Assembly (NCBI GenBank): GCA_038087875.1
Contig: CM075990.1
Span: 9,548,001-9,612,000, forward strand
DNA length: 64,000 nucleotides
DNA from: Malacoraja senta
Taxonomy: Eukaryota
Reading direction: 5' to 3'
Below the pieces are notes generated by a model. The model had not been told where the DNA came from. It saw only the letters and a program-made list of their open reading frames with translations, and searched no databases. Shown in pieces: positions 1 through 64,000 of this stretch. Position 1 is the stretch's first letter; each line of letters opens with the position of its first letter. Position numbers and translations under genes: made by a program.

Positions 1-84
1 TGAATATATAAAGCTGCACAGAAACCAACATTTACTTGTGGAAAAATCAGAGAAATGTGGAATGTGGAGAACGCAAAAACAGAC

Positions 85-450
85 CAGCATTTTAAAAGCA
101 ACTTTTGCATCCCTTTTCAAACATCCCAAAACACCTCACAGCCCAACTCAAGGCTTTCTAAAACCACGGTCACTTCTGTAATATAGTCAATTCACGTACA
201 ACAGCTTTGACAAATGGCAACATAATAATCATATGATCTGTTTTGGTGATGGGAGATATTGTGGCTGGGACACTTGGGCACCTTCCTGGCCACCCAGAAT
301 AATGCCAGATCTTTATATATCCACCCGAGAGAGCAGACAAGAGATCTCAACCAAAAAACACTATTTATCAATTCCTTCGCTGCCACACAGTGGTGTCTGA
401 TCTGATTCTTTCCTCCAAGTGTCTCGAGTAACACTTGAAACTACAAATAT
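85..450 (-). mobile_element. Old Deu-domain SINE (SacSINE1/DeuSINE-like), decayed
   Basis: Reverse complement resembles the Deu domain (gtctgctctctcgggtggatatataaagatctggcattatt...gtgtcccagccacaatatctccc) followed by a decayed L2-type tail (ggctgtgaggtgttttgggatgtttgaaaag). Confidence 0.55.
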
Positions 451-689
451 TGATCGTGCTTTTTATGGAGCTTTAGCTTCCAGAGTATTTGCAACTCAAA
501 TTGAATACGAATACAAATCAGTGCATTGATTGATGTAAAAGTAGGAGCAAACCTAATTTTAACTTAAAAAAAAAAAATAGTCCAAATTAATAGGAGTCAG
601 GGTAAATATACAGAGGCATGCAAAGTGCTGTGGAGTGTTACTAAAATTACTTTCTAAAAGGTGGAACATGCACAACAGATTTAAAAGCT

Positions 690-825
690 GTCAAAGTGCT
701 GGAGTAACTCAGCAGGTCAGGCAGCATATCTCTCGAGAAAATAGTTTTCCAGAGATGCTGCTTGACCGATTTACACCACCACTTTGTGCCTTTTTTTGTA
801 AACCAGCAGCTGTTTCCTGCGTCGT
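690..825. mobile_element. Penelope pLTR-derived short inverted pair
   Basis: gctggagtaactcagcaggtcaggcagcat...ccagagatgctgcttgacc matches the pLTR repeat found throughout the window. Confidence 0.6.
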
Positions 826-1133
826 AGGATTTCACTACTCAGATGCTTTTAGTTTTGACCATGTCCATTAGCCTACTGGAATATTTAAATGGCCCCATGC
901 ACTAGAAATGCAAGCAGCAAATTATCCACCGTTATACAATTGCAGGGCATATTTTACAAGTAGAACTCAATTGATAGAGGGTGAAGAATTCACATTAATA
1001 CAAATCAGCCTTTGCCTCTGTAAGACTGTCCTGAGCATTAAGTGCCAGGCCAGAGTAGTCTTGAGTACAAAGATCTACACTGACATTCCTGTGAACTAAT
1101 GATATCAGATAAAACGTTAAACCAAAGTCCAAC

Positions 1134-1134
1134 T

Positions 1135-1178
<44 letters not shown>

Positions 1179-1194
1179 TCCCTCTCCCTCTCTC
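1134..1194. repeat. (CT)n microsatellite
   Basis: Directly visible. Confidence 0.95.
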
Positions 1195-1848
1195 ATGGAA
1201 GGACAAGCATTGTAGAGCTCTTTTAGGGGATCAAAGTGTCTCTGAAATTCCACTCAGCAATTCCTCAATCAACAAGCTCTTCGTATTATCTGGTCCTCAT
1301 CAAACTGATGTGTCGAGATTCTAACTTTCTCATATTAGCTATTGCACTTCTTTTAAAGCATATTTAATCAACGATGCAAACAAAATAATAAAACTGGGTT
1401 AATAACAAATGAAGTACACCACAGTACAATGTGCTCAATTGTAGAGTGCTCTGGTCAGAGTACGTAGTCCAGATCAGATTACACAGATGCAGAGCATATA
1501 TTCATGTTCTGGTGGCAATTCACTAAGGCCTACAGTAGATATTAGAGAGCAGCGTTATAAGCAAACAATGAAAATTGTATTTTATCCTGACAATGACTAG
1601 GATGCATAAGTACCCTAATTAAATACCAATCACTAATAATGTGGTCAGTAGAAAGCTGTAGTTCCACGATTCTGAAGATGGAATATCAATAGTAGTGGAC
1701 CCAGAGAACTAGGTACAGGAAAGGAGTGGCAAACGACATCACCAAATAAAATAATTGAAAATTCCCCTAATTTTTAAGCATTTATAAATCTTCAAAAAAT
1801 CTACAAGTTTAAAATGAATTAGTCACAGCAATCATGCAAAATTCTCAC

Positions 1849-1994
1849 CTGAATTTGAGCTCCACTATCTTCATTCAATTTATCATCATGTTTGAACTCT
1901 ACCATGATAGTTTTATCACAGTCTAATGCCGCCAACTCCACATCAGTTGTGTTACTCATGTAGAACGAGCCAAAGAAATCAGTTGCTCTAATCC
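1849..1994 (-). CDS. SEC24C: SEC24C coding exon ([49 protein letters not shown]), beta-sandwich domain; last exon found in the window
   Basis: ttccag| acceptor, CAG|gtgag donor, 146 nt, phase 1 to 0; Sec24C/D sequence. Confidence 0.95.
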
Positions 1995-2762
1995 CTGGAA
2001 TCAAAGCAATTTATTTTCTCCAGATGAAACACATAGAAATGAGCTTCAGTCTCCACTTATCCAACAATTAATCTTAAATGTTACATCTGCAGGTTTTATT
2101 TTTTTTTAAACTAGCACAATCCCACAATATGTAGTGCAGCAGGAGTCAGGCATCAAACATAAATATCTAGTGCCTCAATAGGAATTCTTTACACAAGAGG
2201 GTTTCATATTCACCGATTACAAGGCATCAAGTATTGCCAAAAGTCATAACACAAATTTACAATCAGGAAATAAATATTTAAGATGGTGTACATTCTTGAA
2301 ATAAAGCTGAATTATTTTTAAACAGCAAAGATATTATTTTTTGGTAATAGCTGAGTAAGATACAAATCAATTTTATTATTTATCTGACACAAATGCTTTC
2401 AGATTAAAACCATATAAATAATACAACGCGCTTCCACTATCAGCACTTTGCAGATTAGTTTCTGTTGATCAACATTTAATTTCAGATAAATCAACTTGCA
2501 TTCAGCAACTTATGTTGCTATTTAATGCAACTATTCATACCTATAAATTGGAAATGCATACTAGGTTCAGCAACGTACATGCATGAAAGCAAGTCAGTGG
2601 CTGGGAAAGCATACTCCTTGATAAACATTTTTAAGTGCAAAGGTTGAAGGTTAATCACACAAGTATGAAGCTGTTGAATTTGTACTCTGGACTATCACCT
2701 CCTCACAAGATAATTTCAAAACGTATACCAATTACAGTATATGAATTAACAAACCAACATAC

Positions 2763-2859
2763 CTGTACTTGTGCGCACCCTCATCACAGCATCAAACCCA
2801 ATCACTTTTCTAACATCTCTGTGCAGATCATTTAGGAATCGCTCACCATCTGATTGTGC
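2763..2859 (-). CDS. SEC24C: SEC24C coding exon ([33 protein letters not shown])
   Basis: aactag| acceptor, CAG|gtatg donor, 97 nt; hallmark [11 protein letters not shown]. Confidence 0.95.
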
Positions 2860-5569
2860 CTAGTTGGAGAAAAAATACTTTAAATATCTGCACATTAAGA
2901 AAATGCTAGTTGGTTTTGCTTTTCAAAGTTTAGTTTAAGTAGTTTACTCGGAATAAAACTACTAGATAATGAGCTTGCAGAACTTCAATTTTAGTCTTCA
3001 GAAGGCGAAAGTAATGGAAGAATTAAAATTAAGGGTAGAGAATACATATCGTTGAATAGAACACAAACTGAGAATTAGTCAGCATGCTCAGAGTTAAATA
3101 GCCTGAGAAAGTAATGAAAGGTACAATTTATTCTAATGTTCAGATACCAATGCATTTATTGTCCTTGCTTCATTTATTGCTTTTTTCATGACAACTGACA
3201 TCATTAATTCAACAATTTAAAAAAATATATTCAAAACAGGTTGTGTAATTAGATTATGGATGTAAAAAACTGGATCGCCAATCCTCCAGCTGTCTCCAAG
3301 AACAAATTATTGTTTCTCCAGAAAATTGCTGCAATGAACAAAGCAGGAACAATATCAAACTGGTGGGATATAAGTTAATTGATCAAAAAACAATTATGTA
3401 ATTGGTCAATATGTTAACTGACTTCTGATTTGTTTTTTTTTGGTAGGCACAATGGCAAAGAGCAAATCATTTGAGGAAAATTAAAATAACAAGAAGTGGC
3501 AAATCCAAATTAAACAATGCAACATTAAACTGCCCCTTTCTTTACTTTAGGACAAGTTGTAAACACAAGAATTGTGTCCTTTCTTCCATTGAAATGGACA
3601 AACAGTCCCTGAAAAGGTTTCACCGTGGGAATGTTGATTATCAGTTTAAACCCCAGATTCTCAGCAAGCTCTTGCTGAATATCTCAGGAACAATATCAGC
3701 GAAGTCTGTTGAATAGTAAAATGACTACAGAGCACAACCCCCCCCCCCCCCCCCCATCATATGGACATTATAAAAAAAGTTATATTAAGGTCATTCACAA
3801 CTGAATATAATTTTAAAAATATGAAATGCCATGGATAAAGTAAAAATAAATACAAAGAGAAGCAGGGATAAATCACTTAGCTCCCATGTCTGCTTGGCAA
3901 TAAGATTGGATTTTGGTGGTGATTTTAAAAACTCTCCACTTGTTCTAATGCAAAGAGGCTCAGCAATCATCAGTGAAGCAGATGGAATTTTGTAGTGCAA
4001 TCAGTCCTGGGTTACATTAAAGGTTCCATTCCAGAAAATGATTTCCTCACAAGCCAGAAGTGCTCATTTTTTATTGCTACCCATATCGTATTGCTCTTGA
4101 TGCACTTAATATTATTTCTTCATTTCATTTAATAGTCAACCTCACACTACCTATAATTAAACTATTGGAATATATACTGTATCTCATCATTAATGAATAC
4201 TATGAAACAAAGCTCTAAAAATGTGCAAACATGTGCAAATTCAGATTTTGTATGTCAGCTTATCTTAACCTGGGGAACCCTGTGGTTCCACCTTACCGTT
4301 AACATTAGCTTTTTAATGCATAATTATTTAAATATTAAAATTTAAATTATCTGGCTGTCAGGCCTTTGGATATCAATCCAGTCATTTAATTATTCCACTG
4401 CACCAAACGTTAAAAGCTAAGCCACTTCAGTGGTCATGGTCTGGAGTAACATGCAGGTCTGAAAGAAATAATTCTTCCCCTCAGTGAGCTTCATCCACAT
4501 GTATGACAATCTGGTAGCAGTGTCATATGGCAGATGACAATTATAAATTTCCCAATTGCTGTGGCAGGATTTACACATGTGCAACACACATCAGATTGTC
4601 AACGAGCTAATAATCAAAATGCTATCATTCCACACCAACATGTACTGTTACTTCACAATTTAAACTATGTGATAATCTAGTACAATGATGAGAGCATGAC
4701 AGCATAGACACTGCACTGACCAAAAGAGGCAACTGGAATTCCAAACTGTTCGTTAACTCTCAAGACCCATAACATTTCTCCAAAAAACATCCATTTAACT
4801 TTTCCCGGCAATCTCTTAATACAAGATGAGAGTTATATTAATGAAAGTTCTTGCTAGTTGGAAGCTGACATGGTGTGGCCTAGAAAGTCTACGCTGTATT
4901 AATTCCATTCCGACAAAATGGGTGGGTAAAATGATCCAAATCCCACTGCATGCTTGTGGGTTTGAGAGTTTTTGAAACGCAATCTAGTTCCCTCTCTTTA
5001 CAGGCAGCTCAATAATCAAGCATTGGGTATAGTTTCTCACCGACACAGAGAGAAAGCTAAATGCTTTGGCTGTTTGTGGCATTATTTAAGTATGTAAGAG
5101 CAATGCCTGGACAAACAAATAACAGCAGAAAATTCCCAAAGGGAATAAGGGTTTGAACCCTTCAATTATCCTTGGGTGCAACAACTTTGGAAAGAGCTTG
5201 CAAAGGCTTTGAAATGGAAACTACCCACAGCTGTTTCATCCAATCAGCAGTACGACAGGTACGACCTGCACAAAATACACCAAAGGAATCTGAATTCCAG
5301 ATGTTTCCAGAAAAATGTATATTTGAGCTCTCAAATGCTAAGTTTAAAAAAAAACATTTATGCTGCACTTTTTTCCAAGTAATGCATCTCCAAATTAGAC
5401 CTTCACGCCAGTTATCTTTTAATAGGCGAGCGCATTACTTGTGACGTGAAGAGTGCATGTTCCTCAGAAAAGTTTGATAATTTTACATTGATGGGGCCAC
5501 TTCTATACCAAGCCTTTGAATGAGAGCTGCAAAATTTCCCTGCAACTACAGTAATCTGACAAACATTAC

Positions 5570-5740
5570 CTGGAAGTATGTGTACTTGTAAATGGAACCT
5601 CCCGTCTGATACGTAACCAGTCCCAAGGTTGCCACATCAACATATTGATTAGGGAATAGGAAGAGATCCACACAGCAGCCTTGTGCCACACACTCCTTGG
5701 CTAGATTATTGTAAAAGCTGGTCTGAGGTTGAAACAGTGT
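5570..5740 (-). CDS. SEC24C: SEC24C coding exon (TLFQPQ...[24 protein letters not shown]...YKYTYFQ), trunk domain
   Basis: ttgcag| and |gtaat borders, 171 nt, phase 0-0. Confidence 0.95.
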
Positions 5741-6429
5741 CTGCAATAAAGAAATACATACAAACAATATAAAAATAGTGTTGATGTTGGAAAGTGGAAA
5801 AAGTGCTAAAGTAGCATATGTTTGGAGTTAACATTTCAGATCAAACAATTAAAGATAAAACGCAAACAGGAGGTGGGGAGAAAACAAAAACATCTGTGAT
5901 GGAACATGGGGTAGAAGAGATAATAGGACAAAAAACAGCAAAAGAAAATGCAATCTGGGGGTTTAAAAGAGATTAATAATGACCAAGGAATATGGAGTCA
6001 GTTAAGACTGCCAGAAATTCATTTTCTCAATCATTTTCTCAATGTCATGGCTGTCATATGCCGAGTCAGAAAGTGAGGCACAGTTCATTAAGGCTTACAT
6101 TGATTGCAAGGAGAAAGCAGAGTGGGACCAAGATTGATAAGTGTCTTACCACTCCTGTAAAAACAGGAATTTCAGTTGTTTTAACATTTTTAGGGACCAT
6201 TCGACAAAATTATCTTGAAGCCTGAAATCTTAAAAACCCGATCCTTCAGAGGCATTTGAATCTGCCTTTCCCCAGCCGAATGCTGATTCAGCGCCCTCAT
6301 TGATCCAGATACTCAAAGAACAAATGTTTTAATAAACTGTCAGAAAACACACTGTTCTTCAAATACCACCGCCTCAGAAACAATGAACTTCAAATAATGT
6401 AAACCCATCTTTAAAAGTATCCTACAAAC

Positions 6430-6546
6430 CTTTTCTTTGTCGGTGTTGATTAGCTTCTTGTCATCTCTATTCTTTAGCTTTCCAGGCGCTTCAGCAAGAG
6501 GCAGGGTGGAGTGGAATATGAACAGCTTGCCAGCACATTCAGCTGC
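6430..6546 (-). CDS. SEC24C: SEC24C coding exon ([39 protein letters not shown])
   Basis: ttgcag| and |gtttg borders, 117 nt; AAECAGKL and LINTDKEK resemble SEC24C more than SEC24D. Confidence 0.95.
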
Positions 6547-6584
6547 CTGCAAATACAAAATGTCATCAGCACCTTATTAATCAG

Positions 6585-6676
6585 TGGACTGAAGGGTCTC
6601 GATTGAGACATCACCTATTCCTTCTCTCCAGAGATGCTGCATGTCCTGCTGAGTTACTCCAGCTTTTTGAGTCTAT
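6585..6676 (+). mobile_element. Penelope pLTR fragment
   Basis: ctgaagggtctcg...tccttctctccagagatgctgc...gagttactccagc. Confidence 0.65.
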
Positions 6677-6743
6677 GTGAGATATTCCACCCGATTTGCT
6701 ACCAAAATGCAGATTCTGATGTGGATATAAAAGGGAGACTTAC

Positions 6744-6837
6744 CTTGAGGGCTTCCAGGCCAGCTTGAATAACAGGTCCAAAAACTGTCTCAGTTTCTCT
6801 GGTATCACCAAACATTTCAGGAATCTGTTCTAATAAA
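6744..6837 (-). CDS. SEC24C: SEC24C coding exon ([31 protein letters not shown])
   Basis: ttcag| and |gtaagt borders, 94 nt, phase 2 to 0. Confidence 0.95.
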
Positions 6838-7541
6838 CTGAAAATAATAAACAGCATTATTAATTTGATTTTACTTGAAGCCGATCAGCAAGACTGCAAT
6901 TCAGTTACATTAACTTTATTATGGAAATTCAATTGTCAATACCAAGATTGAACCAAACAAATCTGCTTTTTTGCATTTTGTGCTGTTAAGTCATTTAATT
7001 TTAAGGTACAAGGATCTGGTTTTGATCACGCAATCCAACGGTCACTAGTGCAAACTGCACAACGGCAAACGATAAAATCAAACTCTATGACGAGAATTCA
7101 TCAAAAGCGGTCTTGAAATCCGGGCAAATGAAAATGAATTCCTATCCATGCTGCAGGATTGGAGCAGCCACAGAATGAAGGGACAGCAGCTATAACTCAG
7201 CAACTGCAAGCCCCGACAGCTCCCAAGAGGGTGTACCTGTTTTCATTTGGCACAGCAACTGGGGAATCCTGCACGCCACAGTTACTCCCCTTTCTGCCAG
7301 TCACCCACCTTTGCTCTAAAGTATCAAATTTCAGATCTTTTGACTCATAGATGTCAGCTCACAATTGCAATTACCCCAATATCATAGGAACAGGCTTTGT
7401 AATTTCGCAGAGTTCATGGTGCATTGAAATTATCACTCAAAATCTTACACTAGCATATTCTGCTATGTGGTGTTTTTGTAAGTAGTTGCAAATAGTTTTC
7501 TAACATGACACCATAACATCCTCACAAGATGGGTTTCTTAC

Positions 7542-7733
7542 CTGTTTATCACAGCCCGTGACTCATTCACATTGACCAGGAATCCATCAAGCAAGGGCAC
7601 AAACATGTCAGCTACATCGGACACAACCATCATTTGTGGCTGAGCTAACGAGCTCTTAACATTGTAAAAATGTAAAACTTTGTTATATGTTACAAAGCCA
7701 ACCCTTACTGCAGATTCTTCTGCATTGCCCTCC
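7542..7733 (-). CDS. SEC24C: SEC24C coding exon ([64 protein letters not shown])
   Basis: ttctag| and |gtaag borders, 192 nt, phase 2-2. Confidence 0.96.
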
Positions 7734-7991
7734 CTAGAAGAGAAACAAGAAATTCAAACACACTCATTTTTTTAGCACGACGTTTGAAATTGCAAAGGCC
7801 CCTAGTGTAATGCCTTAAATGTACTCTATGCTTGAATATGGGTAACGCACAAGTTATAATAATGGTCACAAAGCAATATTAATACAGATGAGACTTCCAA
7901 ACAGTCAGAAAAAAAGTGCAACATGATGAATAATTTAAGATTGAAGGGAAATATGATGCTGTGTCTCTGAGGGGTACAAGAAACATTTAAG

Positions 7992-8222
7992 TATGTAGGA
8001 AGGAACTGCTGATGTTGGTTTAAAACAAAGATAGACACAAAATGCTGGAGTAACTCAACGGGACAGGCAGCATCTCTGGAGAGAAGAAATGGGTGACATT
8101 TTGGGTCGAGAAGAAGTCGGGTGGGGTCTGAAGAAGGGTCTCGACCCGGAACGTCACCAATTCCTTCTCTCCAGAGATGTTGCCTGTCCCGCTGAGGTAC
8201 TCCAGCATTTTGTGTCTACCTT
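7992..8222. mobile_element. Penelope pLTR inverted pair flanked by a 15-bp direct repeat
   Basis: Head-to-head pLTR copies; caagaaacatttaag at 7977-7991 and 8223-8237. Confidence 0.8.
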
Positions 8223-8244
8223 CAAGAAACATTTAAGATACATT

Positions 8245-8470
8245 AAGCAAAACATAAATTGCTAGAGGAATTTAGTAAATCTGGCAGCATCTGTGGAAGC
8301 ATGGACAGGGCTGGAACCCTTTTGGCCAGGAATCCTTCTGCAGTCTAAAGGAGGATCTCGACCCGAAACACCACCTGTTCATTGCCTCCACAGATGCTGC
8401 TCTATATGCCGAATTCCTCCTGTACCATGTTTTGCTTAAGATTCCAAAATCTGCAGTACCTTGTGTCTTC
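8245..8470. mobile_element. Older Penelope pLTR inverted pair (second subfamily)
   Basis: ggcagcatctgtgga...gtctaaaggaggatctcgacccgaaacaccacc...cctccacagatgctgc. Confidence 0.65.
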
Positions 8471-8739
8471 ATTTTTATATATTAGTTGTCCCAGTCTGCA
8501 CACCACACAAGAAAAAGGGCGGAGATTTATCATCATATCAGGGAAACTGCAAAAATGAGGTTGCCCACTTCAAAAGATTAATAAAGTAATTTTCCCTTTA
8601 AAAGTGTTTAGTAGAATGGATGGTAGAAAGGATGGTATCTTTCAGCAGGTCTTTTAGTTAGACTTTCTTGATGAGAAAATGTAGAGAATCAATAGTGACA
8701 GTAATTTTCCTTTATGCAGAAACGGCAAAATGATCTTAC

Positions 8740-8864
8740 CTTGGAAGGAAATCTAACAGAGTTTTAAGCTCCTCACATAATAGGTGAACCAGCCCACTTT
8801 TCAGAGCGTTGTAGGATACATCGATCATAAAGATGAACGCAGGTGGATTAGGAAATTTATTATT
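8740..8864 (-). CDS. SEC24C: SEC24C coding exon ([42 protein letters not shown])
   Basis: ttacag| and |gtaag borders, 125 nt; NNKFP is typical of SEC24C. Confidence 0.96.
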
Positions 8865-9289
8865 CTGTAAAATAAATCCTTTTTTAAGTTACAATTGAGG
8901 AATCATATGTCCATTTCAGCAAAACCCTTTGCATCTGTATAGGTAAACACTGCAGAGACTGAAGTGCTTCAAGTATATTAGAGTTGCACCAATTATGATT
9001 ACTGTCTGCAATAGAAAGATTAAAAATGGGGCAACCAAACTTCATGACAAGGTTCTGCTGAAGCTATACCCGAAGGGGTACGCCCTGATTTTTATCTTGA
9101 CAAAACAGGAATAAATTTTAAAAACAAGCAATATCTCAGTCTTCTCACTCCCATAAAGCCACCCACAATGGAAGGCTTGACCATGGTAGGTATTCCAGCA
9201 GAAAAGCATTGGAAAATGTGAATAAATTGCCATATTGCAGCTTTGGCTTTGAGCCACTTTTATCCAAATACATAAATAGACATTGAAAT

Positions 9290-10905
9290 GTGTATGAAGA
9301 AACTGAAGATGCTGGTGTAAACCAAAGATAGACACAAAACGCTGGAGTAACTCAGCGGATCAGGCAGCATCTCTGGAGAGAAGGAATGGGTGACGTTTCG
9401 GGTCGAGACCCTTCTTCAGACTGACATCAGCGGGAGGGAGATAGATAGAAAAGGAAGTGTGAAGGTTTGAAAGCAGGGCAAAAAGAATGGTGATCAAGGA
9501 AAATGTAGAATAGATCTTTGTTAGCTGGGAGAAGGTAACAACAAAGCAAACAGATAAAATGTAGTCGGAGACAGTAAGACTGGTCGGAGAACTGGGAAGG
9601 GGAAAGATGGAGAGAGGGGGAAAGGAAGGGTTTCTTGAAGTTAGAGAAGTCAATGTTCATACAGTTGGGGTGTAAGCTACTCAAGCGAAATATGAGGTGC
9701 TGTTCCGCCAATTTGTGCTGGACCTCACCCTGACAATGGAGGAGGCCTAGGACAGAAAGGTCAGTGTGGGGAGACACAAAAAGCTGGAGTAACTCAGCAG
9801 GATAGGCAGCATCTCTGGAGAGAAGGAATGGGTGACGTTTCAGGTCAAGACCCTTCGGGAATGGGAGGGGGAGTTAAAGTGCCGAGCAACCGGGAGATCA
9901 GGTAGTGTTCAGGAGGACTGAGTGGAGGTGTTCAGCGAAACGATTGCCGAGCCTGCGCTTGGTCTCACCGATGGACAGGAGTTGACACCTGGAACAGCAG
10001 ATACAGTAGATGATGTTGGAGGAGGTGCAAGTGAACCTCTGCCTCACCTGAAAAGACTGTCTGGGTCCTTGGAATGATTCGAGGTGGGAGGTAAAAGGAA
10101 AGGTGTCTCCTGCGGTTGCAAGGGAAAGTATCTGGGGTGGGGATGGTTTGGGTGGGAAGGGGCGAGTTGACCAGAGTTGCGGAGGGAACGGTCTCTGCGG
10201 AAAGCCACTACTGACTACATCTTTCCATCTCCACCCCTTTCTGCTTTCTGCAGAGACCGTTGCCTCCGCAACTCCCTGGTCAACACGTCCCTTCCCACCC
10301 AAACCACCCTCTCCAGCTACTTTCCCCTGCAACCACAGGAGATGCAACACCTCCCCCCTCGACTCCATCCAAGAGCTCTGACTATCTTTTCAGGTGAGGC
10401 AGAGGTTCACTTGCACCTCCTCCAACCTCATCTACTGTATCCACTGTTCCAACGGTGAGACCAGGCGCAGGCTCGGCGATCATTTCACTGAACACCACCG
10501 CTCAGTCTGCATTAACCTACCTGATCTCCTGGTTGCTCAGCACTTTAACTCCCCCTCCCATTCCCAATCTGACCTTTCTGTTCTGGGCCTCCTCCATTGT
10601 CAGAGTGAGGCCCAGTGCAAATTGGAGGAACAGCACCTCGTATTTTGCATGGGTAACTTCAAATAGCCATTGCTTTCCCTCTCTCCACATCCCCTCCCCT
10701 TCCCAGTTCTCCTACCAGTCTTACTGTCTCCGCCTACATTCTATCTCTGTCCCGCCTACTCCCATGACATCAGTCTGAAAAAGGGTCTAAACCCGAAACT
10801 TCACCCATTCCTTCTCTCCAGAGATGCTGCCTGTCCCGCTGAGTTACTCCAGCATTTTGTGCCTACCTTCGATTTAAACCAGCATCTGCAGTTCTTTCCT
10901 ACACA
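9290..10905. mobile_element. Penelope-like retroelement: two 5'-truncated copies in inverted orientation (GIY-YIG endonuclease remnant plus pLTR)
   Basis: QRFTCTSSN(I/L)IYCI.CSRCQLLSIGETKRRLG.RFAEH-type remnants on both strands (9898-10368 minus, 10394-10666 plus); pLTRs at both ends; internal pLTR copy at 9773-9857. Confidence 0.9.
9392..9419 (-). ncRNA. Minimal type I hammerhead ribozyme core (Penelope type), all core positions present
   Basis: Minus strand reads CTGAAGA-A-GGGT CTCG ACCC-GAAA-CG-TC: CUGANGA box, stem II, GAAA box, palindromic ACGU stem III, GUC cleavage triplet. Confidence 0.75.
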
Positions 10906-11168
10906 TTTAATTCTTTCCTGATTGGACTTGGTTCGTTACCCATCAATATTAAATGGCACATATAGCAAAAAGACGAGAAGTTACAAGTAGAAATGTAGTT
11001 ACCTACATCAATTAAATTGACGTATTATTTAAAGCCATGGGGTGCAATTTGGAAAGCTTGGATTAGATCTGCCGAACAGGTATTTATGTAAATCAAACAC
11101 TTAATTTAAAATGTTACTCCAATGATAGGGGTTTGCAGATTAAGAAATAGGTAACATGGATGGAATAC

Positions 11169-11284
11169 CTTGCAGTAATCTACAGTGGCTAAAAATTCAT
11201 AGGAACCAAGTGACAGTTCTGGTCGATCGTAGTAATCCATTCGCTTGCCGGTGTGATCCAAATGTTGGAAATAGTGAGGCAGTA
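11169..11284 (-). CDS. SEC24C: SEC24C coding exon ([39 protein letters not shown])
   Basis: cctcag| and |gtatt borders, 116 nt, phase 1 to 0. Confidence 0.96.
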
Positions 11285-11728
11285 CTGAGGAAGGAGAAAC
11301 AGGAGTTACAATGTGCTATTGGGTATGCTAGAAAGGTAGGATGTGAACCAGGACAAGTCATTCACATTACAATAAACCTTAAAGTGCTTGTCACTAAAAA
11401 TGTACAATTTCAATTTAATCGCAGAATCGCAGCATAGAGATTAATTATTTTTTAGAATATCAAAAATGATAACAAATCAAATATTTTGCAGGACAAGTAG
11501 TTAGAGGTCCTGAACAAAGGCTGAGAAATTCATACACATACCCTCAATAGCTCCTGTATTAATGGGCAAGACAAGTTAGAAGGAGGGCATATAATCTCCG
11601 ACATGTTCAGAAGTTAGTATTAGCATGGTGCTACACTCTGCTCTTTCATTCTATTTTTTCATGGGAACATTACATGAGGGAGACATAATTTGAGCAGAAG
11701 AAATATAGCTCTCCTCCAAGAGAGTTAC

Positions 11729-11867
11729 CTTCTGTGACACAACTGCAAAATGCACATTGAAATCTCCGCCCTCCTTCAATAAACTGCATGTAAGGACACA
11801 TGTAGGCCTTGCACCTATTGCACCGTATTGGGCCAGTCTCTCCATGATCTACAATGAAAGGGTGTGC
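11729..11867 (-). CDS. SEC24C: SEC24C coding exon, zinc finger ([46 protein letters not shown])
   Basis: Sec23/Sec24 zinc finger CxxC...CxxC; ttgcag| and |gtaac borders, 139 nt. Confidence 0.97.
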
Positions 11868-12040
11868 CTGCAATTTGAACAAAGATAAACAAACTTCAGT
11901 ACAGTTCCACAACTAAGCGCTTCAGAAAATGAAAGACATTGAAATAAAATACTTTAAAAACTGCATCAACCTGGAAATAATTTGCATTGGACTACACAAA
12001 CCTTTTTTATAGTATCATTTAAAGTAAGCCTATTTATATT

Positions 12041-13674
12041 AATAATAATAATAATAATAGATTTTATTTACATAGCGCTTTTCAGGACTCAAAGTCGCTT
12101 GAGAGTCAGGAATAAACAAAACAAAATAGAGCAGTAAGACAGAGGGGAGGGGAACATGGGACTAAGGGTATGCAGAGCTGAAGAGATGGGTCTTGAGGCG
12201 GGACTGGAAGATGGTGAGGGACTCAGAATTTCGGACCGGTTGTGGGAGGGAATTCCAGAGCCTGAGAGCTGCCCTGGAGAAGGCTCTGCTTCCAAAAGTG
12301 CAGAGGTTTGATTTCGGAGTGGAGAGGAGACCAGCTGATGTGGATCTGAGGGACCGTGAGGGTTGGTAGGGGGAGAGGAGGTCAATGAGATAAGGGGGGG
12401 CCAGGTTGTTGAGGGCTTTGTAGGTGAGGACCAGGATTTTGTAGGTGATCCGGTGGGAAATGGGAAGCCAGTGAAGTTCTTTGAGAACTGGGGTGATGTG
12501 GTGCCAGGATTTGGTGTGGGTAATGAGTCAAGCAGCTGCATTCTGGACCAGTTGGAGTCGGTTGATGCTGCTGGAATTGATTCCAAAGAGAAGAGAGTTA
12601 CAGTAGTCCAGTCGGGAGGAGATGAAGGCATGGATGAGTCTTTCAGCAGCGGGGGGTGTGAGAGAGGATCTGATTTTTGCAATGTTGCGGAGGTGAAAAA
12701 ATGATGTGAGGCACAAGGGAGAGGGTTGAGTCAAGGATCACGCCAAGGTTGCGTGCCTGAGGAGATGGGGGGACAGTGGTGCCGTCGATAGTGAGAGTGG
12801 GGTTGTTAATTTTAGTGAGTGTTGATTTGGAGCCAATGAGGAGAAATTCTGTTTTGCTACTGTTTAATTTAAGGAAGTTGAGTTGCATCCAAGATTTGAT
12901 GGCTGATAGGCAGGAGTTGATATGGGAGAGAGGGGGGTGGTGGGGGGACTTGGTGCTGAGATAGATCTGGGTGTCATCAGCATAGCAGTGGAAGACCAGG
13001 TTGAAGTGACGGAGTATATGACCAAGGGGGAGGATGTAGATGATGAAGAGGAGGGGACCAAGAACTGAGCCTTGGGGAACGCCTTGAGTGACAGTGGCTG
13101 TGGCAGAGGTGTGGTTATGGAGAGAGATGAAGTGGGATCGGTTGGAAAGGTAGGAACGGAACCAGCTGAGTGCAGAACCTTCAATGCCAAGGTCCCTAAG
13201 TCTGGTGAGCAGGATGTTGTGGTTGACGGTATCGAAGGCTGAACTCGGGTCGAGGAGGATGAGGATATTGAGGGGGCCAGTGTCAGCAGAGGTAAGGAGG
13301 TCATTGAGGAGAGCAGTTTCTGTGCTATGGAGGGGGCGAAAGCCAGATTGGAGGGGTTCGAATAGGTTATACGCGAGGAGGTGGGAATGAAGTTGTGAAA
13401 CGACGATGCGCTCCAGGGTTTTTGAAAGAAAGGGGAGGTTTGAGATGGGGCGGTAGTTAATGAGAGAGGAGGGATCAAGACCAGGTTTCTTTAAGATTGG
13501 TGTGACAGCAGCAGTTTTGAAAGCAGAGGGGACAATTCCTTGGGACAATGAGTTGAAAAGATTAGTGAGGTAGGGGCAGAGAGCAGGGAGGCAGGACTTC
13601 AGCAGGGGAGTGTGGAGAGGGTCAAGGGAGCAGGTAGTGGGTTTGGAAGTGCTGATGAGTTTGGAGATTTCAGC
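12041..13674 (-). mobile_element. 5'-truncated L2-clade LINE (RT domain, frameshifted)
   Basis: NYRPISNLPFLSK, QSGFR, GVPQGSVLGPLLF, HCYADDTQ, SRLDYCNSLL; 3' tail gaaaagcgctatgtaaat plus (ATT)n; possible TSD atatt at 12036-12040 and 13675-13679. Confidence 0.93.
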
Positions 13675-15561
13675 ATATTGCACCTTTTACATTCACTTCT
13701 TCCTTTTCTGTGCAATTGCTTCCTTACATGTTTAAACAAGTCAGCCATTTTGTTGGTAACAAGATCATTATTTTGGGTGGCATTGTTTAGGGATAACAGG
13801 TAACCAGTATACCATGATAATTTCCAAATTCATCAAATTGTACACTCAAATCATGAACAACCATACTGGACAGAAGGAACCTCAGTTTAACAACTAAACT
13901 GCAAGACCCCACCACTCCTGTACCAAAGTGATAATCGAACGAAACAAGTCCAGTCACGGAAACATAATAAGGCAAAATCAGAATGCAATTTCTTCAAATT
14001 TAAGGGACCAACAATCATGAACTCAATCTCCAAATTTCGTTATAGCAGAATAACTGTGAACTCATAAAAAACCGGAACCCTCGGATTTTACAGCTGTGAC
14101 TACTAACCTTAATGTAAAGTTAATTCATGTTTTCAGTCTGAAAATTCTTAATCTACTCCAAATTTAACTTTAATTAAAGAGTAAAATAAGTGAATTAACT
14201 GCTTCTAAAAAGTGCATGATATACAATTTTGAAATCTCCAAACCAATGTGCTGATCAAGCCACTCCAGCATGGTGTCGCTTACAGTTTTTGGATTCATTT
14301 CAACAGCTGCAGCAGACAAAATGGAATCATCATCACACAGAACTTGAACAAAATATGACTTTTAATTGCTACTTGTATCAGTAGTGCTTCAGAAAGACTG
14401 TGCATTACGTGTTGCTGGGATGATATTTCCTGAGCAAATACCCTATCATTCCCGTTAAATAAATTGATATGTGTTCGATAGCTTGACCTAACAAAACTAT
14501 TTTCTGTGTGGCGAACATGGACTTAATTTTTTCCTTGCCATTAAAAGTTATATTGAACCGATAGCTAAATTTAGAGTGTTTCTGCAGACAAAAAGGGTTT
14601 CTACCCCATAACTGGGGTTCAATGCTTGCCGTTGGCACGTTTAGCAGCTGCCAGTACACAGACATACTCAAATACAGGCAGATCCAATTTCAAAGGTTGA
14701 ATGTGGAAAGAGTGACAAGTTCACAACCGTGTTTCGCTTCAACTGACCTACAGTAGCGCTCCCTGCTCAGAAATAGAACAGAGTACAAGGATGCATTATT
14801 TAAGTTATAAACTCCCAACACTCTAAATGAAATAGAGAGCAAGTGAATTTGCCTGCATTTCTTGTCCCATCAGTCCCAGGACAACCATAGCAACACTGTC
14901 ATGAAACAAATTAACTCATCAATCACTGACAACCTGCAAATCAGACTATTTAAATTACGAGACAATGGGCTCCACATAAAGTTTGGATCCATTTGATTTT
15001 CTAGTTTACTTTCTCTTTTACCTTGTTCATAGCATCGACTGCAGGGTAATGCCAGTAAGGTACCTCCCAGAAAGTCTGCCATGAAGCCAGTATTTATCTG
15101 CACAGAATCATACAATGGTTGCTCTCCAACCAGAGGCTTGAGCTCACTCGAGCTCAGAGAGACGCCATGAGAATGTTCAACAGTTGCTTCAATCCCAGAA
15201 TCTTACCCTGTCAGAAGTCCATTCCAGGTGGAGCCTCTTGAGCTATTTTGAGCTATTTGCTCAAGTTGAGCTATTTGCCACAACTGATTCTCTCCTCCTT
15301 GCTTTTACTTAAAGTAACCACATGCAAAAAGTGACTCGTCAGCTACTCATAATGGGTCTAATTCCTATTTAGAGGGTTCATCCAATCAAGGCTAATGCTA
15401 ACACACATGCTTTTCAATACTTCAGTTACCTCCATCTCAGAGTTAAAGATGCTTTAGTATAATATACACATGATTGCAAACAGAATAAAAAGTAGCACCT
15501 CCGTTTAAAAGGAATATAGTTTGAACATTCCAGGCATTTGGTAGTTTGTAGTGCAGATTAC

Positions 15562-15689
15562 CTCATCAGCTGGCAGCGTGGCAAGTGGTTTTATGACTGT
15601 AGTGAGGGGAACCTGACATTGTTTTGCCATGTCTGAAGTGCAAGGTATATTGTAAGTTGCACATCGAATAAAACGAGGACTTGCATTCC
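15562..15689 (-). CDS. SEC24C: SEC24C coding exon ([43 protein letters not shown])
   Basis: ttgcag| and |gtaat borders, 128 nt, phase 1 to 0. Confidence 0.95.
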
Positions 15690-16774
15690 CTGCAAGACAA
15701 CAAAATACGTTTTATGCTCCGATGCAATCAAAGTTTTACTTTATAAATGCACTATTAAGGAGCCGTTTCATTAGTAAACCTTCATTTGGTGTGCTCTTTT
15801 TCATTGATTTAACCAAAACAAAAAAAACTTAATTTACAGTATTTTTGAGTGCTTCATTTGTATGTAATATACATCATATACTGCAAGGAAACATCAGTGA
15901 TCTAAAACATTCGTAGGTTCGTTTGAAAAGAGAAAAAAGATTGGCAAGTAATCACAACTGTGGACAAAATAACAACACACACATTTAAATACAAGTACAC
16001 ACCTCACAAGTATATTTAATAATGTCAAACACCCCTAAAAACACAAGTAAATCATTTATAACACTTAGTCAGTCTTTTGCTAGATTAATCAATTTAAATG
16101 AAAGACCATTTAGTTAAAAGCATATGACGACTACAAATAAGAACAAATGTGAAATAAGAGTTTCTAATTTACTAAGCATAATAAAAGTTTGGGTTAGGCA
16201 ACAGGAAACAAGATGCTGCAATTGATTAAGAGATCGGTACAATCAGCTGTGTATGTTCAATGTATGCTCTGCCATGCCAACGTAAAAAAATTGCTCAGGC
16301 CCTGTATGTGGAAAATCCAGGATGCTGGAATTGAGGTGGCAGTTTTGCTAGTTACTTTGCTGGCGTTAAGCCCTTGAACTGTAAATTGAAACATGCAATT
16401 CTTGAAGCATTGATCCCATTCATTTTAGTTTTTCAGAAGTCTCTATCACATCAATGTGAAAATATTTTTACAACCGAGACATATTGACAGATGTGGGTAA
16501 ATCTTGGGGCAGCCATAGAATCAGGTTATAAAGGCCTGTCGGCCCAACTCATCTATGCCAACCAAGATGCCCAATCTAAGCGAGTCCCATTTGCCCATGC
16601 CTGGTCCATATCTATGGCCTTTCCTAGCCTCAAATACTTCATTTGGCAGCTTTATTCATATATCATGTGTGGAAAAAATTGCTCCTTCGGTTCCTATTAA
16701 ATCTTTCCCCTCTTGCATGAAAGCGTTTTGAAGGAGTTTTGATGAACATATCAAGCTGAGCAAATTAAATCTAC

Positions 16775-16886
16775 CTTGATCCTTTACCACAAAGTCAGTA
16801 GTCACGAGTGGTGGAACTTGTCCTCTTACACCTGTCGAAAATGGTTCAGATCCTCGATTCGACTTATCATCCTCAATTACTTGGAT
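16775..16886 (-). CDS. SEC24C: SEC24C coding exon (IQVIEDDKSNRGSEPFSTGVRGQVPPLVTTDFVVKDQG)
   Basis: aacag| and |gtaga borders, 112 nt, phase 0 to 1. Confidence 0.95.
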
Positions 16887-18280
16887 CTGTTACAGCACAC
16901 AATACAATATTTTAATCATTTATTAAAGTTCAAGCTATCCATTATCATTTGTAGAGATGAATAGATGCACTATAAGCTGGTATAAAAGGATGAGCAGCCA
17001 ATTCCACTATGTAACATTGACTAACCACTTAAACCTTTGCTAACAGTCTTGTGAATGCGTGTGCTGCCTGAGCCATAAATGGCCTGGATGCTGAGTTAGC
17101 GAACATTGGATCATAATTGCCTTTAGCACTCCTAACATGCCAAGAGTAAAGAAATCAGCCCAAATTCCCAATCAATGTTCAGTGATAACTGTTCAAATGC
17201 AAAGGTGTACACGATTGAGCGTTCAACTGTGGTAGCCTCTCCACCCTGCTCACAGTGTCTATTGTCTCAATTAACCATTTGGACAGTGTACCAAATAGGT
17301 GTTTGATGCCTGTGGAACAACACAAAAGCACTAAAGCACTAAAGTGCATATCTAAAGTGTGCAACACAGATGAATTGGAAAAATTGGCAATGCTTGGAAA
17401 GGACAGGGAAAGTAGAAAATCTTTTACACATCGAATCTAGACTTGCATTACACCAAAGATTTGCCAGTCAAAGGTATCTCAGACTGGATCACTGAAGGGC
17501 CTCCAATAGGAGAAAAACTCATTCAGCACCTGCTTTTCACTGAAAAAATTCAAAATAAGTACATTGATTTAATGTGGCCACTAAAATTAATTCTAAAGAG
17601 TCATAACAGAGCCAAAGTACCAATAATTAAAGTCGCAGCTAGCTTTCTCAGTTAGCTTGATTTTGGAATGACATATAATGTCAATTCTAAAACTTCTCCA
17701 AACTTATTGTTACTACTAATTAATACACCAAGGATTCTGCAATTAAAAATATCCCAAAAAAGAGACAAGAGGGTTTCCATCTCTTGCACAAGTTTAAAAA
17801 TAATGAAAAATGTAGAGAAATTATATTGATAAAGAGTAATGGGGGAAAAAATAAAAACAGTATCTAGCTAATAAAGCTAGTTAGTGCTGGAATTTAAAAT
17901 CCAGACCAAAAATGCTCACCATGTATGCAAGTTTAGATCCTGTAATTAAATATAAATATGTATCTAATGCTAACCTATTAAAACATGACTGTAAGATCAC
18001 AACATTAATGTGTTCAAACACTAAATTCTCCACAAGTCATATGATAAATGTTTTAGTAATCTATTGGAAAGATTTGCAGTATAAATATTTTCTTGGGCAT
18101 ACACTTTAGCTGTCATTTACCTTTTAAATAAAATGTGGAATTGCAAAATAGCACATACAAAGTGCAACAACATTATGACCTTACAGCATGTAGCTCACAA
18201 TTGCAGATCAATGAGCCTTTTGGAGTTTAAGCAGGGCAGTAATGCAGAAGGTAACAGCACGTACATACAAGCAGACTTAC

Positions 18281-18349
18281 TGGACTAGGAATTGCATCTG
18301 GATCTATTCTATGTCTTGTTTTCTTTTGAGTTGGCAGTTCATTAAGTTG
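18281..18349 (-). CDS. SEC24C: SEC24C 69-nt alternative cassette exon (QLNELPTQKKTRHRIDPDAIPSP)
   Basis: Long polypyrimidine tract then ttttaag|, perfect |gtaagt donor, phase 0-0, no stop; repeats the RLDPDSIPSP motif of the preceding exon. Confidence 0.9.
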
Positions 18350-20469
18350 CTTAAAAGGGCACAAATGAGCAGCAAAACAGGAGAGAAACAAGAGTAACAA
18401 TTGTTACTTCTACCTTCCTACACAATTGGTGCCATATCAGCAAGTCCTTTGATATACATCATTGCACATGCAAGTAGTGCTAATCAGTTAGACAGCTATC
18501 TGAACACATCAATACCAAATGCAAGACCTCTTAACTGCCTTAAAAGAAAATCAACATTTCCAGAAAATATTCTGGGAAAATAATTCCATCTATAAGCGTG
18601 TTAGCTCTTCAATTATGTGCTTTTCAATATTAATTCAGAAAATCTGCTAAAATTAAGTGCAATTTAAAAAAAACGATTGAAACTTATATGGTGTGGTTTT
18701 AATGTTTCTTTCATTCATGCCAGTTTCCCAGACACAAAAATGAGTTGAGAAAGCCAAATACATTAGACTGACCATGTATGATTAAATGGTTAGTTGTGAA
18801 AGGATGTTTGCAACATAGCAACCGCATTCATCTCCTGGGTTGGGAAATTTCCATAATTAAAATATCCTCACCAGAATTAACTCCAAATGGTGCAAAACAC
18901 AAAGAAAATCACTGCAACTGCTTAAAGTAAAATAGTACCTCTTTTCCCTGAGATCGATGTATATCTATGGCAACCCATGCAAAAGTGTTGGGATACTGGC
19001 AGAATTCTCTTTTCAACCATTTCCTTTTCAATTATAAAAATTCAGCACTAATCTATGCATTTACTGATCTGAAAATATTTGTTTAAAGTAGAAAGCTGAG
19101 AAAAATTATTAAGAGCAGTATCATTTAAACACTCCCTAAAAGATTCAAGGTCTTTGAATCATCTGATTTCATAAATTCTGCAAACACTCAATCCAAAGTC
19201 TTGAGAACAACTGCACAAACAGAAATAACATCATTCAAACTCACCTATTCACAAAGAACCAACAATCTCCCCATTATTGCATTAGTTTCAAAAATAATTA
19301 TCAAATTCAGAGTTCTACTACTCTTTCCAAAGACTCTTCTAAGCATTATCACCAATTAACTCACATGCTTCATGTCCACCTAAACTACTTAAAAGCTCAG
19401 CTTGAAAAGTGAACTTTTGGTCTTCAGGAGCCTTATAGTTACAGGTGCCAAAATATTCAATATTGGCTTATTGGCAAGTATTTCTAGCACTTTTGGTATT
19501 AGATTTTTAACATCTGCAGTGATTCGGAATGCTGCACTTTTTACCCTGGATATATTATTTATACATCTTAGATCGTTTTCAGACATATTGAAACAGCCTG
19601 ATTTGGGTATCTAAATTCATGTGGTCAGCAACAGCGCAACTGTTACAAGTATTTTTGAGTACGTTAAAATAACATGTATAATACTAGTATAACATGTATA
19701 ATACATGGATGCTAGGTATTCAACTAACAGATGTAGTCTACATTGGTAATTAAACATTACCTGATATATCAGAAATAAATCAGCCCTGTAATGGTGCCAC
19801 AATGGATTACAAGTTTAAAGCACCTTATAGCATGGTTGTTTATTACCTTGCCTCAATACCCATCTTGGCATTTCAGGTCCAATCCTGCTGCCTTGTCTAA
19901 CAGCCTCACTCTTTCTACACCTCACTCTTTCTACATCTCGTGCTATCCGTAGAAATCAGCAAACTTATATACATTTAAAAAAAAACATGACAAGATGAGG
20001 GATACAAACACTAGGTTCATCAGTTGCAACAGCAAACTGAATCTTAACTAGGTGGAAAGTAAATTGGAAACAAAGATGTTGATACCAGGTCAGGAATGAA
20101 CTAGTTTGTCCCACAAGCGCAAGACCACCAGAATTCCAAACTATTCTGAAGAAAATTGGATCCATCAAGTAACACAATTTGCTAGTGCAGGAATTGCTAT
20201 TACTAGACACAGCTTGTGCTGTGACACAAGCTGGTTACGTACATGTGAAATATTGAGGCTATAAAAAAAATACCGACTTGTGAACATGGGTTCAAACACA
20301 TTGAAATAGGTTTGGGGGGGGGGGGGTGATTTACATTTAAATCTCCAACACACACATGCAAGTGAATCCTTTTCAACCAATTGAGAGCAGAAAGTGAGAA
20401 AATTTACCGAGCAGTTCTACAAACATTAGAACACAACAGGGTGAATAACAAAAAAATCAGTGTGCTTAC

Positions 20470-20594
20470 AGGGCTTGGAATGCTGTCTGGGTCCAATCGT
20501 TTCTGCTGAGGTGGAGGTTGACTGCTGTAATTTGGTGCTCCAGTGGAAGGTGCGGCATAATTTGGTTGGGGTGCCCTCATTTGCCCAAAAGAAC
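20470..20594 (-). CDS. SEC24C: SEC24C coding exon (GSFGQMRAPQPNY...PPPQQKRLDPDSIPSP)
   Basis: ttctag| and |gtaagc borders, 125 nt, phase 1 to 0. Confidence 0.93.
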
Positions 20595-21138
20595 CTAGAA
20601 CATCACATCAAGGTAAGTGGAAGACTTGCATATCCCAACACCACGTCATTACAGAACACCACTATCCATTCTTACTACAATTTGCTTTTGCGCAAATTCA
20701 CGGACAAATTGGATAGTCATCCTTATAAAATAGGCTAAGCAGAATGCATATCTAATTAAAAAGACATCTGTAACACCTAGACAGCATCAGTTTTTCAAAA
20801 AAAATCATCCTTTGAGTCCCACTTCAGAGCATCTCCCCCAGAATTGTGTAATGTATCTATCCAATTCCTCATTATAATGTATGACTGGATTGGTCCCACG
20901 CCCCTTTTAGGCAGCAGGTTCAAAATATTGCTTGGAAAAAAATATTCAATTGCTCAACTTCCCTTCCTGCCTTTACTTAGAACTCATATTTGAAAGTGGG
21001 GCTCATGTGGGTGGGGACAGAAATATTTTCATTCCTGGGCAGTACAGTTTTGAAAATCATTCTGTTCAACACAATGCTAGCAGTAGCAAAGATATCGATC
21101 AGAGAAAACGTTGTTCCATGTATTGTATAAAAGCTTAC

Positions 21139-21543
21139 CGTTCTGTTGTGGTACAAATCCCTGATTGGGTGCTGGATGCATTTGAAAGCCCTGATTTGGA
21201 GCACCAGGGATTGCCCCTGGCATACCAGGCTGGGGACCCAAAGATCTGTGATTCGGCTGTGGTGGATAAGGTCCTGATGGCGGCTGTCCTGGCAGAGGTT
21301 GTCCGTGCATCGTAGGAGGTCTTTGCATTCCAATTGAAGGAGGTTGATTCACACCCGTAAGACCTATAGATGTGGGAGGAGACGAGAAGGTTGACACTGG
21401 GGAGGGTTGCCCAGGAAAAGGATGCTGAGGAAGGCTATTATCTTGCGGTGTGCTTGAGGGAATATTCTGAGGCACTGCAGAATACGCTGCTGGACCCACA
21501 GGCGGCAAACTAGTTGCAGTTGGAGGACGAGAAGCAGGCGGGC
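21139..21543 (-). CDS. SEC24C: SEC24C coding exon, Pro/Gln-rich N-terminal region (GPPASRPPTATSLPPVGP...FVPQQN)
   Basis: tttcag| and |gtaag borders, 405 nt, phase 1-1, open frame. Confidence 0.9.
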
Positions 21544-22569
21544 CTGAAAACAGAATATATTTACAGTCATAAAGATTCCTACAGAAACAAAAGTAAAAAC
21601 AGCCAGCGAGTTGATATAGTTCACAAATGAGGCAGAAAGAATTACATAAATGTCATAACCATTTCAGGCATTTGCACCTTGCCTTCATTATTAACCAGGC
21701 ACCAAATGCTTGTGATATGAACATTTGTGATTTAAAAGGGAGAAAAGTACAGCACAAATTGTCTAGTATATCAATTAAAAGTGGGATTACTTCCTGAAAG
21801 TGGTGACAATTTAGAAATTTAGTCAGAATTGTAAAGAACTCCATTAATTGAGAGGGACAAAGCACCGCCCATCAATTCCTAAAGGGACAGAATTGATTAC
21901 CATCAAAATGATGCACTTCAATAACATATGCAAAAACTGCAAGTTCTACATTGATGGTAATGACCTACACCCAGCTCCATCTCACCAGCTCCTTTCAACT
22001 CCTGTAGCCTCTCAAATCACCAGATTGCTGTCCAATATCTTTGCTTTCAAGTTCCTCCATGGTTTATATCGTCTTCTTTGCCATCTTCTCTTGTCCCGTC
22101 ACATCCAAAATGCTAATGGTCCTTCAGTTCTGAGCTTTTCATTATTCATATTACTGAAATTAAGCTCTCAAATTTCTTTCTTCAAACCTTGTCCCTTTTT
22201 TCAAATGCACGCATTTCAGTCTAAATCTTTCATTAAGGTTTTTATACATATACCCCAACAAAACACTCCAGTGTAACTTTGGATACATTAGCACAAAGAC
22301 ATTACATAAATTTACACTATCAAATAGTTACACTTACTTACAATTCCACTTATTTTCTAAGGCGATAGATGGTGAATTTTATGCACATAAAATATTCCAT
22401 GAATTTACATGTAAATAAAAGCCAAATGAACTAAAGCAACACCCTCACCAAATGGCACAAGTACTTTTCAAAGGATTAATTCATGTAATTACGTAAATAT
22501 CATCCCAGACGGCTCGTGTTCTCCAGGGCCTGTGGTTGCAACAGTGACACAAATTTCTTCTTGGTCACT

Positions 22570-22940
22570 GACCAGCATTACACCACTCTGGTCACACACT
22601 CATCTCACTGCTACTATTGGGAAGGTGGTTCTGAAGCCTGAGAACCATAACACCCATGTTCAAGAACAGCTTCTTCCCATCAGGCTTTTGATCCATACTG
22701 CACAACCCTACCTCAGCAATGATCTACTATGGACTTTGTTTTTGTTCTACAATACATCTGTTACACTATTATGATCTTGGTTATCCAGTATCATCAAGTA
22801 AATGATTGCATTTTGATACTGTACATTTATTTGTTATGTTCTTACATTAATAAACCTGTAAAGTTGCAGCAAGTAAGGATTTCATCAATGCTCTCCCAGT
22901 GCACATGACAATAAAACATTCTTCACTCTGTCTTGACAGG
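22570..22940 (+). mobile_element. Rex1/Babar LINE 3' fragment, decayed
   Basis: Remnant GHTLISLL..GR...FKNSFFP..IRLL; tail catgacaataaa. Confidence 0.65.
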
Positions 22941-23136
22941 CTATAATAAAAATAATTTGGTGGTGCCCAGCTAGCAGAATGACCTGGGTTCAATTCCAAC
23001 CTCCACTGCCCAAATAATTCTATGATGTTCTTAAAAATATTAGGAATGCTGTTCTCAGAATGGCAAATGATGGTCCTATGATGCACACGACTATTTCACA
23101 ACTTCAACTGTATAAGATCATTTTAACTTTACCTAC

Positions 23137-23315
23137 CGTAACCTTGGCTGACAGGCGATGCACTGTTGCTGGAAACTCCAGTGATCTGCATGTGGGCCAT
23201 CTGGTTTGGTAACTGTTGAGCATGACTGAGCGAGGGCGCATACTGTTGATATGGCATCGGTTGACTACCAGAATGAAGTGTATTACCAGGCATGTATTGC
23301 TGAGACAGTGGAACC
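23137..23315 (-). CDS. SEC24C: SEC24C coding exon (VPLSQQYMPG...QQLPNQMAHMQIT...SQGY)
   Basis: ttgtag| and G|gtaggt borders, 179 nt, phase 2 to 1. Confidence 0.88.
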
Positions 23316-24017
23316 CTACAAAAAGATTTCAACAGTTAATTTGTAATGTTTTTAACTGCAGAGCCAGAGTATGAACTGGGATAAAACGCAGTTTGAACTG
23401 TAACAGTTACTCTGAAGGCAGGCAAATTTACCTCCTTCCTGCAAAGTGTCTGGGTTGAGTGCATAAATGCCAACATTCAGCATTCCCACTCAAAGCTTCA
23501 AACATACTGTATGTTTGCAAACCATTTCTCAACTGTGTTCCAATGCTGGCCTCCTCATGGACTTCAGCAGTGCATGAAACAGGTGCAATTGCCCAGCAAA
23601 TTACACCACATAAATTGTCCACTAAAATCATGGCACATTGCAGGAACTACCTATTTATTCATTCATAGAGCAAAACTGATAGAAAGGGATCTAACTGTTA
23701 AGTCATTTCAAGAATAGCCAGGTTAATTTCAAAGTTTTTAATTCAATGTTACTATTCTAAATACTTTAAATGTTTACTGAGAAATTCCAGCAGACACCTT
23801 GTCCAAATGTCCTCGTACAAATGTCAGAAAATTTAGGGCTTGAATGTAACCTGGTGTCAACTAAAGTCCCAAATTTCCTGACATGTCCTCCCTGTTGTCA
23901 TTGCAACTCATGATACAACCATGGAGTATCAATCTCAGTGTTTTCAAGCTGCACAGCAGAAGATTCTGTCTGGTCAACCTGCATCAGCTTAGATGTGCTG
24001 CAGAATAAGAAACTTAA

Positions 24018-24626
24018 AGGCTCTGTCCCACGGGTTTGCGGTCATTGGCGGTGAAGCGCGGCGTCGCCGGAAGAGGAGCCCGCATGGCAACCGCGAGAGC
24101 GCCGCACGGATGCTGCGCGGGGGCCGAGTGATCTCCGCACGGCCGGTTCCACAAGCTTGCGGCGTCGGGTGATGACGACATCACGCAACGCAACGCGTTA
24201 CGCGATGATGTCATCGCGCAACGCGACGCGCTACGCGATGACATCATTTCGGATCGCGGGGCTGTGGTAGTGGTGATCGCGGCACTGTGGCGGCGGCTGT
24301 GGCGGTGCCCGTGCCGCACACGTGCCTCACTGGCGGCGACTGTGGCGTTGCCCTTGCCGCACACGTGCCTCACTGGTGGCGGCTGTGGCAGTGAAAGTTG
24401 GACTCACGGCGCCCGTGCCGCACTCGTGCCTCACTGGCGGCGGCTGTGCGGTAGGAAAAGATATTTCGACATTGTTGGTTTTTTGTGAGCACCGTGCGGT
24501 GTTGGGACCAACGCCGCACGGCCCCGGCAGTGTGCGTTTGACCGAACCCGCAGTCTCTGGCGGTCCACGAGCGGTAGATACTTCCTGTTTCACCACCAAT
24601 GACCGCAAACTCGTGAGACAGGCCTT
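24018..24626. mobile_element. PIF/Harbinger-type MITE, CpG-rich, with internal palindromes and ~40-bp tandem repeats
   Basis: TIR aggctctgtcccacgggtttgcggtcattggcggtgaa / ttcaccaccaatgaccgcaaactcgtgagacaggcctt; TAA TSD at 24015-24017 and 24627-24629. Confidence 0.85.
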
Positions 24627-25363
24627 TAATTCATTTCAGCGAGGAACCACTGAGTTGGGAGCCAGAGGATGAGTTGTAAGTAATTAACATTTATTAAATT
24701 AACGGTATGTATCTCAGTGGTTCTTAGCATTTTCATCTTTAAAAGTTATTAACAGTATAATTTTTCACATTTCAATTTTGAGATCATTTGAATGGCAGAA
24801 ACATTAGCAGGCATTCAAACTCAGTTTTAACAATCAGTAAACCAGGATATGTGACTTTCATTACTATGAACAGGACATGGTATTTATTATTTCAAGGGAG
24901 ATGAAGTTGGTAGCTAACCTTGTGACCAAGTTGCTCATGGAAGATACATTTGAAGTGCTGAGTACTCAGATGCAAACTTCATGACAAATATGCAGACTTT
25001 AAATGAGCTGCTCAATTGTTTCCCACCTCTTTTTTGGCATATCTCTCTAGTCTTCCCAGGCAGCTAATCTTATCACATAGTGGTTACATTAAGATTGACA
25101 TATTTTTGTCATTTAAAAAAAACCGCTTCACTGTAAATAGAAGTCATGGCAACTAATGACCACAAAAGCATCAAGTTCAGATACGCTGCAGCAGCCTGTC
25201 ATACGCTGATTTGAGTACCAAAGCATGCAGCATCTGAAGTGCATTCCAATGTTGGCCATTTTTGAACAAGCCATTTTTATAAATAAAGCGTTAAAAACTA
25301 GCCATCAGCAGCTGCTTTTATTTGAAATGCTTCTGAAGTGGATCTTCATGATAAGAAAGTGAT

Positions 25364-25669
25364 GACACGGTGGCACAGCGGTCGAGTTACTGCCTTACAG
25401 CGTTGGCAGCGCCAGAGACCCTGGTTCGATCCCGACTACTGGTGCCATCTGTACAGAGTTCTCCCCGTGACCGTGTGGATTTACTTCGAGATCTTCGGTT
25501 TCCCCCCCACACTCCAACGACACAGGTAATTAGGTTAAATTGGCTTGGTACAAGTGTAAAATTGTCCCTAGCATATGTAGGATAGTGTTAATGTGCGGGG
25601 ATCATGGTCAGTGCAGAATTGGTGGGCCGAAGGGCCTGTTTCCGTGTTGTATCTCTAAACTAAACTAAA
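25364..25669 (+). mobile_element. tRNA-derived V-SINE (HE1-like) with CR1-type tail
   Basis: A box tggcacagcgg, B box ggttcgatccc, V-domain ttctccccgtgacc...ggtttccccccacactcc, tail gggcctgtttccgtgttgtatctctaaactaaac. Confidence 0.85.
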
Positions 25670-26015
25670 AGTGTGCTGAATGCTCGTTGTTTGGCATGAG
25701 CTGGATGATGAGATGTGTTACACACACAAATCTATGCACATTACAAGAAGAAGAACGTTACATCCTTGGTCCAACATAATGCTGCATATTTTCCATAAAA
25801 AACATGGTTATATTTTTACTCTGTATAATAAAGTTTCCAAAGCACCCATTTGTGCAACAACTTTCAGTTTTGCATTTCATAAAATCATGTTACCGTCTGT
25901 TCATATTTTGTAAATTGATGTTTGGCAAAGCTGAAGAAAGATCCTAACTCTTGTCTCAATGTATTTCAGTCTATCCTCTAATATATCGGCCTACGAGTTA
26001 TAAACCTCAACAAAC

Positions 26016-26154
26016 CTTTGCATCTGCTCGGGTACTGCAGGGCCGTTGTGTACATCTCCCTGCCCATACTGATTATATACTGGCTGCTGTGCAGTTGTTG
26101 AGGGAGGAATTGAGGTTGGGGGTTGAGCTGATCCTGGTACTGGCCTCAAAGGTC
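26016..26154 (-). CDS. SEC24C: SEC24C coding exon (PLRPVPGSAQPP...YNQYGQGDVHNGPAVPEQMQR)
   Basis: ttgtag| and |gtttg borders, 139 nt, phase 1 to 2. Confidence 0.88.
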
Positions 26155-26749
26155 CTACAAGAAACAATGACAGAATTTAAAATTATACAAAGAACAATAA
26201 ATGCATCTATTTAGTTCTGAGATTACATTATTTCAAAAATCAAGAGGTTTAACATTCCTTTCAAATTAGAAAAAATAGAAACTGCGTAAACTGATGAACA
26301 CTGGAAACCCTAGAATTTAATTTTTGAACAAGTATGGCTTGGTTCCAGATTCAACTAAACCAGGTATTTGTGAAGAATTGACAATTTTGGTATGCCTATC
26401 ATTTAAAACAAAAAAGCTTAAAATTAGTTACAATTTGGGTCAATTTATCCAGAGCTGTTTGTCTTTGCCTCAATAAACTAGAAAAATAACGGAATTTCTC
26501 GACAGAAAACAGGGGACATGAAGATGGCCTGAATCATTGGTCACGTGAAATACCACCACAAGATACTGGTGCATCCCCGAAAGTGCTTGTTGGACTGAAA
26601 GCTGTTGTCGGGAGAACTACACACAACAAAAGCACTTTAAAACAAGCACTTCCCAAATTGTGCTCTTATTAAAAAATGAAAGATGAACATTATGTAGAAA
26701 TTCTAACTTGAACTTAATTAAAAATTCTAACCCAACAGACTTAAAATTA

Positions 26750-27075
26750 AAAATGGTCACTTCCAATGCACCTTTTGCATCTTAAAACATAATTTCTGTC
26801 GGCATTATAGCTGGGTATGGCAGCTGCTGTACCCAAAACCGCAAGAAATTGCAGTTGTGGATACCGCCCAGTCTACTAGGCAAAACTAGTTTCTTCTCCC
26901 AATCTACATCATTACACCCTTGCACTTTAATTTAATCTGCATTTTTCTGTTGCTGTCACCCTATATTCTGCACTCTGTTTCATTTCGTTTTTGCACCAGA
27001 GATCGCACGACTTATGGAATGATTGGCCTGGATAACACACAAAACAAATACTATATCTCAATACATGGTATAACA
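26750..27075 (+). mobile_element. Rex1/Babar LINE fragment, decayed
   Basis: ggcattatagctgggtatggcagctgc...cgcaagaaattgcag resembles the ITAWYG.C...RKKLQ block of Rex1 RT. Confidence 0.5.
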
Positions 27076-28024
27076 GCTGTTTTAAACTTTTGAATCAGGT
27101 CTTGCAACCAATTCATTTTCATGGAAACTCTAAACCCAAGGGTAGGAAAAGAAAAACGACATATTTTTAAACTTGCTTTGCACGAGGACATAATTGTTAA
27201 AGTGCGTTTGCCAAATAATCTTTTCATTCTTCAAGATATAATCTTCTATTTTATTCATTATAGGAAATGCAGAACCCCGACTGCTGCAACAGACATCAAG
27301 GCTGAAGGTGTGATTTCGCCATAAGTTAATGTTTCCCTTGGAGAGTTGTGAGTAAATGTGTTCTTATCGGCAAGATTACTTTTCTGGCTTGAACACGGCA
27401 AAAATCACTGTGTAGTGGAGAGGATCTGACATTGCAAGACCAGCCCAGAAGGCAAGTGCAAATGCTGACTTATGGGCAACATACAAGTTGCCATGTGTTG
27501 TCACAAGTATGGAAAATTAAACTCAGTTAAAAAATTCCACAACTATAGCCCATTGAAATGCTCTCAACAAAGAGTTGATGGAAAGTTGCTTCATGTGATA
27601 AAGCAGGATGAAAATGTAATGGCATTACAGAAATAAAAACATTCTTCAGTTCTTGCATTAGAAGGCAAAACATCAAATCTTCATTGAACTTAATTAAAAA
27701 TGTAGCAATTAATAAAATGACTAACTAAAAATAATCTATCAGGGCTCAATTTTAATTCATAAATTTCTACAAAATGGGATTTTGCTACCAATACAAAGAT
27801 TTATGAAGAGCGAATTGAAGATGCAAAACCATTTAAAACACAATCTTGCTCTGTAAGGTAGAAATTGGTTACAGGTACTAAATAGTTATGGGATTGGGCA
27901 AAACGAGAAATTACTGCTCATCTTCAATTCTTCCTAAATCAAGTAGTTTTCATAGGGATATGTTAAGTGAAATTCTGTAATGACCTGCAGACTAAAGGGA
28001 AGACTAATGATCTGCAGACTAAAT

Positions 28025-28480
28025 GGCGGCACGGTGGCGCAGCGGTAGAGTTGCTGCCTTAATGTCACGGGGTGACGCCACGTGAGTAGTCGCCCAAAGA
28101 GTCGTACCTTTTTCTGGTCGCCGCTTGATTTTCAACACGTTGAAAAATTTCGGCCACCTGCTGAGACTATGACAGGTGCCAGCAAGTCGTTGTAAGTGGG
28201 ACAGGCATCTTTATAGTGCTTGCTGCGCCGGAGACACTGGTTCGATCCCGACTGTGGGTGCTGTCTGTACGGAGTTTGTCCTTTCTCCCCGTGTGTTTTC
28301 TCCGAGATCTTCGGTTTCCTCTCACACTCCAATGACGTACAGGTTTGCAGGTTAATTGGCTTGGTATAAGTGTAAATTGTCCCTAGTGTGTGTAGGAAAG
28401 TGTTAATTTACGGGGATCGCTGGTCGGTGTGGACTCAGTGGGCCGAAGGTCCTGTTTCCACGCTGTATCTCTAAACTAAA
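28025..28480 (+). mobile_element. V-SINE (HE1-like) interrupted by a MITE fragment
   Basis: Same family as 25364-25669; insertion at 28062-28210. Confidence 0.85.
28062..28210. mobile_element. Harbinger MITE fragment (one TIR only), nested at TTA
   Basis: Ends in aagtgggacaggc, the same TIR as 62197-62409; TTA at 28059-28061 and 28211-28213. Confidence 0.7.
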
Positions 28481-30179
28481 TAATGAAGATGACATTTCCA
28501 AGTTGAAGGATATTAGAAGGGTTTTTAAGCAACATTCTGTAAATTCGTGACAACTATTACTGACAGCAGGTCTTCTTTAATTGCAGATTTATACAATTAC
28601 CAATATTTAATTAATTGAAGGTTCCCGACCCAAAATATCACCTGTCCATTCCCCCCCACAGATGCTGCCTGACCAGCTGAGTTCCTCCGGCACATTGGGG
28701 TTTGATCAAGATTCCACCATCTACGATTCCATATCAACATCGTCCGGGACTTTGGATTCCAGCCTAGTGACCCAACATTATCCTACCAAACCAATGTGGA
28801 GGAAAGTACAACCAGAAGACACCCACATGTCCAAAGCTAATAAACAAATATGAATTTAATAGCCTTAGATTCTCACAATTCCTCCTCAAGAACGGAAGGG
28901 TGAAAGCAACAGAATAATAAAATGCTCTGCATGCACAGTTGTGGTATTAACGGTGCCTACAAAGTAAATAGTGTTGGCAATTTGAGATAGAGAAGTGCAC
29001 CACTGCAATCTTTCCATAATTACGGATGTTATTTCATAATTAGACTGTTCACTGCTTAAAAATCACATTTCTTCAGAAGCAATCCTTTCAAAATCTACCT
29101 TAATGAATCATTAACAAACGGATTGCTTTCCGCCAGACCACAGATAAAGTAATATAAAGCACCATTAAGAGCTCTCCCCTCTTAGTCTTCTATTCAATAT
29201 TAAGCTAAATTATTTTTTACTTGTACATGAAACTGCACTAGCAAAAACCATGTGATTAGATAGAGATTACACTTTGGCTAGAAAAGAAAATCTACATAGC
29301 GTAACCCATTTTATTTCCGATATTGAAGATACAAAGAACAGCTGCTGGAGATATTTAGGTACAATTTAAAACACTCCCAAAGAAATTAAGTGAGAACATT
29401 TGACAACCGAGGAATCGTGGATAAATGTCGAACAAGGAAAAGTGAAAAGCAACACGACTCAGTGTTTCAGAAACAAATTTTATTCGATAAGCATAAGCGA
29501 ACTGATAAAAATCAACCTGTGCTAATTTGCCCCCCATCACTCTTGAACATGGGTATATTTTACATCAATTTGCCAAACCCAAGGGGTGAGGAGTGTAGAA
29601 TGCCTGCCAGAATGGATAATTTTAGAGATGCATTTAAATTAGTAAAAATGCATTTGTCTGCAGTTTAATATGGTTTCTGCAAATAGCACCCGATTCCTTT
29701 CCAGGAACTCCTTTTTGTCAGTTTGGCACATTATCTTTAAGTTGAATTTCAAAATTCAGTATTTCATACTCAGTTTGCATCTTATCTTGACGGCAGTAAG
29801 CCAAACTTCAAATGAGTTCTTTCAACAACCTGAAACATGGCCCACATAGATTCTTTAAACAAATTTAAGTAAAATGCTGGTTTAAGCCTGCAAAAACTGA
29901 AACATATTTCGGCAAAGTTGCACAACTTGATAAAATATACGTTTTTCCAGAATGTCTTCAATCTGCCTGATGCTCAAATACTCACTGTGGATCAAGAATG
30001 CAGATGGAACAAATAAATCTTCAAAAGAATGTATTCATGACCGCACTTCATATTTGAAAGCAGTGAATATCAACATCTTAGAAATCCAACGAAAATGTTC
30101 AATATAAAATTACATAAAGAAAGGTTTTGCATCTGCTCAACATTGCATCAATTACGTTTTGTGCTATTTGATGACATAC

Positions 30180-30351
30180 CTTGCGGCACAGCGGTTTGTT
30201 GGTAGCCTTGGACGGGTCCGTTGTATGGTCCATATTGAGGGGGTGGGACACCGGTCATGTGCTGGTTGTCATAATCCAACTGCTGCTGGTGGTACCCTTG
30301 GTAGCCAGGCTGGGGCTGTCCATAAGATGCCATGTGACCTTGCTGATTCAT
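30180..30351 (-). CDS. SEC24C: SEC24C first coding exon (MNQQGHMASYGQPQPGYQGYHQ...AVPQ); exon begins at 30388
   Basis: ATG in aagATGa context, YGQPQPGYQGYHQ typical of the SEC24C N-terminus, AAG|gtatgt donor, tttcag| acceptor at 30389. Confidence 0.88.
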
Positions 30352-30627
30352 CTTTATTTCACAAAGTTCATCCCCAAACTGATGTTACCTGAAATTAGTA
30401 GAGAGAACATATATTCGGTCATATTCTTTCCATTCCATTGACTATTTTTCATTAAAGGAAATGTGCAAGTTCACCTTGCAAGGTTCCCAATTTTTGCATG
30501 GACAAATTAGTGCACCGTACTGATTGCACACAGGCTTTGGCAATGACTGTCCATGCAGTTTTAACCAGCAGCTTTACACCAATTCTAAACCGTGTATCAC
30601 AATGGCATTACCAGTTCCCCAGTAAGA

Positions 30628-30775
30628 CAGTCTGAAGAAGGATCTCGACTCGAAACGTCACCCATTCTTTCTCTCAAGTTCAAGTGAGTTTATTACAGGC
30701 CAGAGATGCTGCCTTTCCCGCTGAGTTACCCAAGCATTTTGTGTCTATCTTCGGTTTAAACCAGCATCTGCAGTT
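30628..30775 (+). mobile_element. Penelope pLTR with hammerhead core (30632-30659), interrupted by a short LINE-tail-like insert
   Basis: ctgaagaaggatctcgactcgaaacgtc; insert caagttcaagtgagtttattacaggc. Confidence 0.75.
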
Positions 30776-31512
30776 AGTTAGATAATGAGACGTTGAGTAG
30801 CAGCATGTTATTTAAAATGACAGAGAACTTCTGGAAATGGTATGTTATATAGCTGTATTGTATTATCTTTGTCAGTGAAATCACACTACAAAAGCAATAA
30901 CTCTGGAACAGCATTAAACAGCTTAAATGAACAGAGTACAAGATAAACTTTCAATCAGCTTGAAAGTATTTGAAAATCAAAACTGCAGGCATTAAAATTT
31001 AAAACAAAAACACAAAATTCGAGAAGTGCTCAGTGATTGGGGAAGAAAATCAATGCTTCAGAATGAAATACCTTCATCAGAATTGAAAATGAGACAAAGG
31101 AATATATCATGTATTTGTCAGTTCTAAATCCATCTGGATTTCTTCGTTGATCCACATTCAAGAGCACTTCCTTTGCTATCAGCGTACAGACTGCCCTACA
31201 ATTTTGTACGATGTGGACTTGCAACAGCTATCCAACAAGGAAGTAGAGAAAGCATTCAACTATGAACACAATGGTAACTTACCATTTTCTAATGGTATTG
31301 AAGAATCTTATTGCGGTTACAAGACAAAGCAATATATTCTGCATGATCATTACTCATATTTGATAACAAACAGATGTGGACTTTGGTAATTGTCTGCAAT
31401 CCTAGGATGTGTCAGTGGAAATGAGTAATTTGTCAACAAGCTGCAGAGGGAACAAGCATATAAACCTTTGGCTTGCATTACATCACATCCTGAGGTATTT
31501 AATACACTGATC

Positions 31513-32346
31513 TTCAAGATGGCGGATGTGCAGGAGTGGGCGCCGTTTGTATGGCCGCCTGCCTGCAGTCCGTCCTCTAACTTTTTTATTGTTTAAAACA
31601 TTTTGGAGTCTATTCTTTCTATGTGGGGGGGGGGGGGGGACTGTTTTAACCCCAGTCCTACCTTGGTTGGAGATGCGGTTTTCCTCCAAATCGCATCTCC
31701 GATCTCCCCATGCGGCCTTTCATCAGGCTGGAGCGGCGTTTCCTGCCGGGGGACCACAGCTTCGGCAGCACAGCGCTGGGACACCAACAAGGAGCGGGCG
31801 ATGCCTTGCCGGGTCACCGCTCCGGAGTGCTGTGGCCGCCGACCGCCAACATCGAGCAGCCGCGGTCTGCGGTTTGAGGGCATCCCGCCGCGGGCGGGCG
31901 GCGCTGGATTGGAAGCACCGCGGAGTCGAAGCTCCAACCGGCACGGCCTAAAGTCCACGGGCGTCGCAGTCTCCGGGGAAGGAGCGGCCGCTCCAGACAT
32001 TTCTAAGCTGCTGAGGATTTTTCCACCCGATGCGGGTGTGGCCTATAATCATCGGGCTGCCGTTGTGGCGACTGGCTGCAGTGGCCTCAAACTGGCCCCG
32101 ACCTCGAGTGGACTAGGAGGAGGAGGAGGACTGGACATTTTGGTGCCTTCCCTCACAGTGGAGAGTGTAGATTCTACTGTGGGGGGATGTTCGTGTTGAA
32201 TTTCTTATAGTGTGTTGTGTCATTTTTTTCTACCTCTTTTTATTATTTGTATGGATAGTCTTCCCTGTAAAGCACTTTGGCTTTTGATTGAAATCGACTG
32301 AAAAGTGCTATATAAATACATTTAAAAAAAATAAAAATAAATAAAA
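31513..32346 (+). mobile_element. GC-rich non-autonomous retroposon with L2-type 3' tail
   Basis: Begins aagatggcgg; ends tgtaaagcactttgg...gaaaagtgctatataaat plus A-rich tail; homologous to 49004-49723. Confidence 0.75.
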
Positions 32347-32640
32347 ACCTGAAACTGAATCATGCTGTACAACAGAACCAAAACTGAGTGGTAGTGAAAT
32401 GTTGGTGATTAGCTGATAATTCAACTTTTATCGCTGAACTGCTGCTTCAGCATTATTCTCATACAATAGTACCAAAATGTAAGAAAAGCCCAGATTATAT
32501 TTTGCAGAATATTCAGTAATCAGCCATGAGATGCTGAAAATAATTTGGTCGTATTTCCAAAATTAGGTTGCTTTCGGTATGGTTTGGTCTCATTTTGGCT
32601 GGATTGGAAGCACCGCGGAGTCGAAGCTCCAACCGGCACG

Positions 32641-33002
32641 ACAGATGGCGCAATGGGCTAAGTGTTCGGCTGGCAACCGGAAAGTAGCCGATTCGAATCC
32701 CGCTTGGAGTGCATACTGTCGTTGTGTCCTTGGGCAAGACACTTCACCCACCTTTGCCTGCGTGTGAATGTGTGTGAATGTGTGTGAATGTGTGTGAGTG
32801 ATTGGTGGTGGTCGGAGGGGCCGTAGGCGCAGATTAGCAGCCACGCTTCCGTCAGTCTGCCCCAGGGCAGCTGTGGCTACAGAAGTAGCTCACCACCACC
32901 GAGTGTGACTGAGGAGTGAATGAATAATGCGATGTAAAGCGCCTTGAGTATTAGAAAGGCGCTATATAAATCCCATCCATTATTATTATTATTATTATTA
33001 TT
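32641..33002 (+). mobile_element. Young tRNA-derived CORE/AFC-like SINE with L2 tail
   Basis: A box tggcgcaatgg, B box gattcgaatcc, core gtgtccttgggcaagacactt, tail tgtaaagcgccttgag...gaaaggcgctatataaat(ATT)n. Confidence 0.85.
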
Positions 33003-33879
33003 TTCTTAGACATTAAAAGACTTTGGCAATTCCATGCCATACAGCCTATGTTGCATGCAGTCCATGTTGGCACTTGTAAAGAAATGTGGATAATGAATGT
33101 ACTAGATGCTTGCACCAAACAAATGGAGATGTCAGAGTCGGCAAGACTAGAAGTGATAAGCAGAACAAGCCCACAAAGATTTGAAAGCAAACACAAAATT
33201 TAAAATCAAAGCTCTTTTTAAACTAAAGCTATTGTATACTGAGGTAATAGATAAGCCCAAGTATATGGAGAGCACGAGGCACCTGGATTTATTGGAAGCT
33301 ATCCAAAGCTCAATCATACACATGCTCAATATCTGCTCATTTGGACCTTTAAATGCAAGCTTACAGGCAATAACACAAGACAACCACTTGGCATCAAAGT
33401 ACTTCAGATTTAAGCAATCCCCATTAAAATTCTGTCAGAATTCTATCTTTCTCAAGTATTTCAACTTATCAGTGAACCACAGGCGACAAATGTGTCAAGT
33501 ACCCAGCAACAAGGTTCACACCCGGCAACCTTCTGTGTCACACGTTATAAATGTGGTCAGTGTACTGTTCCTTTACAGAGTACAACATTTACATATGTAG
33601 GTGAGCTGGGTACTGCGCCCCAACAACGTAAACATAACTGTTCTTGCAGAAGCAACTAGCCATTGATCTTAGAAATACAAAACCAAACTAGGCCATTAAG
33701 GGCAGTTCTGCCATTCAAAACTCACTATCTCAATACAATATTCCCACGCTGGCCATATATCACATTTCGCATCCTGCATAGAAATCTGATTGCATCTTTA
33801 ATATATTCTGCAATTCAAAGGTTTGTGGTAGAAAAGTCTAACATTTTATCTTCCACGCACACTTCCTGCCAAAACATGT

Positions 33880-34140
33880 CAGTTTTTAAATAAATAAATC
33901 CATATTCTTCTAAACTCTCATGAATAAGGACTGTCGATTTGACTTTATGCAATAATCCCAACATTCTGGGAATCTGCCAAGAACATTTTCTCTGCACTCT
34001 ATCTGTCCAAAAGACAGTGACCAAATTGCACACAATACTCCAATCCCATATAATACATTGAGCTCTGGTGAAGGCCAAGATGCCGTTTGCCTTAACGGCT
34101 TTAGTCACCTGCATGTTTGGTTACTCAATGTAGTAGGACA
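33880..34140 (-). mobile_element. Decayed CR1 fragment
   Basis: QVTKAVKANGILAF...DRVQRK...IPRMLGL remnant. Confidence 0.6.
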
Positions 34141-35420
34141 TCCAGCTGTTTAACAATCACTATTTAATACTCTATCCTTCTGGCTTTTCCCCATTAAGGT
34201 ACATAACTTCACATGTATCAATGTTGTGAAGCGCCTGTCATATTTTTGTCAAATCAGCTCATCTAGGAATTTGAGACCTGAAATAGCCCATTATTTTATG
34301 CAAGCAGGACCTAACAAAGTCTCATATTTGTCCCAGAGATATTAGTAAAGTGCATTATTCCTCTACTGTCAGCACAATAAAGGAAGAACATAACCTCAAA
34401 TCTGCATTTCCGCCCTCCCCCCTAACCCCTCCCCCCCCCCCGATAATCTTTTACCCCCTTGTTTATGAAGAATCTATTTCTAAATTTAAAATTTTCAAAG
34501 GATCTCCTTTGGCTTCCGTTTGAGGGAATTCAGTGCTTGGAGAAAGACGTCAACTCTGACTCAAATGAGCAACCTCTGTCTTTCAAACAGTGCAATGAGG
34601 GATAATTGTTTTCAGGGGAGGTTGTACTTAAAGTTGTAGTTTAAACACACTATTTGCGTTGATAGTGAACAGACTGGAATGATCCTAAAGCCAAACACTC
34701 AGTTCAGCAAAATGAGGGATTATTTGAATGTGTATGTTGAATATACTGGTAGGCAGGATGACCTGAACAGGAACCAATAACAGCATATCAAACCGCAGTG
34801 TTTATCCATGTGCATATGCTTCTTTAATTAAAAAAAACAAAGCCATGGTTCACAAGTTCTTGCAGTCTGCTTTATTTTTAACTACTACAACACTAATTGG
34901 ACAATTAATGTCAATGTCAGGGGCGGAGACAAAAATAACTGTGGAACTCAGTTTCAAAAATGTAGTATATGTAATACAATACCGAGCTTGACAATAAACA
35001 ATTCCCTTTGGTAGTTACAAGTATATATGTTAATCACTAAAATAAATTTGAAACATCTCCCAGCTAAAATGACAAAAAATCAATCTTAACAAAGTTGCTC
35101 CTGTGCATCAGCAACTTGAGGTTTTGACCCGAAACATCACCTATCCATGTTCTCCAAAGATGTTGCCTGACCTTCTGTGTTACTCCAGCACTTTGTGACA
35201 CATTGTTAACTGAGACTGAAGAAACCCATGCTCATGCCTTTTTATAATTAAAGCAAGTTTTTTTTATAAAGACAACTGAAGAACCTTACTAAGGATTTGC
35301 CCACGAGGAGCTTCAGCAAAGTATTCAGGCTCATGATAAGCAAAAGAATGTCAAACCAAGGTGCCCACTTGGTTGTCCCCATATATTGTGTTGCCCCCAT
35401 AAATTAACTCGCTAATCAAC

Positions 35421-36176
35421 AATGGTGGCCGACTAGGAAAAGGGGAGATGCAGCGAGACCTGGGTGTCATGGTATACCAGTCATTGAAAGTAGGCATGCA
35501 GGTGCAGCAGGCAGTGAAGAAAGCGAATGGTATGTTAGCTTTCATAGCAAAAGGATTTGAGTATAGGAGCAGGGAGGTTCTACTGCAGTTGTACAGGGTC
35601 TTGGTGAGACCACACCTGGAGTATTGCGTACAGTTTTGGTCTCCAAATCTGAGGAAGGACATTATTGCCATAGAGGGAGTGCAGAGAAGGTTCACCAGAC
35701 TGATTCCTGGGATGTCAGGACTGTCTTATGAAGAAAGACTGGATAGACTTGGTTTATACTCTCTAGAATTTAGGAGATTGAGAGGGGATCTTATAGAAAC
35801 GTACAAAATTCTTAAGGGGTTGGACAGGCTAGATGCAGGAAGATTGCTCCCGATGTTGGGGAAGTCCAGGACAAGGGGTCACAGCTTAAGGGGGGAATCC
35901 TTTAAAACCGAGATGAGAAGAACTTTTTTCACACAGAGAGTGGTGAATCTCTGGAACTCTCTGCCACAGAGGGTAGTTGAGGCCAGTTCATTGGCTATAT
36001 TTAAGAGGGAGTTAGATGTGGCCCTTGTGGCTAAAGGGATCAGAGGGTATGGAGAGAAGGCAGGTACGGGATACTGAGTTGGATGATCAGCCATGATCAT
36101 ATTGAATGGCGGTGCAGGCTCGAAGGGCCGAATGGCCTACTCCTGCACCTAATTTCTATGTTTCTATGTTGCTATG
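35421..36176 (+). mobile_element. Young 5'-truncated CR1 (HER1-like) LINE: RT C-terminus plus 3' UTR
   Basis: 209-aa ORF QRDLGV...LVRPHLEYCVQFWSP...RLRGDLIETYKI...FFTQRVVNLWNSLP; tail gggccgaatggcctactcctgc...(ttctatgt)n. Confidence 0.95.
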
Positions 36177-37159
36177 TGGACATTTTTTAACCCAATTTTA
36201 AATCTTAATTTTTCAGAGAATATTATCACATTCTGAACGAAATATTTAATTCAAATGTCAAGTTCACTGAAACACTGAGAAAATCATCCGTCCCCCACTA
36301 TTCTGTTCAATTCTGATCCTGACATTTTTTCTCATCTCCATTATTTTGCATCCCATAAACACTCTCTAAAGAGAAGATGGATTTCTCAGCTATGCAAGAT
36401 AAAGAAACAGCAATACTAATACACTTGGAGCCCTTTTTTTTTTTTCAAACAATAGAGCCAAGTGTAGTTATTGCAGCATTTCATAATCAAATTCAACCAC
36501 TTACCAAAATGCTGGATTGCCAAAGAGGTATGACTAACAGGAAAGAAAAGGAAGCTATTCAGAAACTTGATAAGCTGACTATTATGCTAAGATATTTATT
36601 TATCATAGCTTGAAAAGCAACAGAAATAGGATCCATTCTTAAATAACCAAATATTACAGACAAATGTTAGTGGGAGGAAATTTCAAATATCAGTTGTCAT
36701 TAAAAAACTTTCTGAATTTCCTCCGAAGTGGCTGAGCTCCAACTTTTAACTATTGTCACTTTAAAAATTCCCCAGCATAAATGGCTAACATGTGCCCACT
36801 GTAATTAATCTTTTTAACATGTTAAACTCAAAGATACAAGAACACAAATTTGTGCGAGATATTTATAAAATAATACATACCTCATTTCTATTATAATTGT
36901 GTCACGTCAAATACAGGGAGGGACAGAAGGAAGGCCCAAAATCACATTATATAGAAACAGCAGGTAGAGGAAAGTGCCTTAATGGGGAAACAAAGTCAGA
37001 AAGTGCAAATAAAATACTTCAGAATAACAAAGCACGAGTCGATCAATCATCAGAATCTATGCCTAGTTCTAAACATCATCCACTCAGAATGTATTTGATA
37101 ATCCTCCTCAAAATCATATGGCTCATTAAGATTATCTTCCATTCTTCAAAACTTCAATA

Positions 37160-37730
37160 GTGGTCGAACCTGCTCAAATTCTCATCATTCAGCAACCCAG
37201 GGTTAACCCAGGGATCCAGGTAAAACCTCTCCGCAATGCCCCCCAAAGCAACCCTATCCATCCTTAAATGCGGAGACCAAACCTGAATGCAATACTCCAA
37301 AATGGATACACAAGAGATGGCAGATGCTAGAATCTTGAGCAAACAAAAAAGTGCTGGTGGAACTCAGTGGGTTAGGCAGCATCTGTGAAGGGAAATGGAT
37401 AGACAACATTTTGTGCCAGGACCCTTTTCAGAGTCTAAAGAAAGGTTCCGACTTGATGTGTCATCTGTCCGTTTCCCTCCACAGATGCCATCTGACCTGC
37501 TGTGTTCCTCTGGCACTTTTTTGTTTGCTCAAGATTCCAGAATCTGCTGTACTCGGATGTTGGTTAATACACAAAAGGACACAAAGTGCTGGAGTAACTC
37601 AGCCAGTCAGGAACACGGATAGGTGATGTTCCGGGTCAAGTCTCAAGATGGGTTTTGAAACATCACTTATTCATGTTCTCCAGAGATGCTGCCTGACCTG
37701 TTGAGTACCTCCAGCACTGCATGTCTTTTG
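37160..37730. mobile_element. CR1 fragment (minus) followed by two Penelope pLTR inverted pairs
   Basis: ILEYCIQVWSPHLRMD remnant; pLTR pairs at ~37305-37555 and ~37575-37730. Confidence 0.65.
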
Positions 37731-38739
37731 CATCAAAACTTCCTAGTTCGACTCGACACCATGCCTTTTTGCATTGATATTTCAGATTAGCAGTACGAAT
37801 GCTAATTGACAGCCTGCTCTGATAATCAAGTCATGGTGATTCTGGGTGTCCTGCCACATTCCTGCCCAAATCCTCATATGCTCAATATTGAAAAATGTTT
37901 TAATTTCAAGAATGTATAAACCAAGATTAAGCAATCACTGTCCTCAAAGATAGAGAATATCAGAGATTTACTTTCCTATGAAAGTACAATCTTTGTCTTA
38001 CATGTCCAACTTGAGACTACCCTAACTTCAAAATTCTGTTAATGTAGCACAAAGTCCCTGGAAGAAACAGTATCACAACATCTATTCTGCCATTCCCTTT
38101 CAGGATCTTGCATGTTAATAAAATCTGTTATTGTTATAAGCTTCATCACATATTGGCCAATCTTCCTTAATTTTCCTTCATTGCAACTTCACAGTAACTG
38201 ATCACTGAAGACACAAATCATATGCAGAACAGTAAATCATTTCAGTAATAGGTTTTAGGAACGCAGTTATAATTTAGGAAGCACAGATTAATCTTTCTTC
38301 ACTTGACAGTCCACTAAAATCACCTCAGGTAGACACAAAATGCGAGAGTAACTCAGCTGAGTTTCTCCAGCATTTTGTGTCATATTTGGCATAAACCAGC
38401 ATCTGCAGTTCATTTTTATGACACTAAAATCACTCCGGTCTTTGCACGCTGAATTCAGAACAAAACTTGGTCAAATGTGTTTTATTGCAACCATTCATGC
38501 TCACTGAGCAAAGAGAGGACACACAGTAATCAGCTGCATTTACCATAAGGCATTTTGGATTATCCTTAAAAGAAACTTAGTTCATGGACTCTGCTCACCT
38601 TCCACGTGATCTAGAAGAGGCAACAAATTATAATTTGTTTCAACATCGTTCTAAAGTCCCATGTGGTTTAATTATCACCAAGTAGTGTTATTTTACATTA
38701 TCTTCTCAGAGATCTGTTCAAAATTAATAATCAGTTCAT

Positions 38740-38820
38740 AGTCTTCATAAGATACGATAGAACTTGATTTATCTACTCCACCCTGGGATAAATAAAGTTC
38801 TATCGTATCCTATGAAGACT
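38740..38820. repeat. Near-perfect hairpin with ~34-bp arms
   Basis: agtcttcataagatacgatagaacttgatttatc ... gataaataaagttctatcgtatcctatgaagact. Confidence 0.9.
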
Positions 38821-40079
38821 GCGGTGTACTCACTGCAGAGTACTCAGTGGACAAATATTTTTAAAAACTCAAAACAGACAACTTGGATGAGGAGGAAAGC
38901 CCTCTGACAAAAAAAAGTTTAAAAATTCACAGGATTTGACAAATGGAAAGCTCTGTCGCCAACCATAAAGGAAAAGCAGAGGTATGAGTGGAAATGAAAG
39001 GCAAAAGGTAATTGACACCAATGCAATGTGGCCATATTAGCATTAGAAGACCATGCACTAATAAACAATGTACTGCAGGGCAAAGAACTGACATGGGTCA
39101 AAATATTCAGCAGTTATTGGTAAGAAGTTAATGGGTGATAGAACGTGGGAGAAACTGCTGAAATGAGAGCAGAAGGCATGCGAGATCGCTGTTGAAATTA
39201 AGCCTTGAATTACCCAGCAAAGCCATGTATATTGACAACAAGGAATGGGGAAAGAATACTTCAGAGTAAAGATTATCTGAAAATGAAAAGCCCCCAAAAA
39301 ATGATTTTAGATGTGGTTGGAATAGGATTTTAGAAAGGGCTGATAAAGACTAAGAAGCCATTTTCAAAATAAACTTGACAAGTGAATGGAAAATAACTGC
39401 ATCTATATTTTTTCCAATAATAGGCAGCAACACAAACAATGCAACCACTTCATGATTCTGCCCAGAGTGATGGAGATAAAATAATAAAAGAAAAAATGCG
39501 AAGATAGATAGCTTTGAGCTGAATTTGCGGCTGAGTCTAGGAAGAAATACTCTCCCAAGTTATCCTGGGAAGTGATATAAAAACAGTGATCTAACAATCT
39601 GCTGCAAGAATCCTAAAGTAAAATACATTTTTTTCTCTTTATGCTCCAACAAGTCACTGGAAATGGCAAGATATTTGTGCTGGAATATGCACACAACACA
39701 TCTGTAACCTACAAGATTTGGTGGGCACATGGGGAATGATCAAAACTGTAGTCCATTTAAAGATGCTACACTATTACTGAGCTTGGCTTAATTCCAGTTT
39801 AGCAAATTTGAATACATCACCAGACAATTAGATTTCACAGATTCCCCAACAGGCAATACTTGGATGCACAACAACTCAATGCAGCAGCATGGCAAAAAAT
39901 CACCAGCCTATTTATCACAATCATAAACTTTCCAGTACACCTAACCGTGGTACCAATTTCTCATGAACCAACAACCAATAATTTAACAACTCGGTTGAAT
40001 CTCATTAATGCTGTTTAGAGGAAAATTGACAGTGAGGAAGCATACCCAAGTTTACAATGGGATCTTGGGTAGATACACC

Positions 40080-40885
40080 AAAGAAATGGAAAATGCGATT
40101 TAATTCTGGCATGAGTGAGTAGTTGCACTTTGGTATGTCAATCCAGAGCAGGGTCTGTACAATAAGCCCTGGAAAACGTTGGAAAACAGAGAGATCAGCG
40201 AGTACAGGTGCACAGTTCCCTGAAAGTGGTAAGTCATGTGAACAGGACAGTGAAGGCAACATTTAGCATGCTTGCCTTCAATGGGAAGAAGAGTACAAAA
40301 GTTGTGACATCATAATGCAGCTGTAAAAAACATGGGCGAGATTGCCTTTGGAGTACTGTGCGCCGTCTGATCACATAGCTAAAGGAAGGATGTTATTAAG
40401 TTAGACAGGGAGCAGAAGACAATACCCATATGTAACAGACTTGTGGGCTTGAGTTAAAGGGAGAGGTTGCAAAGGATGAGACTTTTCCCTTTGGAGCGTA
40501 GGAGGCTGAGCGATGACATTACTGAGGTGTACAAAATAATGCGGGGCACGGATCACATGAACGCTCATAGTTAATTTCCCCAGGGTAGAAGATTCAAATA
40601 CTAGATGTCAAAGGCTTATGATGAGAGTAGAGAGATTTAAGTGGGTCATCACGAGTAACTTTTTCCACTCAGAAGATTGTCCGTATCTGGAATGAACTGC
40701 CAGAGGAAGCTTTAGAAGCAAATGCGATTACAAATTCCAAAAGCCTTCTTGACAAATATATGATCAGAAGAGTTCAGAGGGCTATGGGTCAAATATAGGC
40801 AAATGGGATGATCCAAAAGGTCCAAACACGGTCAGATTACACAAGGTGAGCCAAAGAGAGTTTCTGCTGTATAGCTCTGCGACTC
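40080..40885 (+). mobile_element. Old CR1 3' fragment
   Basis: atgcgatttaat...ttgcactttgg...ttggagtactgtg...ggaggctgag...tggaatgaactgccagagga; many stops. Confidence 0.8.
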
Positions 40886-41069
40886 AAACTATCCAGGAAC
40901 AAGTGTCCTCAAGTGTGAACAAAATGCATCTCCAGAGAAGGTGTTGGCACTGATTAGTGGACAACTCCCACATCAGAAGTCTGTGGATCCATGTCCCACC
41001 TCAGGAGTAGCTTCACCTGAAAATTAATGCATTACAAGGTGCTGACAACACCACTTCTCGAACAATTCA

Positions 41070-42045
41070 GAAAAAACTGCCAATGCTGGAATCTTGAGCA
41101 AAAAAATAAAGGAAATCAAATGGATAGGTAGCATCTGTGGAGGGAATAGACTAATTATGTTTCTGGCCAGGACCTTTTTTCAACTAGCTTTGAGTAAATA
41201 AAAGTGCAATCACAAAAACCCAACCTGACTGAGTAAAGTAATGCCAGAGGATACTACTCTTTATGGAGTAGCACCACACTGCTAAACGAGCCTGCTGTCT
41301 GGTGAGGCATCAACTCAGTTTTCTTTTGGGTGAGCCTCTGTATTCAGCTTTCTGATCGGTCCTTCGATAAGCTCGGGTCTTGTCCAGCATACCTCATTGC
41401 AGACATTGAACTTTGTCTCTACAAGTGCTACGATACTACACCGAGAACTATATTCTGCTCTCTGTACCCTGCTCATCAGTCCATATTTTGTACTTGTACT
41501 TGCCGCAAGTCTTCACCTTTCACCCCATCAGCCGTCGTGTACATCACATAATCCTCCAACATTTTTGCCAACTCCAACGGGATCCCACCACTCATCACAA
41601 CTTACCATCTCCACCCCTTTCCACAGACAGTTACCTCTGCAATTGTCCATTCCCACCCAAATCACCGCCTCCCCAGGTACCTTCCTCTGCAACCATAGGA
41701 GGTGCAACGCCTGACCCTATACCTCCTCCCTCAACTCTGTCCAGGGACCCCAACCGTCCTTTCAGGTAAGGAAGAGTTCATTTACACCTCCTCCAACCTC
41801 ATCTACTGTATCCACTGTTCCAGGTGTGGACTCCTCTATATCAGCGATGCCAAGTGCAGACTGGACGATCTATGTACCTCTTCATATCTCTTGTTTCCCT
41901 CTCCCCTGACACTCAATCTGAAGGGCCTCAACCAGAAACATCATCTATTCCTTTTCTCCAGAGATGACGTCTGACCCTCTGAGTTACGCCGGCTTTTTGT
42001 GTCTATCTTGTGTGTAAACCAGCATCTGCAGTTCCTTCCTACACG
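41070..42045 (+). mobile_element. Decayed Penelope element fragments
   Basis: PGTFLCNHRRCNA and FIYTSSNLIYCIHCSRCGLLYI remnants plus pLTR. Confidence 0.7.
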
Positions 42046-42279
42046 TTTTGCCTTGGTTATATGTGTATTGTATTATCTGATTTGATTTATTAGCATGCAA
42101 GCTGTCCACTGCCCTTCATTATACGGGACAATTGTATAGTTAAATCAACTCATCTCAACTTTCGGGTGAGACCAACTCATCTCCTCTATCAGGTGAGATA
42201 TTCACTCATCTCTTCTGTCAGATTAATGTAAAAGTTGCATTTTGAAGCATTGATAAGTTTTCTCCAGAACCTCTGCCAT

Positions 42280-42550
42280 TCAACAAATGGATCGGGTAGA
42301 TGCACAGAGTCTTTTACCCAGAGTATGGAAATAGTGGACCAGAGGACATAGGTTCAAGGTGAAGGGGAAAAGATCCAAGAGGTAACTTTTTCACACAGGT
42401 GGGTGTATGGAACAAGCTGCCAGGGGAGGTAGTCGAGGCTGGGACTATCCCATCATTTAAGAAACAGTTGGACAGGTACATGGATAAGACAGGTTTGGAT
42501 AGTTATGTCCACACTGTATTAATCTATGACTCTAGTCTATCTATGACTCT
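42280..42550 (+). mobile_element. CR1 3' fragment
   Basis: gtagatgcacagagtcttttacccagag...tggaacaagctgccagggga...ctatgactcta. Confidence 0.75.
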
Positions 42551-42566
42551 AAATATAAAGAGAAGA

Positions 42567-42725
42567 TAAGACACAAAAAGATGGAGTAACTCCGCAGGAC
42601 AGCCAGCATCTCTGGAGAGAAGGAATGTGTGACGTTTCGGGTCGAGACCCATCTTAGACTACTCTGGGGAAAGGGAAACGAGAGATAGAGACGATGATGT
42701 AGAGAGATAGAGAACAAATGAGTGA
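42567..42725 (-). mobile_element. Penelope pLTR with degenerate hammerhead
   Basis: gtgacgtttcgggtcgagacccatcttagact. Confidence 0.7.
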
Positions 42726-42879
42726 TCACACTCCCATCTGATACGTCTGGATGCACTGAAATACGCTACAATATTTCATACTACAACTTCAGCAAATGTG
42801 GGCATCAACCAATGGCACATCACATGGTCAAGTGGGTTCAATAGGGAAATTATACAGCGGAGGAGTCCAGTGTGTGTTA

Positions 42880-43550
42880 AGAATCGGGCGGAAAATGCGG
42901 AAATGCGTCGAAACCAGCAAAGGATCCGTCCGCTGCTCAACATCATTCCAGTCTCTTCAGGCCCCAGACTTGGCCTCACCCGCCTTTTGGGCGCAAACCT
43001 GGGGCCTGTTTCAACGAAACGCCGGCAAGGCCCTGGGCAGAGGGAGCGGAGGCCTTGTACGTGGGACGATTCCTTGGAAGCTCCAGCCCACTTAACGCTT
43101 CACGACTGCCCCAGGCTGCATGGGGCCGGGCCGGGCCCCGGCTACCAGCCGCCGACCCCGGCCCATCCACCGCCTACATCGGGCTAAGCCTTGGCCTCAC
43201 ACCGTCAAGCAAAGGCCTAGGCCTATGCCATTCGTGCCCACCGAGGGTCCAGAGCGGGCTGAAAGCCTGAGCCTGAGCCCGACCCCCCTCCCCGGCCGGG
43301 TCCGCGACCACTCCGCGGGCTACTCACCGCCTTCTTCCCGAGGCCTCTCTCCGCTCGCTGCCACGTCCGTCTCTCGCCCGCCCGCCGCGCTGACGCAATG
43401 ACGCACGCGCTGCGTCACGGCGCACAACAAGCTCCCGGGTGTCGCGCATGCTCAGTGCGCGCAGTGACGCCCGGCGCCATTTGCCGGCGTTGAGAGGAGA
43501 AGAAGTTGCTGCTGCCGCCGCCGCCGTCGGTCGAGGGAGGCCGCCTCAGG
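42880..43550. promoter_or_regulatory. CpG island / SEC24C promoter with CRE-like, CREB3/XBP1-like, NRF1-like and YY1-like motifs
   Basis: High GC and CpG content; TGCCACGT 43359-43366; TGACGCAA, TGACGCA and TGCGTCA in 43391-43417; CGCGCATGCTCA 43443-43454; CGCCATTT 43475-43482. Confidence 0.8.
43328..43380 (-). other. SEC24C: SEC24C non-coding exon 1 (5' end approximate)
   Basis: GCG|gtgagt strong donor at 43328/43327 inside the CpG island, upstream of the 30388 acceptor. Confidence 0.7.

Positions 43551-43551
<1 letters not shown>

Positions 43552-43584
<33 letters not shown>
43552..43584. repeat. (CA)n microsatellite
   Basis: Directly visible. Confidence 0.95.
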
Positions 43585-43586
<2 letters not shown>

Positions 43587-43629
43587 CAGGGTCTGATCCC
43601 CAACCATTCCCGTCCTTAAGCCGATAAGG

Positions 43630-44510
43630 ATGTGTTTTGGAAGGAACTGCGTTTGCTGGTTTACACCGAAGATGCCGGAGTAACTGTGGGTCTCGACCCG
43701 AAACATCACCCATTCCTTCTCTAGAGATGCTGCCTGTCCCGCTGAGTTAATCCAGCTTTTTGTGTCTATCTAAGCTGATGGGGATCAGTTTAATTTATAA
43801 GAAACACCCCGTGGTTGTGTTAAATGGACTGGTTCATATTAGAGTCCTCATTGGTGACCCTCAGACGGTCTTTGCTAGGAGACAGACTCAAAATACTGGA
43901 GTAACTCAGCGGGTGAGGCAGCATCTCTGGAGAAGGAATGGGCGACATTTCGGGTCGAGACCCTTCTTCAGGCTCCAGTACACTAGTTATATGTCCTTCT
44001 TCAGACAGTCGGGGGAAATGGAAACGAGAGATATGGATGATGATAGAGAGAAATATAGAACAGATGAATGAAAGAAATGCAAACAAACTTAACAATGATC
44101 AAGGAAATGGTCCGTTGTTAGCTGTGGACTAGGTTAAAACAAGTTATACATACAATGAAACCCACCGAGAGAGAGACTAGTACAATGACTAGGATGGAGG
44201 AATGATGGAGAGAGAAAGAGGGGGCTGCAAGCGTTACTTGAAGTTAGAGAAATCAATACTCATGCCACTGGGGTGTAAGCTGCCGAAGCAAAATTTGTGC
44301 TCCAATCTGTGTTTGGCCTCAATCTGACAACGGAGGAGGCCCAGGACAGAAAGGTCAGTATGGAAAGGGGAGTTAAAGTGTTTGGCAACCAGGAGATCGC
44401 GTAAGACCCAGCATAGGTGTTCAGCAAAACGATCGCCCAGTAAATGTTTGGTCTCGCTGATGTATAAAAGTCCACACCTCGAACAACGGAAACAGTAGAT
44501 ATCAGACTTT
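43630..44510 (-). mobile_element. Penelope elements (pLTRs plus GIY-YIG remnant)
   Basis: IYCFRCSRCGLLYISETKHLLGDRFAEH (44234-44530 minus); hammerhead-like core at 43944-43971. Confidence 0.8.
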
Positions 44511-45907
44511 GGCCTACTACTTGCAGACACCTGCTCTAGAAGAACAACCTCTCAGCATCCATACTCTCAACCCTTCAAAGTCATAATAAAAAAATAAAGG
44601 TGCTGCCGATATAAATTTAATACAAAAAACATTCAGCAAGTTTGGCAACATCTGTGGAATGAGAAGTTGCATTAATGTTCTAGGTTGAGGACTTAATCTG
44701 AGCCACTCTATAGAGAGCAAGGAGTCCAAAAGGTAGACAAAAATGCTGGAGAAACTCAGCAGGTGGGGCAGCATCAATGGAGCGAAGGAATAACTGCTGA
44801 GTTACAACAAACCTTTATGTCCATATGTAAGATAATTATTTGCAGGACTCCTGAGGAAAAAAAATGTTCTGTGCGGACCTGGCATGGACCCGATGGGCTG
44901 AATGGCCTTAGTGTATTCATGTTCATCTAGGGTTTGCTTTTTTAGGCGAATATTAACGATCCCAATGTAACTATTGCAAAGCAGATAATTAAACAATATA
45001 TGGTGGGGAAAACACAAATAAATTTGTGACTCAGAAATGCAAGCAGCATATGTGGAGGGAGAGAGAGATACTGTTTATATTTGTGAAAATCTTACTGAAA
45101 TAAATCGCTCTGTCAGGCAAAAAATAGCTGCTTCGTTTCCAACCGCGCAACAGTGACTGGGAAGCTATGTATTTGACTGCACAGTTTGAAAGGTCCAATT
45201 TTAACATAACATTGTGACTTACTAAAGCAAATCTTCCTGCAGAATCAAACGTTGTTTTGGCATTAACGTTGTGAAGCGGCAATTCCTATGTAATAATGTG
45301 CACAATTAATATTTCTGACGTAGCGAGTGTCCGCATATTCAACACCTGAAACGACCACAATGTTATTCTTTGCAATCTAAACCGAAGTTAAATTGGAACC
45401 CAGAGCATGTCCGAAACAATCAGAAACGGATATTATCCTTTCACAATGCAGTTTTCGAATTGAACAAATGTCCCAAAATACTTTCGCTGCAAATCGCTGT
45501 GCAAATCCTGGAAACAATTGGTACTTGATCGCATATCCCAGCATTATGCCTTTGGTGTTGTTTTTGGTTTTTGGTGCTGACAAAACAGATAAAACCAAGA
45601 AGGGGCACTTCAGCTGACATTTAAAGTGGTGTTTTAAACCTGAACTCGGGCATTTGCATTTTCCTTATGGATCTTTCCACAGCAGCGCTGTGAGATTGAC
45701 GTAACATGTGCTGAAATTTGGCGTTCAACCAAGAGCCCCTTACGTTTGTTGCTGCTTTGCTGTGGGGAGGAGAGGACAAACCAGTGCCTCGCACTGACCT
45801 CCCGGCGGCCGCAACCAGTCACCTCGCTCAAGATGTGAATGATGGCGAGAACCAGGGCCATGGAGACCTCCCGAGGATATAGCGTTTGCTGAAGAGACAA
45901 GGAGGTC

Positions 45908-46012
45908 ATGGGGACCGGCGAAGAAACCCTCGTCACCTTGAGTGGTGGCGCGCCCTGGGGCTTCAGGCTACATGGAGGATCCCACCAAAGCATGCCGCTT
46001 CGAGTCGCCAAG
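45908..46012 (+). CDS. SYNPO2L: Synaptopodin-2-like first coding exon, PDZ N-terminus (MGTGEETLVTLSGGAPWGFRLHGGSHQSMPLRVAK)
   Basis: gtcATGg Kozak context, AAG|gtagga donor, 105 nt; LVTLSGGAPWGFRLHGG resembles SYNPO2L more than SYNPO2; adjacency to SEC24C matches known vertebrate synteny. Confidence 0.82.
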
Positions 46013-47341
46013 GTAGGACAGCGGCCCAGCACATTAACCCCCACCCCACACCGGCCAGGGAGCGCCCCGCCAAAGAGGGATCCCAGATAAAAGAGAGATA
46101 CTCCAAGACAGAGAGGTGGGGGCGAGGGCGAGAAGTAGGGACCGCAACACAGAGATGACCCCAACTCATTGAGATCCGTACCCGAGCAAAGCCTTTTCTC
46201 TTCCCCCCCCCCCCCCACTCCCTCCCCCCACTCCCTCCCCCCTTTGGACCCCAGCCCCGCAGAGAAATGAGAGAGAGAGCGGGACGACCGATAGCGAGAT
46301 ATCTCCTTTCCAAAGGTACACAAAAATGCTGGAGAAACTCCTTTCCAAAGATACGTGCTCAGAGCCCTGCCGAGAAAGAGAACCTCAAACCCAGGGAGAC
46401 GAGGGAAATACGCTTAACTGCCCCCCAAATTAGAGGGAGGGAGGGAGGGAGGGGATTGCCAGGTAGAAAAACTAGCCGAGCGACTATTGCGCCAGAAACA
46501 ACCTCATACCAAGCAAGAGACACCCCAGAAGTTCGCTAAACTGGGAAAGAGAACACCCCCAGCCTTCATCTGCAAATTGTTTGCGGAGTTCGGGACACAC
46601 ACAGTCACCGCATTTCGACATAATTTACTGCTATTATGCTCGATTCCGTTATCGCACCGGACAATTACTTTAAACTTTGATCTCAAATTACTCGGGGCAA
46701 AGACACCGAACGTGTAAAAGCGGTCGGTAAAGTCAGACTAACTTTGAACGGCGGCGTGTGCGCACCGCGGGGGATTTTGCAGGAGCCAAACTCTTCTCAG
46801 GATTGCACATGTATCATATCGATTTACCCTGTTGCTAAGGCCCTGCGCGTGGAATCAATATCACCCGGCTCCAATGCATCTCCAGCAGGATCCTTCAACC
46901 TGTAACACGAACATACACACAAGACCAGCTGAATTATTTTCAGCGAAAATTTTGCCAAGCTCGTTGATTTGGTCAGGCTGGCTGGTAATTGGGAATATTC
47001 GCACATGATGTAGAAACTCGCTAGATCTGATTGAATCACTCCGCACGCCTGCAACATTAACGCGGGCAGCGGCCAAAAGATTTTTGAGGTCAGATGCCAA
47101 ATAGATCCTCCATGAGATAAGAGGGGAGGAGGATACTGCCATTTGCTTTCAATTCATTTCCGAGTCCCCATTCTGGAATAATATTGGAACGATTCTTAAT
47201 AGTCACTAAATATCGAAACTACAAAGGTAACTATACCACAAAAATATGCCATTGGATGTAAATTGCACTGAGGCAATCATAGGTTCTGCAAAGCACCTTA
47301 CAAATGCATTCTTTCTTTTTTAACAACGTCAAGTATATCCA

Positions 47342-47485
47342 TGTGTAGGAAGGAACTGTAGATGCTAGTTTACACTGAAGATAGACACACAAAGCTGGAG
47401 CAAATCAGCAGGTCAGACTGAAGAAGGGTCTGACCCAAAACGTCACCTATTCCTTTTCTCCAGATATGCTGCCTGACCCACTAAG
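47342..47485. mobile_element. Penelope pLTR inverted pair
   Basis: ctgaagaagggtctgacccaaaacgtc at 47418-47444. Confidence 0.7.
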
Positions 47486-47914
47486 TGTGTCTGTCTTCCA
47501 AGCATATCCATGGCGCGTTCACATAGCCAGCACAGACATAATGTTTCAAATAGCCATCTTCTGTACAATGTAATTCTGTGATTCCAGATAACTGCTTTAT
47601 TCCTTGCCCTGTTTTTAGGCCTTAGCAACTGATCAGTGATTACATACTTTGCTGGAACAGTAATCACATTGGAAAGTGGAAACAGATGGTATAAATAATA
47701 CGAAAATAAAGCATGTTTGTGACCTGTATGTGAGCTGACAGTATTGGATCAGAAATATCCCTCCCTGCAAGCTGTTTCCATTCCCAACACCACAGATCTT
47801 TCAGATTTTCAGGATACTTGTATCCTCATGTTCTGATAGAGTATGAAAATAATTGTCAATTCAGTAATTCTTTGTTCAGAAGATTGCAAATCTACACCAA
47901 TTTAAATAAGTTGC

Positions 47915-48038
47915 TGATTTGAAGGGTCTCGACCCGAAACGTCACCCCTTTACTTCTCTCCAGAGATGCTGCTGCATTACTCCAGCATTTTGTGTCTATC
48001 TTCGGTATGTAACCAACATCTGCAGTTCCTTCCTACAC
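47915..48038 (+). mobile_element. Penelope pLTR
   Basis: gaagggtctcgacccgaaacgtcaccc...gttccttcctacaca. Confidence 0.7.
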
Positions 48039-49003
48039 AATTCTTTTTCATTGTCTGTGCGTTACCAATGTCACATTCAGTTTAAGGCAGTGATGCAGTT
48101 GTAATGTTGATAACAGAAACGGTTCAAATTGAGCAGGTGAGCAGTCTTGCCTTTCAATTAGAATTAGAGGCTGCAGAATGGATTCAGGTTAAAAATAAAT
48201 CTTATCAGTTTGGAATAGGTATAGTAATGAGACCTGTGTCTATTGAGTGTGGTGAGTGCAAAAGAAAAGTGAAGGAGTGGGAAAAGCAGGCACTGGGGAA
48301 CGTTTTCAGAGAAAATGTGTAAAACAGGTCTGAGCAAGGTTTGTGATGCTGGATTTTGGAGAGATTAATGGTGGCATTTAAGGTTAGGATAGTGAATGTT
48401 GCAGCCAAGACATGTCTAAATTGCAGTCCATGTCAAACATCTATGTTATTTGTGTCCATAGAAACATTTATTTGTGTCCAGAGAAACATTATTGGAGGAA
48501 ATAATAATTTGTGGAAAATGTTGAGAAGGACAATGAGGTAAACTGGTAGCTGAAAAATTGGTCAGATCCTTGGAAATATGAGCCTATTATGATGATGGGA
48601 TAAAAGCATTTATAATTTGTTTGTTCAAAAGTATATTTCTCATGGACTTGCTCATGTCAGGAGAGTGTTGTAGGACAACAGAGGAGCATGGATTTAGGTC
48701 TCTTCAAGATGATATGCATCATCTAATTGGTTTAAGTCAACAGAGGTCCATTGCATTCAAGCTCAATCAATGTTCAGATACGTTGCTCTTGTGAGATGTT
48801 AACTTTATTAAGAGTACATTACCACTAATAACGAGTGCCACTGTAAATACACAGTGTAGGAGATTGTCAGAATGTGCATTGAGTGTAATTTTGTTTACCA
48901 TTTGGTGGTTTGTTATTTTGTTATCACATGAAATTTATGACAATTTGAAATATGAATATAAAGATTAAAAATCGCTCCAAAATTCAAGGCACCTCTGAAA
49001 AGA

Positions 49004-49723
49004 ATCAATCACAATCACAATCACAATAATACTTTATTAGCCAAGTATGTTTTGCAACATACAAGGAATTTCATTTGCCAAGTCAGTCATACAATAAAAA
49101 GCAACGAACACACATAACACATTTTAACATGAACATCCACCACTGTCACTCCTCCACATTTCTCACTGTGATGGAGGACGAAAAAAAGTTCAATCTCTTC
49201 CATTAGCTCTCTCGCGGTCAGGGGCCTCGAGCCCTCCATTGACGGGACGATCTTGACTCCCGTAGCCGGCAGCGTTTGGGCCCTCCGCGTCGGGGTGATC
49301 AGCTCCTGCATCGGGAGATGTCGGCTTCCCCGCGCCGCCGATCGAACCCCGCGTCGGGGCTGGTTGAACCGTCCACGACATTGGAGCTTTCCGACTCGGC
49401 CTCTCCCAAGACTGTGAGCTCCCAATGTAAAGCTCACAGGCAAGGGATCGACTCCGATGTTAAGTCCACACCCCAGGTGTGCACTCAAGGTCAGTCCGAG
49501 AATGCCTCAAGCTCCATCGATGTTAGGCCGCAGAGCGACCGGAGACACGATCCGAAAAGTAATCGCATCTCTGGCAAGGTAAGAACAGAAAAAAAAAATT
49601 CCCCCGACCCCCACATAAAGCAAACCGGAGAACATTTACACAAACTTTTAACACCCACTAAATGTAAAAAAGATGAAAAAACGGACAGACAGTTGGCGGG
49701 GCTGCCAATCGTGCAGCGCCCCT
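49004..49723 (-). mobile_element. GC-rich non-autonomous retroposon with Rex1/Babar-type tail
   Basis: Homologous to 31513-32346 in the 5' ~220 nt and in the 3' core; tail aaattccttgtatgttgcaaaacatacttggctaataaagtatt(attgtg)n. Confidence 0.75.
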
Positions 49724-51257
49724 GGTAGTGATACGACAGTATCTCCAAATGTGGCTTGGTGTTCATTTTTATCTGATTACATTCTGTGAAGTGCCAAAAT
49801 ATTTTATTCTCCTATGAGTTAAATTAATACAAGTAGTTGTTGAAACCTACCTCACTCATTCACAGTGTTGCTCTAATATGATGCTGATAATAAGATTAAT
49901 TGAACTGGGAAATGTACTCAGAAATATAATGAGTATCAATTAGGACACAGGCAGCAGGGATTAGATGAAATTAAGTTTAAAAATGATCGAACAAAAGCAT
50001 GAACGGTAGTAGATAAATTGGGGCAGTGACAGGTAATGTTGCAGTGAATTAATTTGCAAGACAGATCAATATGTGGTCACCAGCGCAGTTCATAATTAGA
50101 TAAGGCACACAGATTGCACATTCTCAAAATGTTTTCACTCGTTGAAGGATCAATTAAATGGATTATTTTGAGAAGATGAACTAGAGTGAAAAATAAAGGA
50201 ACAATTAAGTATTTTAGAAGCTTGCAAAGCAATAAAAAAAAACCCTCAAGATTACAACATTTATTATGCTCCTCGACAATCTCCTATAACTATTTGTAAA
50301 TTTAGCACAAAATTACAAAGGGCATATTGAAAACATATTTTCTGAGGACTGCTCTCATTTATTGCTAAATATTGTTCCCACAATTAATTACAGATTTGCC
50401 CCACATCTTGTGACGGTACTGGATTTTATTTGTTTTTGGGTAGGGGTAAGGTCACTTTCAATCAGCAGATGGAAAGAAAAGGTCATCCTTTCCTCGGCTG
50501 AATGCTTGACAGAGAATTTGAATATGAGGCATGCAGTTCTGACTATGGGAAAGGTGAGAAGCTCTTCGGACATTGCTTGCTAGCATTTTGGCTTGATCGA
50601 TGGTGACATCACCTGGCTCAGTTAACAGAGTATTATCTGTGGACACAGGCACTGTTCATCCATTGCCATAGTCTCTGAAGGACTGTTCTTTAAATCAGAG
50701 CTTGAACCGAGTTCCTGTCTGCTTGTTGGAATGAGTGGAAATAGTGATATGGGATTTGATATGGGAAAGCACAGCTGCTGAATCCTTGCCAGAGAGCATT
50801 CCCAGTGCTCAGTACTTCATAGAGACTTAAGGCAGAGCAACATGTCTCTTGGTTAAACACTTCGTATGCTTTAGTTTAGTTTAGTTCATTATCACTGAGA
50901 TGTAGTGAAAAGCTTTTGGTGCATGCACATTTTGGCTTTTTGACTAATTTTGCCTGTGCCAACTCTTTGAAAGAAATATCCAATTTATTCCACTTCCTGT
51001 ATTCCATTACCAGAACACTGCATATTTTTCCTTTTCACATATTTGTTCATTTCCCTGTTGTAACTTCTGCTTTCACAAATTTTGCATTGAAAACAATCCT
51101 CCTTTTCTCATTTTTGGGGCCAATTTCTGCAAAAACATCAGATCACATTCTCAAGACATTTATTTTGAGATTAAATAATTTAGTTTCATTTTCATTTTAT
51201 GAATGTCAATCTGCCCTTAGAATGATGGAATTTCCCAAGAACTACTCAGATCAGATA

Positions 51258-51543
51258 GGGGCAGCACAGTGGTGCAGCGGTATTGCTGCTGGGTTTGATC
51301 CCGACTATGGGTGCTGTCTGTATGGAGTTTGTACGTTCTTCCTGTGACCGCGTAGGTTTTCTCAGTGATCTTCGATTTCCACCCACACTCTAAAGACGTA
51401 CAGGTTTGTAGGTTAATTGACAGTATAAGTGTAAATTGTCCTTAGCATGTGTAGGATCGTGTTAATGTCTGTGGATCGCTGGTCGGCTCGGACTCAGTGG
51501 GCAGAAAGGCCTATTTCCGCGCTGTATCTCTAAACAAAACTAA
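51258..51543 (+). mobile_element. V-SINE (HE1-like)
   Basis: Same family as the 25364 and 28025 copies. Confidence 0.85.
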
Positions 51544-51609
51544 TATCACATCCAGTAAAGGAGCAGCCTCGTTAAGCCCCGATCACTGGTATTTTGATAA
51601 GCCCTTCTA

Positions 51610-53246
51610 CGGTGCACTCCATAATGTTTGGGACAAAGAACCATCATTTATTTATTTGCCTCTATACTCCACAATTTGAGATTTGTAATAGAAAAACTCA
51701 CATGTGGTTAAACTGCACATTGTCAGATTATAATAAAGGCCATTTTTATACATTTTGGTTTCACCCTGTAGATATTACAGCAGTGTTTATAGTCCCCCCC
51801 CCGTCCCCCCCCCCATTTCAGGGCACCATAATGTTTGGGAAACAGCAATGTCATGTAAATGAAAGTAGTCATGTTTAGTATTTTGTTGCATATCCTTTGC
51901 ATGCAATGACTGTTTGAAGTCTGCGATTCATGGACATCACCAGTTGCTGGGGGTCTTCTCTGGTGATGCTCTGCCAGGCCTGTAGATTCAAGAATCAAGA
52001 GAGTTTATTGTCATGTGTCCCTGATAGGACAATGACATTCTTGCTTTGCTTCAGCACAACTAGTAGGCATGACTACAGAACAGATCAGTGTGTCCATATA
52101 CCATTGTATAAATATATACACACATGAATAAATAAACTGATAAAGTGCAAATAACAGATAATGGGTTATTAATGTTCAGAGTTTTGTCCGAGCCAAGTTT
52201 AATAACCTGATGGCTGTGGGGAAGTAGCTATTCCTGAACCTGGTCGTTGCAGTCTTCATTATGCTACTACCATCAGCAGTTGTATCATCAATGAAGATAA
52301 GTGAGCCAGTACCTTCAGCAGCCATACATGCCCAGGCCATAACACCCCCACCACCGTGTTTCACAGATGAGGTGGTATGCTTTGGATCTTGGGCAGTTCC
52401 TTCTCTCCTCCATACTTTGTTCTTGCCATCACTCTGATATAAGTTAATCTTCGTCTCATCTGTCCACAAGACATTTTTCCAGAACTGTGGTTGCTCTTTT
52501 AAGTACTTCTTGGCAAACTGTAACCCGGCCATCCTATTTTTGCGGCTAACCAGTGGTTTGTATCTTGCAATGTAGCCTCTGTATTTCTGTTCATGAAGTC
52601 TTCTGCGGACAGTGGTCATAGCAAATCCACACCTAACTCCTGAAGAGTGTTTCTGAACTGTCGGACAGGTGTTTGGTGGTTTTTCTTTATGTCATCAGCT
52701 GTGGAGGTCTTCCTTGGCCTGCCAGTCCCTTTGCGATTAGTAAGCTCACCAGTGCTCTCTTTCTTCTTAATGATGTTCCAAACAGTTGATTTTGGTAAGA
52801 CTAAAGTTTGGCTGATGTCTTTAACAGTTTCATTCTCGTTTCTCAGTCTCATAACGGCTTCTTTGACTTTCATTGGCACAACTTTGGTCCTCATGTTGAT
52901 AAACGGCAATAAAAGTTTCCAATGGTGATGGAAAGACTGGAGGAATAACTAGATGCTGAGAGCTTTCTTATTAAGGAGGCAATTAAACATACCTGAGCAA
53001 TTACAAACACCAGTGAAGCCATGTGTCCCAAACATTATGGTGCCTTGAAATGGGGGGACTATGTATAAACACAGCTGTAATTTCTACATGGCGAAACCAA
53101 AATGTGTAAAAATGGCCTTTAATAAAATTCGGCAATGTGCACTTTAACCACATGTGATTTTTTTCTATTGCAAATCTTAAATTGTGGAGTACAGAGGTAA
53201 ATAAATAAATGATGGATCTTTGTCCCAAACATTATGGAGGCCACTG
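51610..53246 (-). mobile_element. Tc1 (IR/DR type) DNA transposon with defective transposase
   Basis: ~230-bp TIRs containing internal direct repeats (cataatgtttggga), TA TSD; GRPRKT, WKNVLWTDETKINL, VKHGGGGVMAWACM; C-terminus QAWQSITRE...MSMNRRLQTVIACKGYATKY at ~51870-51984. Confidence 0.93.
51985..52258 (-). mobile_element. Rex1/Babar LINE 3' end nested in the Tc1 element
   Basis: KTATTRFRNSYFPTAIRLLN; tail catgacaataaactctcttgattcttgaatc. Confidence 0.85.
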
Positions 53247-53599
53247 TACATTTCTCTCCCTCAGCCATTTATCCATTTCCCTTTTAAATACCTTTCTGAA
53301 TTCTGCCTCCCCATTGTTTCTTGTCACAGCATCCCCCTGCGTTGAAACCTTTCCTAATCCCCCCACTTTTTCCATGACGTTTGTAAATTTATCCCCATAG
53401 TTACTGACATACCTACCAGTGGAAAGAGTTTGCTGCTATTTATAAATACCTTTGAACCCCTTGAACAGGTCTGCTCTTATAGCTGATTGTTCTTGTGAAA
53501 AGTGCAGCAACATCTCTCATGCCTCTTCACAATTAAATCCTCTCACTCCCAGGATCAAATGTTGAAACTGCACACTAAGATGGAACACTTGTACACATT

Positions 53600-54082
53600 A
53601 CAAATGGTAAGGCTGCATTTGGACTATATTGTTCAGTTTTGGTCACTCTGCTATAGGAAGGATGTTGTTAAGCTGTAAAGAGTACAGAGATGAATTATGA
53701 GGATGTTGCCAGGACTTGAGGGTCAGAGCTATAGGGAGAAGTTGGGCAGGCTGGGACTTTATTCATGGAGCACAGGAGGATGAGGGTGACCTTATAGAGG
53801 TATTTAACATCTTGAGGGATATGCAGTCTTTTGCCCAGAGTTGGGAAATCAAGCTACAGGTTTGTGAGAGGGGAAAGAACTAATAGGATGCTGAGGGGCA
53901 CCTTTTCCACACAGAGCAAGGTGGATGCATGGAATGGGCTGCCAGAGGAAGTAGTTGAGGCAAGTACTATAACATTTAAAATACATTTGGACATGTACAA
54001 TAATAGGAAAGGTTTAGAGGGACGTAGGGCAAATGCAGGGAGGTGGGACAAGTGTAGATGGTGTATCTGTTGTATGACTCTA
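53600..54082 (+). mobile_element. CR1 3' fragment
   Basis: ggtaaggctgcatttggac...gttcagttttggtcac...ggtgaccttatagaggt...tggaatgggctgccagagga. Confidence 0.8.
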
Positions 54083-55742
54083 AATGTCAAGTTTAAATGA
54101 GCCATCTGCCTCCAAACATATGAATTCTCTATAGAGTTGAGTTATGACTAATTTTATAATATTATGAACCAAATGACCAATTTATACTTGGCAGGTAATG
54201 CATCGCCTCCTTGTAGATCTGCTTGATTCTCAACACATTGACAATTAAAATAATGTATAATTTGTGTAATTTGTGTCCATTTGTGTATGTCCATTTACAC
54301 CACTAGATTATTACCTAGGCGGGACAGGTGCAAGTTACACTCCATGTGTGATCAGTAATCAAGAAATCAGGTCAAAATTGTCAGTCAGAACTATATTTAG
54401 CTCAACAGAATGTTCTTTCATATCATGAAATGCCACCTAGCTAGTCCCAAAGGCAACCTCGTGCATTGAGTATGCAATGACTCACACAGCTCTGTGTGTG
54501 GTGTCAGATGTGGAGATGGTGTTGAAAGCTCTATGGTTGAACTAAAAATTGTTTAAGTCCACAAAAATAATGAAATGACCTTATGACATGTTGATTATTT
54601 CTCAGCACTTTCTTCTATAAGCTAAATTATAATATTAAAGTGTGTTTAGGTTTTTTGTCAGGTAATGATTCAGGATTGAGAAGGACTTGCTTCCACCTCT
54701 ACTTATGGTTCTGAGGTGACAGGTCAATGTGAGAACAGCATAATCTTTCATAGTTGGGCAAGAGGTTCTTGACAGTATGGGTGTTGGGTAGTTTGTGGGG
54801 TGATGTGCTCCTTTCACCTATCACGTTGGGTTTCTTTGTGCTCCCAACACATGGACCTGCGGTTCTGATTACTATTTTGATTCCTCCTTTTCCATTTCAA
54901 GTGCTCATGGGCCAAATATTCCTGAAGTCAATGGAATGTTGCAGTTTTTTGAGGAGACTGATCATATCCTTGAATCTTTTCTTCTCTCAACATGGAAATC
55001 AGGTTCATGTCTATTTAGCCAATAGCCATAAATGATGAATCTGATGTTAGCATGCATTCATAATAATTATGGTATTCTTTAAGAACATAAAAAGTAGGAT
55101 TCGGAGGAAATCCTGTGGCTTCTTGAAACTATTCCAACATTCATTGTGGCTGATCCCCTCCCTGATCCACTCTCATACTTCATCTCTGTGGTCCAAACAT
55201 CTATCAGAATTCATCTTGATTTTACTCAATCACTGAAAATCCAAAGCCCACCAGTTCAATGTAGTTATTCCCCATAAGTAGTTTACCATGAGTCTATGTC
55301 CCCTTGCTCCAGAACATTCTGTGCTTCTTGAGAAATGAATTAATCTCACCTGTACCATTTAATCTCTTGCTTGGTTATATTAGCAAAGATTCCATTTCCC
55401 AAAGTAAACAAATAAATACTGATTGCTGTGGAATCAACGTTAACCTTCTTTGTTATGGAATCCTCAATCCACAATTCCCCAAATGCTTTGAATGTTTTAT
55501 AGTTTGTTTTGTGGATCTAGCTACCACTGGCAAGTCAGGCATCTATTGCCAATTCCGGACTACTTTTCAGGACGTAATGGTAAGCCACTTTCTTGAAACA
55601 CTGCTGGTGAATGTACTCTCACAATACTATATTAGGTTGGGAGGTAGGATGATGAATGAACCACAATATATTTTAAAATCTGGCTGGTGTGCAACTTGAA
55701 GAGTATAAGGTGTACCAAGGTACATGCTCTATTTGTTCTTAT

Positions 55743-56222
55743 TAGAGTCATTGAGTCATACAGCATGGAAACAGGACCTTCGGCTCAACTCTCCCACAAT
55801 GACCAAAATGCCCCATCTACACTAGTCCCACCTGCCTGCCGGCCCATATCCTTCTCAACCTTTCCTATCCATGTACCTGTTCAAATATATTTTGAGTGTC
55901 CTTATAATACCTGCCTCAATCACCCACTCTGGCAGCTTGTTCCTCATACCCAGCACCCTTTGTGTGAAAAGCCCCTCAGATCCCTAATAAATCTTTCCAC
56001 TCTCAACTTAAATTTATGCCGTCTGGTTCTTGATTGCCCTATTCTGCGTAAAGGACTCTGTGCATTTACCCGATCTACTCCCCTCATGATCTTATGTGGC
56101 GCTATTAGATCATCTTTCATCCTCCTGCTCCCCAAGGAATAAAGTCCTAGCCTGCTCAACCACTACTCAGGCCGTCAAGTCCTGGCAATATCCTTGTAAA
56201 TCTTCTCTGCACCCATTCCAGC
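55743..56222 (-). mobile_element. CR1 3' fragment
   Basis: LSRLGLYSLGSRRMKDDLI.PHKIMRGVDRV remnant plus tail. Confidence 0.8.
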
Positions 56223-56677
56223 TTATTTCTGCATCCTATCCAGCTTATTGATAGCCAAGGGTGCAGGTTTGGGTGGTACTATATCAGCATCATCCAGGGA
56301 AGTAACTGCACTCAATCACTTTGCATTGCCACAGGAGGGAATTAATATTTAGGCTTGTATATTGTGTACCATCAAGCCGGCAGCTTTGTCCTGTTGGGGT
56401 AGAGCTTCTTGAATATTATTAGAGCTGAACTGATCCAGGAAAGAAGAAAGTATTTGTTTCTGATCTAGACAGAAGAAATGTTTGTCCTTGCAGCTATGTG
56501 AGGATAATTTGAGAGTGAACAAGTCACCACTTTCTTGCACTTGCCAATTTCAGATAACTAGTCTGAAGGCATTGCAGAGAAGACTTCTTGTAGAACCCAA
56601 TTCTATTTGCTAATGCTACAGCGAAGCTTTTATATTGGAGGAGGTTTAGTGCAGTATTGAACAATTATAAGCTGTGT

Positions 56678-56752
56678 CAAGAGTCAAGTCAAGAGTGTTT
56701 TATTGTCATATGACCCGGACGGGACAATTAAATTCTTCTTTGCTGCAGCACA
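56678..56752 (-). mobile_element. Rex1-type LINE tail remnant
   Basis: gtcaagagtcaagtcaagagtgttttattgtcat. Confidence 0.55.
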
Positions 56753-56954
56753 TCAGAGAGAACAAGAGAACAAGAGAGAAAAAGAGTTTCTCTAAAGACT
56801 GCCTCATCCAATAAATATTGGAACCTCATCCATTATTCAATCATACTATAACCACACCATCTGTTGGGAGAGTGGAAGAGATTCTTCCCAAAGTCAACCA
56901 AGCCACCTGCAAGCCATGTGACTGAAGATGCCATGTGACTGACTTTACAGACCC

Positions 56955-57092
56955 AATGAACGTTCAAACCTACATGTTTTTGGAACATGGGAGGAAACTG
57001 GAGCACCTAGAGAAAACCCACATGGTCACAGGGAGAACATACAAACTCAGTACAGAGAGCACCCATAGTGAGGGTTTCTGCCACTGTGCCCA
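56955..57092 (-). mobile_element. Old V-SINE fragment
   Basis: gggaggaaactggagcacctagagaaaacccacatggtcacagggagaacatacaaactc. Confidence 0.7.
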
Positions 57093-57874
57093 GGGTGCAT
57101 TTTGTGGTGGGTGAACAGCGCTGGATACATAATGAAAACGATTTCTCTGTCCACCCTGAAGTTTGATCAGATCATTGTTGCACCCCTCTCAGAGAGTTGT
57201 TTTGTCATTTACAATACAACCCAATTAACCTACCTCCTCAGAATGACCTTGTCCCAAGGTGACAATCAACTAAGTTGCAGTTTGCTAATGCTTTCAGTTC
57301 ATCACGCAGCCAATTAACAAGCACCAGGCACCAACTTCCTTTTGTACTTTAAACTGAATAAGTGACTTTGAATTGCAAAAGGTGATTCCCAGCATAAGAA
57401 TGAGATTTAGTAAAAAAGCAAGATAAATAGCTGGGATAAATGGCCACCGACCCCTTGTAAATCTGACAAAATTCAAATGGTCCTAGCTGGGGTACGAGTG
57501 AAGCCTCATCAACCTTGCAGTAGCGTGAATTATAAGTGTGTTTTTGGAGACAAAGCAATGGGCAAATGCATGGAAATCAAGTAATCTTAGTCAAGAACAA
57601 GCTAGAGCTCAGAGAAATTCCACACTCGGCAGAGTCAGAAGCAGAAACCCAGAATACTGAGGATAATTGTTGCCTGATTGGTGTCTGACCACAGATTAGA
57701 GGTTTGATCTGAGGCTGTTCCAGTTTGTACACTCAGTTACGCATTGAACAGTACATTTATTTATTCATGAACAATGAAGGCCATTAAATCATACTTGAAA
57801 GACAGCGAGAATACAGCAGTTTCATTCTATTTTCTGGTTAACTGTTACTTGAAGCAGAAATGTTTTCATATAAG

Positions 57875-58100
57875 GAAAAAAATTGAATTTATCCAACAAC
57901 CTTTACAATCTCTGAATATCCTGAAGATTTTACTGCCAATGAAATACTTTGGTAATGTAGTTATTAGTGTGTGAATAAATGCAGCAGCCAATTTATACAG
58001 TATGATTCCACAAAGAGCAATGAGGCAAGTGATCAGATCATCTGTTGTTGTGATGTTGATTGATGGGTAATTACGGACCAAATCACAGGGGAAAGCAGAG
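57875..58100 (-). mobile_element. Deu-domain SINE 3' part
   Basis: gccaatgaaatactttg...gcagccaattt...gatgttgattgatggg, the reverse complement of the Deu/SacSINE1 3' region. Confidence 0.6.
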
Positions 58101-59106
58101 CTAAGGCTGACATTTCATCATTGGGGCATTGCTAGATTCATTTTATGATATGCTGAAGATAAAGCAGGAAATGTTTCCCTTTTAAAAAAATATATACTTG
58201 GAAATAGATGGCTGCAATCAAATGAAGTGAACTTGAAATGGTCTTATCGCATAACATAGCTGTCTGCTTTCTTTGGTTTCCCGTGATGCCAAGGTGACTC
58301 CTTACATGAGAATGAGATTTGGTAAAACGCAAGATAAATAGATGGGATAAATTGCCACTGACCCCTCATATGCATCATATGATCAGATGTGTCTCCAGTC
58401 TGGCAAATCAATCATAAGTAAACAGTCAAAGAAAGAGATTAGGGCTCATTAGATTGCTATCAATGGATGTCAGCGGCTTCAGAACAGCATTGAGCCAGGC
58501 TTTGGATGAAATGGAAGGCTATTCGATGAAGTCTAGGATGATGGTCAGGATGAGAGGCAAAGATAAATGAATCCACAACCTTCTCTTGACTGAAAGTGGT
58601 GCTCAGTCTTCCTTGTCAAGGGGTTGTGAAGAATTAATGAGCGTGACTTTCATAGGTGGGCTGTGGTTGATGCTGATAACAAGCAGATTGAACCCAAGAA
58701 CAAAAGGATTAGTCGCCCATGGTTGTTCTTGCTCACTTCTTGGTTTCTGGTTCCTAAGGAGAGCTCCCTCTGAGTCCTGTTTCTCATCTCCACTTCTTCT
58801 CTCCCCACCCCTTGATCTCTATGTCTTCTCACCACCTTCTCTCCTGTTTTGGTCGAATGTAAGGAGGCCGCGACAAATTTATGATCCATTTTCATTGTAT
58901 TATTTCTGGAAAAATAGGGTAAGCACCTGTTTGGCTCAAAAGGTACCATTCTCTGGTACCAGTAATTCACTGTGATGGAGGATCTTTCAATTTTAGGCTT
59001 CGGAATAGAATATAATTGGATTTTGTCCATGTGTTTTGTTTACAAGAGTTATAAAACAAGAAATGAGAATGGGTTCTGGGGAAATTTATTTTCAGCAACG
59101 CATTTA

Positions 59107-59446
59107 AGTGGTGCTGGTTTCTGACTGGCATGGTGAAGGATGCACCGCACATCTCTGTGCTCCATGCAGCTGGCAAGCTCCTCTTTTGTCTCTACACATG
59201 CGTCTTCCATCAACGTCTTCAGCATCATCTTGTTTGGCCGTCCCGGGTCATGTCTTCCATAGGTGGGTTCCCACAGCACAACCCTGTTTGCTGGCATTTC
59301 TGGGTGGTGGTGGCAGTGACCAGCGAGCCTCATCCTTCTCGACCTGATCTTCTCGGTCAGAGGTGGAATCTCCCCATAGAGCTCGGCGTTGGTGATGTGG
59401 TCCCTCCAACTGACATTTTGATAGCACGCCGGAAACCAGCACCACT
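59107..59446 (-). mobile_element. RTE-clade LINE 3' fragment flanked by a 15-bp inverted repeat
   Basis: NVSWRDHITNAELYG...RRMRLAGHC..HPE...LWEP..G...GRP. Confidence 0.75.
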
Positions 59447-60407
59447 GCGTCGCTAATGTTGTCAACGATTTAATAAAAAATAAATAAATAAAATATAACA
59501 TTTAAAATCGTCAACATATTTGTTACAGGATAATGAATGAGGTGAAAGGATTTGGTGTATTAATAAAGCGAAAGGCTCTCTGGCCTTCCAAAGACAGAGG
59601 TTGCGTGGAGAAAATTAATTTATCCTTTACTTCTTTGAGCTGTTGCATTGTTTTATATTAGCTCACCTCCTGAATATACAGTAATGCCAAATGCTCCCTC
59701 CCCACTCTGATGTCCTATTTTTGGATGGGGAACGCATACTGCAATAGTATTTATTTTTATCCAGTACCACATGCCATGGCATTCCGGAGCTCATTTCCAT
59801 CCACAAGCATTTTACACAGATTGGGACAGATTACTGTCGGGGAGGAGGCCAGGAGAATGGGAATGACTGGCAACGTGCCGATGGTCACGTAACCACAATG
59901 CCAGACAAAGCTATTATGGGTAAAATGGCGAGAGCAGGTGCAATCTTGATTTCAAGTGCTATATATGTGCAATCGACACCAATGTCAACAGCAGTAAGAT
60001 TTTGGCCAAGTCACTTAATGGACCATAATCTAAAATATGTAGGGTTGATTTAATTAAGAAACAGAGGGAGGAGTTGGCCGATAGCCTGCTCACTATTCCA
60101 AAAAATCACTATGGCTCTAACTGAGAATTCTTTTCAATGCAGATGGTGAAAATCTGAAACAAAATCACTGATGAGTGGTTCCCATATTCTCTGTTTTTAT
60201 TTTTGGAAAATCTAATATTGGTCAAAACACAATTTTCCTGCTCTCTTTGCAAAACCCTTGCTTCCTTGCACCACACATAGCTAGAGGCAAGGGACTGCAG
60301 ATGCTGGTTTTACAACAAAAAATGTGCTGGAGTAACTCAGCAGGTCAAGCAGCATCTCTGGAAGGCATGGATATGTGACTCATCTGAAGAAAGGTGTTAT
60401 TCTGAAG

Positions 60408-60900
60408 CCGATTCCCCAGCTCTAGATACCACCACTATGCAAAACATCCACTCAGCATTCACCCTGCTAATTCTCCTCAGAATCTTGTCTGTCTCAACAA
60501 GATCAACTCTCACTCTTCGAAACTCCAATGAGCACAGGCCCAATCTGCAAAACCTTTCTTCATATATCAACCCTTTCATTGCAGGAATCAACAGTGAACC
60601 ATCTCTGCACTGCCTACATGTAAATATATCCTTCCTTGACCATGAATACTGAAACCACATTAATACTCTGGTGCCCTATAAAGATGCATCACGAATTCCT
60701 GACCTTTGTAGTCCATACTCTGAAATAAAGGCCAATGTTCCCATTACTCTTCCTAACTACTTGCTGTCCGGCATACCACCCATTTGTGTTCCATGCACCA
60801 AGGCAACCCCTTAGCACACCATGGGGATTTGTAATCTCACTCCATTTAAATAATAATTTGCTATTTCATTTTTCCTTCTGAAATAGTCTCATATTTTCCT
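60408..60900 (-). mobile_element. Old CR1 fragment
   Basis: LIPAMKGLIYEERFCRLGLCSLEFRRVRVDLVETDKIL. Confidence 0.75.
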
Positions 60901-61867
60901 GTTATTTTCCATCAGCCAGTTTGTTACCTGCTCACTGTGCAATTTTCGAGGTGCTTTGTGTCCTTATCGTATCTTACATATCTTTCTAACATCGACAAAC
61001 TTTAATACAATAAGATCAGTCCCTTCACCCGAGTCATCAATGTTGATTGTACAGGTTGTCCCATGGTTATGGGCACTAAACCTAAGGATGTTCACACATA
61101 ATATTATTAAATTCAAAAGTCCAACGCACAGACAAGTCAATTTCCACAAACAACCCCTCTCTCCCTCTGTTTTTCATAGTTTTTTTTTAATACATCATTC
61201 TTATGTGCTTTTGATGCCTTTCTCTACAGTAGATTATTATATTGAGTGAATTTTGTGTATTTTCCAACATGGACAAAATCGACTAATAGATATCTGTAAA
61301 ATTGGAAACCATTCATTCCCCTGGACAGCCTGTAAATATTTGAAACCCCAGGCCTGAACACTGCCACACCCCCCTAGTGACTGACTGCCAGTCTGAAAAT
61401 GACCCAGGTCCTGAATTTATGTTTTCTATTTATTAGCCGCTCACCGATGCATGCCCATACATTAACCCCCATCCCATGCCTATTTGCCTTGTTCAATGAA
61501 CCTTTACATGGCACCTTATCGAATGCCTTCTGGAAATCCAAATCTACAGGTTCACCTCAATCCATTCTATTTGTTACATCCTCATTGTCCTTGCAGATTT
61601 GTCACATAAAATTTCCCTTGCCTCAAACTAAATTGACGCTGATTGTCTGACATTTTTTTAATTGTCCTGCTGTTACATCTTTAATAATGAATATCATGAA
61701 TAATGAAAATCATTTTCTCAATGACAAATATAATGTTAACTGGTCTAAAGTTTCCAACTTTCTGTCTCCTTTTTTGAATAGTGCCATTTTCCCTGTGATC
61801 CTTCAATCCACTGTGAATTCTCCAGCATCTATGGGGTTCTGGAGGGTTAAAACCCATGTATCCACTA

Positions 61868-62058
61868 AAGATAGACACAAAATGCTGGAGTAACTCAGCG
61901 GGTCAGGCAACATCAACAGAATGAGGCTGTAGAAGGGTCTCGACCCGAAACGTAACCTATTTCTTTTCTTCAGGGATGCTGCTTGACCCACTGAGTTATT
62001 CCAGCATTTTGTGTCTATCTTCAATGTAAACTAGCATCTGCAGTTCCTTTCTAAACAC
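61868..62058. mobile_element. Penelope pLTR inverted pair inserted in decayed CR1 sequence
   Basis: aagatagacacaaaatgctgga ... tccagcattttgtgtctatctt; core ctgtagaagggtctcgacccgaaacgta at 61927-61954. Confidence 0.75.
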
Positions 62059-62196
62059 CACGTATCCTAGGATCCAGGCCATCAGATCCAGAGGACTACT
62101 TCAATTTTGGCCCCATTAGTTTGCCTTGCAGCTTTACTGAGGTGATAGAGATTGTTTTTTCTTCCCTGCCTTATGCTGCTTGATTCTCAATTCTTA

Positions 62197-62409
62197 AGGG
62201 CCTGTCCCACTTGTGCGTCATTTACGCGACACGATGCACGATGCACATGTCGTGAAGCGCACGTGATGCGCGCATGGTGTGCATTACGCGCGCATGGTGT
62301 GTGGTGGCGTAAGCAGTGACGCGCACAGCGCCCCAGGATTTTGGGATTCACAAAATCTTCGCACGCCACCTGCGTGACGCGCAAATGACGCCCAAGTGGG
62401 ACAGGCCCT
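62197..62409. mobile_element. PIF/Harbinger-type MITE, complete
   Basis: TIR agggcctgtcccacttg / caagtgggacaggccct, extending to ~37 bp with few mismatches; TTA TSD on both sides. Confidence 0.9.
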
Positions 62410-62976
62410 TTATATTCACAGAGGGATAAAGCATGGAAACTGGCGCTTCCACTCTCCGAGTTCACAGTGACCTACAATATCCATTTATACCAACCCAACA
62501 TTAGCCCCATTTCTTTCTCCCCATATTAACTTTTCAGATTCTACTACTCATCTACGCACTGTTGGCAATTTCCATTGGACAATTAGCCTACCAACCTTTG
62601 GAATCACCTATCCGATAGCATTGTGATGTTACCTTCACTAGCACAGTTCAAGACTAACTTGCACGTGCTTTGAGGAAAGTGGAGCACCTGGAGGAATCCG
62701 TATGGTAACCAGGAATATGTACCAGAGCCCACACCAGAGCAACACATGGCACAAGACAGGTGACCACTGATTTTGGGGGCAATGAAAAAAGTGTGCAAAT
62801 AAATCATAGCTCTGTCTGTTCTCTGAGGTACAAGGTCCAAAGGCACATTTCAAAGTATACTAATTCTCCCTGGTATCCTTGTTGGTATTTATCTCACAAC
62901 CAACAGCTTAAAACACTTTGAGTCATTATTTGGTCATTACCTCTGTTACTAGGGTTTGTTCTTCATCTCCAGCACT

Positions 62977-63058
62977 TCCCTCTCCATCCCCTTCCCTCTC
63001 CCTCCCCTCCCCTCCCCTCTCCCTCCCCCTCCCCTCCCCTCTCCCTCCCCTCCCCTCC
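62977..63058. repeat. Polypyrimidine (CCCT/CCCCT)n tract
   Basis: Directly visible. Confidence 0.9.
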
Positions 63059-64000
63059 ACACCTGGCTAGCAGCATGGTGCACCTACAAATGTTCTGCAG
63101 TTCCCAAGGCAACTCCAACAGAATCTCCAAACTGCAGTCTCTGCCACTAAGAAGGTGGTCGGTCAATGGAAACTAAATAAACCTACTTGGAATCACTCCA
63201 CTTGAATGGGACCTATCATACATTCCTTCAGCATTGTGATAGTAGCTTAACCAGCGCAGTTCAAGAAAGTGCTCACCACCACTATCTCAAAGATAAATGA
63301 GGATTGACAGTGCATACTAGCCCTGGTAATATGGCATAATTCCATAATAAAACTAAAATATTGACATTTGAGGAGGTCTTTATTGGCGACTTTACTTTTT
63401 TTAAGTGCTCCTGATGTCTAGATTGAAACTTTGAGCTGATTCCCCAGAGTGTATTAACATTCTTAATTAGTGTATCTGCCTTTTAATTAATTTAAAATAT
63501 AATTTATGCATTAACTTCATAGAGTGAGATGTTGTCAGCTGACACCAGGTAGATGTGGTTTTGGAAGGATATTCGTGGATTGTAAGTTTAAGGTGTTTTT
63601 TTCAATTCGCAAGATCTGGGGATTGCTGGTAAGAGGGACACTAATTACTCATCCGTAATTTTCTTTCAAAACATGATGTATTTCACTAGGATCCCAAGTT
63701 ATGACAGTGCCTATGGGGTGCCATTAACTATGATTTCCAGGATTTTAACCCAAAGGCAAATGTGAAATATGTTAAGTTTGAACTGATGGATCCCTTGTGT
63801 TAATGCTGTATGTGCCTGCTGCCAATGTCATGTGAGGTGATAGGGACCAAAGTTAGAGGCACTTCAAATTCCATGACATCAGCTGAGAATGAAGCGGAAT
63901 CAGCTGAGAATGAAGTCAGGTTGTAGATAAGGGTGACGAGTGGATAATTTTCAGATTCCAGGATCTGCAGTTTTATTTATTTTCCACTAGAAAAGTTGAC

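What the first reader, a model, noticed from the sequence alone, without database searches (positions are those of the whole stretch)
31513..32346. Non-autonomous retroposon family with shared body but tails from two LINE clades
Seen: this element and the minus-strand element at 49004-49723 are homologous over the 5' ~220 nt (ggcgc.g...tggc.gcc...gtcc...tatgtggggg...taccttg...gagatgcg.tt...atcg..tctccg.tc...tgcggcct..catc...tggagc). They also share a 3' core (cc.tcacagtg...gtgg.ggatgttc.tgtt.aa; 32133-32220 vs 49105-49192), with divergent GC-rich middles. One ends in an L2-type tail, the other in a Rex1/Babar-type aataaa plus short-repeat tail. Neither shows a tRNA, 5S or 7SL head or a credible ORF, and this copy starts with a YY1-like AAGATGGCGG. 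Inference: a possibly uncatalogued Pol II-driven SINE-like superfamily that switches partner LINE by tail exchange.
Basis: partly seen in the sequence, partly recalled or inferred. Interest (0 to 1): 0.75.

Follow-up and report, generated by a model that had tools for sequence, protein, structure and literature searches.

The report
Skate non-coding LINE-dependent retroposon pair
Two protein-less, GC-rich jumping-gene copies of about 0.8 kb in a skate genome share two conserved, hairpin-forming blocks but end in different LINE-style tails, so they are an unusual long, head-less cousin of SINEs rather than a new class of element, and this scan has met the same family many times before.

Summary
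Element A (31514-32347, +) and element B (49004-49741, -) are homologous in two collinear blocks: a 5' block of about 230 nt and a 3' core of about 150 nt. Each block scores 14-17 sd above dinucleotide shuffles. The GC- and CpG-rich middles and the tails show no detectable similarity.

- **Not coding, not Pol III:** neither copy has a tRNA, 5S or 7SL head, any Rfam match, a Pfam domain or protein relatives. T6 runs about 70 nt from both 5' ends argue against Pol III transcription.
- **Structure:** each block holds a hairpin that pairs fully in both copies despite substitutions.
- **A's tail:** its stem-loop matches the 3' end of an RT-encoding L2-like LINE in this window (12036-13683, -) and the tail of the neighbouring tRNA-SINE. 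One stem pair is kept by a compensatory change.
- **B's tail:** hairpin, AATAAA, then (TTGTGA)3. It matches neither that LINE nor the window's CR1. "Rex1/Babar" stays untested.
- **YY1-like box:** present only in A.
- **Extra finding:** an exact 43-nt piece of A is fused to the 5' end of the adjacent L2-tailed SINE, which looks like a template-switch chimera.

Tail exchange on a shared body is already known for SINE superfamilies. Copy number, catalogue status and LINE-UTR origin could not be tested, because the reads and contig tools were lost or closed. The scan noted this family in at least 12 other windows.

Verdict: new variant of a known kind.

The parts
31514..32347 (+). Element A, full copy (834 nt): 5' block, GC-rich middle, 3' core, L2-type tail
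   Evidence: CpG o/e 0.86 vs 0.42 for the window. RNA MFE z = -5.9.
31516..31525 (+). YY1-like AAGATGGCGG at A's extreme 5' end
   Evidence: Only exact match in the window. Not conserved in B. Function untested.
31514..31745 (+). A 5' conserved block, including a T6 run at 31582-31587 and a G15 run at 31625-31639
   Evidence: SW 29 vs 10.0 +/- 1.3. nhmmer. TRF.
31669..31700 (+). Hairpin H1 in A (12-13 bp stem, 6-nt loop)
   Evidence: (I3). All 14 modelled pairs form in both copies, and 6 of them differ between the copies.
31746..32090 (+). A variable middle, 67% GC, CpG o/e 0.96, no detectable homology to B
31903..31945 (+). 43-nt segment of A's middle that recurs exactly at 32598-32640
   Evidence: D1
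32091..32254 (+). A 3' conserved core
   Evidence: SW 34 vs 9.5 +/- 1.4. Absent from the last 340 nt of the L2-like LINE.
32148..32187 (+). Hairpin H2 in A (up to 16 pairs)
32255..32347 (+). A tail: L2-type stem-loop (arms 32271-32278 and 32302-32309), TATATAAAT box, A-rich short repeats 32324-32347
   Evidence: SW 17 vs 8.2 +/- 1.1 against the LINE 3' end, 0 of 500 shuffles. One G-C to A-U compensatory pair.
49004..49741 (-). Element B, full copy (738 nt)
   Evidence: CpG o/e 0.96. MFE z = -2.6.
49505..49741 (-). B 5' conserved block
49537..49571 (-). Hairpin H1 in B
49231..49504 (-). B variable middle, 62% GC
49096..49230 (-). B 3' conserved core with hairpin H2 (about 49151-49177)
49004..49095 (-). 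B tail: hairpin (49041-49066), AATAAA (49033-49038), (TTGTGA)n (49006-49027)
   Evidence: No similarity to the L2-like, SINE or CR1 3' ends of the window.
32598..32640 (+). Exact 43-nt copy of A's middle, fused to the 5' end of the tRNA-SINE
   Evidence: The tRNA-like head starts at 32639, which gives a 2-nt overlap.
32639..33002 (+). tRNA-headed SINE with the same L2-type tail as A (context and comparison).
12036..13683 (-). 5'-truncated L2-like LINE: RT ORF at 12643-13683, 3' stem-loop and (ATT)n at 12036-12100. Candidate partner type for A's tail.

Best explanation
A and B are two distantly related copies of a non-coding, non-autonomous, LINE-dependent retroposon group of a skate genome. 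The genome is close to Leucoraja erinacea.

Proposed mechanism, with shown and inferred steps marked:
1. Each element is copied through an RNA of about 0.75-0.85 kb. That RNA is made by Pol II, from the element's own 5' end or by read-through (inferred). Pol III would stop at the T6 runs about 70 nt in.
2. The RNA ends in a stem-loop plus short-repeat tail that imitates the 3' end of a stringent-type CR1-group LINE. This is shown for A, whose tail is L2-like. For B only the general form is shown.
3. That LINE's reverse transcriptase recognises the tail in trans and inserts the copy by target-primed reverse transcription (inferred from the UnaL2/UnaSINE1 paradigm).
4. The 5' block (hairpin H1) and the 3' core (hairpin H2) are held by selection on the active source copies. 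The middle drifts or is replaced. This is inferred from the mosaic conservation pattern and the retained pairing.
5. Tails are exchanged at a fixed point just 3' of the core, most likely by RT template switching (inferred). The 43-nt piece of A fused to the neighbouring L2-tailed SINE is the kind of chimera such switching produces.
For: - **Homology:** confined to two collinear blocks at z of about 14-17. Middles and tails sit at shuffle level.
- **No coding capacity:**
- **No small-RNA head:**
- **A's tail:** shares its stem-loop and TATATAAAT box with an RT-encoding LINE 3' end and a tRNA-SINE tail in the same window. The stem is kept through a double G-C to A-U change.
- **A's 3' core:** not present in that LINE's last 340 nt, so A is more than a truncated LINE end.
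- **Hairpins:** H1 and H2 pair in 100% of cells in both copies, against 29-73% when the partners are slid. Six of the 14 H1 pairs differ between copies and all still pair.
- **Stable folds:** whole-element folds beat shuffles (z -5.9 and -2.6).
- **CpG:** o/e is 0.86-0.96 against 0.42 for the window and 0.31-0.42 for the old LINE fragments. This suggests both copies are fairly young although their lineages are old.
- **Chimera:** an exact 43-nt copy sits at the SINE's 5' junction with a 2-nt overlap.
- **Literature:** rays have the highest Rex1 load and also carry L2, CR1 and Zenon (PMC13343379). Tail replacement by template switching is the standard model for SINE superfamilies (PMC4824008).
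- **Leads only, not evidence:** other notes of this scan call the family very abundant and describe several tail types.
Against: - There are only two copies in the window, and no further copies could be fetched. Copy number, subfamily structure and multi-copy tails are therefore unverified here.
- No convincing target-site duplications were found for A or B.
- Covariation evidence rests on two sequences. The shuffle control is uninformative.
- B's partner LINE is unidentified.
- The L2 label of the LINE rests on recalled RT motifs, not on a tree.
- High CpG could instead reflect a lack of methylation.
- The YY1-like box is absent from B.
Confidence: 0.7

Rival explanations
1. The elements are internal-deletion derivatives of autonomous CR1-group LINEs. 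The 5' block would be a LINE 5' UTR or promoter and the 3' core plus tail a LINE 3' UTR, as in RIME/ingi, NARTc/L1Tc or HAL1/L1.
For: The elements have LINE-type tails, a length of 0.7-0.8 kb and probable Pol II transcription. A YY1-like box sits at A's 5' end as in the L1 5' UTR. SINEBase classes Pol II-transcribed non-autonomous elements with LINEs (PMC3531059).
Against: A's 3' core is absent from the last 340 nt of the L2-like LINE that shares its tail. A and B share the core yet carry unrelated tails, so at most one of them could be a simple derivative. No remnant of LINE coding sequence was found in the middles.
Confidence: 0.17
2. One reading: an uncatalogued superfamily driven by its own YY1-type internal Pol II promoter, which switches LINE partner by tail exchange.
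For: The exact YY1-like 10-mer lies at A's first bases. There is no Pol III head. Early T6 runs occur in both copies. The tails differ and begin at the same junction.
Against: The motif is degenerate in B, and one exact 10-mer in 128 kb of searched strand is not remarkable in itself. No expression data could be obtained. Catalogue status could not be tested. Tail exchange is already known for SINE superfamilies (PMC4824008).
Confidence: 0.25
3. The differing tails are one-off accidents. In this reading a heavily 5'-truncated L2 or SINE fragment landed next to A by chance, or the A-B similarity reflects something other than a retroposon, such as a solo LTR or a DNA transposon.
For: Only one copy of each tail type is present in the window. 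No target-site duplications define the ends.
Against: Homology between A and B stops at the same point, and in both copies a complete hairpin-plus-repeat tail follows at once. No remnant of a B-type tail lies downstream of A. A's tail stem carries a compensatory change. There are no terminal inverted repeats and no TG..CA LTR ends. Both elements end in short repeats, as CR1-group retroposons do.
Confidence: 0.06

Closest known systems
SINE superfamilies with a shared central domain and exchangeable LINE tails: CORE-, V- (including HE1 of sharks and rays), Deu- and Meta-SINEs (PMC4824008, PMC11481361)
   Same: They are non-coding, LINE-dependent and modular. Conserved internal domains are kept across families whose 3' tails come from different partner LINEs, and template switching is the proposed route of tail change.
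   Different: Those elements have a Pol III head from tRNA or 5S and are mostly 150-400 nt long. A and B are 738-834 nt, have no such head, carry early T-runs, and have two conserved structured blocks that flank a long CpG-rich variable middle.
UnaSINE1/UnaL2 and other stringent-type SINE-LINE pairs of the L2 clade
   Same: A 3' stem-loop plus short-repeat tail is shared between a non-autonomous element and an RT-encoding LINE. Here A, the neighbouring tRNA-SINE and the L2-like LINE at 12036-13683 share such a tail.
   Different: The tail sequence is not that of the Rfam UnaL2 3' element (no hit at E<=5). Trans-mobilisation is untested.
LINE deletion derivatives and non-autonomous LINEs (RIME, NARTc, HAL1)
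   Same: They are Pol II-type, head-less and protein-less elements with a LINE 3' end.
   Different: A's 3' core is not in the matching LINE's 3' region. The shared body carries two unrelated tails. The 5' origin is untested.
SVA of hominids
   Same: It is a composite, GC-rich, non-coding, Pol II-transcribed retroposon mobilised in trans by a LINE, and it is longer than a SINE.
   Different: SVA uses L1 and a poly(A) tail and is built from Alu, VNTR and HERV-K parts. There is no sequence relation.

Membership tests
SINE sensu SINEBase (PMC3531059) | 5' head derived from tRNA, 5S or 7SL RNA (at least 60% identity over at least 60 nt), or proven Pol III transcription | tested here: not met
   ARAGORN finds 0 genes. 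Rfam finds nothing at gathering score or at E<=5 in A or B. T6 runs lie about 70 nt from both 5' ends.
SINE sensu SINEBase (PMC3531059) | Length under 700 bp | tested here: not met
   A is 834 nt and B is 738 nt.
SINE sensu SINEBase (PMC3531059) | At least 100 interspersed copies per genome | not testable with these tools
   The window holds two copies. Collection scans gave only chance matches.
SINE-like superfamily with conserved domain and swapped tails | Conserved internal domain shared by elements with different LINE-derived tails | tested here: met
   Two blocks score at z of about 14-17 while the tails sit at shuffle level. The tails start at the same junction.
SINE-like superfamily with conserved domain and swapped tails | Identity of the domain with a catalogued one (CORE, V, Deu, Ceph, Meta, alpha, beta) | not tested
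   No SINEBase, Dfam or Repbase library was available.
L2-clade-dependent retroposon (element A) | 3' terminal stem-loop and repeat tail shared with an RT-encoding L2 LINE of the same genome | tested here: met
   A's tail against the LINE 3' end scores SW 17 vs 8.2 +/- 1.1, exceeded by 0 of 500 shuffles. The 8-bp stem is shared and carries a compensatory pair. The LINE has an RVT_1 ORF. The L2 clade label rests on recalled RT motifs, not on a phylogeny.
Rex1/Babar-dependent retroposon (element B) | 3' end homologous to a Rex1 3' UTR followed by oligonucleotide repeats (PMC6274825) | tested here: inconclusive
   The form fits: hairpin, AATAAA, (TTGTGA)3. No Rex1 sequence was available for comparison. 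The tail matches neither the L2-like nor the CR1 3' end in the window.
LINE deletion derivative (RIME/HAL1 type) | Both ends collinear with the parent LINE's 5' and 3' UTRs | tested here: inconclusive
   At the 3' end only the terminal stem-loop region of about 50 nt matches, and the 3' core is absent from the LINE's last 340 nt. The 5' end is untestable because both LINE copies in the window are 5'-truncated.
L1-type YY1-dependent internal Pol II promoter | Conserved YY1 box at the extreme 5' end that directs initiation | tested here: inconclusive
   An exact AAGATGGCGG is present in A only. It is degenerate in B. No expression data were obtained.
Processed pseudogene / poly(A) retrocopy | Pure poly(A) tail and long target-site duplications | tested here: not met
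   The tails are a hairpin plus short repeats. No clear target-site duplications were found.

The most novel reading that the evidence does not exclude
A and B represent an uncatalogued, Pol II-transcribed, structured-RNA retroposon superfamily of batoids. It would survive by moving its conserved 5' and 3' modules between L2-, Rex1- and other CR1-group partners through RT template switching. The 43-nt piece of A fused to an L2-tailed SINE would be a preserved by-product of that process.
Probability: 0.2. Interest if true: 0.6.

Novelty: new variant of a known kind. Interest (0 to 1): 0.35.

Why it matters
If the family is as abundant as other notes of this scan suggest, it is a sizeable and probably poorly annotated part of skate genomes.

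It would also be a natural test case for three questions:
- How CR1-group LINE enzymes choose RNA templates.
- What conserved internal RNA modules do for a parasite of LINEs.
- How tails are exchanged between partners.

For genome annotation, its CpG-rich bodies could be mistaken for CpG islands or for conserved non-coding RNAs. It does not open a new class of mobile element.

Tried and rejected
- **Read laying:** No read or contig depth was obtained.
- **The look-up of encoding contigs:** I had planned to harvest Leucoraja erinacea loci through CR1-derived proteins P0123, P0125 and P0163, found. That plan failed.
- **Pattern scans:** scans for the H1 hairpin in metagenome, viral and prokaryote genome collections gave 62, 1 and 42 loci. 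The 62 metagenome loci showed no homology to A or B by blastn. The viral and prokaryote loci were not aligned. The genome loci are bacterial by their record titles, so I take them as chance matches.
- **Protein route:** A's 198-aa ORF has no relatives and no Pfam domain.
- **Further copies in the window:** nhmmer profiles of both blocks find none. The weak hit at 51776-51863 is a Tc1/mariner end.
- **Target-site duplications:** none convincing.
- **Rfam at E<=5:** nothing for the heads or the tails, including no UnaL2 3' element.
- **Literature:** no description of this family was found.
- **Rejected readings:** solo LTR, DNA transposon or MITE, Penelope-like element or retrozyme, and processed pseudogene. 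The ends and tails do not fit, and there are no inverted termini and no hammerhead.
- **Host gene:** I did not work out its structure or orientation around A and B.

Full report
**What is there**

Element A lies at 31514-32347 on the + strand and element B at 49004-49741 on the - strand. The window is 41% G+C with no N. CR1-derived ORFs in it are 93% identical to annotated Leucoraja erinacea proteins, so the genome is a skate or a close relative. Earlier notes of this scan say the same.

**Check of the observation**

- MAFFT aligns A and B end to end.
- blastn with +1/-1 scoring gives two collinear same-strand HSPs. One lies in the 5' part (66% over 107 nt, E 3e-8) and one in the 3' part (68% over 144 nt, E 2e-10).
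- I cut both elements into four segments and compared each with 200 dinucleotide shuffles:

| Segment | Observed score | Shuffles (mean +/- sd) |
|---|---|---|
| 5' block | 29 | 10.0 +/- 1.3 |
| 3' core | 34 | 9.5 +/- 1.4 |
| Middle | 12 | 11.0 +/- 1.5 |
| Tail | 10 | 9.3 +/- 1.5 |

- The reverse-complement control sits at shuffle level.
- Identity over the whole blocks is 58% and 61%.
- Two small corrections apply. The core is also wider than stated, at 32094-32254 vs 49226-49096.

**What it is not**

- There is no tRNA.
- There is no Rfam family at gathering score or at E<=5 in either element.
- The longest ORFs (198 aa in A, 133-150 aa in B) have no Pfam domain and no relatives in the word search. 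They read the shared core in different frames.
- There are no terminal inverted repeats.
- Both copies carry T6 runs about 70 nt from the 5' end. By the established behaviour of Pol III at T-runs, this makes a full-length Pol III transcript implausible.
- By the SINEBase definition (under 700 bp, Pol III head; PMC3531059) these are not SINEs. That scheme would call them non-autonomous LINE-type retroposons.

**Structure**

- Block 1 holds hairpin H1 (31669-31700; B 49537-49571). A pattern written from both copies matches only these two sites in the window.
- All 14 modelled H1 pairs form in both copies. Six of the pairs differ between the copies: five by wobble-compatible single changes and one by a double change. 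Only 29-43% of cells pair when the partners are slid.
- Block 2 holds hairpin H2 (32148-32187; B about 49151-49177). All 9 shared pairs are kept, and the loop is lengthened in A.
- With two sequences the shuffle control has no power. This evidence is compatible with selection for pairing and suggests it, but it is not proof.
- Whole-element folds are more stable than shuffles (z -5.9 for A and -2.6 for B).

**Tails**

- *A's tail.* The last 90 nt or so of A contain an 8-bp stem, a TATATAAAT box and A-rich short repeats.
- The same stem-loop and box occur at the 3' end of a 5'-truncated LINE at 12036-13683 (-). That LINE still encodes an RVT_1 domain (E 7e-38).
- They also occur in the tail of the tRNA-headed SINE at 32639-33002.
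- Local alignment of A's tail to the LINE end scores 17 against 8.2 +/- 1.1, and to the SINE tail 14 against 7.4 +/- 1.2. In both cases 0 of 500 shuffles reach the observed score.
- In A one stem pair has changed on both sides (G-C to A-U) and still pairs.
- A's 3' core is not found in the LINE's last 340 nt (9 against 9.2). A therefore borrows only the terminal recognition module.
- *The LINE's clade.* I call it L2-like from recalled RT motifs in its translation. Its best protein match is a turbot sequence at 83% identity. That fits the ray-teleost L2 transfers reported in PMC13343379. I did not make a tree.
- *B's tail.* It is a different hairpin (49041-49066), then AATAAA, then (TTGTGA)3.
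- It matches neither the L2-like end, nor the SINE tail, nor the CR1 end at 35409-36177 with its (TTTCTATG)n tail.
- Its form fits the description of Rex1 as a conserved 3' UTR followed by an oligonucleotide repeat (PMC6274825), and rays have the highest Rex1 load among vertebrates (PMC13343379). The form is shared by the whole CR1 group, however, so the Rex1/Babar label stays untested.

**Age**

CpG observed/expected is 0.86 in A and 0.96 in B. It is 0.42 for the window, 0.42 for the L2-like fragment and 0.31 for the CR1 fragment. I infer that both copies are fairly recent insertions from lineages that separated long ago. On that reading the mosaic of conserved blocks and unalignable middles reflects constraint, or module replacement, in the source elements rather than decay after insertion. 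Absence of methylation is an alternative explanation.

**A chimera next door**

- An exact 43-nt copy of A's middle (31903-31945) lies at 32598-32640.
- It ends where the tRNA-like head of the adjacent SINE begins. The weak Rfam tRNA match starts at 32639, which gives a 2-nt overlap.
- That SINE has the same L2-type tail as A.
- The simplest reading is that the enzyme copying the SINE RNA reached its 5' end and jumped by microhomology. The new template would be an A-type RNA, a local transcript containing A, or the nearby DNA during repair. It copied 43 nt before joining the chromosome.
- This is the kind of event proposed for tail and module exchange among SINEs (PMC4824008, citing Buzdin et al. 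2003).
- It is one case, and I could not tell the RNA route from the DNA route.

**Mechanism and rivals**

- *Best reading (0.7).* This is a LINE-dependent, non-coding retroposon group. Its tail mimics a stringent CR1-group LINE. Its two structured modules are under selection, and its tails are swapped by template switching.
- *Deletion derivatives of LINEs (0.17).* This rival remains open because no full-length LINE could be examined.
- *An own YY1-type Pol II promoter (0.25).* It rests on a single 10-mer in A that B lacks.
- *Tails as accidental adjacent insertions (0.06).* This is unlikely. The junction is common to both copies, no second tail lies downstream, and the stem carries a compensatory change.

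**Limits**

- Pattern scans of the public collections gave no relatives. The metagenome loci failed a blastn check, and the others I take as chance matches.
- Copy number, tail subfamilies, taxonomic spread, expression and catalogue status are therefore untested here.

**Earlier notes of this scan**

The scan has noted this family in at least 12 other windows of the same genome. Three follow-ups called it a very abundant LINE-dependent family and a variant of a known kind. I treat these as leads. My independent in-window tests agree with them.

**Verdict**

This is a new variant of a known kind, of moderate interest.

Noticed in passing
window 32598-32640 (source 31903-31945): An exact 43-nt direct copy of A's GC-rich middle is fused, with a 2-nt overlap, to the 5' end of a full-length L2-tailed tRNA-SINE. 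It is a candidate RT template-switch chimera or templated filler at the insertion junction.
   Followed up: partly
window 12036-13683 (-): A 5'-truncated L2-like LINE has a 346-aa RT ORF that is 83% identical to a turbot (Scophthalmus maximus) protein. That is far closer than the skate-teleost distance predicts. It fits the ray-teleost horizontal transfers of L2 and Rex1 reported in PMC13343379.
   Followed up: partly
window 35409-36177 (+): A CR1 fragment ends in a GC hairpin and (TTTCTATG)3. Its C-terminal ORF is 93-96% identical to Leucoraja erinacea and ENA proteins, and it has relatives in Mobula, Hypanus, Pristis and sharks.
   Followed up: partly
window 32639-33002 (+): A tRNA-headed SINE with an internal 10-nt repeat array and an L2-type tail ending in (ATT)8.
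   Followed up: partly
window 51100-52620 (-): A Tc1/mariner remnant (HTH_Tnp_Tc3_2 hit in ORF 52176-52619) with G-rich runs near its end. These runs caused a spurious weak nhmmer hit to A's G15 region.
   Followed up: partly
window 24171-24435: GC-rich 33-bp and 43-bp minisatellite arrays (TRF scores 109 and 177). Their nature was not examined.
   Followed up: no
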